Shown here in pieces: positions 1 through 58,443 of a DNA stretch of 58,443 nt (within the stretch, counting starts at the first letter, position 1; the number at the start of each line of letters is the position of its first letter). The stretch is from an uncultured archaeon. GTDB lineage: Archaea; Asgardarchaeota; Lokiarchaeia; Sigyniarchaeales; SOKP01. The stretch spans positions 1 through 58,443 of the forward strand of contig CAZWEM010000024.1 in the NCBI GenBank assembly GCA_964632315.1, written 5' to 3'. Below the pieces are notes generated by a model, which ran no database searches, had not been told where the DNA came from, and was given only the letters and a program-made list of their open reading frames with translations. A program made the position numbers and the translations under genes.

Positions 1-117
1 CATCCAGAGAATCGGTAAATAGAACGCAAGGAATTTTAAGCTGATACTGCTAATTGCACTACTGGTGACGAAATCAATGGTATAATCGATTTTCTCTTGT
101 TCATTATCATCACTCAT
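1..117 (-). CDS. 5' end of a probable membrane protein running off the window (MSDDNEQEKIDYTIDF...)
   Basis: ATG at 117-115 overlaps the TGA of the upstream ORF (ATGA coupling); frame is open to the window edge. Confidence 0.6.
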   Translation of the reverse strand, partial: MSDDNEQEKIDYTIDFVTSSAISSISLKFLAFYLPILWM

Positions 118-992
118 TTATTATCTCCCTCCTTATGTGATTTATGATTTACCCATAAATCTTTAGCTTTTTTCAAATCATCTTCTGAAACATCTAAATA
201 TTTCTGAATCCTTTTCTTGAATATTCGCCTTAACGGAGTTCCAAAATAATAATCATCTCCTTTCAACTTGTTATACTTTGTGGCACCTGTCATGGGTAAA
301 ATTCCTGCATTGTTTCCAATTTCTACTCCTGGAGCAATGCAATTAAAGGCTGATGCTGCTACGTTATCTCCGATGTTAATTTTAAAATATGAAATATTTC
401 CAAATATTCCTTCTACTGCATGAGAGCTTATAGCACCATTTACCCCAAAATAACAGTTTTTACCCATTTTAACGAACCGATCTCCTCCAAATTGCTCTTC
501 TATAACAGAATTTTTTCCGATTGAATTGCATCCTACTAAATTATATAACCATCTGATTAACCAAGGAAATGGCCCTCGTAATATCGCGTTTTTAGGATAT
601 TTGATCATGAAAGATCGAATATGATAGAAATTTTGCGTCTTGCTTGGAATATTCCGGGGGATTATGCCTGATTTAGAGGGAGATCTTTTCTCAGTAATGC
701 TCCAGTGCCATTTTGTGATTAGTCCCATGAATAAAATGTGCAGTAAATAAGCAGCAACTATGACGATCGGTAACATAATTGAAGCAATTAACGAATCAAT
801 TCTGGTAAATAATGCCAAAAAATTATCAATTTTAAGGAAATATGGTAGATAGAATAACATGATATAACTCATCAATAAAATAATGGGAAGTATTAAAGAT
901 CCGATGTAAATAATAAAGAAAGATAGCATGTACCAATGATATTGGAGGTTAATTTCTTCTTTCACTGGTTCTTCAATATTGTCTTCGACCAT
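114..992 (-). CDS. membrane protein with C-terminal hexapeptide-repeat (LbH) acyltransferase-like domain
   Basis: two N-terminal hydrophobic helices; IGKNSVI, MGKNCYFG, IGDNVAA and IGNNAGI repeats. Confidence 0.65.
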   Translation of the reverse strand: MVEDNIEEPVKEEINLQYHWYMLSFFIIYIGSLILPIILLMSYIMLFYLPYFLKIDNFLALFTRIDSLIASIMLPIVIVAAYLLHILFMGLITKWHWSITEKRSPSKSGIIPRNIPSKTQNFYHIRSFMIKYPKNAILRGPFPWLIRWLYNLVGCNSIGKNSVIEEQFGGDRFVKMGKNCYFGVNGAISSHAVEGIFGNISYFKINIGDNVAASAFNCIAPGVEIGNNAGILPMTGATKYNKLKGDDYYFGTPLRRIFKKRIQKYLDVSEDDLKKAKDLWVNHKSHKEGDNK

Positions 993-1192
993 TTTTGTCT
1001 TCTCTTAAATCTATATTTAACAATCTATAGATCTATATTTAAAATTCTATAGGTAATGAATTATAAAGAAAAAAAACTTTAGTAGTTTATTTTTTTGTTA
1101 TTCATCTAAACTCTATAATAATCTTATCAGATTCAAGATTTTTATAAAAACATATAAAAATTCATCCTAAACTATTTTTATTAATTCAGATA

Positions 1193-2830
1193 ATGGAAAT
1201 AATAATGCCTATTTTTGATTTTGATCGAGATACTCAACGATTTTTTGAGAAGATTCAGTTTGATTCAACAAATTTTCAATGGAAAAATTGGTTAGAATTC
1301 TCTTCCACTGAAGAATATAAAGATTTCTTATTGAACAATTCAAGATTGAATTTTATTAACGATCTTTGGAAGAAACTTGAGGAGAGAGAAACTAATTCGG
1401 TTGATTTTTCTGTGAAACTCGAAGAATGTATCAATAATTATTCTACAAATTTTCCTCTATTTCTATGCCACAGTTCAGGCACTACGAATATAGATTTATC
1501 AGCATTGAAATGGTTTCACATGTCATCAGATGTAATAGATCGATATTGGGCTCCTGGAATGAATGCAATTTTTGGATCGAGTGGGTTAGATTCAAGAAAG
1601 TCTGCCATAATTTTTGTTCCTTCAAGATTAAAGATGGATGGGATACAAAATTTAAATGACAAGACATATTGTTGTCTTTATTCATCAGAATTTTCTCAAC
1701 GAATAATGTTATCTACAGTCAAGCCAGATTCATATCTCATAAATGAATATAAGAACTCAAAACATTTAGCAATTATTTCACAGATGTTATCAATGGAAAA
1801 TATTGCAGTGATTTCTGCTCCAGCAATAACAATCCTAGGTTGGGCTAATCGTGAAAAACTTAAAGCGGGCATTCAGAAGTCATTAGCAACTATTCAAAAT
1901 TTCCCTCAAACCCAAGCTCTAGAAGTTTTAGTGAAGATGGTTGAAAATGAAGGTTTGAATACGGCTACAAATAATATCCAAAAAAAATTGTCAGAAAGGC
2001 TTCAAAAAGCCACGATCATTTTCAGCATTAGCTCTCTTTCAAAATCAAATTGGGATTTAATAAGAAAGTTTATGAACTGGGAGGAGAGAAAAGAAAAATT
2101 TACTAATTTATATGTTGCGTCAGAAGTGGGGCCGATTGCGTCAAGTTTAGGAGATTTTGAAGTATCTCGATCGAATTTAATGTATATTTTTCCTCTATTT
2201 TTACCAATGCTAAAATATAGAAATAAAATTGAATTCATATCGCATTCTAGTTTTAAAACGGGAAAATTACTCATTTCGAAAACCGAGAAAGAAAAACCAC
2301 TTTTAAATATTAATATTGGAGACGTCATATCTGTTGAAAAACAAGACAATTTACCATTGATAAATGGAAAAATCTTAAGGAACAGTTTTAAATTAAAGTA
2401 TCCAATCAAGTTAAATGAGTCAATTAAAACACCTCAAAATTATTCACTATTTGCTGGTGATTTTTTTGAATGTAAAAATTTTGACTTAATTGAACCCCGT
2501 AACCTGATTCATTGTCTAAACGAGAAATTGAAGAGTAATATTGATTCAATAGTATTTTTAATCTCAAATAATGAAGAAAATTCACAAAAACAGTTGATAA
2601 TTCCAGCTGATTATGATAAATTTAAAGAACAGATTTTTTTTGAATGCATATCTTCCGATTCCCTTGTTAGAGAAATTAAGAGCAAGAATGTCAGTATAAC
2701 ATTAGATTCAGATAATTTAGTTCAATATTTAGAGGATCGAGAAATAATTTTGGAGAAAGTTCGAAAAGGAACTTTGCCCAAGGGTATCTTAAAAAAATGG
2801 CCTCTTTACGTGATAATACCTCAGAAGTAA
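1193..2830 (+). CDS. GH3-like / ANL-superfamily adenylating enzyme
   Basis: SSGTT, YVASEVG and INIGDV match the three GH3/ANL nucleotide-binding motifs. Confidence 0.55.
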   Translation: MEIIMPIFDFDRDTQRFFEKIQFDSTNFQWKNWLEFSSTEEYKDFLLNNSRLNFINDLWKKLEERETNSVDFSVKLEECINNYSTNFPLFLCHSSGTTNIDLSALKWFHMSSDVIDRYWAPGMNAIFGSSGLDSRKSAIIFVPSRLKMDGIQNLNDKTYCCLYSSEFSQRIMLSTVKPDSYLINEYKNSKHLAIISQMLSMENIAVISAPAITILGWANREKLKAGIQKSLATIQNFPQTQALEVLVKMVENEGLNTATNNIQKKLSERLQKATIIFSISSLSKSNWDLIRKFMNWEERKEKFTNLYVASEVGPIASSLGDFEVSRSNLMYIFPLFLPMLKYRNKIEFISHSSFKTGKLLISKTEKEKPLLNINIGDVISVEKQDNLPLINGKILRNSFKLKYPIKLNESIKTPQNYSLFAGDFFECKNFDLIEPRNLIHCLNEKLKSNIDSIVFLISNNEENSQKQLIIPADYDKFKEQIFFECISSDSLVREIKSKNVSITLDSDNLVQYLEDREIILEKVRKGTLPKGILKKWPLYVIIPQK

Positions 2831-2854
2831 ATTAAAAAAAATAAAAAAGAAGGA

Positions 2855-3256
2855 TTAAGGAAATAGAGCTAATATTATTGCTGCAATTATGAAACCAACT
2901 AAGTAAAAACCGTACTCAAGAAAGAATAATTTCACTCCTCTGTCATTAAAGTTATTCTGATTGATTGCAATAGTTGCGACAAATCCTATCCAAATAAAAA
3001 TGCTTAAAAGTAAAGCGGAAGCTATATCATTCATCCCTGTTAGATCCATCATCAATTCTATGAACAATACCGTGACAAAACTAGTGGGGATCATTATGAT
3101 TGTATCTCGAATGATTTTCGACTTTGGTTCACTTTCTTTACCAACTAATCTAAGCCATAAATTTCCGAAAGCAAAAGGAAAATACCAGAGAAAATGAATA
3201 ATAAAATACACTATTGCAGCTATACTTACAGCTAACCAGTTAATCATTATTGCCAT
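2855..3256 (-). CDS. DUF1761-like membrane protein
   Basis: INWLAV...LWY.P..FG..W pattern; four hydrophobic helices. Confidence 0.7.
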   Translation of the reverse strand: MAIMINWLAVSIAAIVYFIIHFLWYFPFAFGNLWLRLVGKESEPKSKIIRDTIIMIPTSFVTVLFIELMMDLTGMNDIASALLLSIFIWIGFVATIAINQNNFNDRGVKLFFLEYGFYLVGFIIAAIILALFP

Positions 3257-3351
3257 TTTTTATATTACCTTATATTTATTGATTAATAGGATTTTATGCC
3301 ATATTTATTGATTATTCGTTTAAAATATAAATTTTGAAGTTTTTTGAACAC

Positions 3352-4242
3352 CTATTTAAGCAATTCGTAATGATTAATTAATCTTATTGCTTCTAATGCA
3401 CTTTTTTCTTTATCTTTTATTTCAAGCATGATATCAAAATCAAAATTTTCGGTTTTTTTTAAAAAAACTTTAAAATGTGAGATATCGATATTATCAGCGT
3501 GCCTTGGCTTTCCTTTTATCGGATGCTCTGAGCTGTAATGGATAATCGGAGGTCCATCATCAGGTGACCAAGTTTTTATAAAAAGATTAAACGCTTCTTC
3601 AAGAGATTCCCCTGAATTCAAGCATTCGTGATGATATACATCAAAAACAACTGGAATCCCTGTTTTTTCATTGATGAATAAGCAATCGGCTAGTTTGTAG
3701 CTTTTTTCATCATTTTCTATAATTAATCGATCCTTAATCCGATCTGATAAATTATTATATCTCTCGATAAATCGTTGCCTACTTCGTAATTTATCCCCAT
3801 AGACGCCTCCAACATGAATCTGCACTTTAGCCGTTTCATTGAGAGCTATGAGATCAAGAACATCGACGTGATATTCTAGTTCTTTGATACTATTTTCAAA
3901 AACTTTTTCATTCGGAGAGTTTAACACAGTATATTGTCCGGGGTGCATACTTATCCTCATTTTATTTTCTTTTATAAAATTGCCAATCTCAATTAACTTT
4001 TCCTTGAAATACCCTTGCCAATCAAATTCCATGATAGGATGACTCGCAAATGGAACCAAATCAGATGTAACTCTAAAGAAATATATTTTATTCTGTTTAT
4101 TGTACTCGAGAATTTGCTTGAGGCATAGCAAATTACCTTCTACGGTTTGAATTAATTTTTCTTCCGAATAATTCTTTAAGCGAAAAGTCCTGCTACTCCT
4201 ACAAGTAAGGCTCAAATTAATACAGGGATATCCTATTTTCAT
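3352..4242 (-). CDS. uvsE: UV DNA damage repair endonuclease
   Basis: MKIGYPCIN, FFRVTSDLVP, SMHPGQY, IIENDEK, FDVYHH, DIMLEIKDKE. Confidence 0.93.
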   Translation of the reverse strand: MKIGYPCINLSLTCRSSRTFRLKNYSEEKLIQTVEGNLLCLKQILEYNKQNKIYFFRVTSDLVPFASHPIMEFDWQGYFKEKLIEIGNFIKENKMRISMHPGQYTVLNSPNEKVFENSIKELEYHVDVLDLIALNETAKVQIHVGGVYGDKLRSRQRFIERYNNLSDRIKDRLIIENDEKSYKLADCLFINEKTGIPVVFDVYHHECLNSGESLEEAFNLFIKTWSPDDGPPIIHYSSEHPIKGKPRHADNIDISHFKVFLKKTENFDFDIMLEIKDKEKSALEAIRLINHYELLK

Positions 4243-4306
4243 TTATCTTGCATCTAGTTTCAAATTTAGTATTTTTACTTAGAAAATAAAAAAGAGAAGA
4301 TTATCT

Positions 4307-5149
4307 TTATTCTTTCTTGGGAAGCCAAGGAAAAAATTTAGGAGTTCTTCGTTTATAAGCCGTATATTCATTGTTTCCTTCAAACCGTTTATCAAGTAGC
4401 CTCACTCCCGATACCTTGATGATCATAAAAGTAATATATGCTGGTCCGAAAAATGTGATAAATCCAAATGGAACTCCTATCGCAATTGCATACAAGCCCC
4501 ACCATTGTGTCACTTCTCCAAAGTAGTTTGGATGTTGGGTGTATTTCCACACTCCCTTGTCCATCACCCTTCCTTTATTTTCGGGATTTTGAAGAAAATG
4601 ATATAATGACCAATCCCCTATCGTTTCAAAAAGAAAACCGACTACCCAAATGAAAGTACCTAATAACAGAAGTATAATGTAAAAATATTCAGCACCAGTT
4701 GCGAATGACCCTTCAACAACCGAGGGAGGTTCGCTAATAATTACAAACCATGAGGGAATATCAACAATAAATATCACCAGTCCTTGAAAAAGATATATTC
4801 TTAATAGACTTTTTAGAACTATATTGGTTTTCCATCTCTCGCGCATTGCCACATATCTATAATCTTCTGGTTTTCCATGATTACGGATGTAGACATAACT
4901 AGCTAACCTTATTGCCCAGATTAAAACTAAAATAGTTACTACTATTTTTTGTAAGGAGGTGGTTCCAGTTAGTATTAAATTAGTAATCAAAGCTGTAAAA
5001 GATACGACGAAATATCCTGGTCCATAAAAAATATCCATGACTCCGTTATTTTTTTTAATTGTGCCCACGATAAATGCTATTATTAAGTAAATTATGAGAC
5101 TTAAAGCAGCAGTACCGATAGTTAGAAGCATTATTTCAATATTTACCAT
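4307..5149 (-). CDS. DUF1295 / steroid 5-alpha-reductase-like membrane protein
   Basis: EDYRY, W.YTQHPNYFGE..QWWG, Y.AYKRRT..FFPW. Confidence 0.85.
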   Translation of the reverse strand: MVNIEIMLLTIGTAALSLIIYLIIAFIVGTIKKNNGVMDIFYGPGYFVVSFTALITNLILTGTTSLQKIVVTILVLIWAIRLASYVYIRNHGKPEDYRYVAMRERWKTNIVLKSLLRIYLFQGLVIFIVDIPSWFVIISEPPSVVEGSFATGAEYFYIILLLLGTFIWVVGFLFETIGDWSLYHFLQNPENKGRVMDKGVWKYTQHPNYFGEVTQWWGLYAIAIGVPFGFITFFGPAYITFMIIKVSGVRLLDKRFEGNNEYTAYKRRTPKFFPWLPKKE

Positions 5150-5557
5150 TTTTTACGCACTTATTATTTATTAATTGAATTATGAGTTTAAGAGGGTAAG
5201 TATAGATTTAAAATTAAAGTTTATAAATTGTTAATTCAAGATGAATTAAAAATTTGCACTCAGTTTGTTCTTTAAAAGCATCTAACATTATCTTACTTGG
5301 CTTTCGACATAATTTCGACATATATAGCTTTGAAATGTTATAAATTGAAAGAATTAAAAATTAAAATCAAGAATTCTTTATCTTTAATGGATCTAATCGA
5401 AATAAGGCATCCAAGAGTGTTGGAAATTAATCAATATGGTAATAAAAGTGAAGGATAAATTTATATTACAAGTAATAATTAAATATAAGGTAGGTTAAGG
5501 CTAATTAAAATAATACTATCAAAATAAATTTATTAAACCGTAAATAACCCATCATTT

Positions 5558-7813
5558 GTGAAAAAAATGACAGATAACTCTTTTTCATTAGCAGATCTTT
5601 ATCCCAAATTCGTTATCAACTCGAAGGGAGAAAAGAAAAAATTTGATGAAATGAACATCGCGAAGATTCTCAACAAGGAAACGGGATTGGACATGAATGT
5701 GGCCGTGGAAGTCTCAGAAGATGTCATTAGAACGATCATTGGTCTCGGCATGGATGAAATTACCACTAATTACATTCGAGAACTTGTCTGTGTTGAACTT
5801 ACTCAAAGGGGCCTAAACAAGTATCGAAACCTATTTGCACGAGCTATTAATTTAGAAAACATATCTTTCAAGCTAAATGAGGACTTTTTAGAAAAATATA
5901 AGGAAAGTAGGCCTTCATGGGGGCCCTTAGGTTATATCACCTATAAAAGAACTTATGCTCGAATCATAGAAGGAGAGAACCGCAAAGAGGAGTTTTGGGA
6001 AACCATACGACGTGTTGTAGAAGGATGTTATTCCGTCCAGAAAGAACATTGTATCAAATTGAGTCTTCCTTGGAGTGACAAAAAAGCTCAGAAATCTGCT
6101 CAAATCATGTTTGAAAAAATTTGGAACTTCAAATTTCTCCCTCCAGGAAGAGGTTTATGGATGATGGGAACGGAATTTGTTGCCAAGAATGGATCAATGT
6201 CATTAAATAATTGTGGATTTGCTTCAACAAATGATATTGATCTAAAATATTCAAAGGCATTTTGTTTCGTTATGGATGCCTTAATGCTTGGCGTGGGAGT
6301 TGGATTTGATACAAAAGGAGCAGGAAAGATTAAAGTTCAAAATCCAACAGCTGGTACGTTTGATTTTGAAATTCCTGATTCGAGAGAAGGGTGGGTAGAT
6401 GCCCTCCGATTGATGTTGGAAGCATTTTTCTTAGGAAAACAAGTACCTACTTATGATTTCTCTAAAATACGGCCAGCTGGTCAACCCATACGTGGATTCG
6501 GAGGCATTGCATCTGGACCCGGACCTCTAAAGGAGATGTTGATCGACATTCAAAAAATTTTAAGAGCTCGTATTGGAAGAGAACTGACTTCGGTTGATAT
6601 CGTAGATATCATGAACTTGATTGGTCGATGCGTAGTGGCGGGGAACGTTCGAAGATCAGCTGAAATAGCATTAGGAGATCCGACAGATTATGAATTCGTG
6701 ATATGCAAGCAAGATCAAGAAAAGTTATACTCACACCGCTGGGCAAGTAATAATTCCGTGTTTGCAGTTAAAGGTTTGGATTATTCTTTTATTGCAAAAC
6801 AAATAGCAGTGAATGGGGAACCAGGAGTTTTTTGGTTGGAAAATGCCCAAGCTTATTCGAGGATGGGAGATAAACCCGATTATAAGGATAAAAAAGTTGC
6901 AGGAGTTAACCCATGCGGAGAACAAAGTCTGGAATCATTCGAACTTTGTTGCCTCGTCGAGACATTTCCCTCGCGACACGAGTCTTATGAAGAGTATCAA
7001 GAAACTTTAAAGTATGCTTATTTGTATGCAAAAAGTGTTACTTTGGTAAATACTCATTGGAAAGAAACAAATGCTGTCATGCTGAAGAACAGAAGAATGG
7101 GCATATCACAAACTGGAATAATAGAAGCATTTGTCAAACAAGGTAGAAGGAACATATTAGAATGGTGTGATAAAGCATATAATTACCTGCAAGGTTTAGA
7201 CGAGGAATATTCAAACTGGTTATGCATTCCTCGAAGTATTAAATTAACTACGGTTAAACCCTCTGGATCGGTTAGCTTGCTTCCTGGAGTTACTCCTGGG
7301 ATTCACTATCCACACAGTCAATACTACATCCGAAGAATTCGATTATCAAAAAACTCGGATCTCATCGAACCAATTAAGAAAGCGGGGTATCACGTGGAAG
7401 AGGATGCTTATAGTCCAAATACCGTCGTAGCTGAATTTCCAGTACATGAAAAATATTTCGATCGCTCCAAGAATGATGTGTCGATATGGGAACAAGCTCA
7501 GAATGCCGCGGATTATCAAAAGTATTGGAGCGATAATCAAGTATCTATCACCATTACCTTTAATCCTCAAGAAGCGGATCAAATTCAACACGTCCTTGAA
7601 TGTTACGAGGATAAATTAAAAAGCGCAAGTTTCTTGCCTAATAAGGACCATGGATACAAACAAGCTCCTTATGAGCAAATTACCAAGGAACAATATGAAA
7701 AGATGATGGAAGGGATCCAACCTCTATTTTTAGGTGAAACAAAGGATCGAGCAATAGGTGAGCGATATTGCGATTCAGATAAATGTGCTGTAGAATTCTC
7801 GAATGAACTTTAA
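5558..7813 (+). CDS. nrdJ: adenosylcobalamin-dependent (class II) ribonucleotide reductase with N-terminal ATP-cone
   Basis: TYKRTYAR, PPGRGLW, LNNCGF, GNVRRSAEI, NPCGEQ, TVKPSGS, C-terminal CDSDKC; ATP-cone-like first ~95 aa. Confidence 0.92.
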   Translation: MKKMTDNSFSLADLYPKFVINSKGEKKKFDEMNIAKILNKETGLDMNVAVEVSEDVIRTIIGLGMDEITTNYIRELVCVELTQRGLNKYRNLFARAINLENISFKLNEDFLEKYKESRPSWGPLGYITYKRTYARIIEGENRKEEFWETIRRVVEGCYSVQKEHCIKLSLPWSDKKAQKSAQIMFEKIWNFKFLPPGRGLWMMGTEFVAKNGSMSLNNCGFASTNDIDLKYSKAFCFVMDALMLGVGVGFDTKGAGKIKVQNPTAGTFDFEIPDSREGWVDALRLMLEAFFLGKQVPTYDFSKIRPAGQPIRGFGGIASGPGPLKEMLIDIQKILRARIGRELTSVDIVDIMNLIGRCVVAGNVRRSAEIALGDPTDYEFVICKQDQEKLYSHRWASNNSVFAVKGLDYSFIAKQIAVNGEPGVFWLENAQAYSRMGDKPDYKDKKVAGVNPCGEQSLESFELCCLVETFPSRHESYEEYQETLKYAYLYAKSVTLVNTHWKETNAVMLKNRRMGISQTGIIEAFVKQGRRNILEWCDKAYNYLQGLDEEYSNWLCIPRSIKLTTVKPSGSVSLLPGVTPGIHYPHSQYYIRRIRLSKNSDLIEPIKKAGYHVEEDAYSPNTVVAEFPVHEKYFDRSKNDVSIWEQAQNAADYQKYWSDNQVSITITFNPQEADQIQHVLECYEDKLKSASFLPNKDHGYKQAPYEQITKEQYEKMMEGIQPLFLGETKDRAIGERYCDSDKCAVEFSNEL

Positions 7814-7904
7814 TAAACCCTAATCTTTTTTGAAAATTAAAATATATCTCCAGCTCTTAAATCTGGATAAAAATTCAATTTTGATGTATTCAGGAAATCT
7901 ACTC

Positions 7905-8594
7905 TTAATGAGCTTGAATTAAGGTATCCAACATTACCTTTAATTTCTGCCAGTCTGACTCTGCTAAGGATGCTTCAGCAATATATAAAGTCCTGGTAAA
8001 GACAGTGTCTGACATGCTTCTTCTCATTCCCATTAAAACTCCTACTCGCTCAGCGGGGTTCGTCGCTCTTAATAAATATGGAATAAAGTATTCTCGTAGC
8101 TCTGGAGTTGGCTTTTGTGACATGTTACTTAATATTTCCATGAGTGCCTCGTCATCCAACATCCCCCAGAGGATGGGATTTGCTCCCAATTCTTCATCCT
8201 GCATGTGAGAAAAGTATTCTGAGACAAACGTATTATAGCGTTTTGTGAACTTAGTCATCTCCTGTTGTTTCTCTGCAGCCTCCGAATCCGCTTCTAAAAA
8301 TTCCTTAAAAGCTTCTTTGAAAAAGTCCGCATCTTTCTCGAATTTTTCGTGAGCTTGTTTTAATTTCTGGTGAAATGCCTTATCTTTTTTTAACAAATGA
8401 GGAAATATGAATTCTTCCTCTCCTTGAGCATGAACGTGTAATATATCCCAAAGATATCCCAACTTTTCTTCTAAAGCCGTTAATGCTGAAGAATTCTTTA
8501 CATCTGATTTTCCTAAATCATACATGAGTTCGGTCATTAAAGAACGTATCCCTTTGTGAAGAGATCCGTATACATCAAATCTTGGTTGAACCAT
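7905..8594 (-). CDS. hemerythrin-like (HHE) domain protein
   Basis: HKGIR, HxxxEE.xIFP, H..FE and HMQDEE helical ligand pattern. Confidence 0.75.
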   Translation of the reverse strand: MVQPRFDVYGSLHKGIRSLMTELMYDLGKSDVKNSSALTALEEKLGYLWDILHVHAQGEEEFIFPHLLKKDKAFHQKLKQAHEKFEKDADFFKEAFKEFLEADSEAAEKQQEMTKFTKRYNTFVSEYFSHMQDEELGANPILWGMLDDEALMEILSNMSQKPTPELREYFIPYLLRATNPAERVGVLMGMRRSMSDTVFTRTLYIAEASLAESDWQKLKVMLDTLIQAH

Positions 8595-8655
8595 TTTTCA
8601 AAAATCACATAATTGTAAGTTTGTATCATGTATTATTCCCATTATTTATATAAAG

Positions 8656-9219
8656 ATGACTTTTAATTTTAATAACCAGACACTTAATTTACATTCAGAA
8701 TTTATCATAGTTCGAAAAGTCGAAGTCGTTCCACATGATCCAGAGTGGAAAAAAATGTATGAGAGTGAATCTATATTTCTAAAATCGATTTTTAAAAATG
8801 AAATAATTACCATTCACCATATTGGGAGCACGGTTATTCCGAATATTAGTGCTAAACCTATTATTGATATTATAATTGAAGTCAAAGATATAAATAAAGT
8901 CGATAAATATAATAAAAAAATGATTGAACAAGGATATATTCCTAAAGGGGAAGCCGGTATTCCTAAACGAAGGTTTTTTATAAAAGGAAGTGAAAAATTT
9001 AGAATTTTTCATGTTCATGTGTTCCAAGATGGAGATGCTGAAATAATCCGCCTTTTAAAATTTAGAGATTATATGGTTACTCATCCAAAAGAGGCCCAAG
9101 CATATAGTCAACTTAAAGAAAATCTTGCACAAGAATACCCCGAAAATATTGAAGGATATATTGAGGGAAAAGATGCTTTTATAAAAAATATAGATAAAAA
9201 GGCAAGAATTTGGAAATAA
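8656..9219 (+). CDS. GrpB family nucleotidyltransferase-fold protein
   Basis: HHIGSTV, AKPIIDI, HVHV, FRDY...HP, Y..GK..FI; true start may be slightly downstream. Confidence 0.9.
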   Translation: MTFNFNNQTLNLHSEFIIVRKVEVVPHDPEWKKMYESESIFLKSIFKNEIITIHHIGSTVIPNISAKPIIDIIIEVKDINKVDKYNKKMIEQGYIPKGEAGIPKRRFFIKGSEKFRIFHVHVFQDGDAEIIRLLKFRDYMVTHPKEAQAYSQLKENLAQEYPENIEGYIEGKDAFIKNIDKKARIWK

Positions 9220-9317
9220 CAATGACTTACTAAGAAAATTAGGTACAATATTAATTTATGATTGTTCTCTATCAAACTTTATACGTGAATCTATATTAAA
9301 TTCTTTTAATAATCATT

Positions 9318-11075
9318 TTGGCGTATGAAAATATGAGTCTAATTATGAAAATAGGTTATCTATTTAGCCCTTTTATAAGATTGGGTAATTTTTTTAAAAG
9401 GATCATTTCTCGTTCCATTAAATATTTTAATAAACTAAAACCATCTGATACAACTTTCGAACTTGGTTCATGGAATAATGATCCTTTAGTTCAAACGAAA
9501 TACGGAATGTTATTAGGGAATTCAAATAAAAATTCGTGGAGTTGGAAGGGAATTCCCTATGCTACACCTCCAGTAGGTTCTCTCCGTTGGAAAGCACCAC
9601 TTAACCCTTCTCCATGGATCGGAATCCATAAAGCTAAAAGGTTTGGAAATTCTGCTGCGCAATATATGTTCATTATGGGACCGATCGGCTCAGAAGATTG
9701 TCTCTACCTCAATATTTGGCGTCCCAAGACTTCAGAAACAAAGTTACCCGTCTATTTCTACATTCATGGAGGAGGAAACTCAATTGGGACATCAGCAGAA
9801 AAAGCTTATTATGGTAATGCGGTAAGCGAAAAATCAAATTTGTTATATGTCTCAGTTAATTACCGACTTGGAGCAATGGGTTGGTTTTTACATCCAGCGG
9901 TAACAAATATGGGTTCTCTTGAAGATAAGAGTGGAAATTTTGGAACTTTAGATCTGGTTAAGGCCTTAGAATGGGTTCGAGATAATATTGAAGCATTTGG
10001 GGGTGATCCTGATAATGTCACAATTGCTGGTGAATCAGGAGGAGGTTTTAACGTTCTCTCGCTCCTTATTTCCCCTTCCGCAAAAGATTTGTTCCATCAC
10101 GCTGTCATTGAGAGTGCATTGTCTTTAATTTGGAGTACTATTTCTGCAGAATCTCAAAGTGAAGCTCTTCTCATTAATCTTCTCATTAAAGACCGAAAAG
10201 CTAAGGATCAAGAAGATGCACAAAATATCATCAATATAATGCCAGAAAATGATATAAATGAATATTTCCGCTCAAAAACTCCCTTTCAAATTACTAAAAG
10301 CATCCCTACGATGGATTTTGGAATGGCTAACTGGCATACTATTTTCACGGATGGTACCGTAATACCAAAAGAAGGTTATGCTATATTTTCTACTGGAAAC
10401 TGGGCAAATAAAGTACCTGTAATTATAGGTTGTAACAAGGACGAATCAAAGCTATTTGGTTATTTCAGGTCAGATCCTCCCAAAAATTCACGAGAATATG
10501 GCCTAATTTGGGGTTATAGTTCTCAGCTTTGGCGAATGAGCGGGCTTGATTCCGTAGTATCTCAGATTGCTTTAAATAGTGCTGTAAACATTTATGCGTA
10601 TCGATTTGATTGGGGAAGTCCAAATAGTGATGGTATTAGCGTGCTTCCAAGAGATTTAGGACGTAATTTGGGAGCTCATCACGCTGCTGAGATCCCATTC
10701 TTCTTGGGGATGGGAATAGGTTCCATGGCTATATTGATTGGAAAAACCCACACAAAACATAATCGACTTGGTAGAGACAAATTAAAGGATTTATGTATGA
10801 CTTATCTTGCCAATTTCGCAAGAACAGGAAATCCAAATGGAAATGGATTACCTAATTGGCCAATTTGGATAAATACTGAAGGTAAAGAGAAAATCTTGGT
10901 TCTTGATGCAAACCACGATGAGTTAAGAATTTCTTATTTAACAGATATAATTACAGTAAAGAAAGTTCTTGATCACATTAAATCTGAGCTTGTGGAACCG
11001 GAACTTGGAAAAATACTCTCTGAACTTGATGCTGTTATACCTTTTAGAGATGTTGAGCAAGGAAAAAATATTTAA
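9318..11075 (+). CDS. type-B carboxylesterase/lipase
   Basis: GIPYATPPVG.LRW, SEDCLYLNIW, HGGG, FGGDPDNVTIAGESGG nucleophile motif, GAHHAAE. Confidence 0.92.
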   Translation: MAYENMSLIMKIGYLFSPFIRLGNFFKRIISRSIKYFNKLKPSDTTFELGSWNNDPLVQTKYGMLLGNSNKNSWSWKGIPYATPPVGSLRWKAPLNPSPWIGIHKAKRFGNSAAQYMFIMGPIGSEDCLYLNIWRPKTSETKLPVYFYIHGGGNSIGTSAEKAYYGNAVSEKSNLLYVSVNYRLGAMGWFLHPAVTNMGSLEDKSGNFGTLDLVKALEWVRDNIEAFGGDPDNVTIAGESGGGFNVLSLLISPSAKDLFHHAVIESALSLIWSTISAESQSEALLINLLIKDRKAKDQEDAQNIINIMPENDINEYFRSKTPFQITKSIPTMDFGMANWHTIFTDGTVIPKEGYAIFSTGNWANKVPVIIGCNKDESKLFGYFRSDPPKNSREYGLIWGYSSQLWRMSGLDSVVSQIALNSAVNIYAYRFDWGSPNSDGISVLPRDLGRNLGAHHAAEIPFFLGMGIGSMAILIGKTHTKHNRLGRDKLKDLCMTYLANFARTGNPNGNGLPNWPIWINTEGKEKILVLDANHDELRISYLTDIITVKKVLDHIKSELVEPELGKILSELDAVIPFRDVEQGKNI

Positions 11076-11196
11076 TAAGATTTTTTTTCTAAAGCTAATA
11101 AATCTAAAATTTAAACCTTCAATGATATACTATAAATTATATTAAAAAGAATCGAAATTATTAATTGGAATAAGAAAATAATAATGTGATTAACTT

Positions 11197-11829
11197 ATAC
11201 CGAAAAAAGAGGATATAATATCATTAAAGAAACAACAGATTGTCAAAGCTGGTGAAGTATTAGGAAAAGCTTTAAAAGACGATCCTGTATCAATTCATGT
11301 CATCCCAAATAAAGAAAAAAGGCATGAAAGTATAAAACACGTATTCCAGTTTACTACTTGTATGGGGCTACGATACGGTGAAGTACATGCCACTTCAACG
11401 AATTTAGAAGGCGTGGGAGTATGGATTTTCTTTGATGCATATAAGGAATATATTTTTGGAAATTTTCTATGCTCTTTCAAAGCTAAGATGTGGAAAGTAG
11501 GAGCAGAAGCAGGAAAACTAATCAAACCAATTACGGAAGTTCATGAGAAAATGCATAATAAGTATGCTTCGGGAAAGCACTGGTATTTACAAACTCTTGG
11601 AGTAGACCCAGAATATCAAGGAAAAGGATATGGTACTTTGCTCATGAACTATATGATTGATAAGATTGACCAGGATCCTTTACCAGTATTCCTCGAAACT
11701 TCCACGAAAAAAAATGTAAAATTCTATAAGAAATTCGGCTTTAAGGCAATGGAAGAAGCTATTGCAGAAGGTACGGACGTGAAACAGTTTTTTATGGTAC
11801 GTCCCCAAAAATTTAATTCTCTTAATTGA
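11197..11829 (+). CDS. GNAT N-acetyltransferase; frame is open back to 11194, probable ATA start
   Basis: WYLQTLGVDPEYQGKGYG acetyl-CoA motif, LETS, NVKFYKKFGF; track ORF starts at 11362. Confidence 0.8.
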   Translation: MPKKEDIISLKKQQIVKAGEVLGKALKDDPVSIHVIPNKEKRHESIKHVFQFTTCMGLRYGEVHATSTNLEGVGVWIFFDAYKEYIFGNFLCSFKAKMWKVGAEAGKLIKPITEVHEKMHNKYASGKHWYLQTLGVDPEYQGKGYGTLLMNYMIDKIDQDPLPVFLETSTKKNVKFYKKFGFKAMEEAIAEGTDVKQFFMVRPQKFNSLN

Positions 11830-12032
11830 AAAAGTTGAGATGGTATCAATAATGAAAATATTTTTTTCATTAATTAAACCATTGTTAATTCATTTTTATA
11901 ATCCAGAGAATAAAAATTTAAAAGTACAAACACTTGTTTATAACTAAAAAGAATTTCAAGAAGAAAAACATATATACTTGTTTTAAGAAATTATTGTTAT
12001 ATATCCTCAAATTACACAAAAAATTGAATATT

Positions 12033-12968
12033 ATGAGTGAAGACGACCCTAATGAAGAACTAGAAAAGATGGCTGATGAGAAAGCAAAAAAACCTCGAAA
12101 GAGATCAACCCCTAGAAAGGTTCCAGAAGGTAAGAAGAAAGTAAAAAAATCGAAGGTAAAAGCTCCAGAAGAATCGGTCGAAAAGATCGTTCATAAAACG
12201 ATCCTGGTCAATTTCTGGAGGACAAGGCTTCATGACGAGGAGCTTGGGATACATCAACAGTTAAAGTACCAAGCAAAAACACGTTGGTATTCCAAGAATT
12301 TCGATATGGAAGGAGAAATTGAAGTTGATGGAGAAAAGAAGTACATCATTGCGTATAATAAGGATGATTGGCACGAAAAACCTATAGAAGAGAAACGCTT
12401 GGTTTGTAGATATTTCACCATTATGGAAGAATCCATGGATTCCCTTCCTAAAGGAGGAAATTTTAAAGGAGGTGTAGAATTAAGCGTTGCTCATTCATTG
12501 ATTCAAAGCTATGAGATAAGACATCCTGCTCCTGTCTTTTTCTTTCAAATTCCAGGAATTATTTATTTAATTAAACTTGTAAGAAGTTGGCGCTGGATAG
12601 GTACTCGTTGGAACTTCGCACTTCTTCCAGAAGACAAAGATGATGAATTCCAAATAGTGACCGCTAGAGGGGTGGTTGGTCCAGGACGAAACTATAAGAT
12701 ACGCATTGGTAAGAAATTAATTGCAAGAGTAGACGGTCATCCGATTCAAAAGGAGTTCAAGATCGAGATCTATGACAAAGTTTACGCTAAAGATTCAACT
12801 TTTGTTAAGTACATGACACTCTTTGGAATGGCTTGCAACTTCATGAATGACGCAATCAAACAAGTTAAGCGCTTGCATAAGAAAATGAAGTCGACTGGCT
12901 CATCCACATACAAACCTCCGCGTACAGAATTAACGCTATTCAGAAATCCTCGCATGATGAGGAGATAA
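12033..12968 (+). CDS. hypothetical protein; Lys/Glu-rich N-terminal tail, possible Tubby/LURP-one-like C-terminus
   Basis: long ORF; likely start MSEDD at 12033; fold guess only. Confidence 0.6.
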   Translation: MSEDDPNEELEKMADEKAKKPRKRSTPRKVPEGKKKVKKSKVKAPEESVEKIVHKTILVNFWRTRLHDEELGIHQQLKYQAKTRWYSKNFDMEGEIEVDGEKKYIIAYNKDDWHEKPIEEKRLVCRYFTIMEESMDSLPKGGNFKGGVELSVAHSLIQSYEIRHPAPVFFFQIPGIIYLIKLVRSWRWIGTRWNFALLPEDKDDEFQIVTARGVVGPGRNYKIRIGKKLIARVDGHPIQKEFKIEIYDKVYAKDSTFVKYMTLFGMACNFMNDAIKQVKRLHKKMKSTGSSTYKPPRTELTLFRNPRMMRR

Positions 12969-13083
12969 TCAAAAATAAAAACTAATATTTCTTTTTCTAC
13001 TTTTAATTTACTGTTTGATTTTTCATAAGGCATAAAGAGAAAAATACTAAAAATTAAATAAAAAAATATTAATCGGCATTTTA

Positions 13084-13854
13084 TTATCCTAAATATTTCT
13101 TTTTCCAAGCTTGGTATCCTTTGGTTTGTTTACCTCGATAAATCGCTCTTTTACCTATCTGCTTCTCATAAACTTCCATTAACTCATCTTCTTCCATTGC
13201 TTTAAGCTGCTCTCTCTTAATTTCTTGCTCGATTTCCTCTTCTTCTTCGATCCTTTTCACGCGCTTTAGAACGGCATATACGCCATGGTTCCACAAGACG
13301 AATCCTAAGTATATTAACAAAATGATGATGAACAGGAATATGCCCACAGTTAAGATCCATTCTCCAGGATTAAATTCTGTAATTATGTAAATCCATAAAT
13401 TAGCGACAAGACTCCAGAAAAACGATGGTAATATGTATACTACTAGAGTGATTAAAAACATGTAAATTACGATAAGGGTGACCGCGATCAATAATCTCAA
13501 TGTCGTGTAATCTTCATATTTTTTCGCCAGTACGCGGTCCTTAAACAGTCTTCTACACAGTTTTAAGATACCACCACGGAATAACGTGTAAAACAAGACC
13601 AATAAGAATAGATGGCCTGCTATTATTCCAATTATAATTAAAGCCCCAATACCAGGACCAAGGGCTAGAATATCGTCCATTCTTCCTGTTTCTAATAACC
13701 AACCAATTAGCGTAAGCCATATGCCTAGAATGGTTATTATAGATGCAATAATGATTCCATAATAAATCGATTTAGCAATCCTGATATCCCATGTGGAATA
13801 TTCGTCAAGAGGATCGGGTGCTCTCTCTGGAGCTCTTCTCGGTTTTCTTGGCAT
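13084..13854 (-). CDS. hypothetical multi-pass membrane protein
   Basis: about four hydrophobic segments, charged C-terminal tail. Confidence 0.7.
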   Translation of the reverse strand: MPRKPRRAPERAPDPLDEYSTWDIRIAKSIYYGIIIASIITILGIWLTLIGWLLETGRMDDILALGPGIGALIIIGIIAGHLFLLVLFYTLFRGGILKLCRRLFKDRVLAKKYEDYTTLRLLIAVTLIVIYMFLITLVVYILPSFFWSLVANLWIYIITEFNPGEWILTVGIFLFIIILLIYLGFVLWNHGVYAVLKRVKRIEEEEEIEQEIKREQLKAMEEDELMEVYEKQIGKRAIYRGKQTKGYQAWKKKYLG

Positions 13855-14014
13855 TTTTTTTACTCCTTGTAAATAATTAATTCCTTTTAGATTATTTGAA
13901 TGTTCTTTTTATTTAAATATTATCAACATCCGAGTTAATAAAAATTAGGTTTTTAAAGGACATCAATGCAAATTCATTTTGAAATATTGAATCAAAATCC
14001 AGAAAGTTCAAGGT

Positions 14015-14443
14015 TTAGAGCTTTGATCCACAATAAGGACATCGTTTTTCGCTAGAAGAAATATCTTCTCCACAGAAAGGGCAAAATGTATCATCAATTT
14101 TCTCGGTCTTGTCTGATTCTCCTTCTCTCTTTACTGATTTCGGTTTTTTCTTTGCAGCTTCTGCTTTCTTTCCAGCTTTCTTGAGAATTTTTTCCTTCGG
14201 GGTTTTTGGTTCTTCTTCTTTTTCAGTCTCAAAATGTTCCTTTGAGAATTTTAGCTTCGTGAAACAGGTTGGACAATAAATTTTTGGCTTGTTGGCTAAT
14301 ACGATTAGGTATATTATTGCACCAATTCCCACGGTCGCGATGCTAAGCAAAACCCATAGCACTTTATGAAACGTTTTTATAGGTTTTCGACTTGGAGTTT
14401 CCACTTCTTTTTTACAAACTGTACAGTAGGCATATTTTGTCAT
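14015..14443 (-). CDS. zinc-ribbon membrane protein with LITAF-like N-terminal module
   Basis: CTVC-hydrophobic segment-CPTC, Lys-rich linker, CPFC...CPYC. Confidence 0.7.
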   Translation of the reverse strand: MTKYAYCTVCKKEVETPSRKPIKTFHKVLWVLLSIATVGIGAIIYLIVLANKPKIYCPTCFTKLKFSKEHFETEKEEEPKTPKEKILKKAGKKAEAAKKKPKSVKREGESDKTEKIDDTFCPFCGEDISSSEKRCPYCGSKL

Positions 14444-14558
14444 TCGTGAATCAACAATTTATTAGCTGTTCTTAATAGGTAATTTTAATTTAAACCTTCT
14501 TTTAAATCTAAGCTTGCTTTATATGATTTAACTTAAAGATATAACCTTTTTAGAATCC

Positions 14559-15887
14559 GTGCATTATAAGATCATGATGGAAAATTCTTTTTACATCGAA
14601 ACCTACGGTTGCACCATGAATAAAGCTGATTCTCGTATAATGTCAACCTTATTAAAAGAATCTAATTACACTGAAACATCAATAGATAAAGCTGAGTTCA
14701 TTATCATTAATACTTGTGGAGTAAAACAACAGACTGAAAACAAGATTAAGCAACGTTTAGAAGAAATTCACGTAAACTACACCGAATCACAAAATAAGCA
14801 TGTAATAATTACGGGATGTTTACCTCATATCTCCAAAAATTACATTGAGATACTAAAGAAAATTATTCCAAGTTACGCAGCAATTATTGACTTGGATAAC
14901 ATTAATGAAATTGTCCAAATTCTAAAAAAAGTTAAAAAAGAAAAAAATAATTTCATCCTATATTCACAAGAATCAATCGATAAATCAAAAATCCTTATAG
15001 ATTTACCAAAAGGAAAATTAACGGGGATCTTATCGATTTCCGAAGGATGTGAAGGAAATTGTACTTATTGTTGCGTGAAGAATGCTCGTAAGGCACTTCA
15101 CACGTATAATCCCGTATCTATCCTAAAAAATGCAAAACACCAATTAAATCAAGGAGCGAAACAATTGTTTCTCACATCTCAAGATTGTAGTACTTATCGT
15201 CATGAAAACTCAAATCTTGCCGATCTAATAAGGAAGATCCATCAAATTCCTACAGAATTCTTCCTAAGAATGGGAATGCTCAATCCAAAGTTTCTTTTGG
15301 ATGAGTTCGATCAATTAATTAGCATTTTTTCATTAGAAAAAGTGTATAAACTCCTTCATATACCGATTCAGTCTGGAAGTAATCGAGTTCTACAGAAAAT
15401 GAACAGAAACTATAAGATCGAAAAAATCAGAACAAAGATTCAATCTCTCAGAGAAAAATTTCCTTCATTGTCAATATCCACTGACATAATATGTGGGTTT
15501 CCCGAAGAAAGTGAGAGGGATTTTGAAGAAACAATGGAGTTCATAGAATGGCTAAAACCGGGCATTTTGAATATCTCTAAATTTACGGTGCGTCCGGGAA
15601 CAAAAGCTAAATACATGAAGCAAGTAGATAGCCGAGAAATTAAAGAGCGCTCAATTAGATTATCAAAACTTTTTAGAGATTACTTAATTGACATAAATCA
15701 AAAATGGATAGGTTGGAAAGGGAAGATTTTGATTTTACACGAAGGAAATAATGAAAATCAAGCATTTGGGAGAAACTTTGCTTATAAGAATGTATTTCTT
15801 GATGATTATTCTGGATCCTTTGGTTCTTTTGCTGAGGGAAGAATATATGATGTAGATGGCTTTAATTTATTTGCCCATCTAATTTGA
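14559..15887 (+). CDS. tRNA methylthiotransferase (archaeal MtaB/CDKAL1-like radical SAM)
   Basis: IETYGCTMN, INTCGV, ITGCL, CEGNCTYC, HIPIQSGS, TDIICGFP, RPGT. Confidence 0.9.
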   Translation: MHYKIMMENSFYIETYGCTMNKADSRIMSTLLKESNYTETSIDKAEFIIINTCGVKQQTENKIKQRLEEIHVNYTESQNKHVIITGCLPHISKNYIEILKKIIPSYAAIIDLDNINEIVQILKKVKKEKNNFILYSQESIDKSKILIDLPKGKLTGILSISEGCEGNCTYCCVKNARKALHTYNPVSILKNAKHQLNQGAKQLFLTSQDCSTYRHENSNLADLIRKIHQIPTEFFLRMGMLNPKFLLDEFDQLISIFSLEKVYKLLHIPIQSGSNRVLQKMNRNYKIEKIRTKIQSLREKFPSLSISTDIICGFPEESERDFEETMEFIEWLKPGILNISKFTVRPGTKAKYMKQVDSREIKERSIRLSKLFRDYLIDINQKWIGWKGKILILHEGNNENQAFGRNFAYKNVFLDDYSGSFGSFAEGRIYDVDGFNLFAHLI

Positions 15888-16010
15888 ACATTCTTTAAGC
15901 ATAAAGAAATGACTATTAAATTAATATTCCTTGCATATTCAATTAACATCACTAGGTTTTTATATCTCATAAAAGTGGAAATTAAATTTAATGAAAACAA
16001 ATACTCAGAT

Positions 16011-16979
16011 ATGAAAAAAATATATAAAATCCTAATTTGGGTTTTAGTGTTAGTTCTATTAATATTTGGTTTTAATTATCTACCGATTGACGTTTGGGTA
16101 GGAACGACACGATATGTAATATGGGATACTTATTTGTTTCCAATTATCGTGAATATCATAGTGTACATCATAAGAACAATTCTATTGGGAATAGTAAACA
16201 AAGCTATGAAGGGTAAAGTTTTACGTTTCCTCTTTTCAATTGTAATAAATTTCACGTGGATTGGAATTCTATTGGGGTATTTATTCCTCATCGCCACCGA
16301 TTACGCATTAGCTATAGTTTCTTTCTTAATAGTCGCAGTCTCATTGACTCTTCGAAATAGAATCAATAATATCGTGTCTGGGGCCATGATCATCATTAAT
16401 GAAGGTTTTGAAGTTGGTGATCTCATTGAAACTAATGGAGTTCAAGGTATCGTTGAAGATATTTCCCTTAATTACACGCAAATTAGGCAATTCAATGGTA
16501 TAATCACTATATTACCCAATCAAATGGTATTCAATTCTACGATAACAAAATTTACGAATAAAATCACTACTGAGGAAGAACACATTTTAAGTGAAGAAGC
16601 TGGCTTTCTTGAAAGATATGGTGATAAGTTAACTCGAATCATTTCAAAAGGTAAAAAATTGACGCGATATATAAAAATTATTGAAATTCGTCCTAATATC
16701 GATCCAGAAAAGCTAGATGAATTGCTTGATATAGTATTTGACAAATATGAACCATTGATGGGATATCGACCAATATTTTATGTAAATAAGACCACTTTTG
16801 AGAGATGTAGTATCACTTTACAATTAATAGGAGAAGATCCAAATCTGATTGTTCTCTATGCAAACTCCTTCTTGAGGGATATTCTATATAGACTCTATAG
16901 TGATGAGGTATTTGAAAATTGGACTGGTGAATTACCAATGGATCTGAAATTAACAAAAAATCAAGCTGGTGATGCGTGA
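16011..16979 (+). CDS. MscS-family mechanosensitive channel
   Basis: NIVSG.MI....FEVGDLIE, G.VEDI.LNYT, LPN; likely start at 16011. Confidence 0.85.
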   Translation: MKKIYKILIWVLVLVLLIFGFNYLPIDVWVGTTRYVIWDTYLFPIIVNIIVYIIRTILLGIVNKAMKGKVLRFLFSIVINFTWIGILLGYLFLIATDYALAIVSFLIVAVSLTLRNRINNIVSGAMIIINEGFEVGDLIETNGVQGIVEDISLNYTQIRQFNGIITILPNQMVFNSTITKFTNKITTEEEHILSEEAGFLERYGDKLTRIISKGKKLTRYIKIIEIRPNIDPEKLDELLDIVFDKYEPLMGYRPIFYVNKTTFERCSITLQLIGEDPNLIVLYANSFLRDILYRLYSDEVFENWTGELPMDLKLTKNQAGDA

Positions 16980-17858
16980 ATGTCATTTACTAATAATATA
17001 TTCTTAGACTTAATCATTGTGGCTATTTTAATCGTCATTATATTGGTTATTAATAATATAGTTATTTTTTTAGTTAAAAGAGCTAAAAAAATGCCTAAAA
17101 AACGAAAATTGATAGTCAAGTTTTTGATGAGACTAATTTCTATACTAATAATAATATTTTTATTAATTGAAGGGTTACCATTTACCATACCTACTGAATT
17201 TATGGCAATAATCACTAGTTCATTGAGTGTTGCGATAGCTTTCGCATCTAGTGGCATGTTTGAAAACCTGGTTTCAGGGCTTGCCTTGATAATCCTTAAT
17301 CCCTTTGAGCTTAATGACATTGTTAGTATAGGAAACGCATTTGGAGCTGTGAGAGATATCAAATTAACTAAGACCGTGATTGAAACATTTGATAATCTTT
17401 TCATACAAATATCTAATTCGGATGTGATTTCAGCTAAAATTGTGAAATTTTCATTGAAACTCGAAAATATAAAAGATTTCTTGCAATTTAAAGAAAAAGT
17501 ACATCAAGCAGAACAAGAAGGATTTCCGCCAATTGAAGTAGAGGATTTAAAAGAAAACCAAGAGCTAAAATTAAAAAAGGTGTTTGATTCTGCATTTAAA
17601 AGAACAAAAAGCCCCAAAATCCACAGTTATACTTTTACCATGGAATTTGGTTTTCCTCAATTCAGAAAAAAGCTTGAGGAAGTAAACCAACTATGCAATA
17701 AATACGAAGAGAAATTCGGATTTAAACCAAGATATCACATTTCTGGTTTAGATCACAATATCGTTGTAAATTTTCGCTTAATTACTTTTGATTCGGATAA
17801 TTTCTTCAAGTATCAACCAGAGTTTGCTAAGATGATTTATGCGATCGTTCGTAATTAA
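16980..17858 (+). CDS. MscS-family mechanosensitive channel
   Basis: NLVSGL.L...PFELND.V, G.VRDI.L..T.IET.DN..I.ISN. Confidence 0.85.
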   Translation: MSFTNNIFLDLIIVAILIVIILVINNIVIFLVKRAKKMPKKRKLIVKFLMRLISILIIIFLLIEGLPFTIPTEFMAIITSSLSVAIAFASSGMFENLVSGLALIILNPFELNDIVSIGNAFGAVRDIKLTKTVIETFDNLFIQISNSDVISAKIVKFSLKLENIKDFLQFKEKVHQAEQEGFPPIEVEDLKENQELKLKKVFDSAFKRTKSPKIHSYTFTMEFGFPQFRKKLEEVNQLCNKYEEKFGFKPRYHISGLDHNIVVNFRLITFDSDNFFKYQPEFAKMIYAIVRN

Positions 17859-17900
17859 TCTCTTTTTTTTAATTATTGTAAAAATCAAATAAATCATAAT

Positions 17901-18788
17901 TTATTTAAGATTAAATTTTGTTAAGAAGTCGTTTAAACGAGATCTATGGAATTTTAATCCAAGATCATCAGGGTTCTCGCCAAATGCTAATGCCATCAAT
18001 TCGGTTAAGTATAAAATCGGAATCTTAAATTCAGTATTTGCTTGTGCGCTCGCTTTTTTCTGATTCGAGTCCATTTGTTGAAAGCATGCTGGACATACAA
18101 CTATGAACGCTTCTGCACCTGCGGCAATTGCGCTGTTAAACTTGTTTGCCAAAACTTGCATTGAAGGCTCTTCTTCTGTATTTCCAACTCCAGCACCACA
18201 ACATAACATTTCTTCTTCATAATCAACAGGGATTGCGCCAGTTGCTGCTACAAGTTCCCTTAGTTTAACGGGTTCCATTGGATCGTCAGTTTGCATTACT
18301 TCCGAAGGCCTGTTGTAGTGACAGCCAGTATGACACGCAACTTTCAAATTAGAGAGATCTTTTACCAAGTTCTCTTTAATTTTCTCTGCTCCAACGTCAT
18401 ATAAGACTTCTACAAAATGTTTAACGTTGATACTTCCCTTGAATTCGCGCTTTAATTGTCTCAAAATGCCATTTATATTATCCTTCAATTCATCATCATT
18501 CTTTAACTCATGATTAACCATTTTAAGCGTTTGAAAACAACCATTGCACAGGGATACTATATCTTTTCCCTCTTCTTCTGCAATCGTGAGATTTCGAGCT
18601 CCCATTGCCAACCAACTCTCATGATCCACGGCATTAAAACCAACGGGATCTGGACAGCATGCAAATTCGGCATCAGAGGTTTTGATTCCAAGTTTATCAA
18701 ACACCTTACGAGCACTCGCTTCTATGAATGGAATCCTATTTCCTATGGTACAACCGGGGAACATCTTAAACTCTTCAGCTTTCGCCAT
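17901..18788 (-). CDS. hdrB: heterodisulfide reductase subunit B (CCG domains)
   Basis: FPGC, CCPDP, LCNGC, VKHFVE, HTGCH..RP, CCGAG, CPACFQQ.D. Confidence 0.92.
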   Translation of the reverse strand: MAKAEEFKMFPGCTIGNRIPFIEASARKVFDKLGIKTSDAEFACCPDPVGFNAVDHESWLAMGARNLTIAEEEGKDIVSLCNGCFQTLKMVNHELKNDDELKDNINGILRQLKREFKGSINVKHFVEVLYDVGAEKIKENLVKDLSNLKVACHTGCHYNRPSEVMQTDDPMEPVKLRELVAATGAIPVDYEEEMLCCGAGVGNTEEEPSMQVLANKFNSAIAAGAEAFIVVCPACFQQMDSNQKKASAQANTEFKIPILYLTELMALAFGENPDDLGLKFHRSRLNDFLTKFNLK

Positions 18789-18860
18789 AATTTTTCCTCA
18801 ATTTAATGTTATTTACTAGATATATTAATTTCTAATTATATAAAATTCAAACGATATTAA

Positions 18861-20261
18861 TTATTCTTTTTTCATTTTATCATGATACCTGTGTCCTAAC
18901 GTGCTATCTGCTAATGTAAATCGATTAAACAATCCTGCGGGATCTTTGATTGCTTTAGCCACTTCGCTTGGATCTTTTTCAGCACATAAGGATCCTAACG
19001 TGCTAATGAATTTTGCTCCTTGTTCCTTTATCCCTGGGGGTGGACCATAACATCCAAGACATGGGGCGTTAGCTTTATTTGGGCAAATTGTACCGCAACC
19101 AGCTTGAGTTACTGGACCTAAACAGATATAACCTTGTTCTAAAAAACACGTGTCCATATTAGGTAATCCTTCATAATCTCGTTTAAGATCTACAGGGACC
19201 TTATCGGCAACATCTCGATTGCAATGGCTACAGACTGTTTTAGTGCTAAATTTGAAGTTGGGATCATTTTTCAATAGAAAGAGGCATAAGCCGAGTATTT
19301 CATCAATACTTTCATTTCCTGAAACATTCACATCAAGAACGAGTTTAGGACCTATTTCTGTCTCAACTTCTTTAACCTCAAAGCTATCTGGTTCATATGC
19401 CAATTTCTGTAAAATATCACCCCTAAAATAAAAATTCGTGATATTTGAAGCACCTAAAGATACATCTAGAAAGTGTTGTATCCAAGCTGCATTTTGAGCA
19501 TCAAGGGTATCGATTTCGTATAGCATTTCTTTCAATTTGGAATATTTTGGACCAGGTTTATTCGTTGTTTTATAACACCCATAACAGATATCTCCATCAT
19601 GAGGGCACATTAGGTCGCATCCAGCTGCTGTAACCGACCCAAAACATAAGAGACCGTTATCCAATAAGCATCCTTCTTTTAATAACTTACAATTGTCACA
19701 TACTGATTTAGATCTATCTTGAGATTCGGGGCCTTCTCCAACGAGCGTGAGAAGATAAGAAATTGCACCAACGATGTTGTCAGTCGTAGGTGGACAACCT
19801 GGGATGAAAACATCGACATCAATTATATTTTTCACATTAACTATAAATTCTTCAATCCCAGGAACGTGTTCTTTTGGTTCTTGTGGCTCTTTATCAGTTA
19901 TTGACTCAACTTCCATAAATTTACGCTTGATTAAATCTTCTTTATCATATAAATTAGCCAATCCTTTTACACTACCATAACAAGCACAAGCGCCGATCGC
20001 AACAATCACCTTGCATTTTTTTCGCATTAATTTGGCATTTTCCGTGTCTTGCTTTGTTCTAGCGACTCCCTCTATAAATCCAACCACAATACTTCCATCC
20101 TCTCTCTCTTCCAAAGATTGATGTTTATAATCAACGACAGCTGGCCAATAAACAATATCCAAGGCAGGGAGAATTGGTAAAAGATTTAAATGCGCATTAA
20201 GAAGCGATTGGTGGCACCCCCAGCACGAGGATAATTGCATGAACGCTACTGGAACCGGAAT
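18861..20261 (-). CDS. MvhG/FrhG-like [NiFe]-hydrogenase small-subunit homologue with duplicated C-terminal Fe-S module; probable ATT start
   Basis: CWGCH, GACA..G, PGCPP, then two CxxC...C.G.VT.AGC...CP...C.GC modules; track ORF starts at 20240. Confidence 0.82.
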   Translation of the reverse strand: MPVPVAFMQLSSCWGCHQSLLNAHLNLLPILPALDIVYWPAVVDYKHQSLEEREDGSIVVGFIEGVARTKQDTENAKLMRKKCKVIVAIGACACYGSVKGLANLYDKEDLIKRKFMEVESITDKEPQEPKEHVPGIEEFIVNVKNIIDVDVFIPGCPPTTDNIVGAISYLLTLVGEGPESQDRSKSVCDNCKLLKEGCLLDNGLLCFGSVTAAGCDLMCPHDGDICYGCYKTTNKPGPKYSKLKEMLYEIDTLDAQNAAWIQHFLDVSLGASNITNFYFRGDILQKLAYEPDSFEVKEVETEIGPKLVLDVNVSGNESIDEILGLCLFLLKNDPNFKFSTKTVCSHCNRDVADKVPVDLKRDYEGLPNMDTCFLEQGYICLGPVTQAGCGTICPNKANAPCLGCYGPPPGIKEQGAKFISTLGSLCAEKDPSEVAKAIKDPAGLFNRFTLADSTLGHRYHDKMKKE

Positions 20262-20421
20262 AATTCTATCACCATTTCTTTACAAATTTTAAATGTTTTT
20301 CTATTGATAAAGTGAATATGAAATTTATTAAAAACTTGTTGTTCAATAACGAAAAGACTCACGATTATAGCATTTGATAACGGTGAAGAAATAGAAAAAA
20401 TATAAATTGATAAAATAGTTG

Positions 20422-21015
20422 TTATTCAATTGTTTCGCCACATTGAAAACACAAATTCGAATTGCTTGGGATTTCTGCTCCACATTCTGGACAAAATTTA
20501 GTTTCCAGTGTCATTGAATCTTGAACTTCAGTTTCTTGTATTTTTAATTTCTTTGGTTTTTTTACTTTTTTAATACTTGCTTTTCCTATAATTGCGATGG
20601 TGACTCCAATGAAATTTATTCCAGAATTATAGGTAAATTGATTATAAAGTTGATTTATAATCGTATCGAAAGAAGATCCAAAAGATAAGCCAGTAAAATT
20701 AATAATTTGGGTTAGGACCCATATAATCAAGGCAATCAATCCAAAAGTTAAACCAACCCATATAACGAACTTCCCTATTCTCATCAATCCAAGTAAAATA
20801 AGGATAGCACCAGCAATTATTGCCCACCCACCTGTATCGGCAATGAATTGAATGACATCCATGATAGAATTAGCTAATATATGCCAATCAGAAGATATAT
20901 TCGCAATTACCCACGAATGGATAAATTCAAAAACTCCTATACTGCCAATCGCACGCCCAATGACCATGAGCGTACCACCAACAAGTAACAAAATAATTCC
21001 AGTTTTGTGTTTCAT
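20422..21015 (-). CDS. membrane protein with C-terminal zinc ribbon
   Basis: four hydrophobic helices; FCPECG...CFQCG. Confidence 0.75.
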   Translation of the reverse strand: MKHKTGIILLLVGGTLMVIGRAIGSIGVFEFIHSWVIANISSDWHILANSIMDVIQFIADTGGWAIIAGAILILLGLMRIGKFVIWVGLTFGLIALIIWVLTQIINFTGLSFGSSFDTIINQLYNQFTYNSGINFIGVTIAIIGKASIKKVKKPKKLKIQETEVQDSMTLETKFCPECGAEIPSNSNLCFQCGETIE

Positions 21016-21136
21016 AATAGATCGTTCCTTATGATCATAAATTCGCGATTTTTATTAGATAACTAATTAGTAATTTAAATTTGATAAATATATTTGTATC
21101 GCGTTTAACAGACATTCATAAAGATAGTCTTCACTT

Positions 21137-21958
21137 TTACATGATAATGCGATCGGGACGAGTATAAATATTCATTTTACTACCTCTTACGAAACCTATT
21201 AAAGTTTGCCCATAAGCAAATGCAAAATTTATTCCAGATTCTATAGCCGCTGATAATGAGGCGATTAATGGTATCTTAGCTCTTATAGCCTTCAAAACGG
21301 AATCCCCCGTTAATCTACCCGTAGTAGTTAAAAAAGTACGCTCAAAATCAATATCTTTCATGAACAGCTCTCCAATTACTTTATCTATGGCATTATGGCG
21401 ACCAATATCTTCTTTAACTCCTAAAATATTGCCATCAAGATCAAAGATCGCTGCGCCATGACAACCCCCTGTCTTACGAAATAGTTGAGTTTCTGTTTGC
21501 ATTTTTATCATTGAATCAAAAATGATCTTTTTTTTGAGCTGAATATTATTACCTGCTATGTCAGATCCCTCAGCATCAATAATTTTCTCTTTGATAATGT
21601 TTCTCCATGGAGAAGGGATCCCGCATGTAGTATCTATTACTCTACTTACAGAATTTAACTTGAAAATCTCTGATTTAATTTCTAATTGATCTTTCATGTT
21701 AAGATTTATTTTACTTTTATCTTCTTCCACGTCAATGTGTTTAATCTCAGTATAAGAATTAATAATCCCTATTGAAAATAAGAATCCAACTGCTAGTTCT
21801 TTCAGATCACTTGGCAAGCAAATGATACTTGCAATAGGATTTGAGTTAATAATAATATCAACAGAACTCTCTACTAAGACAGTGTCAATATCCTCATATT
21901 TTTGGTCCTTAAGAATTCGCGTGATTTTTACTTTGCGTTCATACATATTCAAGTTCAA
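21137..21958 (-). CDS. fdhD: formate dehydrogenase accessory sulfurtransferase
   Basis: ELAVGFL, TTCG, TGGCHGA, EDIGRHNAIDK.IG, TTGR, L.GFVR. Confidence 0.93.
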   Translation of the reverse strand: MNLNMYERKVKITRILKDQKYEDIDTVLVESSVDIIINSNPIASIICLPSDLKELAVGFLFSIGIINSYTEIKHIDVEEDKSKINLNMKDQLEIKSEIFKLNSVSRVIDTTCGIPSPWRNIIKEKIIDAEGSDIAGNNIQLKKKIIFDSMIKMQTETQLFRKTGGCHGAAIFDLDGNILGVKEDIGRHNAIDKVIGELFMKDIDFERTFLTTTGRLTGDSVLKAIRAKIPLIASLSAAIESGINFAFAYGQTLIGFVRGSKMNIYTRPDRIIM

Positions 21959-22048
21959 TTAGAATTTACTATCTTCTATACTTAACCAATTTCTTTTATA
22001 AAATGATAAAAAAAACCAAAAAAAATAGCTAAAAAAAGTTAAGAACGA

Positions 22049-22870
22049 TTAAATTGCAACATAAAGTCGACCATTGGTTTCTTTGCTTACCGAATGATCT
22101 CCACTATATTCCGCAAATTTACCGCTTAATTTTTCTCCATTCGGAAGTAATACTTCATTTACTTCGCCCATCTTTTTATATGAAGGGAGTATTCTACTCA
22201 CTTTGCCTTTAATAACAATAGTTCCTCGAGATTGATCCGCTCCAGCACAACGATCTACATCCCCTTCCACAACAATCGTTCCACCATGATTGTGTATTCC
22301 TAAGAATGAGTCAGCGCTTCCACAATATAAAGTAGGCCACTTATTTGAAGGTTTCGAACTTTTTGCCCATAACATTGATTCAATACCAACTCTCCCCTTT
22401 ACTCTAATTATTCCATTTTTCATTCCCTGCCAATAACCACGATATGCAGATCCAACGTAATGACCTGCATCTCCATTAATCTCTAATTCTCCTCCCTCTA
22501 ACATGGCACCTGCCCAATCATCAGCATTTCCGTTTACTATGATCTTTCCACTCTTCATATGATTACCAACATGCATGCCGACGTTTGAGTTTATCTCTAT
22601 CTCTCCTCCATTCATCATTTCTCCGATTCTTTTCACTTTAGAGAGATTTCCATCGATTACAATCTTAAGGTTTTTAGGATCATCATCAGATTTACCAGAA
22701 ACGGAAAAAAAGTCTCCAATACTCAGTAACTCTTTACTATGATAGATCGGAAGCTTTTTTATGTCTGCTAATGTCTTACCAGCAAAATTATTTGGAGTGA
22801 TGCTTTCTGCTTCTAATGGAAATTCTGGTTGCTTCTTTAACTTTAATTTTATCTCTGCCATTTTACTCAC
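22049..22870 (-). CDS. fwdC: formylmethanofuran dehydrogenase subunit C
   Basis: KRIGEMM.GG, repeated GxxMxxG, VGSAYRG.W.GM. Confidence 0.93.
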   Translation of the reverse strand: MSKMAEIKLKLKKQPEFPLEAESITPNNFAGKTLADIKKLPIYHSKELLSIGDFFSVSGKSDDDPKNLKIVIDGNLSKVKRIGEMMNGGEIEINSNVGMHVGNHMKSGKIIVNGNADDWAGAMLEGGELEINGDAGHYVGSAYRGYWQGMKNGIIRVKGRVGIESMLWAKSSKPSNKWPTLYCGSADSFLGIHNHGGTIVVEGDVDRCAGADQSRGTIVIKGKVSRILPSYKKMGEVNEVLLPNGEKLSGKFAEYSGDHSVSKETNGRLYVAI

Positions 22871-24215
22871 CCAATTTCTCCTTTACTTTTTCGAGTAAAC
22901 GCTCTAAAATATCATGATCTGAGAGGCATTCTCCCGGAGCATCCTTTACTTTGCGTAATCTTAAAGGTACCTTGTCCATCCTGTAAGCAGTTCCCTCACA
23001 TTCAATACCTGCAAATGCTGGTGGTAAAATGATATCCGCATATGCAGAAGTGGGAGTTTCGTGAGGTTCGATGACGATTAAAGGATGCTTAAATAAATTT
23101 TTAACTGCAGGTGCTGGAAAATTGCTTGCTGGATCTGATGCTACGATTAGTGCAGCATCTACCTCATTTTTCATTAATAAATCGACTGAAGAGAATTCAC
23201 CAGGATTATATCGTGGATAACCTTTGGAGAAATCAATGGAGTACCCAAAACCCGTATTCCACGTAAAAACTTGGTTTGCTCCGGCCACATTATAGTGCCC
23301 TCTCATGGGGCATAATAGAAATTTTGTATGATCATTCAATTCCCTCACGAGACAGATTGCAGCATCAACATTCCTGTGATGAGCAAGTGATTGTGTTAAT
23401 CCCATACCAAAAAATATGACTCCATAGTTACATGATTTTAATTTTTCTGCTAATTTTACAATATCTTCTTTTTTAACGCCTGAAATTTCCTTTTCATCAA
23501 GATCCACCTCACGCAATGTAGCCCTAATTGCATTTACTAATTCATAATCTTCATTAGGATTTACAGGAATATACAAATCAGCAATTTGAGCTGTATTCGT
23601 GTTTCGAGGATCCACTACTATTATATACCTGTCATTTCTTCCATCTTTCCTGAAATATCCTCGAACAAATTGGCTATAACGACCTAAATGTCGAGGGTGG
23701 GCATGAACAGGATTGCATCCCCAAAAAACAACTAAATCAGCCCTATTTTTATATTCTCCAAGGGTTGATAATGGAGCACCGACATCTTGGATGGCCAATA
23801 GAGATGGCCCATGACAGACTGAAGCGGTATTATCCAGAATCGAACCAAGAATTTCAGCAAGTTCGACTCCTTTTCCCTGTGCTTCACATTCGGTACTAGA
23901 AAAACCATATAATAACGGTCTTTTTGCTTTTACTAAGATGTCTGCAGCTTTATCCAAGGCTTCATCCCATGAGACTTCCTTGAATTCTCCTTTTACTCTT
24001 ATTCTTGGTTTTTCAAATCGATGCTTGCTTGGGTTTGATGAAAACATTTTTTTCGTACCAATTTGGCAAGCATTGCGTACTTCAACAATCTTATTATCAG
24101 ATACATCTATTTCGAGGTCGTCACATAGAGTTACGTTTAAAATCCGTTGGGGATTTTAATTTCCGCAAAATGGACAACACACGTCATAGACTGTCTTTAT
24201 TTTTCTTTCAACCAT
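22863..24215 (-). CDS. fwdB: formylmethanofuran dehydrogenase subunit B, interrupted by a 30-nt stop-containing insert (24132-24161); 440 aa if the insert is removed
   Basis: ATG at 24215 behind GGAGG gives MVERKIKTVYDVCCPFCG-[insert]-TLCDDLEI...NACQIG, in frame with track ORF 22863..24047 (SVCHGPS, WGCNPVHAHPRH, MRGHYNV, GTAYRMD). Confidence 0.9.
24131..24161 (-). other. 30-nt hairpin insert in fwdB (candidate BHB/BHL-type intron or recoding element)
   Basis: mRNA sense AATTAAAATCCCCAACGGATTTTAAACGTA; perfect inverted repeat TTAAAATCC/GGATTTTAA; in-frame TAA at 24158-24156. Confidence 0.7.
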
Positions 24216-24217
24216 TT

Positions 24218-24613
24218 TTATGCCTCCTTTAACATTCCTATTAACTCGATTGCACCAAGGACCTTTCCGTCTTTAACTACTTCTACTTTTGCTTTCATTC
24301 CCTTATAAGTGGGGGTACCACAAGATTGTGAGTCTGGATTTACTACTTGGTTTGCCCAAGGACCCATTGGGATGAAAATTATTCCTGGGTGAGGGCCCTC
24401 TTCCGAAATTGTAGAATAAACCATTACTTCACCATAATCAGTAATAACTTTTACTGGAGTCCCCGGTAAGCAATCTAGTTTTTTAAAATCATCTCTATCA
24501 AATGCACATATAGCTGCGGCACGAACATTTTCCATCGTAGCTTTTCCTCCCTCTAATGCGACACCTTGATTTATGGTACGTCCAGTTAATAGGATTAAAT
24601 TATTTAAACTCAT
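24218..24613 (-). CDS. fwdD: formylmethanofuran dehydrogenase subunit D
   Basis: LTGRTINQG, V.TDYGE, IFIPMGPWAN.V, GTPTYKG. Confidence 0.93.
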   Translation of the reverse strand: MSLNNLILLTGRTINQGVALEGGKATMENVRAAAICAFDRDDFKKLDCLPGTPVKVITDYGEVMVYSTISEEGPHPGIIFIPMGPWANQVVNPDSQSCGTPTYKGMKAKVEVVKDGKVLGAIELIGMLKEA

Positions 24614-25326
24614 TTCTTAGCCTCCTCCTTTTTACTCCATCGCACTTTTTTAAATCTTGCAATTAATGGAGGCCAGAAAAGTTCACTAAACTCTCCAGAA
24701 GTATTCACATCAATAATTTTAAGTTGCAAAGCTCCTGTGGGACATGCGTTATCACAAGCACCACATGCCACGCAAGCGTCAGGATCCACCACTTCGACAT
24801 TTTTAGACATTTCCCAGCCGTGTTCTGGCCTTTTAGCGATTTCTATCGTTCCAGAAGGACAAACCTCAGCACATGAACCACATCCCTTAGCACATTCTTC
24901 ATCTATTACAGATACCTCAGCTTTAGCATATTGTTTTGCTATTCTGTCATTTTTTAACATTCTTGTCTCAAATTCAAGTTTGGGAACAACTTTGTTTTCT
25001 ACAATGGGGATATCTGCTAAGTTGATGGTTTCTCCATCCTTTTTAAGGGTAAGAGCAGAAAAAGGACACATTACAACACAAGTGCCACAAAACACACACT
25101 TTTTAGGGTCATAGACCTCAGGAATGATATCTGAAGTTTCAGGAAACCTGCGACTTGCACCGACAGGACCACGAGAAATGGCTTCCTTAGGGCAAACACG
25201 AGCGCATGTTCCACAGCCAACGCATTTTTCTCTATTCAGAATCAGTTCCAAACTTTGAGTAAGAAACTGTACTTTAATATGCTCTTCAACATCAGTTATA
25301 TTTCTTGAAATTTTTGGAAATGACAT
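24610..25326 (-). CDS. polyferredoxin, FwdF-like (four [4Fe-4S] motifs)
   Basis: CVGCGTCARVCP, CVFCGTCVVMCP, CAKGCGSCAEVCP, CVACGACDNACP; lies in fwd cluster; likely start at 25326. Confidence 0.85.
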   Translation of the reverse strand: MSFPKISRNITDVEEHIKVQFLTQSLELILNREKCVGCGTCARVCPKEAISRGPVGASRRFPETSDIIPEVYDPKKCVFCGTCVVMCPFSALTLKKDGETINLADIPIVENKVVPKLEFETRMLKNDRIAKQYAKAEVSVIDEECAKGCGSCAEVCPSGTIEIAKRPEHGWEMSKNVEVVDPDACVACGACDNACPTGALQLKIIDVNTSGEFSELFWPPLIARFKKVRWSKKEEAKK

Positions 25327-25328
25327 TT

Positions 25329-25586
25329 TTATGCTTCCTCCATGCATTCAATTCTTATGGCGACTTGTGGACATGACTTTACACATACACCACATCCATC
25401 GCAATTATAATCTCTATCAGTTAAATAGATTGGTCTTGCCATTCCGTTTTGTACAAGAATGACAGCATTTTTTTCGTTCAAATAACTACTTTTTCTTAAT
25501 TGATTAAAATTAATGGGACATGAGACCACACAAACATTGCAGCCCGTACACGTGTTATGATTAATCTTCAATTTAAAAATTTGCAT
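25329..25586 (-). CDS. 2x[4Fe-4S] ferredoxin, FwdG-like
   Basis: CTGCNVCVVSCP.N and CDGCGVCVKSCP. Confidence 0.85.
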   Translation of the reverse strand: MQIFKLKINHNTCTGCNVCVVSCPINFNQLRKSSYLNEKNAVILVQNGMARPIYLTDRDYNCDGCGVCVKSCPQVAIRIECMEEA

Positions 25587-26018
25587 TTAGTTTCCCTCCT
25601 TCTTAATTGGATTAGGACCAAGTTCCTTTAGAATATGCACGAATTCTTCAACTGTTTCTGTTAATTCCGCTCCTTCAGATGCCGAAATTTGAGTATAGTA
25701 CACTCTTTTCGGATTGATCCCATATTGTTCTAGATACTTATCCAGTAGAGCCATCTTGCCAAAAGTTTTATAATTACCAGTTACATAATGGCAGTCTCCT
25801 TTATGGCAATGACTCACTAAAACACCATCTGCACCATTCACTAGAGCATCTAAGATAAATTGGGGTTCTACCCTCCCACCACACATTACTCTCATTATTC
25901 GTAAGTTAGCAGGACGCTGCATCCTTGATGTCCCAGCTTGGTCTGCCCCAGCATATGTACACCAGTTACAGAATATACCAAGAATGTATGGATTAAACTC
26001 ACTTTTAGTTTCATTCAT
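25587..26018 (-). CDS. mvhD: MvhD [2Fe-2S] subunit (Cys form)
   Basis: FCNWCTYAGAD.AG..R, RVMC.GRV, GADGVL...CH.GDCHY..GN, ISASEG. Confidence 0.92.
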   Translation of the reverse strand: MNETKSEFNPYILGIFCNWCTYAGADQAGTSRMQRPANLRIMRVMCGGRVEPQFILDALVNGADGVLVSHCHKGDCHYVTGNYKTFGKMALLDKYLEQYGINPKRVYYTQISASEGAELTETVEEFVHILKELGPNPIKKEGN

Positions 26019-26124
26019 GCTTTTTCAGTTTTAATTCCAGTTATCTTATTTAATTAAACTATGTAATAAACTTAATTTTTAGAACGTAGATTTCTATAAA
26101 AAATTTAGTACTTCTTTTATTTTG

Positions 26125-27426
26125 TTATTCCAATTCTATTTTAATGTATTTCTTTTGTAACTTTATCATAGCATCTAATATTTTTTTTGCTTGTGAAGTG
26201 CTGTTTATAACGGGATCGGCAAGTAATGCTTGTAATGCAATTTTCTTTGATTTAGTAAAGATTGTTTCAACAACAAGGTCTTGCACAGAAGCTTGAGTAC
26301 GAAGTAAAGCTGCTAAGCCTCTTGGATATTCACCCAGTTTTATTGCATGTATACCATTTCTATTAACTATGGCAGGGCATTCTACTACCAGATCTTTTGG
26401 AAGATTTGTTATGACACCATCATTAGGTAAATTTACAGATAGTTCTTCATGATTATCGTCGTTTATAATCCCTTCAATTATAGGAATTGCTCGCTCACCA
26501 TCTGGTTTCACGAGCTTATCTCCCTTTCCACGTTCGATAGTTCTTTTAATCCTCTTGAGATTTTTAGCTAAATATATCTCATAGGATTCCCAAAATTCGC
26601 GTCCAAGAGGCAAATCTGCTACTTCCCATGCCCATGACATGTATTCTCCATAATGATTATCTGTTGTATAAGGTAAATAATCATAAGTTTCTAAGATATA
26701 TTTAATGAGAGATACATCAGTGCCATTACTCATCCTTTGCAGTACTGCTGGTCCTTTTTTACGAATTTCTGGATAAGCATCATCTCCTGATTCTCGATAG
26801 GTTGCTTCTAAAACAACTCCAAAATGATTCAGACCTCCCGCTTTATATTTAATTTTTGAACTTTCTCCAAATATTCTTGATAGATAAATTTCAGCATTCG
26901 CAATTTCATGACATAAACCAACAAATTTTTGATTAGGAAATCTCCGCTTTATGGCTAAACAAATTCTGCTCATTGGGTTGGAATAATTTATAAAAAGTGC
27001 TTTGGGACAAATTTTCTGAATATCCTCACAAATGTCTAAAATTGGAGGAATCACTCTTAATGAATGAAATAATCCCCCAGGTCCTCCATTTTCTCCGGTG
27101 ATTTGTGAGCTGCCCCACATCATTGGAAATTCAAAATCCCATCTAAGAATTTTAAACCTTGGAGGTATTTCTATAGCATTGATGATATATGTTGCATTTT
27201 TAAGTGCTTTTTTTCTATCAACAGAAAATTCAATTGTGAAATCAAGATTATTTTTTTCTACAACAGAACTACATGCCTGAGTTGCTAAGGCTAGATTTTC
27301 ATCATTAATATCATGAAGACAAATCGTTGATCCTTTAAGCACTTCACTATTAATGATGCTTCCTACAGATCCTAATCCAAATTGTAAGGATCCTGCTCCT
27401 ATTATTACAATTCTTTGGTTATTCAT
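26125..27426 (-). CDS. glycoside hydrolase family 4 (NAD/Mn-dependent alpha-glycosidase)
   Basis: IIGAGS, GENGGPGG.F..LR, NYSNPM, GLCH, GLNHF, VECPA, ALLADP. Confidence 0.9.
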   Translation of the reverse strand: MNNQRIVIIGAGSLQFGLGSVGSIINSEVLKGSTICLHDINDENLALATQACSSVVEKNNLDFTIEFSVDRKKALKNATYIINAIEIPPRFKILRWDFEFPMMWGSSQITGENGGPGGLFHSLRVIPPILDICEDIQKICPKALFINYSNPMSRICLAIKRRFPNQKFVGLCHEIANAEIYLSRIFGESSKIKYKAGGLNHFGVVLEATYRESGDDAYPEIRKKGPAVLQRMSNGTDVSLIKYILETYDYLPYTTDNHYGEYMSWAWEVADLPLGREFWESYEIYLAKNLKRIKRTIERGKGDKLVKPDGERAIPIIEGIINDDNHEELSVNLPNDGVITNLPKDLVVECPAIVNRNGIHAIKLGEYPRGLAALLRTQASVQDLVVETIFTKSKKIALQALLADPVINSTSQAKKILDAMIKLQKKYIKIELE

Positions 27427-27630
27427 TTTTTATCATTTTTGAATTTTTCTTATGCCTTTTTACTCAAGAGATTAACCACTTTTATTTTGTTTAATCGATA
27501 CTTTTCTCAAAAGCTCGAATCTTTTGAAATTTAAAAATATAATAATTAAATTTATATTATACATCAGTACATTTCAAAATAAATTGTTTATCAAAAATAG
27601 AAAAAAGAAATTCAAATAGATGATAATAAT

Positions 27631-29295
27631 TTGAAGAACGATGTATTTACTTTTTTAGTTGGTGGAAAAGCTGGAGAAGGGGTTAAGAAAGCGGGCTCTG
27701 TTGCTGCACACATGTTTTCACGCTTAGGTCGCCATATATTTCAATTAGATGATTACATGAGCTTAATAAGGGGTGGCCATAACTTTGCAGCTGTTAGTAC
27801 TGCACCAAGATGGATAAGTAGTCAGTATCTAAATGCTAACCTAGTAATCAATTTTGATAAACGAAGTTATGAGACTCATGTGGATGATATTGCTGAGGAT
27901 GGATTAGTCATATTCAATTCGGATGAACAAGAAGATGTTAAGGGAATAGGTGTCCCATTAACGTCCGAAGCAGAGAAGTATCCCATGAAAGAATTGATGC
28001 TAGGAGTTGGAGCAGTTGCAATATTAGCTTCAACAATTGGTCTAAAGAAGGAAGAAATGAACCAAATAATTAAAAGTGAATATCCAAGTGGAATCGAAAA
28101 TAATATTAAATTTGCAGATAGGATTCTTGAGATTGTAAAAGACGAATGCGAGAACAAATTTCCGTTAGAGAGAGGAGATAAGGAACGGAAAATATTAACC
28201 GGGAATCAGACAATAAGTTTAGGGGCAATAGCTGGTGGTTTGAATGTCTATTATGGATACCCCATGACGCCAGCATCCTCAATATTACATTTTCTTGCCA
28301 GTCAAGCACCTGAGTATGGATTGGCTGTAGTTCATCCAGAGAGCGAATTAGCAGTAATTAACCTTGCCATTGGATCAGCATTCACGGGAGCAAGAACAAT
28401 GGTGGGTACGAGTGGGGGAGGCTATGCATTGATGACAGAGGGATATTCCTTAGCTGGTATGAGTGAAGCCCCAGTATTGATTGTTTTGTCCCAAAGACCT
28501 GGTCCTGCAACTGGGGTGCCTACATATACAGAACAAGCAGACTTATCATTTGCATTAAATACTGGGCATGGTGATTTTTTACGGATAGTAGCGTCTCCTG
28601 GAACAATTGAAGAGGCATACTTTTTAACAGCCGAAATGTTGGATATAGTTTGGAAGTTTCAAACTCCTGGCATTTTGCTTACTGAAAAGCATTTATCAGA
28701 AAGCAGCATGACGATCGATATTGATGCGAATAAAGCAAAATGGGCAGAACCAAGGCTTCATCAGAATGGAAAATATAAAAGATACTTAGAAACCGATGAT
28801 GGAGTATCTCCATTGTTATTTCCTATATCTGATGAAATAATAAAGTGGAATTCTTATGAACATGACGAACTGGGAATAACGACTGAGAATCCAACGTTAG
28901 TGTCTAAAATGCATTCTAAAAGGAATCGAAAGGTCAATTCATTCATTGATTACATGAAAAAAGAACTAAAGACAGTTAATATTGTACGCGGGGAGCATCC
29001 AACTAACGTATTTACCTATGGTTCCACTTACATGAGTGTTATGGAAGCGTGTAAATATGGAGATTTAAATCCAACAATTGTTCAACCTATTTATTTAAGA
29101 CCTTTACCAAATTGGGACTTGGAAGAATTTATCAATCAAGATAACATCGTTGTGGAGCAGAGTGTCTCGGGTCAATTTACATCTCTATTAAAAGAAAAAG
29201 CTGATCTACAAATAAGACAAACAATCAAACAATACGATGGAAGACCCTTTGATCCCATAGTATTATCTCAAAAACTTAAGGAGGTGCTTCAGTAA
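27631..29295 (+). CDS. 2-oxoacid:ferredoxin oxidoreductase alpha (gamma-alpha fusion)
   Basis: GGKAGEGV, SLIRGGHN, GYPMTPAS, ESELA, TSGGG, QRPGPATG.PT. Confidence 0.92.
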   Translation: MKNDVFTFLVGGKAGEGVKKAGSVAAHMFSRLGRHIFQLDDYMSLIRGGHNFAAVSTAPRWISSQYLNANLVINFDKRSYETHVDDIAEDGLVIFNSDEQEDVKGIGVPLTSEAEKYPMKELMLGVGAVAILASTIGLKKEEMNQIIKSEYPSGIENNIKFADRILEIVKDECENKFPLERGDKERKILTGNQTISLGAIAGGLNVYYGYPMTPASSILHFLASQAPEYGLAVVHPESELAVINLAIGSAFTGARTMVGTSGGGYALMTEGYSLAGMSEAPVLIVLSQRPGPATGVPTYTEQADLSFALNTGHGDFLRIVASPGTIEEAYFLTAEMLDIVWKFQTPGILLTEKHLSESSMTIDIDANKAKWAEPRLHQNGKYKRYLETDDGVSPLLFPISDEIIKWNSYEHDELGITTENPTLVSKMHSKRNRKVNSFIDYMKKELKTVNIVRGEHPTNVFTYGSTYMSVMEACKYGDLNPTIVQPIYLRPLPNWDLEEFINQDNIVVEQSVSGQFTSLLKEKADLQIRQTIKQYDGRPFDPIVLSQKLKEVLQ

Positions 29296-29296
29296 T

Positions 29297-30133
29297 ATGG
29301 AGGAATTAAAAACCGGGGCTGAAATAACGTGGTGTCCTGGTTGTGGAAACTTTGCAATTAAGACCGCAGTCCAAAAAGCTGTACTTCAATTAGAGGAAAA
29401 AGGAAATAATAGAAATAACGTGATGATCACTGCTGGTATTGGGTGTCATGCTAAGATTTTTGATTACCTTAACTTGAGTGGACTATATGGATTGCATGGT
29501 CGAAATAGTTCGAATGCTGAGGGAATGAAAATTGCTAATCCCGATTTGAATGTACTCAGTTTCTCTGGAGATGGCAATGGTTTAGGTGAAGGACTTGAGC
29601 ACACTCTATTTGCTGCAAAGCGCAATCAAGATATAACGATCATTTTACACAATAATAGCGTATATGCGCTTACAACTGGTCAATTTTCTCCGTTAACAGA
29701 AAAGGGTTGGGAAGGTCCATCTACCCCAAGAGGAAGTTTCGAAACACCATTCAATGCAATTTCATTGTTGATTGAAGCTGGTGCTACTTTTGTCGCTAGG
29801 TGTTTTTCAGGTCAAGTAACACATTTAACAGAGACTTTAGTCAAGGCTATTGAGCATAAAGGTTTTTCCTTTATCGAAGTGTTACAACCAGCAATACCCT
29901 ATCACGAATGGAAAGAATATAGGGATAATGTTGAATTTTTAGACGAAAAGCCTAAAACAAAAGAAGACGCATTAAAAGTCGCTAGGGATTCAAATCGATT
30001 TACTTTAGGAGTGTTTTATCAAGAGGATAAAAAGCCTTATCATAAAGCTTTATACGGAGATCTTAACCCTGTCGTGAATAGTCCTTCTAGAGATGAAAGG
30101 TTAAATAAAATACGAAAATTTCTTGAACCTTAA
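29297..30133 (+). CDS. 2-oxoacid:ferredoxin oxidoreductase beta
   Basis: WCPGCGN, GIGC, LHGR, GDG...NNSVYALTTGQ.SP TPP-binding motif. Confidence 0.92.
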   Translation: MEELKTGAEITWCPGCGNFAIKTAVQKAVLQLEEKGNNRNNVMITAGIGCHAKIFDYLNLSGLYGLHGRNSSNAEGMKIANPDLNVLSFSGDGNGLGEGLEHTLFAAKRNQDITIILHNNSVYALTTGQFSPLTEKGWEGPSTPRGSFETPFNAISLLIEAGATFVARCFSGQVTHLTETLVKAIEHKGFSFIEVLQPAIPYHEWKEYRDNVEFLDEKPKTKEDALKVARDSNRFTLGVFYQEDKKPYHKALYGDLNPVVNSPSRDERLNKIRKFLEP

Positions 30134-30139
30134 AATCTT

Positions 30140-31579
30140 ATGAAAAATATGGACTTAAAAAGTCTTTTCAAACCAAAGACAATGGCAGTTGTGGGTATCA
30201 GCAAAAAAAACCCCCTAAGCCCTGGAAGGATCATTTTCATTAAAAATGTGTTTGAAATGCAAGTTGAAACATATGGAATTCATCCTGAGGGTGGAGAAAT
30301 AGAAGGTGTTGAGCTTTATAGGAGCTTAAAGGAATTACCAAAAACTCCCGATGTTTTAGTAATTGCGATACCTGCCAAAGCTACATTAGATTATGTTCAA
30401 CAATGTGCCGATTACGAAATTCCGGGTTGCATAATCATCAGTGGTGGATTTGCAGAAATTGGGGGAGAAGGAATAACACGTCAAAAAAACCTTGTTCAAA
30501 TTGCCACGGACAATGATATAGCAATTCTTGGTCCCAATTGCATTGGAGTTTATTCACCACCGTTATTAGATACCATATTTATGCCAACAGAACGCATCAC
30601 ACGTCCACCCAAAGGCTCAGTTGCATTAATTAGCCAAAGTGGTGGAGTACTCGTTGATCAATTTTTCCATAAATTTAATCAATTTAACATAGGGGTTTCT
30701 ACTGCAGTTTCAATTGGAAATCGAGCGGTAGTAGATGAAGCAATGCTTTTAGAATATTTTAGCAAGTATGATGACGAAACGACCAATATTGCGTTTTATT
30801 TGGAAGCATTTAAACCATCAAAAAGTAGAGAATTTCTTAAATTGGCAAAGCATTCGAAAGACGACGTTATCTTGTATTTCGGAGGGTTATCTGATAAAGG
30901 AAAAAAAGCAACTCAATCTCATACAGCAAGTCTATCTGGCGATGCAAAAGTTCTCCAAGCAGCTTTAAAGCAAAACTTAATTATACAGCCATTAACTGAA
31001 CTTGAGTTATTAACTGATTTAAAGTTATTGGATGTTTTATCTCGTAGGAAAAAGCCATTCGACCCAAATAGTGTTATAGATGGTAACGTCGCTATATTAT
31101 CATTGTCTGGAGGCCATGGAGTTATTTGCGCGGATCTATTGAAAGAATACGGATTGAAAGCAGTTGATTTTACCGAAGAAGAACAGCAAGAAATGAGAGA
31201 ATTAGTAAATCCGACAGCAAAAGACATAGCATCATTTGGAAATCCCATAGATCTTACAGGATCCGCTAAAGATGAGGATTTAGAAAACATGATCACATAT
31301 TTATCAAAAATCGAAAGAATTGAGTGTATAATCGTTTTAATCTTGCCATATACTCCATCAATTTCATTCCAGATTGGAAGAAGAATTGCTAATACTGTTA
31401 CGTTTACAAGGAAAGCGTTAGTTTGCTTTATTCCTTACATACCAAAATATGGTACCATAACAGAAGCTTTAGAGTTGTCTAACATTCCTGTTTTTCACAG
31501 TATAGAAGAAGCAGTAGTAGGGGTTTCGATGCTAAAAAAGAAGAGTCGAATTTTGAAAGTTAAAGAAAAACTATCGTAG
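30140..31579 (+). CDS. ADP-forming acyl-CoA synthetase, alpha subunit
   Basis: ISGGFAE, GPNCIG, SQSGG, SHTASL phospho-His, SGG.GV..AD, NPIDLTG. Confidence 0.88.
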   Translation: MKNMDLKSLFKPKTMAVVGISKKNPLSPGRIIFIKNVFEMQVETYGIHPEGGEIEGVELYRSLKELPKTPDVLVIAIPAKATLDYVQQCADYEIPGCIIISGGFAEIGGEGITRQKNLVQIATDNDIAILGPNCIGVYSPPLLDTIFMPTERITRPPKGSVALISQSGGVLVDQFFHKFNQFNIGVSTAVSIGNRAVVDEAMLLEYFSKYDDETTNIAFYLEAFKPSKSREFLKLAKHSKDDVILYFGGLSDKGKKATQSHTASLSGDAKVLQAALKQNLIIQPLTELELLTDLKLLDVLSRRKKPFDPNSVIDGNVAILSLSGGHGVICADLLKEYGLKAVDFTEEEQQEMRELVNPTAKDIASFGNPIDLTGSAKDEDLENMITYLSKIERIECIIVLILPYTPSISFQIGRRIANTVTFTRKALVCFIPYIPKYGTITEALELSNIPVFHSIEEAVVGVSMLKKKSRILKVKEKLS

Positions 31580-31805
31580 AAACTAAAATTATTTTAGTTA
31601 AATCTTTTTTTAAAAGTATCTCAGTAACTTTTTAAAAGATTTTAGAGTTTTTAATTGAATCTCGTGATCTAAAATTAAAGGTAAGCAGAAATCCTTATTT
31701 CTTTTAAGAATTAGATTTAAATAAGGAAAAAAAATAAGAGTGCTTAGATTAAATTCTTTTAAATAGCCAGTTTTTACCAAAAGAAAATTAAAAGGAGGAA
31801 TAGAT

Positions 31806-32081
31806 TTGACAGATTTAAAAGTTGTTAAAAGGGATGGAAGTATCGTCGATTTTGACGCTAAAAAAGTATATGATGCGTGTATATCAGCGGGAGCAACAAA
31901 AAAGATTGCTGAAGAAGTCATGAATTCCGTAGTTGAAGATTTGCATCATATTAAAAGCGAAACTATTAGACGAAGAATTCTTAAAAGATTAAAAAAACTG
32001 GATAAAGAAGTCGCAGATAACTTGATAAAGTATGATATTGAACATCCAAGATATAATGAAGATGAATTTCTAAAATTTTAA
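31806..32081 (+). CDS. stand-alone ATP-cone domain protein
   Basis: VVKRDG..VDFD..K.....AGA; GGAGG upstream of the TTG start. Confidence 0.85.
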   Translation: MTDLKVVKRDGSIVDFDAKKVYDACISAGATKKIAEEVMNSVVEDLHHIKSETIRRRILKRLKKLDKEVADNLIKYDIEHPRYNEDEFLKF

Positions 32082-32111
32082 AGACGTGAAAAGATTTCAT
32101 TCAAAGAAATA

Positions 32112-32495
32112 GTGTTATATTTGCTGATAATAATATGGTCAATTTCGATATTATTTTTTGAGATTATTGGATATTATTCATATCTCATGGTTGCAAATGT
32201 GATTATCGCAACTGTCTTCTCGGCTCTAATTGCGTACAATGGTCTCGTGAATTCTCATGCATCAAATTGGTTTAGAGGACTTACGGGATTACTTGAAATC
32301 ATATTAGGATTTGTTATAATATTTATTGATTTCAACTTAACCTCTATAGGGATTTTGTGGTTGCTTGGAGCTGAATTAATTGGATTGAGTTTTGCTAGTG
32401 TTCTAAAGGGGAGGTCTTCGGAGACAGGAGCAGCTTCCACAAAAAGGCCTGATACATTTGATCCAGAACCTTCACCTGAACCAAATCCTTTTTAA
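32112..32495 (+). CDS. small membrane protein (HdeD/DUF308-like)
   Basis: three or four hydrophobic helices, Pro-rich tail; start uncertain. Confidence 0.5.
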   Translation: MLYLLIIIWSISILFFEIIGYYSYLMVANVIIATVFSALIAYNGLVNSHASNWFRGLTGLLEIILGFVIIFIDFNLTSIGILWLLGAELIGLSFASVLKGRSSETGAASTKRPDTFDPEPSPEPNPF

Positions 32496-32692
32496 TTCCT
32501 TTATGAAATGGATCTTTTTTTTATATATTATGATAATAACTCTATAGAATTTAAGCATATATTCGATATACTCATAAAATTTTATGCTTTTACCCAAAAT
32601 CTAACCTAGTTGATTTTATAGATATAATAGATAAAATTTTTAAAGATTTTTTTATGATACATTTATAAATTCAAATAAATAGAGGTGAAACT

Positions 32693-32983
32693 TTGACCTT
32701 AGGAAAGCTACCAATCATTCTTTCAAGGATTAGTAAGGAAGATCTTGATAAACAAATACTTAGAACGGGAATTTTAGCAGAGTTGGATGCAATAAATTTA
32801 TATGAACAAATGGCTAATATGACTGAAAATGAGGCGCTTAAACAAGTTCTATTGGATGTAGCAAAAGAAGAGAAAGAACATGTCGGTGAATTTCAATATC
32901 TTTTATTGGAACATGATACTCAACAAGCAGAAATGCTAGAAAATGGAAAGAATGAAGTTAAAGAAATGTTAGGCGAAAAATAA
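32693..32983 (+). CDS. short ferritin-like protein (EncFtn/rubrerythrin-like half bundle)
   Basis: AELDAINLYEQ...EEKEHVGEF di-iron ligand pattern; GAGGTGA RBS. Confidence 0.85.
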   Translation: MTLGKLPIILSRISKEDLDKQILRTGILAELDAINLYEQMANMTENEALKQVLLDVAKEEKEHVGEFQYLLLEHDTQQAEMLENGKNEVKEMLGEK

Positions 32984-33025
32984 TTAATTATCTTTTTTGT
33001 TTTATTTATTTATAGGAATTTAATC

Positions 33026-33826
33026 GTGATTCATATGATAACCCAATTAACCTTTGACTTATTGATTTTGACGATTATTTTAGGGTTTATAGGAGGCCTT
33101 TTTGATAATTCCTTTGGGATGGGATATGGATTACTCACTCCAATATTTTTCTCCTTAGGATTTTCACTACTAGTTATTGTTCCAACATTATTATTGTCTC
33201 AAGCGATCACTGGATTTTCGGGAGCGATTTTTCATCTTCTATTTAAAAATGTAGATTTTAAAACAGTAAAGTCAAAAGAGAGTAAAGTTGCTATTCTATT
33301 TACTTTTACAGGAATTTTAGGAATTATTTTTGCTTTACTTTTTATCATCAGCTTTCCAGTGATCGTTATGAATCTCTATTTAGGATTAATGATGATTTCA
33401 GTGGGACTTATAGTATTATTTAATCTCAGTCTAGTTGATTCCTGGAAGAGATTATACTTCATTGCGGCAATTGCTGGTTTTAATAAAGCTATATCAGGTG
33501 GAGGTTATGGTACTTTAGTCACTAGTGGACAGTTAATGACTGGGTCCAAGGTACGCAACTCTATCGGAGCGACACAATTATCTGAAGCGATCCTCTCAAT
33601 ATTGAGTTATATACTTTATATTTCTAGTTTGATCGATTTTTCAGAAACTATATTGACTATTCAGTTATCTTTAATTATGATTATCTCTGGTGTAGCTGCT
33701 TCCCCGATTGGGGCATTGATTGCAAAAAAATTAAAGGAAGAAACGGCTCGTAAGGTTGTTGGGATCCTTTCAGTAAGTTTAGGTGCAATAAGTTTGATAA
33801 GAATTTTCACGATTGGCATATTCTAA
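33026..33826 (+). CDS. TauE/SafE (TSUP) family sulfite exporter
   Basis: D.SFGMGYG.LTP and ISGGGYG repeats; multi-pass membrane. Confidence 0.85.
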   Translation: MIHMITQLTFDLLILTIILGFIGGLFDNSFGMGYGLLTPIFFSLGFSLLVIVPTLLLSQAITGFSGAIFHLLFKNVDFKTVKSKESKVAILFTFTGILGIIFALLFIISFPVIVMNLYLGLMMISVGLIVLFNLSLVDSWKRLYFIAAIAGFNKAISGGGYGTLVTSGQLMTGSKVRNSIGATQLSEAILSILSYILYISSLIDFSETILTIQLSLIMIISGVAASPIGALIAKKLKEETARKVVGILSVSLGAISLIRIFTIGIF

Positions 33827-33866
33827 ATTACTAAAATCATATAAAATTAGGATAAAAAGACTGAAC

Positions 33867-33888
33867 GGGAATATTTTATAATATTCCC
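33867..33888. terminator. perfect hairpin between convergent transcription units
   Basis: GGGAATATT-TTAT-AATATTCCC. Confidence 0.45.
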
Positions 33889-33958
33889 ATTTCTTGAAAA
33901 ATTAAACTGCTGTGCATCCCCTCTATTAATTCTTCATACATTGCGACAAGATATGATA

Positions 33959-33973
33959 TATAAATATTCGGAT
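33959..33973 (-). promoter_or_regulatory. BRE-TATA-like element, identical to the one at 45399-45413
   Basis: minus strand ATCCGAATATTTATA occurs at both loci. Confidence 0.45.
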
Positions 33974-34031
33974 CTTTGAAAAAAATAAAAAATAGACAAA
34001 GTTTTGAGATTAAAAATTAGGAATTAAACAT

Positions 34032-34955
34032 TTATATCGATGCGAAAGATTTAAGTTCTTTAATTCTCGATCTCAATGTTACTTCTGAAATTCCCGTTAC
34101 TTTACAAATTTCTTTTTGAGTTCGTGGTTGATTTACTTGTTGTGCACAAAGATATAGGGCTGCTGCGGCGAATCCTTTTGGATCTTTTCCACTAGTTCTC
34201 ATTCCTTGTGTTTTGCAGCGATCAATCAATTCTAAGGCAATATTTTGGCATTCCATTGATAATTTTAATTCTTTATGATGTCTGATTATAAATTTATTTG
34301 AAGAAATTATTTTTGGTTTGACTTCAATTAAAGGAAGGATTTCTTCATGTATAGCTTTGAAATTCTTCATTAAATCTTTCGGAGTGATTTGAGCAGCATC
34401 ACATATTTCCTCAACAGATCTAGCTAATTTATAGATCTTTATAGCTGTATAAAAGGAAGCTGCTAAAATATTATCAATACCTCTTCCTAAAGTCAATTTT
34501 TTCTTTACAGATAACGTATATATCTTATAAGCTTCTTGTGTTGCGTGAGTAGGTAAATCTAACTTACTTGCTAGTATCTTGAATTTGGGTAATGCTATCC
34601 ATAAATTTCTCTCTAAACTAGTTCGCAGACCCCTATTTATTTTTGCAAGTCTATGAAATTTATTATAAGAATCAGGAGACAAGTCATTTCCTTTTCCATC
34701 TTTATATGAGTTAAAAATCGTTCGAGGACCAATAGGGGTTAAAACTTTTTCATTTTGACGTCGAGTATTTTTCTCATATATCGAATAATTACCTTTAGGT
34801 AATTCCCTAACTATTGGTGAAATAATTGTGCCACAATTCGAACAAACATTAAAACCATCTTTTTCAATAAGATTTTGGCTCACGCAACAATTCTCAAGGC
34901 TCTCAGTGTCTTCAATAATCGGTCTCCATTTAGTAATTGATTTTACATAGGTCAT
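34032..34955 (-). CDS. tfb: transcription initiation factor IIB paralogue
   Basis: Zn ribbon CC...CSNCG, ERNL..AL, two cyclin repeats (LGRG...AAS.Y; SGKDP.G.AAAALY), TQKEI...GISEVTLR.R.KEL. Confidence 0.9.
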   Translation of the reverse strand: MTYVKSITKWRPIIEDTESLENCCVSQNLIEKDGFNVCSNCGTIISPIVRELPKGNYSIYEKNTRRQNEKVLTPIGPRTIFNSYKDGKGNDLSPDSYNKFHRLAKINRGLRTSLERNLWIALPKFKILASKLDLPTHATQEAYKIYTLSVKKKLTLGRGIDNILAASFYTAIKIYKLARSVEEICDAAQITPKDLMKNFKAIHEEILPLIEVKPKIISSNKFIIRHHKELKLSMECQNIALELIDRCKTQGMRTSGKDPKGFAAAALYLCAQQVNQPRTQKEICKVTGISEVTLRSRIKELKSFASI

Positions 34956-35006
34956 TTCTATTTTATTCCTCTTTTTATCTAAAATTTTCTTTTATCCTTT
35001 TTGCTT

Positions 35007-35492
35007 TCAGTGTAAAAGGCAGTCACACTCTTCTTTTTCAAAATCTAAGGGAACAACAAAATCTTTTAAAAAATCAGTGATCATCTGGATTGAGATATTG
35101 CTAATAAATGGTTTTGATCTGAAATGATAGTTTACAATCTTATCGAGATCCTCTATTTTATCGCTGACAAGTAAGATAAAAAAGTTATTAATTCCACTTA
35201 ATCGAAATGTTTGAATCATGTAAGGACATTTAGAAATGATATCATAAACCTTATCTGGATCTTTTGTTTGAAGCTCAACGATTCCGAAAAATAGATCAAT
35301 TTTGCTCAAATTGAAACCTGCTCTATAGGTCAAAGCACCTGATTCTTCTAACCGCTTGATTCGCATACCAACAGTAGGTTGACTGCGTTTTACATATTCT
35401 GCGATTTTTGTATGGGTAATATTTGGCTTTTTTTGAACAACTTCAACAATTTTTTTATCAATTTCATCCAAGGACAAATTTTTACTTAACAT
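35007..35492 (-). CDS. Lrp/AsnC family transcriptional regulator
   Basis: LDEIDKKI...IA..V..SQPTV..RIKRLEESG HTH plus RAM-like domain. Confidence 0.88.
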   Translation of the reverse strand: MLSKNLSLDEIDKKIVEVVQKKPNITHTKIAEYVKRSQPTVGMRIKRLEESGALTYRAGFNLSKIDLFFGIVELQTKDPDKVYDIISKCPYMIQTFRLSGINNFFILLVSDKIEDLDKIVNYHFRSKPFISNISIQMITDFLKDFVVPLDFEKEECDCLLH

Positions 35493-35804
35493 TTCTATTC
35501 TTCTCTAATAATTTTTTATTATGCTATATTATGACTTCGTGATATTTAAATATTTCAGTATTGTGATATCATATTGATCAATCAGGCTAGGGACCTTAAA
35601 AATCGGGTTTTATTTAACAAAATTGAAAATTCTGAGCGATTAAGGGGCATACAATTGAAAATTAAAATGATATTCATTAACTTATTGAGTTTAATTTATG
35701 AGAATTAGTAAATAATTGATCTTTTAGCTTGGAATTGTCGGTATAAAAAAATATTATATTATATAAGCGAATAAATTAAATTTTCAGTTTAAACCACTAA
35801 AAGT

Positions 35805-36644
35805 ATGAGAACAGTAGAGTTAGCTTCAACAGGGGAACAAATACCAGTGATAGGTCAAGGACTTTGGGGTGTCTCAAGGTTAAAAAGCCTTTTTTCAGGT
35901 AAATCATATTATAATGAAATAAAGTCTGCATTAAAAAAAGGCATTGAACTGGGGTTAACACACTTGGATACTGCTGAGATTTATGGATTTGGTAAAGCAG
36001 AAGGAGTATTAGGTGATGTAATTAGGAATTATTCCCGTGATGATCTTTTTATCACCACAAAACTCTTCCCATTTCACCTTAGAAAAAAATCGATGAAAAA
36101 TGCATTAAAAAAGAGTCTTCGGAGGTTAGGTCTTGACTATGTTGATCTGTATCTAATCCATTGGCCTTCAAAAATCATACCTATCGAAAAAGAAATGGCT
36201 GTGCTTGAAGATTTAGTCAAAAAAGGATGGACTCGCTATATTGGAGTCAGTAATTTTAGCGTAGAACAATTTAAAACCGCACAAGAGGCTCTTAAAAAAG
36301 AAGAGTTGGTGAACAATCAACTCCACATTAATATCACAAATCAAAAACACATTCACGATTCGTTACCTTACTATAAGAAAAATAATATTACTGTTACAGC
36401 ATATAGCCCTCTTGGTCATGGTGGTTTCTCAGAATTAAGTGGTGATATTAAGAATAAGTTAGAGGAAATTTCCAAACGCTATGATGCTAGTATTCAACAG
36501 ATAGCAATTGCGTGGCTAATTAACCATGAGAATATCATAACCATTCCTAAGGCTTTTAATATTGATCACATCGTTGATAATTCAAAAGCAGCAGATATTA
36601 ACCTTTCACTCGAAGATATCGAAAGCTTTTATAAATTTAAGTAA
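35805..36644 (+). CDS. aldo/keto reductase
   Basis: LDTAEIYG, LFITTK, SLRRLGLDYVDLYLIHWP, IGVSNF, AYSPLG, IPK. Confidence 0.93.
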   Translation: MRTVELASTGEQIPVIGQGLWGVSRLKSLFSGKSYYNEIKSALKKGIELGLTHLDTAEIYGFGKAEGVLGDVIRNYSRDDLFITTKLFPFHLRKKSMKNALKKSLRRLGLDYVDLYLIHWPSKIIPIEKEMAVLEDLVKKGWTRYIGVSNFSVEQFKTAQEALKKEELVNNQLHINITNQKHIHDSLPYYKKNNITVTAYSPLGHGGFSELSGDIKNKLEEISKRYDASIQQIAIAWLINHENIITIPKAFNIDHIVDNSKAADINLSLEDIESFYKFK

Positions 36645-36865
36645 AACAAATCTGTTTTTTACTCAATTTAATTTTACACACTCAAAAATTCCAGTTGATA
36701 TTTAAAATTGTGGCTTAAAATATAGATAAATGAGATAATCTTGAAAACATGGAGTTTTTCAACTATTTCCTTTTGATCATCGCAAGAAGTAACAATAAAT
36801 AGAAAAAAAAGTTATAAATCTTAGTTAAACACATGTTTTAAATGTAAAAAAATCTAAGTATAATA

Positions 36866-39800
36866 ATGATTGACACAAATTCGAATTTGAAGAAACGCAA
36901 AGAGAGAAAAAACTTAAAAGCACTTCAACCCGATTATCCACTTGTTGCAATTGGAGCATCTGCTGGTGGATTAGATGCTTTTGAACATTTTTTCACAAAT
37001 TTATCTTCAGATGGTAAAATGAGTTATGTATTGATAACTCATTTAGATCCCACACATGAAAGTTCTTTAGACGAATTAATAAGCCGATATACAGATTTAG
37101 AAGTAAAAACCGCTCAAGATGGGATGAAAGTCACTCCAAATACGATTTTTATACTCCCTCCTAATAGAACGATGAGCATCTCAGAAGGTATTTTGTTTCT
37201 TAAAGAACCCACCAAACCACGTGGACAAAGATTACCGATTGACCATTTCTTTCGTTCTTTAGCTATCGATCAAAAAGAAAATGCGATTGGAATTATATTT
37301 TCTGGTACTGGTAGTGATGGTACTTTAGGATTACGAGAAATTAAGGGTGTAGGAGGTTTAGCAATTGTTCAGGACCCTGATTCTGCAAATTATAAAGGAA
37401 TGCCCCAAAGTGCAATTCAAAACGTTAGAGTCGATATAATCGGAACTCCGGTAGAAATTGCTAATTTGCTCTTGAAATATAGAGAAAATCTTGGGAAAAT
37501 TCAATCAGCAAAAAAGAATATCGAAGTTGAAAGGGCTTTAGCAGACATTTTTCACAGTTTAAAATCCAATTATGGGCAAGATTTTTCGATGTATAAGCCT
37601 AGCACAATTAATCGAAGAATTGAAAGGCGAATGATAGTGAGGCAAATTCCTGATATTTCTGATTATGCTAATTTTATATTAGAAAATCAAGAAGAACTTG
37701 ATCTACTTTTCCGAGAGCTACTAATTGGAGTTACCAATTTCTTTCGAGATAAGAAAGCATTTGCAAAATTCAAATCTGAAGTCATTCCATTTTTAATTAG
37801 AAATAAACAAATAAACGATACTTTAAGAGTTTGGGTTCCTGCGTGTTCTACAGGAGAAGAAGCATACTCAATTGCTATTATTTTACTGGAAAAAACGAAA
37901 CTTTATAAAAAAAACTTGAAAATACAGATTTTTGCTACAGATGTAGATAAAGACGCAGTAGAAAAAGCTAGAATTGGTAAATATCCAGATAATATAATAG
38001 CAGACATCGATTCTGATCTTCTCGTGAGATATTTTGATCAAGTTGATAATATTTACGAAATTAAGAAAAAAGTAAGGGATAAAATAGTATTTGCTGTTCA
38101 AAATGTAATAAGAGATCCGCCTTTTTCAAAGATAGATCTGATTTCATGTAGGAATTTACTTATCTATCTCACAGCTGAGATTCAAAAAAAATTACTTGCA
38201 TTATTTCACTATACATTAAATCCTGATGGGATCTTGTTTTTAGGTTCTTCTGAATCACTTGGCTCTATGTCAGATATATTTGATCCTATAGATCGTAAAT
38301 ATAAAATATTCAAGAAAAAAGAAATTCCATCATATAAAATGGATGAGATATCCATATTTCCGCCATTGTTTGATCGTTTTAAAGTCAAGAAGTTTGAAAC
38401 TGGGAGAGATGTAGTGACGCTTGGATTAGAAGAGTTGATGCACACAGAATTATTAAATGCATTTTCTCCTCCTAGTGTTATTGTTGATGATAAAAATAGG
38501 ATATTGTACTTTCACGGTCAAACCAATAAATTTTTTAGCCCTCCAGAAGGTTTTGCGAAAATGGATTTAATTTCAATGGCTAAAGATCCATTAAAAGTGG
38601 AATTATCAACTTCAATACGTAAAGCAAGATTAAAAAAAGAAGATGTGAAGGTAAAGAATATTCAGATTAATGAAAATGGGGATAATGTGAATATCGATTT
38701 AATAATACACCCAATATTGGAACCACGCTCAATGAGAGACTTAATGATGATAGCGTTCAAGGAAGTCCCATTGGAGTCAAAGGAGCAAGACTTTTTGACC
38801 ACAAAAACTGGTGAAGATTTAATTGATTCACGAATAAAATATTTAGAAGAGGAATTAGAATCTACCAAGAAACATTTGCAAAGTACAATCGAGGAACTAG
38901 AAACATCTAATGAAGAGTTGAAATCAACAAATGAAGAACTACAGTCCTCCAATGAGGAACTCCAGAGTACTAATGAGGAATTGCAAACCTCAAAAGAAGA
39001 GCTTCAATCCATAAATGAAGAATTAATTGCAGTAAATACTGAATTAGAAGAAAAGATCCAAGAATTATCCAAGGCTAATAATGATCTGTCTAATCTAATG
39101 AAGAACTCAAAAATAGCTATTGTCTTTCTTAATCCAGATTTAACCATTAAACGCTTTACACCCGAATTCAGTAAGATTTTCAACGTTATTGAGTCAGATC
39201 TAGGACGTCCAATCTCACATATCGTTTCTAATTTAAAACATGCAACCCTTACTGAAGATATAAGAGAAATATTACAAAATTTAGGGATTTTAGAAAAAGA
39301 AGTCCAAACCATTGATGAAAACTGGTATAAGATGAAAATCTCACCCTACTTAACTGATGATAAAAAAATTGAGGGAGTAGTATTAACATTTTCGGAGATC
39401 ACCATGCAAAAAAAAGCTACTGAAGAAATAGAATTTTACCGAGATCTCCTTGTTCATGAAATTAATAACATCTTTCAAGTATTCTCTTCCAGTATTGAAA
39501 TGATAAAAGATCGAATTGATACTAATGAAGAGATAGATCATTCCTTTACCATTATTAGCAAAAATATTACCAGAGCAAGAAAGTTAATTAAAAATGTCCA
39601 AAAGATAGAAGAAATGTCAGATACTCCAGTTTACTTAGAACCTATTAATTTCCTCCCGATTTTAAATGATGTAAAAAATCATATCACTGAAATTGAGGAA
39701 AAAGACAGTCAAGCTGAAATTAAAATCGAAAATTTGTTAGATTCAGATACTATATTCATAGAGGGTGATGCTTTAATGAGCGATTTACTAGAAAATATTA

Positions 39801-40111
39801 TTCTAAATAGCATCCGTCACAATGATAACCCGCTTGCTGAAATTTCAATTAAACTTTCTGGAATAACTAAAAATAACACAGATTATCTAAAATTAGAATT
39901 TATTGACAATGGAATTGGGATTCCAGATCAATTAAAAGAAAACGTGTTCCAACGTTTATATTATAAACGAAAGAAAGGGATTGGGATTGGTTTGTCCGTA
40001 GTAAAGAGAATTGTAGAACGATATGAAGGAGATATATGGGTGGAAGATAGGGTGGAAGGAGATCATAAACAAGGGTCTAAATTTATCGTATTATTGCCAA
40101 TGAGTTCTTAA
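36866..40111 (+). CDS. CheB methylesterase - CheR methyltransferase - PAS - coiled coil - PAS - histidine kinase hybrid
   Basis: GASAGG, HL.P, SGTGSDG (CheB); GVTNFFRD, CSTGEEAYS, ISCRNLLIY (CheR); NEELQS heptads; HEINN H-box, DNGIGI, GIGIGL. Confidence 0.92.
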   Translation: MIDTNSNLKKRKERKNLKALQPDYPLVAIGASAGGLDAFEHFFTNLSSDGKMSYVLITHLDPTHESSLDELISRYTDLEVKTAQDGMKVTPNTIFILPPNRTMSISEGILFLKEPTKPRGQRLPIDHFFRSLAIDQKENAIGIIFSGTGSDGTLGLREIKGVGGLAIVQDPDSANYKGMPQSAIQNVRVDIIGTPVEIANLLLKYRENLGKIQSAKKNIEVERALADIFHSLKSNYGQDFSMYKPSTINRRIERRMIVRQIPDISDYANFILENQEELDLLFRELLIGVTNFFRDKKAFAKFKSEVIPFLIRNKQINDTLRVWVPACSTGEEAYSIAIILLEKTKLYKKNLKIQIFATDVDKDAVEKARIGKYPDNIIADIDSDLLVRYFDQVDNIYEIKKKVRDKIVFAVQNVIRDPPFSKIDLISCRNLLIYLTAEIQKKLLALFHYTLNPDGILFLGSSESLGSMSDIFDPIDRKYKIFKKKEIPSYKMDEISIFPPLFDRFKVKKFETGRDVVTLGLEELMHTELLNAFSPPSVIVDDKNRILYFHGQTNKFFSPPEGFAKMDLISMAKDPLKVELSTSIRKARLKKEDVKVKNIQINENGDNVNIDLIIHPILEPRSMRDLMMIAFKEVPLESKEQDFLTTKTGEDLIDSRIKYLEEELESTKKHLQSTIEELETSNEELKSTNEELQSSNEELQSTNEELQTSKEELQSINEELIAVNTELEEKIQELSKANNDLSNLMKNSKIAIVFLNPDLTIKRFTPEFSKIFNVIESDLGRPISHIVSNLKHATLTEDIREILQNLGILEKEVQTIDENWYKMKISPYLTDDKKIEGVVLTFSEITMQKKATEEIEFYRDLLVHEINNIFQVFSSSIEMIKDRIDTNEEIDHSFTIISKNITRARKLIKNVQKIEEMSDTPVYLEPINFLPILNDVKNHITEIEEKDSQAEIKIENLLDSDTIFIEGDALMSDLLENIILNSIRHNDNPLAEISIKLSGITKNNTDYLKLEFIDNGIGIPDQLKENVFQRLYYKRKKGIGIGLSVVKRIVERYEGDIWVEDRVEGDHKQGSKFIVLLPMSS

Positions 40112-40279
40112 AGCTTGTTCTGACCAAAAATTCACTAATAATTTTTATATCTCTCAAATTATCATTGAAAACTGGGTTTTAATGAGGTAAAATCCTTTAG
40201 GAATAAATACTCATTTCTAAAGTTATTAGCTTGAGGAGAATTGAATAATATTTGTCTTAAGTAATTTCCAATAGAAATT

Positions 40280-40981
40280 TTAATCAATTGGAACGATTAC
40301 AATTCCCTGGTTTTTCTGAATAGTAAAATTAAGCTTTCCTTTAAGATAATTATTTCCTTGATATTTAATGATTTCAATTGTTCGATATCCTCCTTTTAAT
40401 GGATTTTGGAGTTTGATGATACTATCACTTGTTTTATTAATTATTTCGGAATGTATTTTTTTTAGAATTTCACCATCGATTTCATCAATAATAAGCGAGG
40501 TTACGGAATATGAATTTAACCACGATTTTAGTTGCAAAATGCCCTTTTTGATAGTTTCGATATCTGGATACTTACTAAATAAAACACTTAATGAATCCAT
40601 AACAATTCTTTTTGCTTTTATTTTTCTTACTGCCATTTGAATTTGAAGTAGTAACCCACCTAAATCAAAATCCCCACTAATTTCAAAATCATCTTTAAAA
40701 TGAGAAGATACATCAATAAACTCCCATAATCCTTGATTCACATGCTCTGAGATGTCCCATCCTAATTCTTTTGTCTTACTTATAACCGTTTCCTGATTTT
40801 CATCAAGAGTGATAAACACACCTGGCTCGTTAGATATGAGAATTCCCCTTATGAGAAATTGCACCCCAAAAATTGTTTTACCACTCCTTGGAGGGCCCAT
40901 AACAACAGTTAATTTCTTTTCTGGTATCCCTTTTTTACAAAATTTATCAAATCCTTCAATTCCAATAGGAATTTTTGACAT
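40280..40981 (-). CDS. kaiC: single-domain KaiC (CI-like) ATPase
   Basis: GIEGFD, Walker A GPPRSGKT, EPGVFITLDE, GWD, GDFDLGGL B-loop region, KRIVMDS, RTIEIIKYQG; only one RecA domain. Confidence 0.85.
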   Translation of the reverse strand: MSKIPIGIEGFDKFCKKGIPEKKLTVVMGPPRSGKTIFGVQFLIRGILISNEPGVFITLDENQETVISKTKELGWDISEHVNQGLWEFIDVSSHFKDDFEISGDFDLGGLLLQIQMAVRKIKAKRIVMDSLSVLFSKYPDIETIKKGILQLKSWLNSYSVTSLIIDEIDGEILKKIHSEIINKTSDSIIKLQNPLKGGYRTIEIIKYQGNNYLKGKLNFTIQKNQGIVIVPID

Positions 40982-41000
40982 AATAAAATCCTTAGAGTTT

Positions 41001-41270
41001 TTATGCTTCACTATTTATTTGTAATAAAGAACTAATCTCCAGAGTGGAGAGATCTCCTACGATCTGTTTTGAAGGTTTTGGTAAATATTTAATCAATAAT
41101 GGTGTGGCTATAATGCTTAATGATTTAGCAATTTTAGGATTTTCTTTAAGATCCAATATAGTTAAATTACATTCATGCCCTTTACAGACTTTTTCTAAAT
41201 TTTCCATTGTTTTAATAGATTTAGAGCAGTTTTTATCCATCACGAATAATAAAAATGAAAACTTCGTCAT
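41001..41270 (-). CDS. kaiB: KaiB family protein
   Basis: ILDLKENPKIA...IIATPLLIK.LP.P...IVGDLS matches the KaiB signature. Confidence 0.88.
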   Translation of the reverse strand: MTKFSFLLFVMDKNCSKSIKTMENLEKVCKGHECNLTILDLKENPKIAKSLSIIATPLLIKYLPKPSKQIVGDLSTLEISSLLQINSEA

Positions 41271-41379
41271 TTAATTTAAAAAAAACCTACTATGAAATTT
41301 TATTACTTAATAACTCATCAAAAAGATAGGATTATAAATCTTTAGGCTAATATTTTAAAGAATAAAAAATATGCCTAAA

Positions 41380-42279
41380 TCAATATAAGATTTCGATGAT
41401 CTTAGTCCAATAATTCTTAAATGACAAGATATTTTTATTTAATGAGTTTCTGCTTTTTATTTCTCGGCTAAATTCCCTAAATATTTCTTTTATTCTAAGA
41501 GAGTTCAAATAAGTGATAGATCTTGTAATTACAGCTAGCATGTATATTTTTTTCCCTTGACGCTCATTTGAGCAAGAATACGAATCTAAAAATAAGAAAC
41601 AACTTCTTTCAATATTTTTAAGATTTAAAAGTAAACTTTCACTCGCTGATATTGAATCATGACCATAAATTAAATTTGCGGCATGAAATAATTGTACTGT
41701 GATTTTATCGATGGGGAGAGTTATTTTTCGTTTGCTGGGATACGTTTTTTTATTAACTGGTCCTAATTTATCATCCCAAACTGCATGAATCAAGTAGGTA
41801 TCTTTGATTAATTTATCTTTAGTGCTCTCTGTTTGAATAGGTACCTGTATGTCAACCGTTTTTTCAAAATGGTCATAAACTTGTCCAGATAATTGTTTTT
41901 CATTTAATTTTTCATGAATGATTCTAATCAAATCCTCTTCTTCTATGGGTTTTACAAGGAATTCATCTGCCCCTAATTCTTTTGCATAATCAATATCCTT
42001 TGGCATTGAAAGTGCAGTCAAGAAAATGAAGGGTACTTGAGAATATTTAGGATTTGATGAAATTTTCTTTAAAAATTCATACCCATCTATTTCGGGCATC
42101 ATGATATCACTAATGATTATATCAGGTAAATAACCTTCACTCGAGAGTATCTTGAGTGCTTCATTGCCATTTTTAGCCGAAGCTACCTCAAAATCATGAT
42201 CTTCTAAAATTAAATGAAAATTGAATAACAAATCTTGATTATCTTCTACAAGCATTACCTTTTTGAGTCCATTCTTCAT
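41380..42279 (-). CDS. response regulator: N-terminal REC plus C-terminal longin/uDENN-like domain
   Basis: LVEDN, IISDIMMP..DG, PFIFLTA, FLVKP (REC); C-terminal LIHAVWDDKLGP..KKTYP; output-domain call is less certain than the REC call. Confidence 0.8.
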   Translation of the reverse strand: MKNGLKKVMLVEDNQDLLFNFHLILEDHDFEVASAKNGNEALKILSSEGYLPDIIISDIMMPEIDGYEFLKKISSNPKYSQVPFIFLTALSMPKDIDYAKELGADEFLVKPIEEEDLIRIIHEKLNEKQLSGQVYDHFEKTVDIQVPIQTESTKDKLIKDTYLIHAVWDDKLGPVNKKTYPSKRKITLPIDKITVQLFHAANLIYGHDSISASESLLLNLKNIERSCFLFLDSYSCSNERQGKKIYMLAVITRSITYLNSLRIKEIFREFSREIKSRNSLNKNILSFKNYWTKIIEILY

Positions 42280-42298
42280 TATTCCCACCAATATTTTT

Positions 42299-44050
42299 CT
42301 AACTTATACGAGAATTTGGCAAAACAATTGAAAACGTTGTTCCTCGATCTAAATTTCTTTTAGCATGGATCTTTCCACCATGCATTTGTATTATTGTTTT
42401 AGCGATAGAAAGTCCCAATCCAATATCTTCGATATGAGCGACCCTTTTAGAGCGATAAAAGCGTTCAAAAAGATGAGATAGATCTTCATCATTGATTCCA
42501 ATTCCATGATCCACAAATTCGATTATAAGTTCATTAACATTTTTCTCATTAAGACGGTTAAAATTGGAATTCACAATTATTTCTGAATCTCTTTTTGAAT
42601 ATTTAATCGCATTATCTATGAGAATTTGAAAGACCTGTTTTATCTTATTTTTATCAGCATTTACTTTAATATTTTTATTTATGTTGTCTACTATCTTTAT
42701 ATTTTTCTCTTTTGCCAAGGGTTCCATAGATTCAATTGATTCAGATATTTCATTACTAAGTGAAAATCTTTCTATGTTTAAATTAATGCTACTATCATTT
42801 AATTGAGTAAAAGTTACCAAACCTTTAATTAAATCATCAATTGATTTAAGATTTCGATATACTCCATTAAATATCTTTTTTTCCAATTCAGAATTTATTC
42901 TTTCTCTATTTCTCTCGAGATATTTTAATGACATTTGTATGACCGATAATGGAGTTCGTAATTGATGAATGATATTTGAGACAAACTTCTCAAATTTTTT
43001 TTCAGTTGCTTTTAGCTTGGTGATATCTGTACCATAAATGTTTACGTATTCTGAACTCTTGATCGGAATTATCGTCAATAAATACTTATGAGACTTTCTA
43101 TCGATTTCAATTGTTTTTACTTTATCTTTTAATAATGCTTGATTAGTTACTTTCTGAATAACTTCTGGGAGAGATTTTTTCTCATTTAACAAAAAAATTT
43201 TTTTAGCTCTTTCATTAGCAAAAAGAATCTTTCCTTTTGATAATCGAAGTATTGGAGCGGGATTTTCTGAAGGAAATTTACCAAGATCTAATAATTGATT
43301 GTTTCTTATTTCCAATAACTCCTCAAGATGGTCTTTATATTCTTCTAATTCTCTCTCATTTTTTTTGAGGTCGCTAATATCTGAAAATATTAATCCTAAA
43401 TTCTCATTGCATCTAAATGCTTTCGCAATTAAAGTGCGTGGTCCAAATTTTTCATTTGTAGTGATTTCATCTAAAATCAATGGATGTCCAGTTTCTAAAA
43501 CATGCTTGTATAAGTTGAATCTTTCTGTTTCTTCAATTCCCGGTACTAATTCAGTGATATTTTTTCCTATTAAATCCTTTTTGGACAAATCTGGAAAAAA
43601 ATCACTCATCAAACTCTTATTAGCATCGACAAAGTTGAGATTTGAATCATAAAGGACGAATCCATCGATACTTTCTTCCCAAAAATTAGCATACTTAATC
43701 TCAAATTGAGAAAAGCTACTCATATCTAAAATAGTACCAGATATTTCTTCGATATCTCCTGTTGAACTAAATCTTGGAATTCCAACAATTGTAATGAATT
43801 TCGAATTACCATCTTTATTGATCATATGATGATTTTGAACGAACGGAGCTTTATTGGAGGTTATTTTCGAAAATAATATTTGAAATAGGTCTGAATTTTG
43901 AGAGTGAATAAGATTCATAAAGAAATGGGAGTTATCGATTGCAGAAAAATCAATGGAATCTTTTTTTAAATCCCATTTCCATTGACCTACAATATAAATA
44001 TTTTTTTCATCTTTATAATCTCTATTGGAGGATATGCTGTTTTTCATCAT
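42299..44050 (-). CDS. multi-PAS cytoplasmic sensor histidine kinase
   Basis: PAS-like segments, HQLRTPL H-box, LIDNAIKY, DHGIGI, FERFYR, GLGLSI...HGG. Confidence 0.9.
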   Translation of the reverse strand: MMKNSISSNRDYKDEKNIYIVGQWKWDLKKDSIDFSAIDNSHFFMNLIHSQNSDLFQILFSKITSNKAPFVQNHHMINKDGNSKFITIVGIPRFSSTGDIEEISGTILDMSSFSQFEIKYANFWEESIDGFVLYDSNLNFVDANKSLMSDFFPDLSKKDLIGKNITELVPGIEETERFNLYKHVLETGHPLILDEITTNEKFGPRTLIAKAFRCNENLGLIFSDISDLKKNERELEEYKDHLEELLEIRNNQLLDLGKFPSENPAPILRLSKGKILFANERAKKIFLLNEKKSLPEVIQKVTNQALLKDKVKTIEIDRKSHKYLLTIIPIKSSEYVNIYGTDITKLKATEKKFEKFVSNIIHQLRTPLSVIQMSLKYLERNRERINSELEKKIFNGVYRNLKSIDDLIKGLVTFTQLNDSSINLNIERFSLSNEISESIESMEPLAKEKNIKIVDNINKNIKVNADKNKIKQVFQILIDNAIKYSKRDSEIIVNSNFNRLNEKNVNELIIEFVDHGIGINDEDLSHLFERFYRSKRVAHIEDIGLGLSIAKTIIQMHGGKIHAKRNLDRGTTFSIVLPNSRIS

Positions 44051-44147
44051 TAAGTGGTCTTCTTTTGTTAGTAATTGTCATATATTTATACCTTATGATC
44101 CTTAGTATAACAATTGAATAGACAACAGAAAATATGAACAATTTAAC

Positions 44148-44690
44148 TTATTTCATTAAAGTTTTATCAAAAACAGTATAAATAGTTGAGGTGAAGATTT
44201 CAAAATAGATGTCATCAGGAATAAGTTGTTTTATCCTATAACTTAATTGTTCAATTGTTTTTTCATCAATATCAGGTCTTAAATCTTCTAAATCCGGATC
44301 ATGTTTATGAATGAAAATTGTTATGTCTAAATTACCCCCAAATCTTTCAATTTTTTCAATGATGCTTTTAAAATAATCCAATGCTAAATCATATCGCTCT
44401 TTATCTTGAATATCAATAACGTAAACTATTTTATATGCTTCCTTTAAATATTTTTCAAAATTATCTAAATAGTCTTCTCGATATACTTTTTGACCGCCTA
44501 AATCCCAAATACTATATCTTGAACCATTGATTTCATGCTGTATTATGTCCGCACCGAGAGTAGGGTTAAGTGAGATATAATCAAGGAGATTCGTCTTTCC
44601 AATTAGATTTAGTACAATAGATGTTTTGCCACTATTATCCAATCCCATAACAAGAATTTTGGAAGAGGAATTTTCATCTGTGCTACTCAT
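44148..44690 (-). CDS. small GTPase, Arf/Rag-like
   Basis: G1 GLDNSGKTS, G2 PT, G3 WDLGGQ, G4 HKHD, G5-like TSTIY. Confidence 0.9.
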   Translation of the reverse strand: MSSTDENSSSKILVMGLDNSGKTSIVLNLIGKTNLLDYISLNPTLGADIIQHEINGSRYSIWDLGGQKVYREDYLDNFEKYLKEAYKIVYVIDIQDKERYDLALDYFKSIIEKIERFGGNLDITIFIHKHDPDLEDLRPDIDEKTIEQLSYRIKQLIPDDIYFEIFTSTIYTVFDKTLMK

Positions 44691-44722
44691 AAATTTCTAA
44701 CCTGATTACTATTTTAGACAAA

Positions 44723-45376
44723 TTAGAATACTTTTTCAATATCATCCATTTTCCGTAAATTTTCAAGTCTTTTTTTTTCTAGATCTAACACGAAAGAAGC
44801 ACTATAGGACAGGAATTTGAGGATATCATAATTTTTTAGAGTGTAATACTTGATATTCTCAATTTTTTCCGAACTTAGAATGCCGGTTTTTATAAGTTCA
44901 TTTACTTTTTGAGATGCATGAGCTTGGCTTATATCCAATTCCTCTTGAATTTCTTTTGAATTTTTTTTATTATTCTTGAGTAATTTAATAAGATCAATCT
45001 TTACGGGATCTGCTAAAGATTTTAAGAAATCCGCAAGTAAATTTTCAAGTCTTTTTTTTTCTAGATCTAACACGAAAGAAGCACTATAGGACAGGAATTT
45101 GAGGATATCATAATTTTTTAGAGTGTAATACTTGATATTCTCAATTTTTTCCGAACTTAGAATGCCGGTTTTTATAAGTTCATTTACTTTTTGAGATGCA
45201 TGAGCTTGGCTTATATCCAATTCCTCTTGAATTTCTTTTGAATTTTTTTTATTATTCTTGAGTAATTTAATAAGATCAATCTTTACGGGATCTGCTAAAG
45301 ATTTTAAGAAATCCGCAATATAATCTGATAAAGTACTCATACCATCTATTCCCTTCCTATTTGAAGATATAACCAT
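44723..45376 (-). CDS. ArsR-family winged-HTH regulator with an exact internal duplication (alternative start at 45340)
   Basis: FLKSLADP.K..LI.LL...EI..EL.ISQ..ASQ....L...GI present twice. Confidence 0.8.
   Translation of the reverse strand: MVISSNRKGIDGMSTLSDYIADFLKSLADPVKIDLIKLLKNNKKNSKEIQEELDISQAHASQKVNELIKTGILSSEKIENIKYYTLKNYDILKFLSYSASFVLDLEKKRLENLLADFLKSLADPVKIDLIKLLKNNKKNSKEIQEELDISQAHASQKVNELIKTGILSSEKIENIKYYTLKNYDILKFLSYSASFVLDLEKKRLENLRKMDDIEKVF
44755..45318. repeat. exact tandem duplication, 2 x 282 nt
   Basis: 44755-45036 appears identical to 45037-45318; 94-codon unit. Confidence 0.95.
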
Positions 45377-45378
45377 TG

Positions 45379-45413
45379 AAATATTTAAATATTTTATCTA
45401 TAAATATTCGGAT
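45379..45413 (-). promoter_or_regulatory. BRE-TATA plus 16-bp palindrome (candidate ArsR operator)
   Basis: CCGAATATTTATA ending about 23 nt upstream of ATG 45376; AAATATTTAAATATTT at 45379-45394. Confidence 0.5.
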
Positions 45414-45504
45414 TATTTTTTTTGTCATATAATCTTTACAAACTTACTTTTTATAAGATTTAAACACTAAATTTATAATTCAGATATATAAATAGAGGAA
45501 AGAA

Positions 45505-47160
45505 ATGAAAAATTTAAATCTAGAAAAGATGGAAAATTCTCAAAAAAGAGAAGGTCCGTTATTACTGATTATAATGGATGGAATAGGATTACGAAAGAAT
45601 TCTGAGGGTAATGCATTGAAAGCCGCTGATACAGAATATCTTGATGGGTTAATTAAAGGGGCAAAAAATAGCAATTTATATGCCGAATTATACGCCCATG
45701 GTACATTTGTTGGATTACCGAGTGATAGTATAATGGGAAACAGCGAAGTGGGACATAATGCTATTGGAGCAGGAAGAGTTGTTGAACAAAGATCTACATT
45801 AACTAAAAATGCAATAAAGTCTGGAAATTTATTTAATGGAACAAAATGGAAGCAATTAATTAGCCAGATCAATAAAAATAATTCTACCCTTCATTTTATC
45901 GGATTATTATCAGATGGATATGTCCATTCTCACATCTCTCACTTGATTGGATTACTTGAAGGTTCTAAAAAAGATCAAATAAAAAGCGTTCGGATCCATA
46001 CATTGTTAGACGGTAGGGATGTCCCTCCTCGTTCCGCTTTAATATATGTAAAGCAATTAAATAAACAACTCGAAAAAATTAATAAAGATTCAGGATTTGA
46101 TTATCGAATTGCTTCGGGTGGTGGAAGAATGCGGGTCACTATGGATCGCTATAATTCAGATTGGAAAGTCGTTAAGCGAGGTTGGGATGCTCACGTGTGT
46201 GGCATTCCAGAAAAAGGAGAGAATTATGAAGGATATTTTACTTCTGCAAAAAAAGCCATACAAAAAGCTAGAAAAATTTATCCCGAAAGTAATGATCAGT
46301 ATCTACCGTCTTTTGTAATCACAAACAATGAAGGTACTCCAATTGGAAAAATGGAAAATAATGATAGCGTAATATTCTTTAATTTTAGAGGAGATAGAGC
46401 AATTGAAATTTCAAGAGCATTTGATGAAGAGGGGTTTTCAGAATTTGCAAAAGCCTGCAATCCAAAGGTTTTCTACTATGGAATGATGCTATATGATGAT
46501 AAATTAGGCATACCTGAAAAATACTTTCTGGAACCACCTAAAATACATGACACTTTGACCTCTTACTTGTGTACGGAAAATGTAAAGCAATTCTCAATCG
46601 CAGAAACACATAAATTTGGCCATATCAAGTACTTCTTTTTAGGAAATAGAGACAAGAGTCCGTGTCCTGATTTAGATAAATACGTGGAAATAAAATCAGA
46701 ACCATCTGAACAAATTGAATCTCACCCGAAAATGAAGGCTTATGAAGTAAAAGACAAATTATTAGAGGTATTAGATGCAAATCAATATCAATTTTTACGA
46801 GTTAATTTCGCAAATGGTGATATGGTTGGACATACGGGAAATTTTAATTCAGCCGTAATAGCAGCAGAAACAGTAAATGATTGCATTAAAGAATTGGTAG
46901 AAAAAGTAAAAGAGTTAAAAGGTACAGCAATAATTACAGGTGATCATGGAAATCTTGAAGATATGAAAGATTTTGAGACTTCACATACATTAAATAAGGT
47001 GATGTTTCTTATTATTGATTCAAAATCCAAGGTAAATTATACTATAAAAAAAGACATCGATAAACCGGGTTTAGGAAATATAGCTGCAACCATTTTAAAT
47101 CTTCTGGGATATAAAAAGCCACCCAGCTTTTTACCTTCATTGATAGAATTTTACACATAA
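45505..47160 (+). CDS. gpmI: 2,3-bisphosphoglycerate-independent phosphoglycerate mutase
   Basis: IMDG.G, MGNSEVGH, SDG.VHSH, LDGRDV, NFRGDRA, NGDMVGHTG, GDHGN. Confidence 0.95.
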   Translation: MKNLNLEKMENSQKREGPLLLIIMDGIGLRKNSEGNALKAADTEYLDGLIKGAKNSNLYAELYAHGTFVGLPSDSIMGNSEVGHNAIGAGRVVEQRSTLTKNAIKSGNLFNGTKWKQLISQINKNNSTLHFIGLLSDGYVHSHISHLIGLLEGSKKDQIKSVRIHTLLDGRDVPPRSALIYVKQLNKQLEKINKDSGFDYRIASGGGRMRVTMDRYNSDWKVVKRGWDAHVCGIPEKGENYEGYFTSAKKAIQKARKIYPESNDQYLPSFVITNNEGTPIGKMENNDSVIFFNFRGDRAIEISRAFDEEGFSEFAKACNPKVFYYGMMLYDDKLGIPEKYFLEPPKIHDTLTSYLCTENVKQFSIAETHKFGHIKYFFLGNRDKSPCPDLDKYVEIKSEPSEQIESHPKMKAYEVKDKLLEVLDANQYQFLRVNFANGDMVGHTGNFNSAVIAAETVNDCIKELVEKVKELKGTAIITGDHGNLEDMKDFETSHTLNKVMFLIIDSKSKVNYTIKKDIDKPGLGNIAATILNLLGYKKPPSFLPSLIEFYT

Positions 47161-47180
47161 TGGGACAGAAATATCAAATC

Positions 47181-48059
47181 TTAAACCTTGAAGGGTATTA
47201 TATTCATTTCGGATTGATATTTTTGAAAAATTTTATTTATGAATTCTCTTTCATCTGTATTCCAAGGATGAAAGGAAGGTTTTAAAAAATCTTTTACTCT
47301 AAAGGACAAGCCCTTGACTAATCCTTTTTTTCCAAAAATAAAATTAAATAAGTTGAGACGTAATCGCGATCCAAATTTCCTATCTTTCTTTAAGAGATAC
47401 CTCATGCGAATAAAAACACTATATATGAGGTCAATAGTGACAAAAAGAAATCCAAACATTCGAATTAGATAACTACCAGAAACATTTTGAAATAAATCAA
47501 AACAAACGCTTTTATGTTCTATTTCTTCCATGGCATGATATAATAATAGACCTTTAAACTCCAGAGGGAAATTAATGAGAATGTTAGGTTTAACATGGGT
47601 GAATAAATAGGCAAGAGAAGCAGTATAATGTTCTGCCGCAGCAGTTATTGCTAATCTTACTACTGTAGGGAAATGTTTACGAGAAAAAATTCTGAAGCGT
47701 CTTAATCGATTATCATAGGTTTTTAATTTCTTATACCCTAATTGAATAAGTGCATCCGTCCATTTTATGTGTTGACGACTATGTAACGCTTCTTGACGTA
47801 TAAAATTCTTTAAATCTGACCGAAATTGAGCACTCATTTTTCCTTTTTTCATGAGGATGCTAGCTCCATCCAACGCAGCTTGAATAAAAAGCTTTTCCCC
47901 CTCTGGAAAGGTTGCTTGGAAAGCATTGAAAAAATGTGTCAACATAGGACTATTTTCTGCCCAATATCTGTTTTTATTTAGTGGATGAGCATAATCAAAA
48001 TTAACTTTCCTCACGATTAATTCTAAATTTTTTGGTCTTATTTTTTGTTTATAAATCAT
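47181..48059 (-). CDS. predicted metal-dependent hydrolase (ferritin-like helical, PF10118-like)
   Basis: FPEGE..FI, FIRQEA.H, T.AAEHYT, HA.EE.EHKSV.FD, P.FHPW. Confidence 0.85.
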   Translation of the reverse strand: MIYKQKIRPKNLELIVRKVNFDYAHPLNKNRYWAENSPMLTHFFNAFQATFPEGEKLFIQAALDGASILMKKGKMSAQFRSDLKNFIRQEALHSRQHIKWTDALIQLGYKKLKTYDNRLRRFRIFSRKHFPTVVRLAITAAAEHYTASLAYLFTHVKPNILINFPLEFKGLLLYHAMEEIEHKSVCFDLFQNVSGSYLIRMFGFLFVTIDLIYSVFIRMRYLLKKDRKFGSRLRLNLFNFIFGKKGLVKGLSFRVKDFLKPSFHPWNTDEREFINKIFQKYQSEMNIIPFKV

Positions 48060-48082
48060 CTTCCTTCATAAGATTATATTTA

Positions 48083-48961
48083 TTAATTTTTATCTTTACT
48101 TTCTTCAGGATCTATTGAATTTTGAGAACTTGATTGATTATTTAAACTTAAAATCAAAGATGGAGTAGATAAATCAATTTTTTTATCTCTACAAGAAAAA
48201 AACACAGCTTTTCGTAAGTTATGATTAAACTTAGGAATAATTTTACTGTTATTGATGTAGACTAACAATCGATACTTTACAGCAAAATTTAAAAAGTCGT
48301 AGATATCAACTCGAGGTTCTGGAAATTCAAGAATATTTTGGAGCTTAGCCGCAGCATCTAATAATGCTTCCTCAACTAATTTAGGTTCAACATCATAACC
48401 AGCTGTTATGAAGACTTCTCTTCGAAGTATCCTGTTTTTACCATAATTTAGAATTTTTCCTTTTAACAGTTGTTGGTTAGGTATTGAGATTATTACTCCA
48501 TCAATGTCTTTTAACATGGTAAATACTAATTTAATTTCGACAACATCGGCTAATCTATCGTCATACATTACTCTATCCCCAACCTCAAATGGCTTACTGA
48601 TTACAATAATTAACCCTGCAATAAAGTTTCCTATAGTGTTCATTGCTGCGAATCCAATGATTGTACCTCCCGCTACGGTGAAAATTCCAGCTAATGTCCC
48701 AAATGCTTCAATAAAAATAACGGATAAAGATATTAAAATAAAAATGTATAAGAGGATTCTCATTAAACTTAAAATATTTTTCCTCGTTGGTTTATCTATT
48801 CTTTCTTTTCGTTCTAAACGTCTAACCTGTTTCTTTAAAATAATATAAATGATATATGCTATAACTACAACGATTATTGCCATCAAAATTGGAAAGAAAT
48901 GAACTTCTATCCAAGTAAATATGTCATTGAGAATATTTTCCAAAATATTTTGATATAACAT
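48083..48961 (-). CDS. MscS-family mechanosensitive channel
   Basis: IGFAA..TIGNFIAG, KPFEVGD, IPN, Y..EP. Confidence 0.88.
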   Translation of the reverse strand: MLYQNILENILNDIFTWIEVHFFPILMAIIVVVIAYIIYIILKKQVRRLERKERIDKPTRKNILSLMRILLYIFILISLSVIFIEAFGTLAGIFTVAGGTIIGFAAMNTIGNFIAGLIIVISKPFEVGDRVMYDDRLADVVEIKLVFTMLKDIDGVIISIPNQQLLKGKILNYGKNRILRREVFITAGYDVEPKLVEEALLDAAAKLQNILEFPEPRVDIYDFLNFAVKYRLLVYINNSKIIPKFNHNLRKAVFFSCRDKKIDLSTPSLILSLNNQSSSQNSIDPEESKDKN

Positions 48962-48981
48962 GGTCTGAAAACACTCCTTCT

Positions 48982-49599
48982 TTAAAACTCAAAATCTGCC
49001 CCAATTTCAAGAAATTTTGCATCAATTTCCTGTTCATTCAGAAATTTAACTAATTTCTTTCCCATTTCTTCCTGTCCTGGGTCAAAATGATAAGGAAAAA
49101 CGATTTTTGGATAGATTTCATTCAAAAATTTGAGATAATCTCCATAAAACTCTTCGAAACTAGCAATAAAGCAATAATCAACTTGACTTACCAAATTCAT
49201 AAGACTTTTTGAAAAAACCGCTGAGTCTGCCGTGTGAAGTAATGTGATGTCTCCCTTTTTTATTAAATACGCAAAACAATTCTCAGTTTTGTAGCATTTA
49301 ATTTTATATGGCGTAATGGAAAGATCTTCTAATTCTATTACTTCTTCGTCTTTTACAACCTTTATCTCTAATTTTTCTCTCATAATTTTTGGCGCATAAA
49401 TCTTCAGCTTTTCTGCAGCGTATTTGTTTCTTATCTCAGAGATTTTTTCCATATTTGCGTGATCAGAATGTTCATGAGTGAGAAAAATAGTTTTGATCCC
49501 ATTTTCTGGAGAGACAAAATAATTGGGGTCTATGATTATATGATCGTTAATATCAATAAGTTCAATACAAGATCTTCCTAAAAACCTAATTTTCGTCAT
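48982..49599 (-). CDS. metallo-beta-lactamase-fold hydrolase
   Basis: IIDP, THEHSDH, HTADS, PYH. Confidence 0.85.
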   Translation of the reverse strand: MTKIRFLGRSCIELIDINDHIIIDPNYFVSPENGIKTIFLTHEHSDHANMEKISEIRNKYAAEKLKIYAPKIMREKLEIKVVKDEEVIELEDLSITPYKIKCYKTENCFAYLIKKGDITLLHTADSAVFSKSLMNLVSQVDYCFIASFEEFYGDYLKFLNEIYPKIVFPYHFDPGQEEMGKKLVKFLNEQEIDAKFLEIGADFEF

Positions 49600-49877
49600 A
49601 TTTTAAACCAAATTTACTAATTTTTCTTTAAAATACTTGTGTCATTGAATTTTAAAATCTTTCTATTTTAGATTATATATATTCTCAATACGAAGTCTTC
49701 AAATTCAAGTTATAGCAAAAGGTTCAATTAGAGAATCAAAACAAAAGGAATTAATTTCATGGTTTCAGTTAAGAAAAAAGCTTAATGGTTCAATTAGAAC
49801 TGAATATATTTTAATCATTAAATTTAAATTGTTGATTTAATCTTTAAGAAGAAAAAAGAGTCTGAATCGAATTTAAA

Positions 49878-50651
49878 ATGAAAGTTAATAAAAATGAAAT
49901 AGTGATTGAAGATCCATCAGTTCAAATAGATGAAAATGCAACGATCATCTTTGGTTTTGCTGGAGTAGGATTGATTGGGCCCATAATCACTAATACGTTA
50001 ATCGATCAAATTGAAGATCTTAAACAAATAGGGTTTGTTACATCCACCGAACTTCCACCAATCGCGGTTTTTTATGATGGAGTGCTTAAGCACCCGTTCC
50101 GTTTATATTATAGTAAAGAAAAAAATCTCATAGTTGGTATATGTGAAGTACCATTTGAAACTAATTCAGCTTACGATGGATTAAGTGAATTGATGTGTAA
50201 ATGGGCTTTATCCGAAGATGTAAAGGCAAAGGAATTCTTAATATTTCAGGGGATTCTAAAACGGGAAATGATTGATGAACATCACGTGTATTATGCTGCT
50301 GAAGAACATAAAGTTGAGTTTTTAGAAAATTTCGATATTCAAAAACTAAAGCAGGGGATAATATATGGAGCGGAAGCAACTTTTCTAAATCGAGCTTTAT
50401 CCAATAAAATTGATGCTTTTGCTTTATTTACAGAGGTAACACGATATCCCACTCCTGAGGGTGCCGCTGCTATCATAGAAAAAATGAATCAAATATTTAA
50501 TCTTAACATTGATACTACGAAATTGATTGAAGAAGGTAAAAAAATTAAAAACAAAATGCTTGAAATGGCTGAAAAAGCACAAGAATACCAGAGAAAACAA
50601 CTTCGAGGGACAAAACATCCCAGTGAAGAATATACTCAATATTTTCAATAA
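49878..50651 (+). CDS. PAC2 family proteasome assembly chaperone
   Basis: GFAGVGL.G.I, LPPI, P.R.Y, P.PEGAA..I, IDT..L.EEG. Confidence 0.88.
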   Translation: MKVNKNEIVIEDPSVQIDENATIIFGFAGVGLIGPIITNTLIDQIEDLKQIGFVTSTELPPIAVFYDGVLKHPFRLYYSKEKNLIVGICEVPFETNSAYDGLSELMCKWALSEDVKAKEFLIFQGILKREMIDEHHVYYAAEEHKVEFLENFDIQKLKQGIIYGAEATFLNRALSNKIDAFALFTEVTRYPTPEGAAAIIEKMNQIFNLNIDTTKLIEEGKKIKNKMLEMAEKAQEYQRKQLRGTKHPSEEYTQYFQ

Positions 50652-50696
50652 TTCTATCCTAATATCTTTTAATTCAAAATTCTTAGCGTGATATAA

Positions 50697-51779
50697 CTGA
50701 AAAAATTAGCTAGATTATGGAATAAATTAAATGATGATATTGTTCAGTGCAACGTGTGTGCTAATGAATGCGTAATCACAAAAGATAAAGTAGGTATCTG
50801 TAGAACAAGAAAAAATATTGAAGGAACTCTTTATACTTTAATCTACGGATCATTAATTGATTTTGGAAAATTGGATCCCATTGAAAAAAAACCTCTTTAT
50901 AATTTCTACCCAGGAACGAAAATTTATTCTATAGCGTCAATAGGTTGTTCTTTTCGGTGTCTCCATTGTCAAAATTGGTCCATTAGCCAAGCCTCACCAG
51001 ATGAAAATGGACAAGAGGGAGCATACGACTTTGAAAATTATGAAGACCAAACAATTAACCTCGTGGAACTGACACCAAAAGAGCTGGTGGCTAAGGTTTT
51101 AAAATCTGGTGCTAAAAGTCTCGCTTATACATATAATGAACCCTTAATTTGGCATGAATGGGTACTAGACACGGCTCGACTTTTAAAGGAGAATGACATT
51201 AAAACTGTACTAGTCACAAATGGATATTCTACTAAAGAGGCAACCCAAGAGCTAATTGATGTGGGAATTGACGCGGCAAATATTGATATAAAAGGAATAA
51301 CAGATGATTTTTATAAAAAAATCTGTGGAGTAAAAGCGGTCACTCCCGTATTAAACACCTGTAAAAGATTCAAGCAAGGAGGAATACACTTAGAAATTAC
51401 TAATTTAATAATTCCTGATCTAAATGATAGCAAAGAAGATTTATTAGAATTATGTGAATGGGTTGTAAAAAATCTGGGAGAAAATACTCCGCTTCACTTT
51501 TCCGCATATCATCCTGATTTTAAAATGCCTTCAAAACGGAGAACCGCTGTTGAAACACTTGAACTGGCATATGAAATAGCAAAAGATAAAGGCTTGAATT
51601 ACGTTTATATTGGAAATGTGTTATCTTCTCATGGCAATAATACGTATTGTCCTAAATGCAATCAACTTTTAATTAGTCGAATGGGCTATAATGTTTCGAA
51701 AATTAATATTACTCAAAATTTGAAATGCTCAAAATGTAATTATGATCTTCATGAAGATATCATTGGAATCTTTCAATAA
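50697..51779 (+). CDS. AmmeMemoRadiSam-system radical SAM enzyme (PFL-activase-like); probable CTG start
   Basis: DPIEKKPL..F.PG, GCSFRCLHCQNW.ISQ, YTYNEP, VTNGY, LHFS.YHP, Y.GNV; track ORF starts at 50754. Confidence 0.9.
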   Translation: MKKLARLWNKLNDDIVQCNVCANECVITKDKVGICRTRKNIEGTLYTLIYGSLIDFGKLDPIEKKPLYNFYPGTKIYSIASIGCSFRCLHCQNWSISQASPDENGQEGAYDFENYEDQTINLVELTPKELVAKVLKSGAKSLAYTYNEPLIWHEWVLDTARLLKENDIKTVLVTNGYSTKEATQELIDVGIDAANIDIKGITDDFYKKICGVKAVTPVLNTCKRFKQGGIHLEITNLIIPDLNDSKEDLLELCEWVVKNLGENTPLHFSAYHPDFKMPSKRRTAVETLELAYEIAKDKGLNYVYIGNVLSSHGNNTYCPKCNQLLISRMGYNVSKINITQNLKCSKCNYDLHEDIIGIFQ

Positions 51780-52039
51780 AAGCTCTTTGATGAATTAATA
51801 TTACAATTTTATAATTATATCAATCGAAATTTAAAGTTTAAAACAACTCTAATCTTAGATTCGATAAAACTCTCTTTTTCTAATTTTAATTTTAATCATT
51901 TCATTTAAATTGGAGTGTATCTGAAGGAAATTAACTCTTTTAAACCTTTTACCGAATAAACTGAAACATTAAATATGAATAAAATTTTAATGAATTAAAA
52001 TAGACGTCCCCTAATTCAATTTTTAATGGAGATTTTGGG

Positions 52040-53272
52040 TTGAGTATTGAAAAACATACTAGTAATTTCTCGAAACAATTCGTAATTTTAATGACCATTT
52101 TCATAGATGCTACAGGATATGCAATGATAATACCACTTCTTCCTTTTTTTGCAGTTTCATTGCATGTTGGAGCCTTAGCATTGGGTTTTTTGTTGAATAT
52201 CTTTGCCTTAATGCAATTTATTTTTTCTCCTATTATGGGGCGGTTATCTGATAAATATGGTCGGCGTAAACTTCTATTATTATCAATCTCATTATCTAGT
52301 CTCAGTTTTTTGATGTTTACAGTAGCAACATCATATTGGTTTTTATTCATTTCACGTATATTTTCAGGTATGGCCACTGAAATATCAATCGCTCAAGCAT
52401 ACATAGCAGATATCACGGCTAATAAGAAAAGGACTTCAGGATTGGGAAAAGTTAGAGCTGCCTTCTCAGCAGGAGTGATCATCGGACCATCTATTGGTGG
52501 ATTTTTAAGTCTTATCGGCTATTGGGCACCTGGGTTATTAGCCATCTTTTTAACTCTTATAAATCTTACCTTTGTTTATTTCTTTTTACCGGAAACGCGA
52601 AGTAAGACCAATAAAGAAAATTTAGTGAATTCACAATTGATCACGCAAACAAATTTCATTAAAAGTATTAAAGAGGCTTTCAAAAAACCTTTATTGCCAT
52701 ATCTTTTAATTATTTTCTTTATAACTGTATTATCCTTTTCGGCGATTCCTGTTCTGATCCCCTTTGTTGGGATCGAATTTTTTAATTTTTCTCAAATTGA
52801 TTTATCTTTCATTTTTATATTTATAGGAATTTTACAATTTGTAATACAAGGATTCTTAGTAGGTAAATTATCCGAAAGATTTGGGGAATCTGTTATAATA
52901 ATTTTAGGATCACTCTTTATATTGGTTGGCTTATTCTTTTTACCATTTTTGCCTAATTTAATTCTATTTTATCTACTCATTGGAAGCATTTCTGGTGGAA
53001 ATGGTTTTGTAAGAACTGCAATACCTGGAGTTATTTCAAGAATTTCAAGTGAAGATGAACAAGGTGGATTTTTAGGCTTAGCCCAATCAGTAGCTAGTTT
53101 TGCTCTAATTCCCGGGCCCATTATAGCAGGTTTTCTTTATGAATACGTTGGCTTTTTCTCGCCATTTATATTTAGTGCTTTATTACTTGTCATAAGCCTT
53201 ATTTTTAGCATTAAATCTTATTATCAGCTGAAAAACCATGATTTTAATGAAAAAAAAGTTCTTAAAGTTTAA
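52040..53272 (+). CDS. MFS transporter, TetA/DHA1-like
   Basis: GRLSDKYGRR motif A, QAYIADIT, G.IIGP.IGG, LPET. Confidence 0.9.
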   Translation: MSIEKHTSNFSKQFVILMTIFIDATGYAMIIPLLPFFAVSLHVGALALGFLLNIFALMQFIFSPIMGRLSDKYGRRKLLLLSISLSSLSFLMFTVATSYWFLFISRIFSGMATEISIAQAYIADITANKKRTSGLGKVRAAFSAGVIIGPSIGGFLSLIGYWAPGLLAIFLTLINLTFVYFFLPETRSKTNKENLVNSQLITQTNFIKSIKEAFKKPLLPYLLIIFFITVLSFSAIPVLIPFVGIEFFNFSQIDLSFIFIFIGILQFVIQGFLVGKLSERFGESVIIILGSLFILVGLFFLPFLPNLILFYLLIGSISGGNGFVRTAIPGVISRISSEDEQGGFLGLAQSVASFALIPGPIIAGFLYEYVGFFSPFIFSALLLVISLIFSIKSYYQLKNHDFNEKKVLKV

Positions 53273-53290
53273 ATATGTAAGATTTGAAGA

Positions 53291-54646
53291 TTATTCACTA
53301 ATTCGTCCTATTACTCTAAATGGTAATGATTTATTGAATTCATCAAAATCGTAGATTCGTCTTCCATCAACGAGATTTGGACTTTTCATTAATTTTTTAA
53401 AGTAATCAGGTTTTAAATTTTTAAATTCGTCCCATTCTGTTATCAAAAATGCGCATTCAGACTCTTTTAATGCATTATCTATATCTTTGGCATATTTAAT
53501 CTTACTACCTAATTCTTTCTCCGCTGTCTCATTTGCTTTAGGATCATAACCAACAATATCATAAATTCCTCGCTTTATCAACTCATTTACCACTCTAATG
53601 CTTGCTGCTTCTCGCATATCATCCGTACCTGGTTTGAAAGCTAATCCTAGTAATGTTACTTTTTTTCCAGCCAGTTTTCCAGCTAATTCTTCGGCGATAT
53701 CTACAATATGTATTGCTTGATCATCATTAATCCCTAATACGGCCTCTAATAACCTTGAAGTATATCCTTTCGATTTAGACCATGCTTTTATTGCATTTAC
53801 ATCCTTATGGAAGCAAGATCCTCCAAATCCAACCCCAGCACCTAGAAATCTTGAACTAATTCTATAATCAAGTCCTACTCCCTTCATTACTTGACCAACA
53901 TCCACATTAGGAACCAACTCTGCAAAATTAGCAAATTCATTTGTATAGCTTATCTTTGTAGATAAAAGACAATTATTACCGTATTTTACCAATTCAGCAC
54001 TCTCTAAGTTCATTCGAAGGACGGGACAATTTTTTAAATGGTCGCCGTAAAAATATTGATAAAATTCTTGGAGCATTGAACCACTCTTTTCATTAAGCTC
54101 TCCGATAACAATTCTGTCTGGATGTAAAGTATCTTCGATACTTCGACCTTCTGCTAAAAATTCTGGTTGCATGCACAGTCCAAAATCCTTTCCTGCCTCT
54201 TTTCCAGACACTTCTGTAATAATTTTCGATACTAAACCTCTTGTAGTCCCCGGAACGACCGTAGAACGAACAACTACAAGATGATATTTCTCCTTAACTT
54301 TGAAAGCTTCTCCAATTTCTCTCGCGGTGTTTTCAATGTAACTAAGATCTATGCTCTTATCTGCTCGCATAGGGGTTCCTTGGGTAATCATGGAAATATC
54401 TGTATTGAGAACAGCTTTGACTGGATCTAATGAACATCTCAGTAATTCTGGCTTATCTTTCTTTATCTCATCCATTATTTCTTGAAGGTTTGCTTCATAA
54501 AATGGGGCAACTCCTGAATTAATCATTTCTGCCTTTTTTTCATTATGAGTTGATGCGATTACTTTAATCTCTTTTTGCGCAAAACAAGCCGCACTACATA
54601 AACCAATGAATCCAGTACCTAAAATTGAAACGCTATATTTAAACAT
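53291..54646 (-). CDS. UDP-glucose/GDP-mannose dehydrogenase family protein
   Basis: GTGFIG, STVVPGT, PEFLAEG, SAELVKY..N, GFGGSCF.KD, LAFKP.TDD.RE. Confidence 0.93.
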   Translation of the reverse strand: MFKYSVSILGTGFIGLCSAACFAQKEIKVIASTHNEKKAEMINSGVAPFYEANLQEIMDEIKKDKPELLRCSLDPVKAVLNTDISMITQGTPMRADKSIDLSYIENTAREIGEAFKVKEKYHLVVVRSTVVPGTTRGLVSKIITEVSGKEAGKDFGLCMQPEFLAEGRSIEDTLHPDRIVIGELNEKSGSMLQEFYQYFYGDHLKNCPVLRMNLESAELVKYGNNCLLSTKISYTNEFANFAELVPNVDVGQVMKGVGLDYRISSRFLGAGVGFGGSCFHKDVNAIKAWSKSKGYTSRLLEAVLGINDDQAIHIVDIAEELAGKLAGKKVTLLGLAFKPGTDDMREAASIRVVNELIKRGIYDIVGYDPKANETAEKELGSKIKYAKDIDNALKESECAFLITEWDEFKNLKPDYFKKLMKSPNLVDGRRIYDFDEFNKSLPFRVIGRISE

Positions 54647-54749
54647 GTTAATTGCCTTAATCTTTTGGATTATCTCATTTCTTTTGCATATAAATTTTTG
54701 CTATCCATGAAATCACGTTCTAATATATTGAATCACCAATCAAATTTAT

Positions 54750-54864
54750 GTTCTTTTCCTAGATATTTTAGAATCGTGGGATTCTGATGGGTTCAATCTA
54801 TGGGAGTTCTTTTCCTAGATATTTTAGAATCGTGGGATTCTGATGGGTTCAATCTATGGGAGTT
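54750..54864. repeat. exact tandem duplication, 2 x 56 nt, intergenic
   Basis: GTTCTTTTCCTAGATATTTTAGAATCGTGGGATTCTGATGGGTTCAATCTATGGGA at 54750 and 54806. Confidence 0.93.
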
Positions 54865-54905
54865 ATTAATAATGGAAAATGTAAAATTATAACCAAAAAT
54901 TAAAG

Positions 54906-56198
54906 ATGAATATGACAGATTTAAGAAAAAAATTAGAGATCCCAAAAGACGCTCTTAAATCGGTAAATGATTTTTTACTTGACGAGACTAATCCTTTAAT
55001 TAATCAGTTATTTTCTGTTATTGATAAGTATGGTGGAATAGAGGAGATTAACAAAAAAGCTGAAGAAGCAAGAAAGATTGATAATCTTTTTGGAAAAGTT
55101 AATGCAATTAATCCCGATTATGTCAAAGATTTAGAATGGTTGATAAAGGTTCGAGATAATCATTCATTCATTAGCGTTACAGACTATAGAAAAAAAATCT
55201 TAGGGGATAAAATATCTGAAATAAGCTTTAATGATGATTTTGCTGTTACATTAGAATTAAGTGCTTGTCAATATTTCCCATTTCTTATGGATATTATCAA
55301 GGATGCTGTTGAAAATCACAAATTAATGCCAGCCAGAATCATAAGAGTACGAAATATGAAAGAACAAGAGCAGGATGGTGATCTATCGGCTATGGCTGCT
55401 GCGATGCAAATTATTGGAGCCTCATGGGTTGAAACACTAGACACCAAGGGAACTGCTCTTGGTCCAGATGGCTTACCAGTTAATGTACATTTAGGCGGCC
55501 CAGAAACGATAACTGGATATTTTGGTGGAGTTGGTGAACCAAATGATTTTGCTTTGAAATGGATTGACGAATTTCTCTATTACTATACTAACTATGGTAT
55601 CAAACAGGTACTAAATGTAAATCCAGGAACCGTGCTATTAGGATATTTTATATACAAGCTTGGAATAAATAACGAATTTAAAATCTCTGTATATATGGGA
55701 AATGATAATCCTTATGCGTGTTTATGGACATTATTGACCGCAAAATTATTTGCTCGGAAGGATGGCACCAGTCCTTTAATTGGGTTTAATTTATCAAATT
55801 CAGTGAATAATAAGACTATTGAAATGGCTGCATACATAAGAAAACCATTCGGATTTGAAGATGTCGTTCGTTTGGAACATCATATTACAGAAACATGGAA
55901 AAGTATTGTACGACAACCTTATGATCGCAGGGATGAATTATTAGAATTAGCAACAAAAGTTAAAAATGTAAGTGCAAAGCATGAAGGCGGCAATATTCCT
56001 GTCGAAGAAAAGAGGGAACATCCTACAGACATACTGGAATATTTTGTACCTAAGGAAGAACTGAAGGAAGCTGGGTTATGGGATTATTTGCGCATCAATC
56101 ATCTCGATCGAAATGATGCTGTAAATTCCACCGCTGAAGCTCTAACTAAAAAGGGACTGTCATTTCTTGCGGCTAAAAATCTACATTATTATAAATAA
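54906..56198 (+). CDS. hypothetical soluble protein, enzyme-like
   Basis: 430-aa ORF with motif-like segments (ETLDTKG, HLGGPETITGYFGG, LEHHITE, AKHEGG); 20 nt upstream of the aldolase-Fae gene. Confidence 0.75.
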   Translation: MNMTDLRKKLEIPKDALKSVNDFLLDETNPLINQLFSVIDKYGGIEEINKKAEEARKIDNLFGKVNAINPDYVKDLEWLIKVRDNHSFISVTDYRKKILGDKISEISFNDDFAVTLELSACQYFPFLMDIIKDAVENHKLMPARIIRVRNMKEQEQDGDLSAMAAAMQIIGASWVETLDTKGTALGPDGLPVNVHLGGPETITGYFGGVGEPNDFALKWIDEFLYYYTNYGIKQVLNVNPGTVLLGYFIYKLGINNEFKISVYMGNDNPYACLWTLLTAKLFARKDGTSPLIGFNLSNSVNNKTIEMAAYIRKPFGFEDVVRLEHHITETWKSIVRQPYDRRDELLELATKVKNVSAKHEGGNIPVEEKREHPTDILEYFVPKEELKEAGLWDYLRINHLDRNDAVNSTAEALTKKGLSFLAAKNLHYYK

Positions 56199-56218
56199 AT
56201 ACAAAGAGGAATAATAAA

Positions 56219-57706
56219 ATGGGTAAATTTGATTTTAGACCGATAGGCGTGATGCCAGCAATGGTCACGCCGTTTAATAAGGATGAATCTATTAATGAGG
56301 AACAAATACGGAACTTAGTTAATCATTTTATAGAGCAAGGTGTGACTGGATTAGTCCCTTGTGGTACAACTGGAGAATTTTGCAACATGACTTTTGAAGA
56401 ACGATTGAAGGTCATTGAAATAGTAGTAGATGAAGCCAATGGGAGAATCCCCGTCATCGCTGGAACGGGAGAGACAGGAACTAAATTAGTGATTGACGCG
56501 AGTCTTGCTGCGACTGATATTGGAGCTGATGCAGTTATAATAGTAACTCCCTATTATCTCAAGCCAAAAGCTAAGGGATTATACGATCATTATTCTACCA
56601 TATGTGAAAAGACAGACATTCCTATCGTGCTTTATAACATTCCAGTATGTACTGGAGTCGAGCTCCCTTGGACAGTAGTAGAAGATCTTGTTGATTTCGA
56701 AAATATCGTAGCGATTAAAGACTCAAGTGGAGATTATAAATACCATTCTGCATTATTAGAAAAAGTTAGTGATAAAATCTCAGTGTTAATCGGGTGGGAT
56801 GAACTCGTGTTAGGATCGCTTGCAGGAGGTTCAGCAGGATGCATTTTAGGCTCTGCAAATGTAATTCCAAAGATTTGGTTAGAAATCTATGATCACGTGA
56901 AAAACAATCGATTACAAGAAGCACAAGCACTCCAGAAAAAAGTCCAAAAAATTGCTCGCATGCTCATCAATTCTGGAGCATTAGGAGCAAAGGAATGCCT
57001 CAATTTAATGGGAGTTCCTGCTGGATATACTAGATCACCCATTATAATGGGTGATGTCCTTTCATATGAGTTTAGGGATGAATTTCGAGTGGAATTAGAA
57101 AAACTAGGATTAATTGAAAAGAAGGAAATCAAGTTTGAAATTGGGGAAAAAGAGCTTACAAGCAGATTTTTTGCCGTTGGAGTGACTCCAGCGAAAATCT
57201 CTGATTTCAAATTAAAAGTAGGCGAATCCTTAGTTGGTGATCGTGCAGAATTAGCGCATGTCGATCTTTTAATTGGTGAGAAAGATGGTCCAGTTGGAGA
57301 TGCTTACGCTCGAGCCTTAACACACCCTGCGAAAGGTAAAGAAGGCTTACAAGTTATTCTCGAGCCAAATATGCAAGTTAAACCTGCTACAGTGATGATT
57401 CCAACCGTTAAAGTGACTTCTTTAAGACATGCAAGCCTTACTTATGGACCTGCTCAAGCCGCCGTAGCTAAGGCTATTATGCAATGCGTGGAAGATGGTA
57501 TTTTGCCAAAAGAAGCATCGGAAGATTTAGTGATTATTGCGAATGTTTTCGTTCATCCCAGTGCAAGTAGTCGTAAAAGGGTTTTTATAAATAACTTTAA
57601 GGCTACTAGAAATGCCATTCGTAAAGCAGTAGAAGGTTTACCGACAGTAGAAGAAGCTCTGGAAAATAAAGAGAATGCCCGGCATCCTTTAAGAAATGAT
57701 CCTTAA
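56219..57706 (+). CDS. DapA/NAL-family class I aldolase fused to formaldehyde-activating enzyme (Fae)
   Basis: N-terminal GTTGE, PYY, LYNIP, IKDSSG; C-terminal VGE.LVG...E.AH.DL.IG.K.GPVG, KP.T...P.V, GPAQAAVAKA, VFVHP, ATR.AI, HP. Confidence 0.9.
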   Translation: MGKFDFRPIGVMPAMVTPFNKDESINEEQIRNLVNHFIEQGVTGLVPCGTTGEFCNMTFEERLKVIEIVVDEANGRIPVIAGTGETGTKLVIDASLAATDIGADAVIIVTPYYLKPKAKGLYDHYSTICEKTDIPIVLYNIPVCTGVELPWTVVEDLVDFENIVAIKDSSGDYKYHSALLEKVSDKISVLIGWDELVLGSLAGGSAGCILGSANVIPKIWLEIYDHVKNNRLQEAQALQKKVQKIARMLINSGALGAKECLNLMGVPAGYTRSPIIMGDVLSYEFRDEFRVELEKLGLIEKKEIKFEIGEKELTSRFFAVGVTPAKISDFKLKVGESLVGDRAELAHVDLLIGEKDGPVGDAYARALTHPAKGKEGLQVILEPNMQVKPATVMIPTVKVTSLRHASLTYGPAQAAVAKAIMQCVEDGILPKEASEDLVIIANVFVHPSASSRKRVFINNFKATRNAIRKAVEGLPTVEEALENKENARHPLRNDP

Positions 57707-57735
57707 CAGAACGGTTTTTTTTAATTCTATTCTTT

Positions 57736-58326
57736 CTATTTTACTTTTTTAATAATTAAACCAACACCGAATATAATCAAAATTCCTCCAACCATAAACC
57801 ATGTTATTAGTGAGAGGGAATTTTGATTCAAAAGATCGGGTAAGATTGTCAAAATTATGGTGAAAAAAGAGGTATTAAGAATCCCTATAATGACTGAAAT
57901 TAAGCCAAGAATTTTATTTAATTTTCTTTTTAATCTCAGATTTATATGTTTGTCTCCAACAAATAAAAATAACCCATAACCAAGAAGGAAGATTCCTGCT
58001 AAAAGAACGGGCACAGATACCAAAACTTGAACATCACTAATTGAATGAAAGCGAGAATCAGATAATGCAAAAATAGATGCAGCGATTGGTATTAATCCAT
58101 CAATAACAAGGATGAATCCTTTTAACTTTTGGTCTAAATGTGCAGTGAACATCAAGAAAATGGAGAAAATGAGCGTAGATATGCTAAAAACTAGCAATGG
58201 AAGCGCAAGTATAAGGATTGTTGCATCCCAATTTAACCCTACGGCCCAAAATGTCATCAATGATATGATTAAGAATATAATTCCTAATATAAGAGTAATT
58301 AATCCTAATCCTTTTTTCTCTTCCAT
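57736..58326 (-). CDS. hypothetical multi-pass membrane protein
   Basis: about six hydrophobic helices. Confidence 0.7.
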   Translation of the reverse strand: MEEKKGLGLITLILGIIFLIISLMTFWAVGLNWDATILILALPLLVFSISTLIFSIFLMFTAHLDQKLKGFILVIDGLIPIAASIFALSDSRFHSISDVQVLVSVPVLLAGIFLLGYGLFLFVGDKHINLRLKRKLNKILGLISVIIGILNTSFFTIILTILPDLLNQNSLSLITWFMVGGILIIFGVGLIIKKVK

Positions 58327-58443
58327 TTTTTCTCTCTTTAAATCAAGAATATAATGATACGTTATAGATGTAATTTATTTTTAGTGATTTTATAATTAAT
58401 AATCCACGTTTAGCTTAAAGGATAATTCCTTAATAGTCTGGCT

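What the first reader, a model, noticed from the sequence alone, without database searches (positions are those of the whole stretch)
24129..24215. Candidate mRNA intron or recoding element: a 30-nt stop-containing hairpin splits the Fe-S motif of fwdB
Seen: the minus strand from ATG 24215 (GGAGG RBS, 2 nt after the fwdD stop) reads MVERKIKTVYDVCCPFCG-N*NPQRILNV-TLCDDLEI...NAC and stays in frame with the rest of FwdB. Removing exactly 30 nt restores CPFCGTLCDD, the canonical FwdB/FmdB N-terminal [4Fe-4S] motif, and gives 440 aa. The insert holds an in-frame TAA and a perfect 9-bp stem (TTAAAATCC-ccaac-GGATTTTAA). The RNA can be drawn as GCGG[AAA]-stem-loop-ACGU[AAC], a 4-bp central helix (G.U, C-G, G-C, one G.A mismatch) with 3-nt bulges. 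An imperfect outer exon-exon pairing GUCCAU/AUG(U)GAC closes it. Cutting after the second nt of each bulge excises 24160-24131 and yields GGA-ACU-CUA in frame. Known: archaeal tRNA-splicing endonuclease cuts BHB and relaxed BHL motifs in this way, and the crenarchaeal cbf5 intron is the classic protein-gene example. Inference: an EndA/RtcB-spliced mRNA intron in a core CO2-reduction gene of an Asgard-like archaeon. The rest of the gene and operon look intact, which argues against decay. Alternatives are ribosomal bypassing (AAU-stop-hairpin-AAC), a mini mobile-element footprint, or recent inactivation.
Basis: partly seen in the sequence, partly recalled or inferred. Interest (0 to 1): 0.93.

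Follow-up and report, generated by a model that had tools for sequence, protein, structure and literature searches.

The report
tRNA-type mini-intron splitting Asgard fwdB
The gene for a core CO2-fixing enzyme subunit (FwdB) of this Loki-type Asgard archaeon is interrupted by a 30-base hairpin that has the shape cut by the tRNA-splicing enzyme. Seventeen natural variants at two neighbouring sites, plus one insert at a third site, indicate a real intron that must be removed from the mRNA, which papers I could search confirm for only one archaeal protein gene (cbf5).

Summary
On the minus strand, fwdB starts at ATG 24215 and a 30-nt insert (24160-24131) splits the N-terminal Cys motif. The insert carries an in-frame TAA and a perfect 9-bp hairpin. 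Removing it gives CPFCGTLCDD and a 440-aa protein.

The intron reading is supported by comparison, not by RNA data.
- About 90% of orthologues in related Promethearchaeota lack any insert.
- The rest carry 29-31-nt inserts at three sites: site B (as here, 8 variants), site A (7 nt upstream, 10 variants) and site C (codon ~134, 1 case).
- Every insert obeys one geometry: 1 nt, hairpin, 4 nt, 2 nt. Cutting after the second base of each 3-nt bulge restores the frame exactly.
- The helices are kept by compensatory changes (95-99% of cells paired, against 48% or less when slid).
- Most inserts are 29 nt, so read-through cannot rescue them.
- Carrier genes stay under strong purifying selection (dN/dS 0.03-0.11).
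- The genome has two EndA genes and RtcB. Its uS8 and TBP genes are split by inserts of the same design.

No RNA read covered the junction, so splicing is inferred. This copy's helix is relaxed (one G.A mismatch). The scan noted the same kind of mini-intron before, in other genes of this genome and in other Asgard genomes.

The parts
24161..24215 (-). fwdB exon 1 (ATG 24215; 18 codons plus 1 nt, ending ...TGC GGA A)
   Evidence: orthologue N-termini
24131..24160 (-). 30-nt mini-intron (ATTAAAATCC CCAAC GGATTTTAA ACGT AA); in-frame TAA at 24158-24156
   Evidence: It is absent from about 90% of orthologues. The same intron with one loop change is in L282-L285.
22863..24130 (-). fwdB exon 2 (C TCT ATG... 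read as ACT CTA TGT after joining; molybdopterin oxidoreductase domain; stop at 22865-22863)
   Evidence: PF00384, E 4.9e-25
24137..24159 (-). inner helix of the intron: perfect 9-bp stem with 5-nt loop
   Evidence: Five of its 9 pairs show changes on both sides among 7 site-B variants.
24163..24166 (-). central-helix 5' strand GCGG (exon 1), followed by the 5' bulge AAA at 24162-24160; cut after 24161
   Evidence: The Cys17 codon is TGC in all six carriers tabulated (the same TGC is visible in the carrier sequences), against 12 of 102 intron-less rows.
24133..24136 (-). central-helix 3' strand ACGU (intron), followed by the 3' bulge AAC at 24132-24130; cut after 24131
   Evidence: Three pairs are invariant. 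The fourth is G.A here, G.U in 3 variants and G-C in 3 variants.
24170..24175 (-). outer exon-exon helix, 5' strand GUCCAU
   Evidence: 100% of cells paired in 7 variants, nearly invariant
24120..24126 (-). outer exon-exon helix, 3' strand AUG(U)GAC
24218..24613 (-). fwdD (molybdopterin dinucleotide-binding domain), directly upstream in the operon
22049..22870 (-). fwdC-like gene (weak GXGXG match, below Pfam's cut-off), overlapping the fwdB stop; the operon continues

Best explanation
The 30 nt at 24160-24131 are a tRNA-type (relaxed bulge-helix-bulge) mini-intron in the fwdB pre-mRNA. The transcript folds so that exon GCGG pairs with intron ACGU. This short helix is flanked by two 3-nt bulges (AAA, AAC), a 9-bp intron hairpin and an exon-exon outer helix. 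The archaeal splicing endonuclease EndA, with two subunit genes here, cuts after the second base of each bulge. RtcB then joins the exons to give ...UGC GGA|ACU CUA..., and the mRNA encodes a 440-aa FwdB with an intact CPFCGTLCDD [4Fe-4S] motif. Shown here: the insert, its geometry, its homologues, covariation, selection on the gene, and the presence of the enzymes. Inferred: the cleavage and ligation themselves, and which enzymes carry them out. The intron belongs to a polymorphic set found at three sites in fwdB of related Promethearchaeota. It is gained and lost often and looks like a tolerated or selfish element, not a conserved regulator.
For: 1. Homology fixes the boundaries. Uninterrupted orthologues read CPFCGT[LF]CDD, and removing 24160-24131 restores this.
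2. Nineteen distinct inserts share one geometry (1 nt + hairpin + 4 nt + 2 nt), so the BHB rule 'cut between bulge bases 2 and 3' (PMC2738675) gives the exact exon junction. They are 8 at site B, 10 at site A and 1 at site C.
3. The minimum-energy fold of the site-A intron of L202 is a textbook hBHBh': 3-nt bulges, 4-bp helix, and cuts at the homology-defined borders.
4. Covariation is clear. At site B, 95.3% of cells are paired against 48% or less when slid, with 5 pairs changed on both sides. At site A, 98.6% are paired against 45% or less, and the central and outer helices are 100% paired.
5. The 29-nt and 31-nt versions shift the frame, yet the genes stay intact.
6. Selection is purifying. 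dN/dS is 0.03-0.11 between carriers and their nearest intron-less kin, the same as between intron-less pairs. For G000 it is 0.036 against L271 and 0.042 against L282.
7. The intron and its exon flanks are far more conserved than synonymous sites. G000 and L282 differ by 1 change in 30 nt, and 21 + 26 flanking nt are identical, while 29% of third positions differ (P = 5e-4).
8. Synonymous exon changes cluster at the splice site and fall on the paired bases.
9. The machinery is present: two EndA genes and RtcB. Asgard EndA is reported as the broad-specificity (alpha-beta)2 type (PMC5829648).
10. In this genome the single-copy uS8 gene and the only two-repeat TBP gene are split by 29-nt and 30-nt inserts of the same design. 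Removing them restores YIGE|FE and IQNIVASGDL.
Against: No RNA evidence exists for this junction. The only RNA contig laid covers 23052-23235. This copy's central helix has one G.A mismatch, and the minimum-energy fold prefers a 5-bp helix with 4-nt and 1-nt loops. Three U.U oppositions separate the central helix from the outer helix. Relaxed BHB shapes around hairpins are as common as their mirror images in this genome, so structure alone proves nothing. G000 has a 35%-identical fwdB paralogue, so this fwdB need not be essential. The conservation of the intron and its flanks could reflect recent transfer instead of constraint.
Confidence: 0.85

Rival explanations
1. Recent inactivation: the insert is a disabling indel and fwdB here is a young pseudogene, tolerated because a paralogue exists.
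For: There is an in-frame TAA and no RNA proof of removal. A 35%-identical paralogue lies at C19:43043-44299. The closest relatives (98.4% and 96% amino-acid identity) lack the insert.
Against: The same insert sits in a relative whose gene has diverged by dS 0.65, with dN/dS 0.042 and no other lesion. Eighteen further inserts at three sites all obey the splice geometry and keep their helices by compensatory change. Carrier genes are as constrained as intron-less ones. Single-copy uS8 and the only two-repeat TBP gene carry the same kind of insert.
Confidence: 0.05
2. The insert is removed from the RNA by a mechanism other than EndA/RtcB, such as another endonuclease-ligase pair.
For: Enzyme identity was not tested. 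This copy's BHB is relaxed.
Against: The cut sites fall exactly where the EndA rule predicts in all 19 variants, and site A is a canonical substrate. EndA and RtcB are present. I know of no other archaeal system that excises 30-nt hairpins.
Confidence: 0.05
3. Translational recoding: the ribosome bypasses the hairpin (T4 gene 60-like hop, AAU to AAC) or reads through the TAA.
For: A stop lies next to a stable hairpin. AAU...AAC in G000 and AUU...AUC in G053 could serve as take-off and landing pairs.
Against: The hop would give CPFCG-NV-TLCDD and break the conserved CxxCxxxC spacing. L267 (AAA, no landing codon) has no usable pair. At site A, landing on UUU leads into a wrong frame with a stop (sequences). 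Read-through cannot rescue the 29-nt and 31-nt versions. What is conserved is the BHB geometry, not codon pairs.
Confidence: 0.02
4. The insert is a footprint or copy of a tiny DNA mobile element (MITE-like palindrome), or an assembly artefact.
For: It is a palindromic insert with a patchy distribution among close relatives.
Against: The hairpin is single-copy in the 4.45-Mb genome, and the nearest matches have 2 mismatches and differ in sequence. There is no target-site duplication beyond AA. The insert is present on 8 contigs, and the 4 places shown come from 4 other samples plus a contig of run X6. The stems differ between variants while pairing is kept.
Confidence: 0.03

Closest known systems
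BHB intron in the cbf5 (aCBF5 pseudouridine synthase) pre-mRNA of Desulfurococcales and Sulfolobales (Watanabe 2002; Yoshinari 2006; Yokobori 2009, PMC2738675)
   Same: It is a short intron with no ORF inside a protein-coding sequence. Its BHB is often relaxed, and cuts between bulge bases 2 and 3 restore the frame. The host has a hetero-oligomeric EndA. The intron has been gained and lost among relatives.
   Different: The gene (fwdB) and the phylum (Promethearchaeota, Asgard) differ. There are three alternative sites in one gene, and presence or absence varies even between alleles 98% identical in protein. cbf5 splicing was shown with cDNA and enzyme assays; here splicing is inferred.
Non-canonical tRNA introns of archaea, including the intron-rich tRNA genes of Asgard archaea (PMC5829648; PMC11291895; bioRxiv 10.64898/2026.10.13.758758)
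   Same: The motif and presumed enzymes are the same, the size range is similar, and gains are frequent. Asgard EndA is reported as (alpha-beta)2 with the L1 loop that gives broad specificity.
   Different: The substrate is an mRNA, and the exons must keep coding while also pairing. Neither Asgard paper's searched passages report an intron in a protein-coding mRNA.
Ire1/RtcB splicing of HAC1/XBP1 mRNA in eukaryotes (my own knowledge; RtcB and HAC1 are cited in the reference list of PMC5829648)
   Same: It is non-spliceosomal. An endonuclease cuts at two stem-loops, a tRNA ligase joins the exons, and removal changes the reading frame.
   Different: The endonuclease and its recognition motif differ, and that splicing is a regulated stress response. 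Nothing here suggests regulation.
Programmed translational bypassing (phage T4 gene 60)
   Same: A stop codon lies next to a hairpin inside an otherwise intact ORF.
   Different: No conserved take-off and landing pair gives the conserved protein. The feature is conserved as RNA pairing with fixed cut geometry.

Membership tests
Archaeal BHB intron (EndA-cleaved, RtcB-ligated) | Two 3-nt bulges separated by a 4-bp helix, flanked by helices (canonical hBHBh'; PMC5829648) | tested here: inconclusive
   In G000 the motif can be drawn with 3-nt bulges, but the central helix is 3 bp plus a G.A mismatch. The minimum-energy fold differs, and the outer helix is set off by three U.U oppositions. This is a relaxed form. 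Six of the 7 aligned site-B variants have all 4 pairs. Across the 10 site-A introns the central and outer helices are fully paired, and the two that were folded give the canonical central helix and 3' bulge.
Archaeal BHB intron (EndA-cleaved, RtcB-ligated) | Cleavage between the 2nd and 3rd base of each bulge yields the functional exon junction (PMC2738675) | tested here: met
   The predicted cuts at 24161|24160 and 24131|24130 remove 30 nt and restore CPFCGTLCDD. The same rule works for all 19 variants at 3 sites.
Archaeal BHB intron (EndA-cleaved, RtcB-ligated) | The structure is maintained in evolution by compensatory changes | tested here: met
   95-99% of cells are paired against 48% or less when slid, and 3-5 pairs show changes on both sides. 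The exonic helices are nearly invariant and so say little.
Archaeal BHB intron (EndA-cleaved, RtcB-ligated) | The host encodes the splicing endonuclease (broad-specificity type for relaxed motifs) and RtcB ligase | tested here: met
   There are two PF01974 genes (C28:34842-35066 and C8:41146-41400) and one RtcB (C26:2315-3622), all over the cut-off. I did not check the L1 loop or the catalytic residues.
Archaeal BHB intron (EndA-cleaved, RtcB-ligated) | Spliced RNA and excised (circular) intron are observed | tested here: inconclusive
   The one RNA run laid holds a contig at 23052-23235 only, and nothing covers 24100-24200.
Archaeal BHB intron (EndA-cleaved, RtcB-ligated) | The host gene remains functional (purifying selection despite the insert) | tested here: met
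   dN/dS is 0.036, 0.042 and 0.03-0.11 for other carriers.
Programmed ribosomal bypassing | A matched take-off and landing codon pair whose use gives the conserved protein | tested here: not met
   By reading the sequences: G000 and G053 have possible pairs, but these add 2 residues inside CxxCxxxC. L267 has no pair, and the site-A pair lands out of frame.
MITE-like DNA element | Multiple related copies in the genome, terminal inverted repeats and a target-site duplication | tested here: not met
   There is one exact copy, and the three 2-mismatch hits have different stems. No duplication exists beyond AA.
Group I / group II self-splicing intron | A catalytic RNA core of hundreds of nucleotides | tested here: not met
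   The insert is 30 nt.

The most novel reading that the evidence does not exclude
The fwdB mini-introns are a mobile population. They spread between alleles and species of Promethearchaeota by a homing-like gene conversion that drags about 20-25 nt of flanking exon with them, or by reverse splicing. They can also shift between sites 7 nt apart. This would make the lineage a natural system in which short, endonuclease-spliced introns are actively invading protein-coding genes in the closest prokaryotic relatives of eukaryotes. What the data allow: at least 7 (site A) and 4 (site B) gains or losses on a tree of 77 ingroup proteins. One well-supported clade of 11 mixes site-A and site-B carriers. 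Near-identical introns plus flanks sit in host genes that differ by dS 0.65. Synonymous differences cluster at the site in the two closest carrier/non-carrier pairs. Selection on RNA pairing alone could explain the same patterns.
Probability: 0.35. Interest if true: 0.9.

Novelty: new member of a known kind. Interest (0 to 1): 0.8.

Why it matters
In the papers I could search, splicing of an archaeal coding sequence by the tRNA endonuclease is confirmed only for cbf5. The two Asgard papers I checked describe intron-rich tRNA genes but no intron in a protein-coding mRNA. fwdB adds a metabolic gene in the archaeal group closest to eukaryotes.

Gene callers currently truncate it. Public records list 394-435-aa 'FwdB' proteins that start inside or after the intron. 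Metabolic reconstructions may therefore misjudge this Wood-Ljungdahl step.

This gene is unusually informative because it is polymorphic. Intron-bearing and intron-less alleles 98% identical in protein, three sites and 19 sequence variants exist in nature. That makes intron gain, loss and the constraints on exon sequence directly testable. Together with the split uS8 and TBP genes of this genome, it indicates that mRNA splicing is routine in this lineage.

Tried and rejected
- **My own genome-wide BHB scan.** Relaxed BHB shapes are as frequent as their mirror images, and ORF-joining filters mostly pick ordinary gene boundaries. The scan gives no intron count. It did recover the TBP insert.
- **In-window candidate at 48983-49011.** It proved to be a normal stop / RBS / ATG gap between two genes.
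- **Loop motif.** A shared NNATC loop motif was not convincingly enriched.
- **RNA evidence.** Run X20 covers only 23052-23235 of fwdB, and the DNA runs are low-depth fragments. Among what was laid there was no joint and no insert-less allele. This says nothing either way about splicing.
- **ARAGORN.** With introns allowed it found 30 tRNAs, 19 of them 'with introns', but several calls are implausible (introns over 1 kb). I did not use them.
- **Stop-codon read-through, bypassing, MITE footprint, pseudogene and assembly artefact.** I considered each and rejected it, as set out under the rival explanations.

Full report
**1. The observation**

On the minus strand the fwdD ORF ends with TAA at 24220-24218. 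GGAGG lies at 24227-24223 and an ATG at 24215. From that ATG the frame reads MVERKIKTVYDVCCPFCG N*NPQRILNV TLCDDLEI... and then runs open to 22863. The part after the insert is a molybdopterin oxidoreductase domain (PF00384, E 4.9e-25). It is flanked by fwdD, a polyferredoxin, an MvhD/FlpD protein, an fwdC-like gene and fdhD.

The insert holds a perfect 9-bp stem with a 5-nt loop at 24159-24137. The 86-nt region folds at -24.3 kcal/mol with z = -4.25. Deleting 24160-24131 gives a 1323-nt CDS of 440 aa.

**2. How much the structure alone is worth**

The exact hairpin occurs once in the 4.45-Mb genome. I scanned the whole genome for 'hairpin + 4-nt helix (at least 3 of 4 pairs) + 3-nt bulges'. 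There were about 50,000 hits, and the same number for the mirror-image topology. A relaxed BHB around a hairpin is therefore not evidence by itself in this AT-rich genome.

In G000 the central helix is G.U, C-G, G-C plus a G.A mismatch. The minimum-energy fold prefers UUGCG/CGUAA, with a 4-nt loop on the 5' strand opposite a single unpaired base, and a further 4-nt loop before the outer helix. The case rests on comparison.

**3. Relatives**

Record titles of close relatives name Promethearchaeota/Promethearchaeia, including Loki_b31 and Loki_b32. In the genus (41 other species) and in 75 fwdB loci of species-representative genomes, most orthologues read CPFCGT[LF]CDD without interruption. Among the 120 best protein clusters, 15 lack the N-terminal motif, and 12 of these start inside or right at the end of a read-through insert.

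Fetching the DNA gave 19 distinct inserts.
- **Site B** (after ...TGCGGAA, as in the window): G000, L282, G053 and L280 with 30 nt; G052, L260, L267 and L281 with 29 nt.
- **Site A** (after ...CCGTTT, 7 nt upstream): G017, L202 and L272-L279, all 29 nt.
- **Site C** (between HGPSLLAE and QDVG): L256, 31 nt.

Every one is built as 1 nt + hairpin + 4 nt + 2 nt. The 4 nt pair with the 4 exon bases that lie 2 nt upstream of the 5' border. This is exactly the geometry in which EndA cuts between the second and third base of two 3-nt bulges separated by 4 bp (definition in PMC5829648; cut rule in PMC2738675). The borders were fixed independently by alignment to intron-less genes.

For L202 the minimum-energy fold is a textbook hBHBh' whose cuts give CCGUUU|UGCGGG. 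For G017 the central helix CCGU/GCGG and the 3-nt 3' bulge are also predicted.

**4. Covariation**

For 7 distinct site-B sequences, 95.3% of cells pair in the proposed structure, against 48% or less when the partners are slid by 1-3 columns. Five of the nine inner-stem pairs change on both sides. The fourth central pair is G-C (3), G.U (3) or G.A (G000 only) (five-sequence version).

For 10 site-A sequences, 98.6% of cells pair against 45% or less. The central and outer helices are 100% paired, and three pairs have double changes. The exonic strands hardly vary, so they neither support nor oppose the model. The counts rest on few, related sequences.

**5. The gene is alive**

The 29-nt and 31-nt inserts shift the frame, so read-through cannot rescue them, yet every carrier gene is otherwise intact. 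dN/dS between carriers and their nearest intron-less relatives is 0.03-0.11. Two intron-less pairs give 0.04 and 0.10.

G000's closest relatives were found in the protein collection.
- P0125 (98.4% identical, 440 aa) and P0001/L271 (96%, same operon on an 11.7-kb contig) lack the intron.
- P0121/L282 (94%) carries the G000 intron with one substitution in the loop. It is on 8 contigs, and the 4 places shown come from 4 samples, both JGI and Logan.

dN/dS for G000 is 0.036 against L271 (dS 0.66) and 0.042 against L282 (dS 0.65).

**6. Constraint or transfer around the site**

Between G000 and L282, 29% of third codon positions differ. The intron has 1 change in 30 nt (P = 5e-4 at the third-position rate), and the exons are identical for 21 nt upstream and 26 nt downstream.

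In the two closest carrier/non-carrier pairs, synonymous differences pile up within 24 nt either side of the site. The counts are 10 of 49 against 7% elsewhere (p = 0.002) and 11 of 49 against 3.8% (p = 2e-6). These differences fall on the paired bases. The Cys17 codon is TGC in all six carriers tabulated, against 12 of 102 intron-less rows. All four site-B carriers tabulated read TGT CCA TTT TGC GGA ... GAC GAC; two later variants differ by one synonymous base each (TTC in L267; GAT in L281).

Either the exons are selected to form the BHB, or the introns move together with short exon tracts. Both readings fit a working intron, and neither fits decay.

**7. Distribution**

On a tree of 83 FwdB proteins, site A needs at least 7 changes and site B at least 4. 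G000 is sister to the intron-less L271. One well-supported clade of 11 has 7 site-A carriers, 2 site-B carriers and 2 intron-less members (smaller tree). Turnover is high. Sites A and B never occur together in the sequences seen.

**8. Machinery and genomic context**

G000 has two EndA-family genes on different contigs and one RtcB. Asgard archaea are reported to have the (alpha-beta)2 enzyme with the L1 loop that confers broad specificity (PMC5829648).

Following leads from earlier notes of this scan, I checked two other genes myself.
- **uS8.** The only uS8 gene (two Pfam pieces on C35) is split by a 29-nt insert of the same build. Removing it joins YAYIGE to FERYDDG.
- **TBP.** The only two-repeat TBP gene (C18) is split by a 30-nt insert that my own scan had flagged. 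Removing it gives one 220-aa open frame (stop to stop) with IQNIVASGDL at the junction.

A cell cannot live without uS8. This organism must therefore remove such inserts from RNA.

**9. Rivals**

- **Pseudogene:** contradicted by sections 5-7.
- **Bypassing:** it is not frame-limited, so I checked codon pairs. G000 (AAU/AAC) and G053 (AUU/AUC) have candidate pairs, but these would add two residues inside CxxCxxxC. L267 has none, and at site A a hop to UUU lands in a dead frame (sequences).
- **MITE or artefact:** contradicted and by independent assemblies.
- **A different RNA-level mechanism:** it cannot be excluded, but there is no positive evidence for it.

**10. What is known**

The searchable literature gives cbf5 as the only confirmed archaeal pre-mRNA intron; others were merely predicted (PMC2738675; searches). 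The Asgard papers I checked describe intron-rich tRNA genes and, in the passages searched, no intron in a protein-coding mRNA.

The fwdB intron is thus a new member of the cbf5 kind, in a new phylum and gene. The same kind of mini-intron was already noted by this scan in other genes of this genome and in other Asgard genomes. One of those notes claims an RNA contig lacking a gyrB intron, which I could not check.

**11. Verdict**

Confidence is 0.85 that this is an endonuclease-spliced mRNA mini-intron. What is missing is direct RNA or enzymatic evidence.

Noticed in passing
L256:940-972 (JAGXOA010000054.1, Promethearchaeota bin106): There is a third intron site in fwdB. A 31-nt insert with a 10-bp stem lies between HGPSLLAE and QDVG (codon ~134). 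It has the same 1 + hairpin + 4 + 2 build and is absent from all other orthologues seen.
   Followed up: partly
G000:C18:19083-19112 (genome contig, not in the window): The only two-repeat TBP gene is split by a 30-nt hairpin insert (loop ATATC). Removal gives one 220-aa open frame (stop to stop) and restores IQNIVASGDL at the start of repeat 2.
   Followed up: partly
G000:C35:14222-14622 (genome contig, not in the window): The only uS8 (rps8) gene is split by a frame-shifting 29-nt hairpin insert (GGCGAA|A TCTAATAGA TCTT TCTATTAGA CGCA AT|T). Removal joins YAYIGE to FERYDDG.
   Followed up: partly
protein clusters P0011, P0021, P0026, P0034, P0047, P0050, P0076-P0078, P0090, P0098, P0103, P0121, P0133: Public gene calls for intron-bearing fwdB are truncated to 394-435 aa. 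They start at codons inside or after the intron, for example MIINHLIVTLCDD and MESYRLIAVCGTLCDD. The Fe-S motif is therefore missing from the deposited proteins.
   Followed up: yes
FwdB tree, clade of L202, L211, L260, L266, L272-L277, L281: Site-A and site-B introns, 7 nt apart, are intermixed among close relatives in one well-supported clade and never co-occur. This could be intron sliding or repeated replacement.
   Followed up: partly
G000:C19:43043-44299: A second FwdB/FmdB-like paralogue (35% identity, 439-aa open frame) is present in G000 and in 24 of the 41 other genomes searched. The organism has two formylmethanofuran dehydrogenase B subunits.
   Followed up: no
G000:C28:34842-35066 and G000:C8:41146-41400: Two separate EndA-family genes (open frames of 208 and 212 aa) are consistent with a heteromeric (alpha-beta)2 splicing endonuclease. 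I did not examine the catalytic residues or the L1 loop.
   Followed up: no
window 48983-49011: A BHB-like hairpin flagged by my scan is only the stop / RBS / ATG gap between two ordinary minus-strand genes. It is a false positive and shows how weak the motif is on its own.
   Followed up: yes

Follow-up and report, generated by a model that had tools for sequence, protein, structure and literature searches.

The response regulator encoded at positions 41380 to 42279 of the window, the whole 58,443-nucleotide stretch of DNA analysed here, from a Loki-type Asgard archaeon, joins a receiver domain to a longin of the type found in FLCN, SMCR8 and NPRL2. On balance it is likely to be a phosphorylation-gated regulator of the small GTPase encoded in the same gene cassette, acting through a longin homologous to those of FLCN, NPRL2, SMCR8 and C9orf72, with R240 as the candidate arginine finger. 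Its predicted activity is probably that of an arginine-finger GAP. The gene and its parts are as follows.

41380..42279, (-) strand: REC-longin response regulator gene, an open ORF of 299 aa from ATG, stop included
41917..42258, (-) strand: receiver (REC) domain, residues 8-121, Pfam PF00072 Response_reg, E 1.2e-26
41800..41916, (-) strand: helical linker, residues 122-160, partly of low confidence in the full-length AlphaFold2 (AF2) model
41383..41799, (-) strand: FLCN/SMCR8/NPRL2-type longin domain, residues 161-299, from AF2, Foldseek, VIA-align, the protein Atlas and hhalign

An alternative start, a TTG upstream at 42291, would give a protein of 303 aa; homologues of the regulator are about 300 aa each and share 51-98% identity in the C-terminal part. 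The receiver scores 93.5 bits against a curated Pfam cut-off of 30.2, and the Pfam scan of the regulator found no domain beyond Response_reg. The earlier note had described an intact receiver from its EDN, SDIMMP, T and KP motifs, and the active-site set is indeed complete (E12-D13, the phospho-acceptor D58 in SDIMMP, T88 and K110-P111, codons verified) and invariant among 10 close homologues. In the full-length AF2 model, the receiver superimposes on CheY and RR468 with an rmsd of 1.0-1.5 Å by Foldseek. The linker that follows forms helices at 130-141 and 152-159, with pLDDT below 50 at 142-151, and the pTM of 0.48 for this model leaves the relative placement of receiver and longin uncertain.

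Foldseek searches with the full-length model were drowned in receiver matches and uninformative on the output domain, which therefore had to be modelled separately. This C-terminal domain of 140 aa, as noted earlier, opens with YLIHAVWDDKLGP, and it is conserved: 129 cluster representatives match it at E ≤ 1e-3, and 80 of these still do so at E ≤ 1e-10. Modelled alone with AlphaFold2 from an alignment of 102 relatives, it reaches a pLDDT of 91.2 and a pTM of 0.87 and adopts the longin topology as defined in PMC10933270. The sheet is five-stranded, and the order is strand-strand-helix-three strands-two helices (E13-20, E24-31, H41-56, E65-71, E76-86, E94-103, H108-128 and H138-149 in the domain-only model), without the N-terminal helix packing of the roadblock type; the helix, beta strands and terminal helix proposed in the earlier note agree with these elements. 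The same note had named a Foldseek search as a check and an unrelated fold as the outcome that would speak against a longin. The search returned longins: the top 26 rows are longin-bearing chains, bar one uncharacterised protein at rank 23, and are led by FNIP2 (3.9e-5), GATOR1 (6.7e-5) and the Lokiarchaeal longin 8yqg (1.4e-4), then SEAC, FLCN and Lst4.

The best VIA-align match is FLCN (Z 13.9, rmsd 2.2 Å, 133 of 150 residues aligned), with further Z scores of 13.4 for Lst4, 12.3 for C9orf72, 11.8 for 8yqg, 11.1 for FNIP2, 10.8 for SMCR8 and 10.5 for GATOR1. The NPRL2/3 and Npr2/3 longins are also among the top Foldseek and VIA-align matches, and across both methods the identity of the domain to solved longins is only 9-13%. 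In the protein Atlas the domain reaches a TM of 0.78 to a Heimdall cluster that is partly Pfam Folliculin and 0.73-0.76 to the SMCR8, FLCN and C9orf72 clusters; an Atlas feature search gave scores of at most 0.81, to be read as a lead only. A roadblock identity for the domain was ruled out by topology and by lower Z scores (7-8 for roadblock domains vs 8-13.9 for longins). The regulator ends at residue 299, immediately beyond the last of the longin's two C-terminal helices, without a DENN or an NPRL2-specific C-terminal domain. The output domain had been called longin/uDENN-like, and the longin half of that description stands; with no DENN module downstream, this is a stand-alone FLCN/SMCR8-type longin rather than part of a DENN protein.

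The relationship is a distant one in sequence. A single-sequence phmmer search of the C-terminal domain against the PDB gave only chance matches (ribosomal P0, E 0.1 or worse), and the family profile of 102 sequences had no PDB match at E ≤ 10. Pfam searches of the 102 family members produced only scattered matches, all above E 0.002; just 2 of them touch Folliculin, at E 0.14, and the regulator itself has no direct match to Folliculin (PF11704) or NPR2 (PF06218). The NPR2 profile matched nothing in the genome, nor in any control genome, so its absence here shows nothing. When the 102-member family was aligned by hhalign with Asgard proteins that pass Pfam Folliculin, the match reached 96.5% at E 9e-10, and motifs fell in the same register (WDd..GP on fDe..GP, and D...RGG on D..ARGG). 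The proposed homology to Folliculin-type longins rests on this one profile-profile step together with structure. Two motifs stand out in the alignment.

41758..41778, (-) strand: WDDKLGP, the WD and GP motif at the turn between strands 1 and 2, residues 168-174, codons verified
41560..41562, (-) strand: codon of R240, candidate arginine finger in the loop joining strands 4 and 5, from the family alignment and hhalign

Across the 102-sequence family alignment, W168 and G173 are each conserved in 100 of 101 members and P174 in 96 of 101. Column 240 holds R in 79 of 97 and K in 5, and R240 is absent in about 13% of members. R240 aligns with the invariant ARG of the Asgard Folliculin-positive longins, and by way of these proteins we infer that it is equivalent to FLCN R164, NPRL2 R78 and SMCR8 R147. 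The GP motif and Arg finger mark GAP-type longins and are shared by Asgard longins; the GP motif is confined to GAP longins and missing from those of TRAPP, adaptin and DENND (PMC12290439). ARF1 GAP activity requires C9orf72 W33/D34 and SMCR8 R147 (PMC8213707).

The regulator belongs to a cassette in the order HTH, 180-aa Arf/Rag-like GTPase, PAS kinase, REC-longin, and is followed here by KaiB and KaiC genes.

44723..45376, (-) strand: ArsR/TrmB-type winged-helix gene at the cassette head (Pfam), 217 aa, vs 111 aa in orthologues
44148..44690, (-) strand: stand-alone Arf/Rag-like small GTPase, 180 aa, Pfam Gtr1_RagA 5.9e-22 and Arf 2.6e-19
42299..44050, (-) strand: PAS-HisKA-HATPase histidine kinase, 583 aa (Pfam), H-box HQLRTPL at residue 362
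41001..41270, (-) strand: KaiB, PF07689 5.6e-15, 109 nt downstream of the regulator
40280..41011, (-) strand: single-domain KaiC-type ATPase, PF06745 6.7e-52, overlapping KaiB by 11 nt

The kinase gene ends 19 nt upstream of the regulator's ATG, and a kinase adjoins the REC-longin gene in most loci. The GTPase does lie two genes upstream of the regulator, where it had been placed earlier. Its motifs (G1 GLDNSGKT, T44, G3 DLGGQ with Q67, and G4 HKHD) are invariant columns in the GTPase alignment, and it is without a C-terminal roadblock domain. The HTH protein owes its length of 217 aa, rather than 111, to a 282-nt segment repeated perfectly in tandem (44755-45318), and in contigs from two runs one copy of this repeat is skipped.

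The cassette recurs in 29 of the 40 loci examined, from several genera and families and including a paralogous copy in the same genome, counts that overstate independent support since the loci are mutually related. For the other 11 loci, some of them on short contigs, no GTPase was found within the flank examined. The paralogous locus, on contig C11, holds GTPase, kinase and REC-longin in one cassette and is 42% identical, and orthologous metagenome contigs likewise retain the cassette. KaiB and KaiC are kept in those orthologous contigs, whose regulators are 81% and 61% identical in the C-terminal part. Queries with KaiB/KaiC detected neither in 38 other loci examined, nor did a Pfam scan of the genes flanking the paralogous regulator. 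KaiB and KaiC were therefore rejected as core cassette parts, being found only in this orthologue group.

A search of the genome with the GTPase profile ranks precisely the two cassette GTPases first (2e-80 and 5e-71), followed at 2e-43 by a fusion protein of 405 aa; the two REC-longin genes of the genome pair with the two members of a single stand-alone GTPase subfamily. The genome also encodes two proteins, of 1125 aa and 470 aa, in which related longins and GTPase domains are directly fused. At the level of the phylum, the family is present in 91 of 301 genomes, and homologues are named Promethearchaeota. Another family contributes proteins of about 650 aa with E values of 1e-13 to 1e-17 against the longin profile; single-sequence queries did not pick these up.

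A predicted complex of two longins with the GTPase, GTP and Mg scores 0.78 (median of three runs) vs 0.37 for the highest-scoring of the three controls, with our own alignments and the riding ligands (GTP, Mg) departing from the conditions under which the score was calibrated. That mark is attained by 58 of the 80 solved complexes and by 2 of the 110 mismatched pairs. Between runs at least 77% of contacts agree, with a partner pLDDT of at least 82. The predicted interface comprises residues 168-175, the first helix and 240-241 on the longin side, and D18-N19, 42-46 and Q67-Y70 on the GTPase side; in this pose the GP loop and R240 come to lie against the P-loop and switches of the GTPase, with WDDKLGP contacting Q67 and the P-loop. 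The score is a measure of model confidence, and the model may be reproducing a known arrangement on the strength of fold similarity, similar complexes having been solved (C9orf72-SMCR8-ARF1 and FLCN-FNIP2-RagC). The idea put forward in the earlier note, that the regulator acts on its neighbouring GTPase, is supported rather than proven by the conserved cassette, the pairing within the genome and this complex prediction.

In the mechanism that we propose, the adjacent PAS histidine kinase would phosphorylate receiver D58, as suggested by the intact motifs and the adjacency of the two genes. Phosphorylation would then alter how the longin assembles or how accessible it is, most simply through receiver-driven dimerisation that sets two longins side by side, a gating step that we can only infer because the arrangement of the two domains is uncertain in the full-length model. 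The longin pair is predicted to cradle the 180-aa GTPase, whose P-loop and switches I and II would face the WD/GP loops and the first helices of the longins. R240, in the strand 4-strand 5 loop, could then serve as the arginine finger that speeds GTP hydrolysis, as motif conservation and homology suggest, and kinase input would in that case turn the GTPase off. The HTH protein at the head of the cassette probably controls cassette transcription, and the downstream KaiB/KaiC pair may add a further input in this orthologue group. With the WD and the Arg on one polypeptide, a homodimer could stand in for a heterodimer. A more specific version of the mechanism, which we hold tentatively, would be a homodimeric phosphorylation-gated Arg-finger GAP that combines the roles of C9orf72 (WD) and SMCR8 (Arg) in one polypeptide, is dedicated to the cassette GTPase, and is coupled to KaiB/KaiC in this orthologue group. 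If true, it would represent a minimal prokaryotic FLCN/GATOR1/C9orf72 switch under a histidine kinase, here also coupled to KaiB/KaiC.

A longin that binds the cassette GTPase could instead be a GEF, or a nucleotide-state-specific platform or effector, with phosphorylation turning the GTPase on or relocating it. Most longin/roadblock dimers, such as TRAPP, Mon1-Ccz1, Ragulator and DENN, work in one of these ways; roadblock/longin platforms act mainly as GEFs (PMC10933270), and the longins of TRAPP, sedlin, Mon1-Ccz1, BLOC-3 and DENND1 also match the domain, with VIA-align Z scores of 8-10.5. The incomplete conservation of R240 is compatible with a GEF or platform role, and the predicted switch contacts suit a GEF as well as a GAP. 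The best matches, however, are GAP-type longins (Z 10.5-13.9), the GAP-specific GP motif of PMC12290439 is nearly invariant in the family, and the Arg conserved in the family falls on the ARG of Folliculin-type longins, all of which argue against this unlikely alternative. Somewhat less likely still is a regulator that does not act on the neighbouring GTPase, the latter being merely co-regulated. Such a regulator would, in this orthologue group, mainly be an output or input element of KaiB/KaiC, for which RpaA, SasA and CikA, which serve the cyanobacterial clock, provide a model, or would have another target such as a membrane or SNARE-like protein. The position of KaiB and KaiC after the regulator, here and in the orthologous contigs, fits this reading, as do the 11 loci without a GTPase nearby and the existence of GTPase-unrelated roles for longins (PMC10933270). 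KaiB/KaiC, however, went undetected in the 38 other loci and beside the paralogue, whereas the GTPase recurs in most loci, and the GTPase-longin fusions in the same genome and a complex prediction that passed its controls also speak for an action on the GTPase.

A last alternative, which we consider highly improbable, would make the C-terminal domain a generic alpha/beta sandwich of profilin/roadblock-like kind that resembles the FLCN-type longins by convergence and uses its WD..GP and Arg as structural residues. Convergence would account for the lack of a significant direct Pfam or PDB sequence match and for the low identity to solved longins, and middling Z scores are common among small alpha/beta folds. 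The domain nevertheless has the topology of a longin, with two C-terminal helices and no roadblock-type N-terminal helix packing; its match to FLCN lies far above the roadblock rows, and the hhalign match to Asgard Folliculin-positive proteins has both motifs in register. A phosphorylation-gated longin regulator of the cassette GTPase remains the preferred reading.

A class of proteins that includes this regulator was described by Liu et al. in an Asgard study that was reportedly published in Nature in 2021. The portion of the preprint used here reports Asgard NPRL2-like longins fused to two-component signalling domains, proposes Asgard growth control through two-component systems with 'eukaryotic' regulators, and finds most ESP genes outside conserved neighbourhoods (Liu et al., bioRxiv 10.1101/2020.10.19.343400). 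The fusion class is already published, and the regulator, an Asgard protein that unites a two-component domain (here REC) with an NPRL2/FLCN-like longin, is a further example. What is named here, and in neither case in that portion of the Liu et al. text, is a GTPase partner and a conserved GTPase-kinase-regulator cassette.

With the eukaryotic longin GAP complexes FLCN-FNIP (RagC/D), GATOR1 NPRL2-NPRL3 (RagA/B) and C9orf72-SMCR8 (Arf), the regulator shares the fold (Z 10.5-13.9), the GP and WD motifs and the Arg in finger position, along with an Arf/Rag-like GTPase as candidate substrate class and, in the predicted pose, a GTPase seated on two longins. Unlike them, it has no DENN or NPRL2 C-terminal domain, its cassette GTPase lacks the Rag roadblock, and its input would come from a fused receiver rather than from nutrient-sensing complexes. 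The Asgard FLCN/SMCR8-type longins of PMC12290439 carry the same GP and Arg motif pair at equivalent structural positions. The Lokiarchaeal Roadblock-Longin protein 8yqg, a top structural match, is dimeric by the title of its PDB entry. Those longins are stand-alone, DENN-linked or roadblock-linked; here the longin is fused to a receiver, and the cassette names a candidate partner.

In Myxococcus xanthus, the polarity module of MglA (GTPase), MglB (roadblock GAP) and RomR (response regulator) similarly uses phosphorelay proteins and a roadblock/longin-superfamily regulator to control a small Ras-like GTPase. The actinobacterial conservon, with its CvnA kinase, CvnB roadblock and CvnD GTPase, is a similar prokaryotic arrangement. 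In these systems the receiver sits on a different protein from the roadblock GAP, the fold is that of a roadblock and the GTPases are of MglA type, whereas the regulator described here has a FLCN-type longin and an Arf/Rag-like GTPase. The thaumarchaeal REC-NitrOD3 is, like it, an archaeal response regulator, and the output domain of REC-NitrOD3 is related to Roadblock/LC7 and so falls in the same superfamily. REC-NitrOD3 comes from another phylum and the roadblock branch, with no GTPase link described; in the part of the census drawn on here, Asgard genomes have no REC-longin entry (Galperin et al. 2018, PMC5847659).

The GTPase partner of Asgard longins (ArfR or Rag/Gtr) and their status as GAPs have been posed as questions (PMC12290439), and Asgard GTPase genes are seldom in operons with longin genes, which makes it hard to match partners (PMC10933270). 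The cassette is an exception, offering a small, soluble matched set of a kinase, a 299-aa regulator and a 180-aa GTPase in which D58, W168/D169 and R240 are clear targets for mutation. Its value lies in this directly testable pairing through a fixed GTPase partner, rather than in a new kind of system. If the GAP activity is true, the arginine-finger mechanism of longin GAPs would predate eukaryogenesis, and would do so under two-component control.

The gene under study (41380-42279, minus strand), which lies in an AT-rich window of about 30% G+C, encodes from its ATG a regulator of 299 amino acids whose sole Pfam match is a receiver domain (residues 8-121, E 1.2e-26). The receiver residues E12-D13, D58 (in SDIMMP), T88, and K110 are all present and are invariant across ten close homologs; homologs of the regulator carry the name Promethearchaeota, that is, Loki-type Asgard archaea. 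The C-terminal part opens at about residue 160 with YLIHAVWDDKLGP and has no Pfam match, and a PDB sequence search with it gave no meaningful match. It belongs to a real family, with 129 cluster representatives at E<=1e-3 in an exhaustive HMMER search, 80 of these at E<=1e-10. Most members are about 295 amino acids long (receiver plus domain), some are stand-alone proteins of 130 to 200 amino acids, and long multidomain proteins account for a few. The ORF, the receiver residues, and the homolog family thus confirm the earlier note's observation of an intact receiver followed by a domain with this opening.

In a full-length AlphaFold2 model (pLDDT 79), the C-terminal elements run strand, strand, helix, three strands, two helices. 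Because a fold search with this model matched receiver domains only, the C-terminal domain was aligned with 101 relatives and folded by itself, giving the same element order at higher scores (pLDDT 91.2, pTM 0.87). This modeled order is that of a longin, as defined against roadblock and profilin (PMC10933270). First-ranked in Foldseek against the PDB were FNIP2 (3.9e-5), GATOR1 NPRL2/3 chains, the longin domain of a Lokiarchaeal Roadblock-Longin protein (8yqg, 1.4e-4), yeast SEAC Npr2/3, FLCN, and Lst4, with DENND10, TRAPP, C9orf72, DENND1, sedlin, and Sec22b lower. Scanning 48,161 chains by a method independent of Foldseek gave Z scores of 13.9 for FLCN (133 residues at rmsd 2.2 A), 13.4 for Lst4, 12.3 for C9orf72, 11.8 for 8yqg, 11.1 for FNIP2, 10.8 for SMCR8, 10.5 for GATOR1, about 10 for TRAPP/sedlin, and 7-8 for roadblock proteins. 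With longins on top in both comparisons rather than an unrelated fold, the longin-like output domain proposed earlier is supported. A search of the ESM Atlas matched a Promethearchaeota GTPase-fusion cluster (TM 0.79) and a Heimdall cluster that is in part Pfam Folliculin (TM 0.78), as well as SMCR8, FLCN, and C9orf72 clusters. No DENN domain follows the C-terminal longin, which is therefore a stand-alone longin.

The regulator is the fourth of six successive genes on the minus strand, and a small GTPase gene does lie two genes upstream of it, as the earlier note stated, with a kinase gene between.

Successive minus-strand genes around the regulator
44723-45376, minus strand: ArsR/TrmB-type winged-helix gene (Pfam)
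44148-44690, minus strand: small GTPase, 180 aa (Pfam Gtr1_RagA 5.9e-22, Arf 2.6e-19)
42299-44050, minus strand: PAS-HisKA-HATPase histidine kinase (Pfam)
41380-42279, minus strand: REC-longin gene under study (ORF, Pfam receiver)
41001-41270, minus strand: KaiB (Pfam)
40280-41011, minus strand: single-domain KaiC ATPase (Pfam)

From the winged-helix gene through KaiB the intergenic gaps are 32, 97, 19, and 109 nt, and KaiB and KaiC overlap by 11 nt. The winged-helix gene is doubled to 217 aa by a perfect 282-nt tandem duplication (44755-45318), its orthologs being 111 aa long. In two public runs, contigs connect 44754 directly with 45037, the single-copy form, but assemblers collapse perfect repeats, and the duplication is either real and recent or an assembly artifact. 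Convergent with the Kai genes is a 1081-aa CheB-CheR-PAS-HATPase fusion (36866-40111, plus strand) that has a coiled-coil made up of SxNEELQ repeats and is kept at the same position in orthologous contigs.

In the phylum, 91 of 301 genomes have a match to the longin profile, most of them in two families (60/68 and 21/21). Across 40 loci (38 further ones fetched, plus the window and a second locus in its own genome), a GTPase related to the window GTPase adjoins the regulator or is one gene off in 29, a count that is not independent because the loci are kin. The commonest arrangement reads exactly HTH, GTPase, kinase, REC-longin; among the variants, the GTPase is divergent or sits downstream, the kinase is absent, or the GTPase domain is found in larger proteins. 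The window's own genome (4.45 Mb, 119 contigs) holds exactly two REC-longin genes, and a single long protein carries a related domain. The second REC-longin, on contig C11, is 42% identical to the first, retains WDDKLGP and the Arg, and follows a 173-aa Gtr1_RagA/Arf-type GTPase and a MASE3-PAS kinase in the same order. A profile of the GTPase family ranked exactly the two cassette GTPases best of the 51 GTPase ORFs in this genome (2e-80, 5e-71), followed by a 405-aa fusion protein (2e-43), so cassette GTPases form a distinct stand-alone subfamily.

The long protein (1125 aa; C12:90329-93706, L005 6330-9707, minus strand) is a direct GTPase-longin fusion. Its residues 146-307 are an Arf-type GTPase and residues 319-401, approximately, a relative of the regulator longin domain; it also has PAS domains and an N-terminus of no assigned domain. 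Many related genomes encode similar proteins, about 1130 aa long. A 470-aa protein (C54:15333-16745, L056 1267-2676, plus strand) joins an N-terminal longin passing Pfam Folliculin, with FDDDGP and ARG motifs, to a Rag/Arf-like GTPase domain; its contig holds two further GTPase-fusion genes. The paralogous cassettes and the GTPase-longin fusions argue for a functional tie of longin and GTPase. A further family of the phylum has proteins of roughly 650 aa (among them L089 and L090; G130:C9:190443-190850, G259:C1:4564742-4565146) that match the longin profile near their middle or end (E 1e-13 to 1e-17). In some genomes REC-longin genes also occur in tandem or close pairs, or before a short stand-alone longin (L086 6652-8523; L083 2974-3888, 7568-8458; L082 2780-4464), which hints at possible heterodimers as in eukaryotic GAP complexes.

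Pfam Folliculin and NPR2 were out of reach for the regulator and its family by direct sequence-profile search, so the link to Folliculin was tested via intermediates. Pfam Folliculin scored above its cut-off in 12 of the 251 genomes of the phylum searched, and eleven matching proteins from these, in which the D..GP and D..ARG motifs are invariant, were aligned. Comparing the longin family with this alignment, hhalign gave a probability of 96.5% (E 9e-10, 112 columns), placing the family WDd..GP on fDe..GP and D...RGG on D..ARGG. Within the 102-member family, W168 and G173 are each conserved in 100/101, P174 in 96/101, D169 in 78, and R240 in 79/97 (Lys in 5). In the domain-only model the R240 position falls in the strand 4-strand 5 loop, which by sheet topology would adjoin the GP-bearing strand 1-strand 2 turn. 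A GP motif and an arginine finger mark GAP-type longins (FLCN, NPRL2, SMCR8, C9orf72), and some Asgard longins share both, raising the question of which GTPases these act on (PMC12290439). ARF1 GAP activity requires W33/D34 of C9orf72 and R147 of SMCR8 (PMC8213707), whereas the regulator family has WD, GP, and Arg all in a single chain.

Two longin copies were folded together with the GTPase, GTP, and Mg, using the two family alignments. Against 0.37 for the best among three controls, the complex scored 0.78 (the median over three runs), a mark attained by 58/80 solved complexes and 2/110 mismatched pairs in a calibration from which the in-house alignments and riding ligands differ. At least 77% of contacts agree between runs, and partner pLDDT is at least 82. 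The confident interface takes in, from one longin copy, 168-175 (the WD/GP loop), first-helix positions, 207-209, and 240-241, and from the second its GP loop and first helix. The GTPase contributes the P-loop residues D18-N19, switch I residues 42-46 (including T44), and Q67-Y70 together with the switch II helix. This predicted pose, which matches the way ARF1 is reported to sit on the C9orf72-SMCR8 longin pair (PMC8213707), supports binding of the GTPase by a longin pair, although the pass may reflect fold likeness because such complexes are already solved.

What is established is that the receiver is intact, that the neighboring gene encodes a kinase with an H-box, that the longin fold is of the FLCN type and its WD/GP/Arg motifs are conserved, and that the cassette, itself conserved, keeps a single GTPase subfamily. 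The earlier note proposed a phosphorylation-gated regulator of the GTPase, and we give somewhat better than an even chance to a kinase-gated longin pair acting on it: the kinase would phosphorylate D58, phosphorylation would gate longin dimerization or access, the pair would bind the cassette GTPase, and R240 would serve as arginine finger. The main rival, a GEF or platform role of the longin, seems unlikely to us. A Kai-centered or otherwise GTPase-independent role appears quite improbable. That the longin resemblance is convergent, given the profile alignment with Folliculin-type proteins, is highly improbable.

Two orthologous metagenome contigs (regulator C-terminal parts 81% and 61% identical) retain the block complete with KaiB and KaiC, which were not detected in the remaining loci examined, including next to paralogous cassettes, and are therefore an accessory of the window's ortholog group. 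In the window (40280-41270) and in orthologous contigs (8025-9012 in L091, 7645-8632 in L093), the genes right after REC-longin are KaiB and single-domain KaiC; KaiB docking on the receiver, or KaiC feeding into the phosphorelay, is a possibility.

In the literature searched on Asgard longins and response regulators we found no description of the GTPase-kinase-REC-longin cassette; an Arf-family preprint makes no mention of gene neighbors, and the accessible portion of an archaeal two-component census (PMC5847659) lists no REC-longin. The architecture itself is known as a class from Liu et al. (bioRxiv 10.1101/2020.10.19.343400), who reported Asgard proteins in which NPRL2-like longins are fused to two-component domains. 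The REC-longin/GTPase cassette matters mainly for its testability.

Follow-up and report, generated by a model that had tools for sequence, protein, structure and literature searches.

A DapA-family aldolase fused to formaldehyde-activating enzyme: a candidate route for hydroxymethyl exchange between a 2-oxo acid and methylene-pterin in Asgard archaea and other sediment lineages

The fusion gene and its distribution

What would a class I aldolase of the DapA family do on the same polypeptide chain as formaldehyde-activating enzyme (Fae)? The question is raised by a gene in the window (the whole stretch of DNA analysed here, 58,443 nucleotides), which lies on contig C24 of a 4.45 Mb genome. An earlier note, made from the letters alone, had read this gene as a single open reading frame joining the aldolase to an apparently complete Fae domain, and had proposed that formaldehyde released or fixed by the aldolase is channelled to or from methylene-H4MPT.

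The reading frame (56219–57706, plus strand) encodes 495 amino acids with no internal stops, and the proposed architecture is confirmed by profile matches. Residues 10–276 (56246–57046, +) form the class I aldolase barrel of the DHDPS/NAL family (Pfam DHDPS, E 9e-77). The Fae domain, expected from about 57200, begins at nucleotide 57218 and comprises residues 334–491 (57218–57691, +), matching 158 of the 159 positions of the Pfam Fae model (E 7e-57); on TIGR03126 the protein scores 189.8 bits, above the curated cut-off of 118. Both domains are confidently predicted in the AF2 model (pLDDT 88.8, pTM 0.85), and the linker between them (residues 277–333; 57047–57217, +) is modeled as a helix followed by a β-hairpin.

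A gene for a 430-aa protein (54906–56198, +) ends 20 nt ahead of the fusion, and the downstream gene is convergent. The 20-nt gap contains GAGGA, which resembles a ribosome-binding site (56206–56210, +), and a run of eight T past the stop codon (57715–57722, +) is a possible archaeal terminator, both as read from the sequence. In 56 Loki loci the operon has a divergently oriented UDP-glucose dehydrogenase-like gene beside it (53291–54646 of the window). This neighbor is absent in the other lineages examined and probably reflects lineage synteny.

The fusion is widespread. Every one of the top 120 homologs is a full-length PF00701+PF08714 protein (481–505 aa, 80–96% identity), and 76 GTDB loci encode the fusion, so it did not arise as an artefact of assembly. 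The homologs nearest to it carry the name Promethearchaeota (Lokiarchaeia), and the fusion is conserved in Asgard archaea, Bathyarchaeia, and bacteria of the Anaerolineae class; no full-length copy was found on plasmids. Most of the named homologs are called 4-hydroxy-tetrahydrodipicolinate synthase in the databases, and, should the reading developed below be true, a widespread DapA mis-annotation would be corrected in Asgard archaea, Bathyarchaeia, and Chloroflexota. One record labelled as a Candidatus Nanopelagicaceae bacterium (L016) shows the Loki-type gene order at 87% identity and is probably mis-binned or mis-named. No paper on the fusion or on its upstream partner was found, and none that deals with both Fae and dihydrodipicolinate synthase, in a search covering few subscription papers.

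The active site of the aldolase domain

The aldolase motifs listed in the earlier note are in place: GTTGE at residues 49–53, Tyr139, and the Schiff-base Lys167, together with Cys144 (nucleotides 56648–56650, +) instead of Arg138 of DHDPS. Residues Thr50, Thr51, Tyr113, Tyr139, and Lys167 are invariant in 120 of 120 homologs, and so is the cysteine; arginine is absent from this position in every distant fusion examined. In DHDPS, Arg138 binds aspartate semialdehyde (ASA) (PMC3188589). Two residues past Lys167, Ser169 takes the place of DHDPS Ala163, again in 120 of 120 homologs, and the equivalent Ser198 of 4-hydroxy-2-oxoglutarate aldolase (HOGA) binds the 4-hydroxyl group of the substrate (PMC3188589). 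The Gly-Asp-Asp and Asn248 regions are also altered relative to DHDPS. With the Thr/Tyr/Lys set kept, Cys in place of Arg138, and Ser169 present, the site looks like that of a 4-hydroxy-2-oxo-acid aldolase. HOGA, a retro-aldol enzyme of the same family, likewise has Ser two positions past the Lys and no Arg138, whereas its Asn78, which binds the distal carboxylate, corresponds to Thr51 in the fusion (PMC3188589). Only the serine of the HOGA Ser198/Asn78 pair is therefore present, and no hydroxyproline context is seen.

The database label would make the protein an ordinary DHDPS with a passenger Fae. The nearest structures to the barrel are indeed those of DHDPS (38% identity to PDB 2YXG; the AF2 barrel overlays DHDPS with an rmsd of 1.5 Å), with a common pyruvate-binding motif and catalytic Tyr and Lys, and the barrel passes the TIGR00674 DapA model with 236.5 against a cut-off of 206.15. 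However, a separate DapA of this genome reaches 339 bits and adjoins dapB and lysA on contig C22, while no lysine-pathway gene is found among the recurrent neighbors of the fusion. With Arg138 lost in all fusions examined, Ser for Ala163, a different Asn248 region, a C-terminal Fae, and no dap context, the fusion aldolase is probably not DHDPS, as the earlier note had suspected, and the database reading seems scarcely credible. The same genome also encodes a true Fae-Hps (530 on NF009833) and a canonical PanB; the needs for lysine, ribose, and CoA are thus met by other genes. The fusion falls well below every cut-off of the curated HMMs for NanA, archaeal KDG aldolase, KdgD, and HpaI, and nothing was found that points to KDG or HOG, both named earlier as candidate substrates.

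The Fae domain and the tandem copies

By alignment to the M. extorquens Fae (1Y5Y), His347 (nucleotides 57257–57259, +) corresponds to the catalytic His22, and it is kept in 120 of 120 homologs. The residues that presumably bind the pterin in Fae are Asp24, Leu53, Lys71, Thr73, and Gln88; at these positions Asp349 and Gln413 are kept in the fusion, while Gln378, Thr396, and Lys398 differ, and the C-terminal His489 is kept as well. Most fusions have Thr396 where Fae and Fae-Hps carry a lysine, presumably one that binds pterin, and the pterin site of the fusion may be altered by this replacement.

The active site of Fae is formed between subunits. Tandem copies of the fusion are found in several Asgard families, in some metagenome loci, and in bacteria. 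In each such pair one copy retains the His/Asp motif of Fae and the C-terminal His motif but has lost the Leu and Gln motifs, and its partner shows the reverse pattern; because the Fae site lies between subunits, such a pair would rebuild one site. In two Asgard genomes (G138, L127:8049-11063; G102, L128:8347-11232) the His-bearing copy is also without the Schiff-base Lys, which its His-less neighbor keeps. From the complementary Fae halves and the Lys/His split between the copies, both the aldolase and the Fae activity appear to be under selection. In the single-copy gene of the window, His347, Asp349, Gln413, and His489 are all in one chain.

The Lys-to-Thr change, the loss of the Fae His in some copies, and the many bacterial carriers without Mch would also suit a protein whose aldolase splits some different 4-hydroxy-2-oxo acid, with a longer aldehyde as product, and whose Fae domain is only a scaffold or a general formaldehyde scavenger. 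We consider this quite unlikely, as the His-less copies sit beside a His-bearing copy and retain the other half of the motifs, and the replacement by a PanB paralog (below) implies transfer of a C1 unit. A close parallel in architecture is the archaeal Fae-Hps (NF009833, PRK13307), also Fae joined to an aldol enzyme, with formaldehyde exchanged between a C–C bond and the pterin carrier; in the present fusion the aldolase is N-terminal, of the DHDPS family, and of the Schiff-base type. On NF009833 the fusion reaches 159.7, short of the cut-off at 274, with the Fae part alone matching and no Hps.

The upstream TIM barrel

The 430-aa gene ahead of the fusion is its obligatory partner. It precedes the fusion in 71 loci, with a median gap of 20 nt, and belongs to a family of at least 8000 relatives. 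Elsewhere among the Asgard lineages this place is taken by a U32-like gene of 315 aa. Across 75 Asgard genomes, which are kin and give a description of the pattern, not an independent statistical test, each of the 35 fusion-bearing ones has a single barrel type, never both, whereas among the 40 without it a barrel is found in 5 and neither type in 35. In the family to which the window belongs, fusion and barrel occur together in 8 genomes and are both missing from 9. The profiles of the two types align weakly, over 222 columns, and pairwise BLAST between them is not significant. In two genomes of one genus, G020 (430-aa type, L228:8559-9869) and G031 (315-aa type, L229:7968-8924), they occupy one syntenic spot, adjoining a class III aminotransferase, and this shared position suggests that the 430-aa and 315-aa barrels have the same function.

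The 430-aa protein has no match in Pfam, NCBIfam, or PDB sequences, and an Atlas feature search returned noise. It folds as a TIM barrel. By shape its best matches in the Atlas are clusters labelled U32 (TM by target 0.70–0.75), and a possible kinship with U32 is also suggested by hhalign (E 2e-4, probability 48%); the U32 member 5D88 (Mk0906) gives a Z of 11.4, not above other barrels. As many barrel families score alike in the fold searches (class II aldolase, CutC, BKACE, U32), the function cannot be assigned from the fold. The TIM barrel is common to the partner and the U32 family (PF01136; Mk0906 5D88, TrhP), which differ in that the partner has no Pfam match and no conserved Cys cluster; an invariant Cys that could serve as an Fe-S ligand was found in neither barrel type. 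The conserved motifs (Glu, Arg, Lys, His, and Lys-x-Glu, with no Cys) suggest that the barrel may perform metal-assisted enolate chemistry. Complex prediction for fusion and barrel gave a score of 0.00, evidence neither for nor against binding. The present reading offers a first functional handle on these at least 8000 unnamed proteins.

Short contigs from close relatives reach into the barrel gene in three metatranscriptomes, and into the fusion as well in two of these three; the contigs give neither strand nor level and may originate from DNA. In family f7 (L225–L235) the barrel gene is separate from the fusion, follows a gene for an ECF S-component, and is often transcribed divergently from the gene of a threonine-synthase-like protein that includes a PadR domain. 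In G081 (L220:7085-9414) a divergent DHDPS-family protein without Fae precedes the barrel gene, and Mch was not found there. A Glu/Leu/Phe/Val-dehydrogenase-like protein with CBS domains adjoins the barrel gene in several loci (among them L185:8275-10143 and L143:1268-3112), and the genome under study has a homolog (54% identity) near an aldehyde:ferredoxin oxidoreductase gene (G000:C45:9013-10866). This protein may serve as amino-acid dehydrogenase in the route.

Replacement of the fusion by a PanB paralog

PanB exchanges a CH2OH group between a 2-oxo acid and methylene-H4F. In bacteria whose close homologs bear the name Anaerolineales, the barrel gene follows a PanB homolog, and the pair either diverges from folD, fhs, and a formate dehydrogenase gene or lies inside Wood-Ljungdahl clusters. 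The pattern was counted in a set of 60 Anaerolineae-class genomes, in which barrel-positive bacteria were over-sampled and the genomes are related, so that its numbers cannot serve as independent tests. A close barrel gene is present in 40 of the 60; the PanB paralog is found in 20 of these 40, Fae in 16, and both in none. Among the 20 barrel-negative genomes, two have the PanB paralog and none has Fae. The aldolase-Fae reading frames were confirmed in 10 of the 16 Fae-positive genomes, and two of the 20 barrel-linked PanB proteins are at just 58% identity, one of them frameshifted. On contigs, each of the two barrel types is found next to each of the two C1 enzymes, so that all four combinations occur. 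Because the fusion and a PanB with a known CH2OH transfer replace each other in this mutually exclusive way, the fusion most likely does the same job, namely hydroxymethyl exchange of a 2-oxo acid with methylene-pterin. The proposed net reaction is thus like that of PanB (PF02548), yet the family and the mechanism are different, PanB being a metal-dependent class II enzyme whose natural substrate is ketoisovalerate. Judged from its residues and neighbors, the fusion would resemble Fae-Hps and PanB in its working while being a member of neither, and it departs from DHDPS both at Arg138 and in context.

The alternation with a PanB homolog, and chemistry of the same type, could also mean that the fusion is a non-homologous replacement of PanB in ketopantoate (CoA) synthesis. 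This is highly improbable: a canonical PanB is encoded in this genome, neither panC nor panE was identified among the genes that recur beside the fusion, and in G151 the barrel-linked PanB is additional to a separate panB-panE-panC operon. We rejected the idea on the canonical PanB and the operon of G151.

All 21 copies of the barrel-linked PanB have Ile at the position of E. coli Val214 and Leu at that of Ile212, positions that shape the pocket in the E. coli enzyme (PMC7610986). With these positions altered, the barrel-linked PanB may take a 2-oxo acid donor smaller than ketoisovalerate. These proteins make up a second PanB clade of the Anaerolineae class (L242 / L267–L287), distinct from panB-panE-panC and labelled as ordinary PanB.

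The homoserine link and the identity of the 2-oxo acid

In G003 and G058, two Asgard genomes that lack both Fae and Mch, the barrel gene shares an operon with genes for an aminotransferase, for homoserine dehydrogenase, and for an aldehyde:ferredoxin oxidoreductase (AOR). The homoserine dehydrogenase family of these operons scores above the equivalog cut-off, and the operon enzyme is the sole homoserine dehydrogenase of either genome; Asd was not found in the two with a bacterial-type model, which scores archaeal Asd weakly. The same set lies beside the barrel in metagenome loci (homoserine dehydrogenase in 18, AOR in 15, aminotransferase in 13). These operons in fusion-less Asgards point to a homoserine-type C4 skeleton. 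The keto acid of homoserine is 4-hydroxy-2-oxobutanoate (HOB), which equals pyruvate plus formaldehyde. HOB is the simplest metabolite that joins all three modules (fusion, PanB paralog, and homoserine operon), and is derived here from genomes without the fusion. The idea of an aldolase working with a C1 carrier, as put forward in the earlier note, is strengthened by the PanB exclusivity and the homoserine dehydrogenase operons, with HOB as the best candidate.

The coupling of formaldehyde to pterin could also serve another 2-oxo acid, 2-oxobutyrate or hydroxypyruvate, the chiral product being epimerised or isomerised by the barrel. HOB has no stereocentre, and an epimerase would make sense in the sugar-acid operons and before the 4-hydroxy-2-oxovalerate aldolase gene where distant barrel relatives are found. 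Yet homoserine dehydrogenase accompanies the closely related barrel types, as in the 18 metagenome loci, which fits an unbranched C4 compound, and pyruvate is the usual substrate of DHDPS-family aldolases. A non-pyruvate acid is therefore held to be improbable. Among the loci of the distant relatives (L132, L215, L219), the sugar-acid operons include a dehydratase, a lactonase-like protein, and Dak kinases, and the aldolase context is dmpF-dmpG in a Mycobacterium plasmid.

Proposed reaction

From architecture, residues, and gene co-occurrence, we favor, with some reserve, the reading that the fusion is a two-part pyruvate:methylene-pterin hydroxymethyltransferase, interconverting HOB with pyruvate and methylene-pterin. 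Lys167 would form a Schiff base with HOB, retro-aldol cleavage would yield formaldehyde together with the enamine of pyruvate, and at the Fae site between subunits the formaldehyde would be condensed with the tetrahydropterin; every step would be reversible. The cleaving, catabolic direction is modestly favored because the alternatives end in the oxidation of formate or of semialdehyde, though these genes can run either way. The U32-like barrel would act on the C4 product or substrate. It is possible, if doubtful, that it forms HOB by β-elimination and hydration from a 2-oxobutanoate substituted at position 4, methionine's keto acid being one example. Methionine γ-lyase-like genes show no exclusion pattern, and none scores above the cut-off. 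In one sediment study the Asgard OTUs took up no 13C-methionine, which argues weakly against a methionine route (PMC11905757). The tree of the aldolase domain, with one outgroup, a long branch, and an open base, neither places the family nor orders the events.

Taken as a whole, the genes may form a native HOB-centred pathway of anaerobic sediment microbes, a reading to which we give slightly less than even weight. The new barrel enzyme would feed or drain HOB, and three interchangeable modules would link it to methylene-pterin and pyruvate (the aldolase-Fae fusion or the PanB paralog) or to homoserine and aspartate. In the synthetic homoserine cycle, pyruvate and formaldehyde are joined to HOB, which is then aminated to homoserine; the HOB aldol step there is a side activity of RhmA with free formaldehyde, HOB is termed non-native, and its aldol chemistry is described as non-native and engineered (PMC8879981). 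Descriptions of such a reaction were found for engineered bacteria only. The reaction proposed here is the same, but would be dedicated, natural, and carrier-coupled, and, if run forward, would be the native counterpart of the C1 fixation step of that cycle. If true, it would provide a further link of C1 to C3/C4 metabolism in sediment lineages that are abundant, and a dedicated HOB aldolase drawing on carrier-bound, not free, formaldehyde would be a missing part for synthetic methylotrophy.

The C1 carrier and the fwd genes

The H4MPT pathway is present in the host, with Mch on contig C1 and fwd genes in the genome; FolD is present too, and Fhs was not found in this genome. With Mch and Fwd present and Fhs not found, H4MPT is most likely the carrier in this archaeon. 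Of the 16 bacterial fusion carriers, 13 are without Mch, so the carrier may be H4F in bacteria. The H4MPT proposed in the earlier note is thus the likeliest carrier in this archaeon but need not be the carrier elsewhere. That note had also tied the fusion to the Fwd genes of the window; the fwdC, fwdB, and fwdD-like genes at 22052–24613 lie ~31 kb from the fusion, outside its conserved neighborhood, and their presence is incidental. The cluster extends over 22052–25347 with a ferredoxin-type gene, and the FwdB reading frame as called begins at model position 39.
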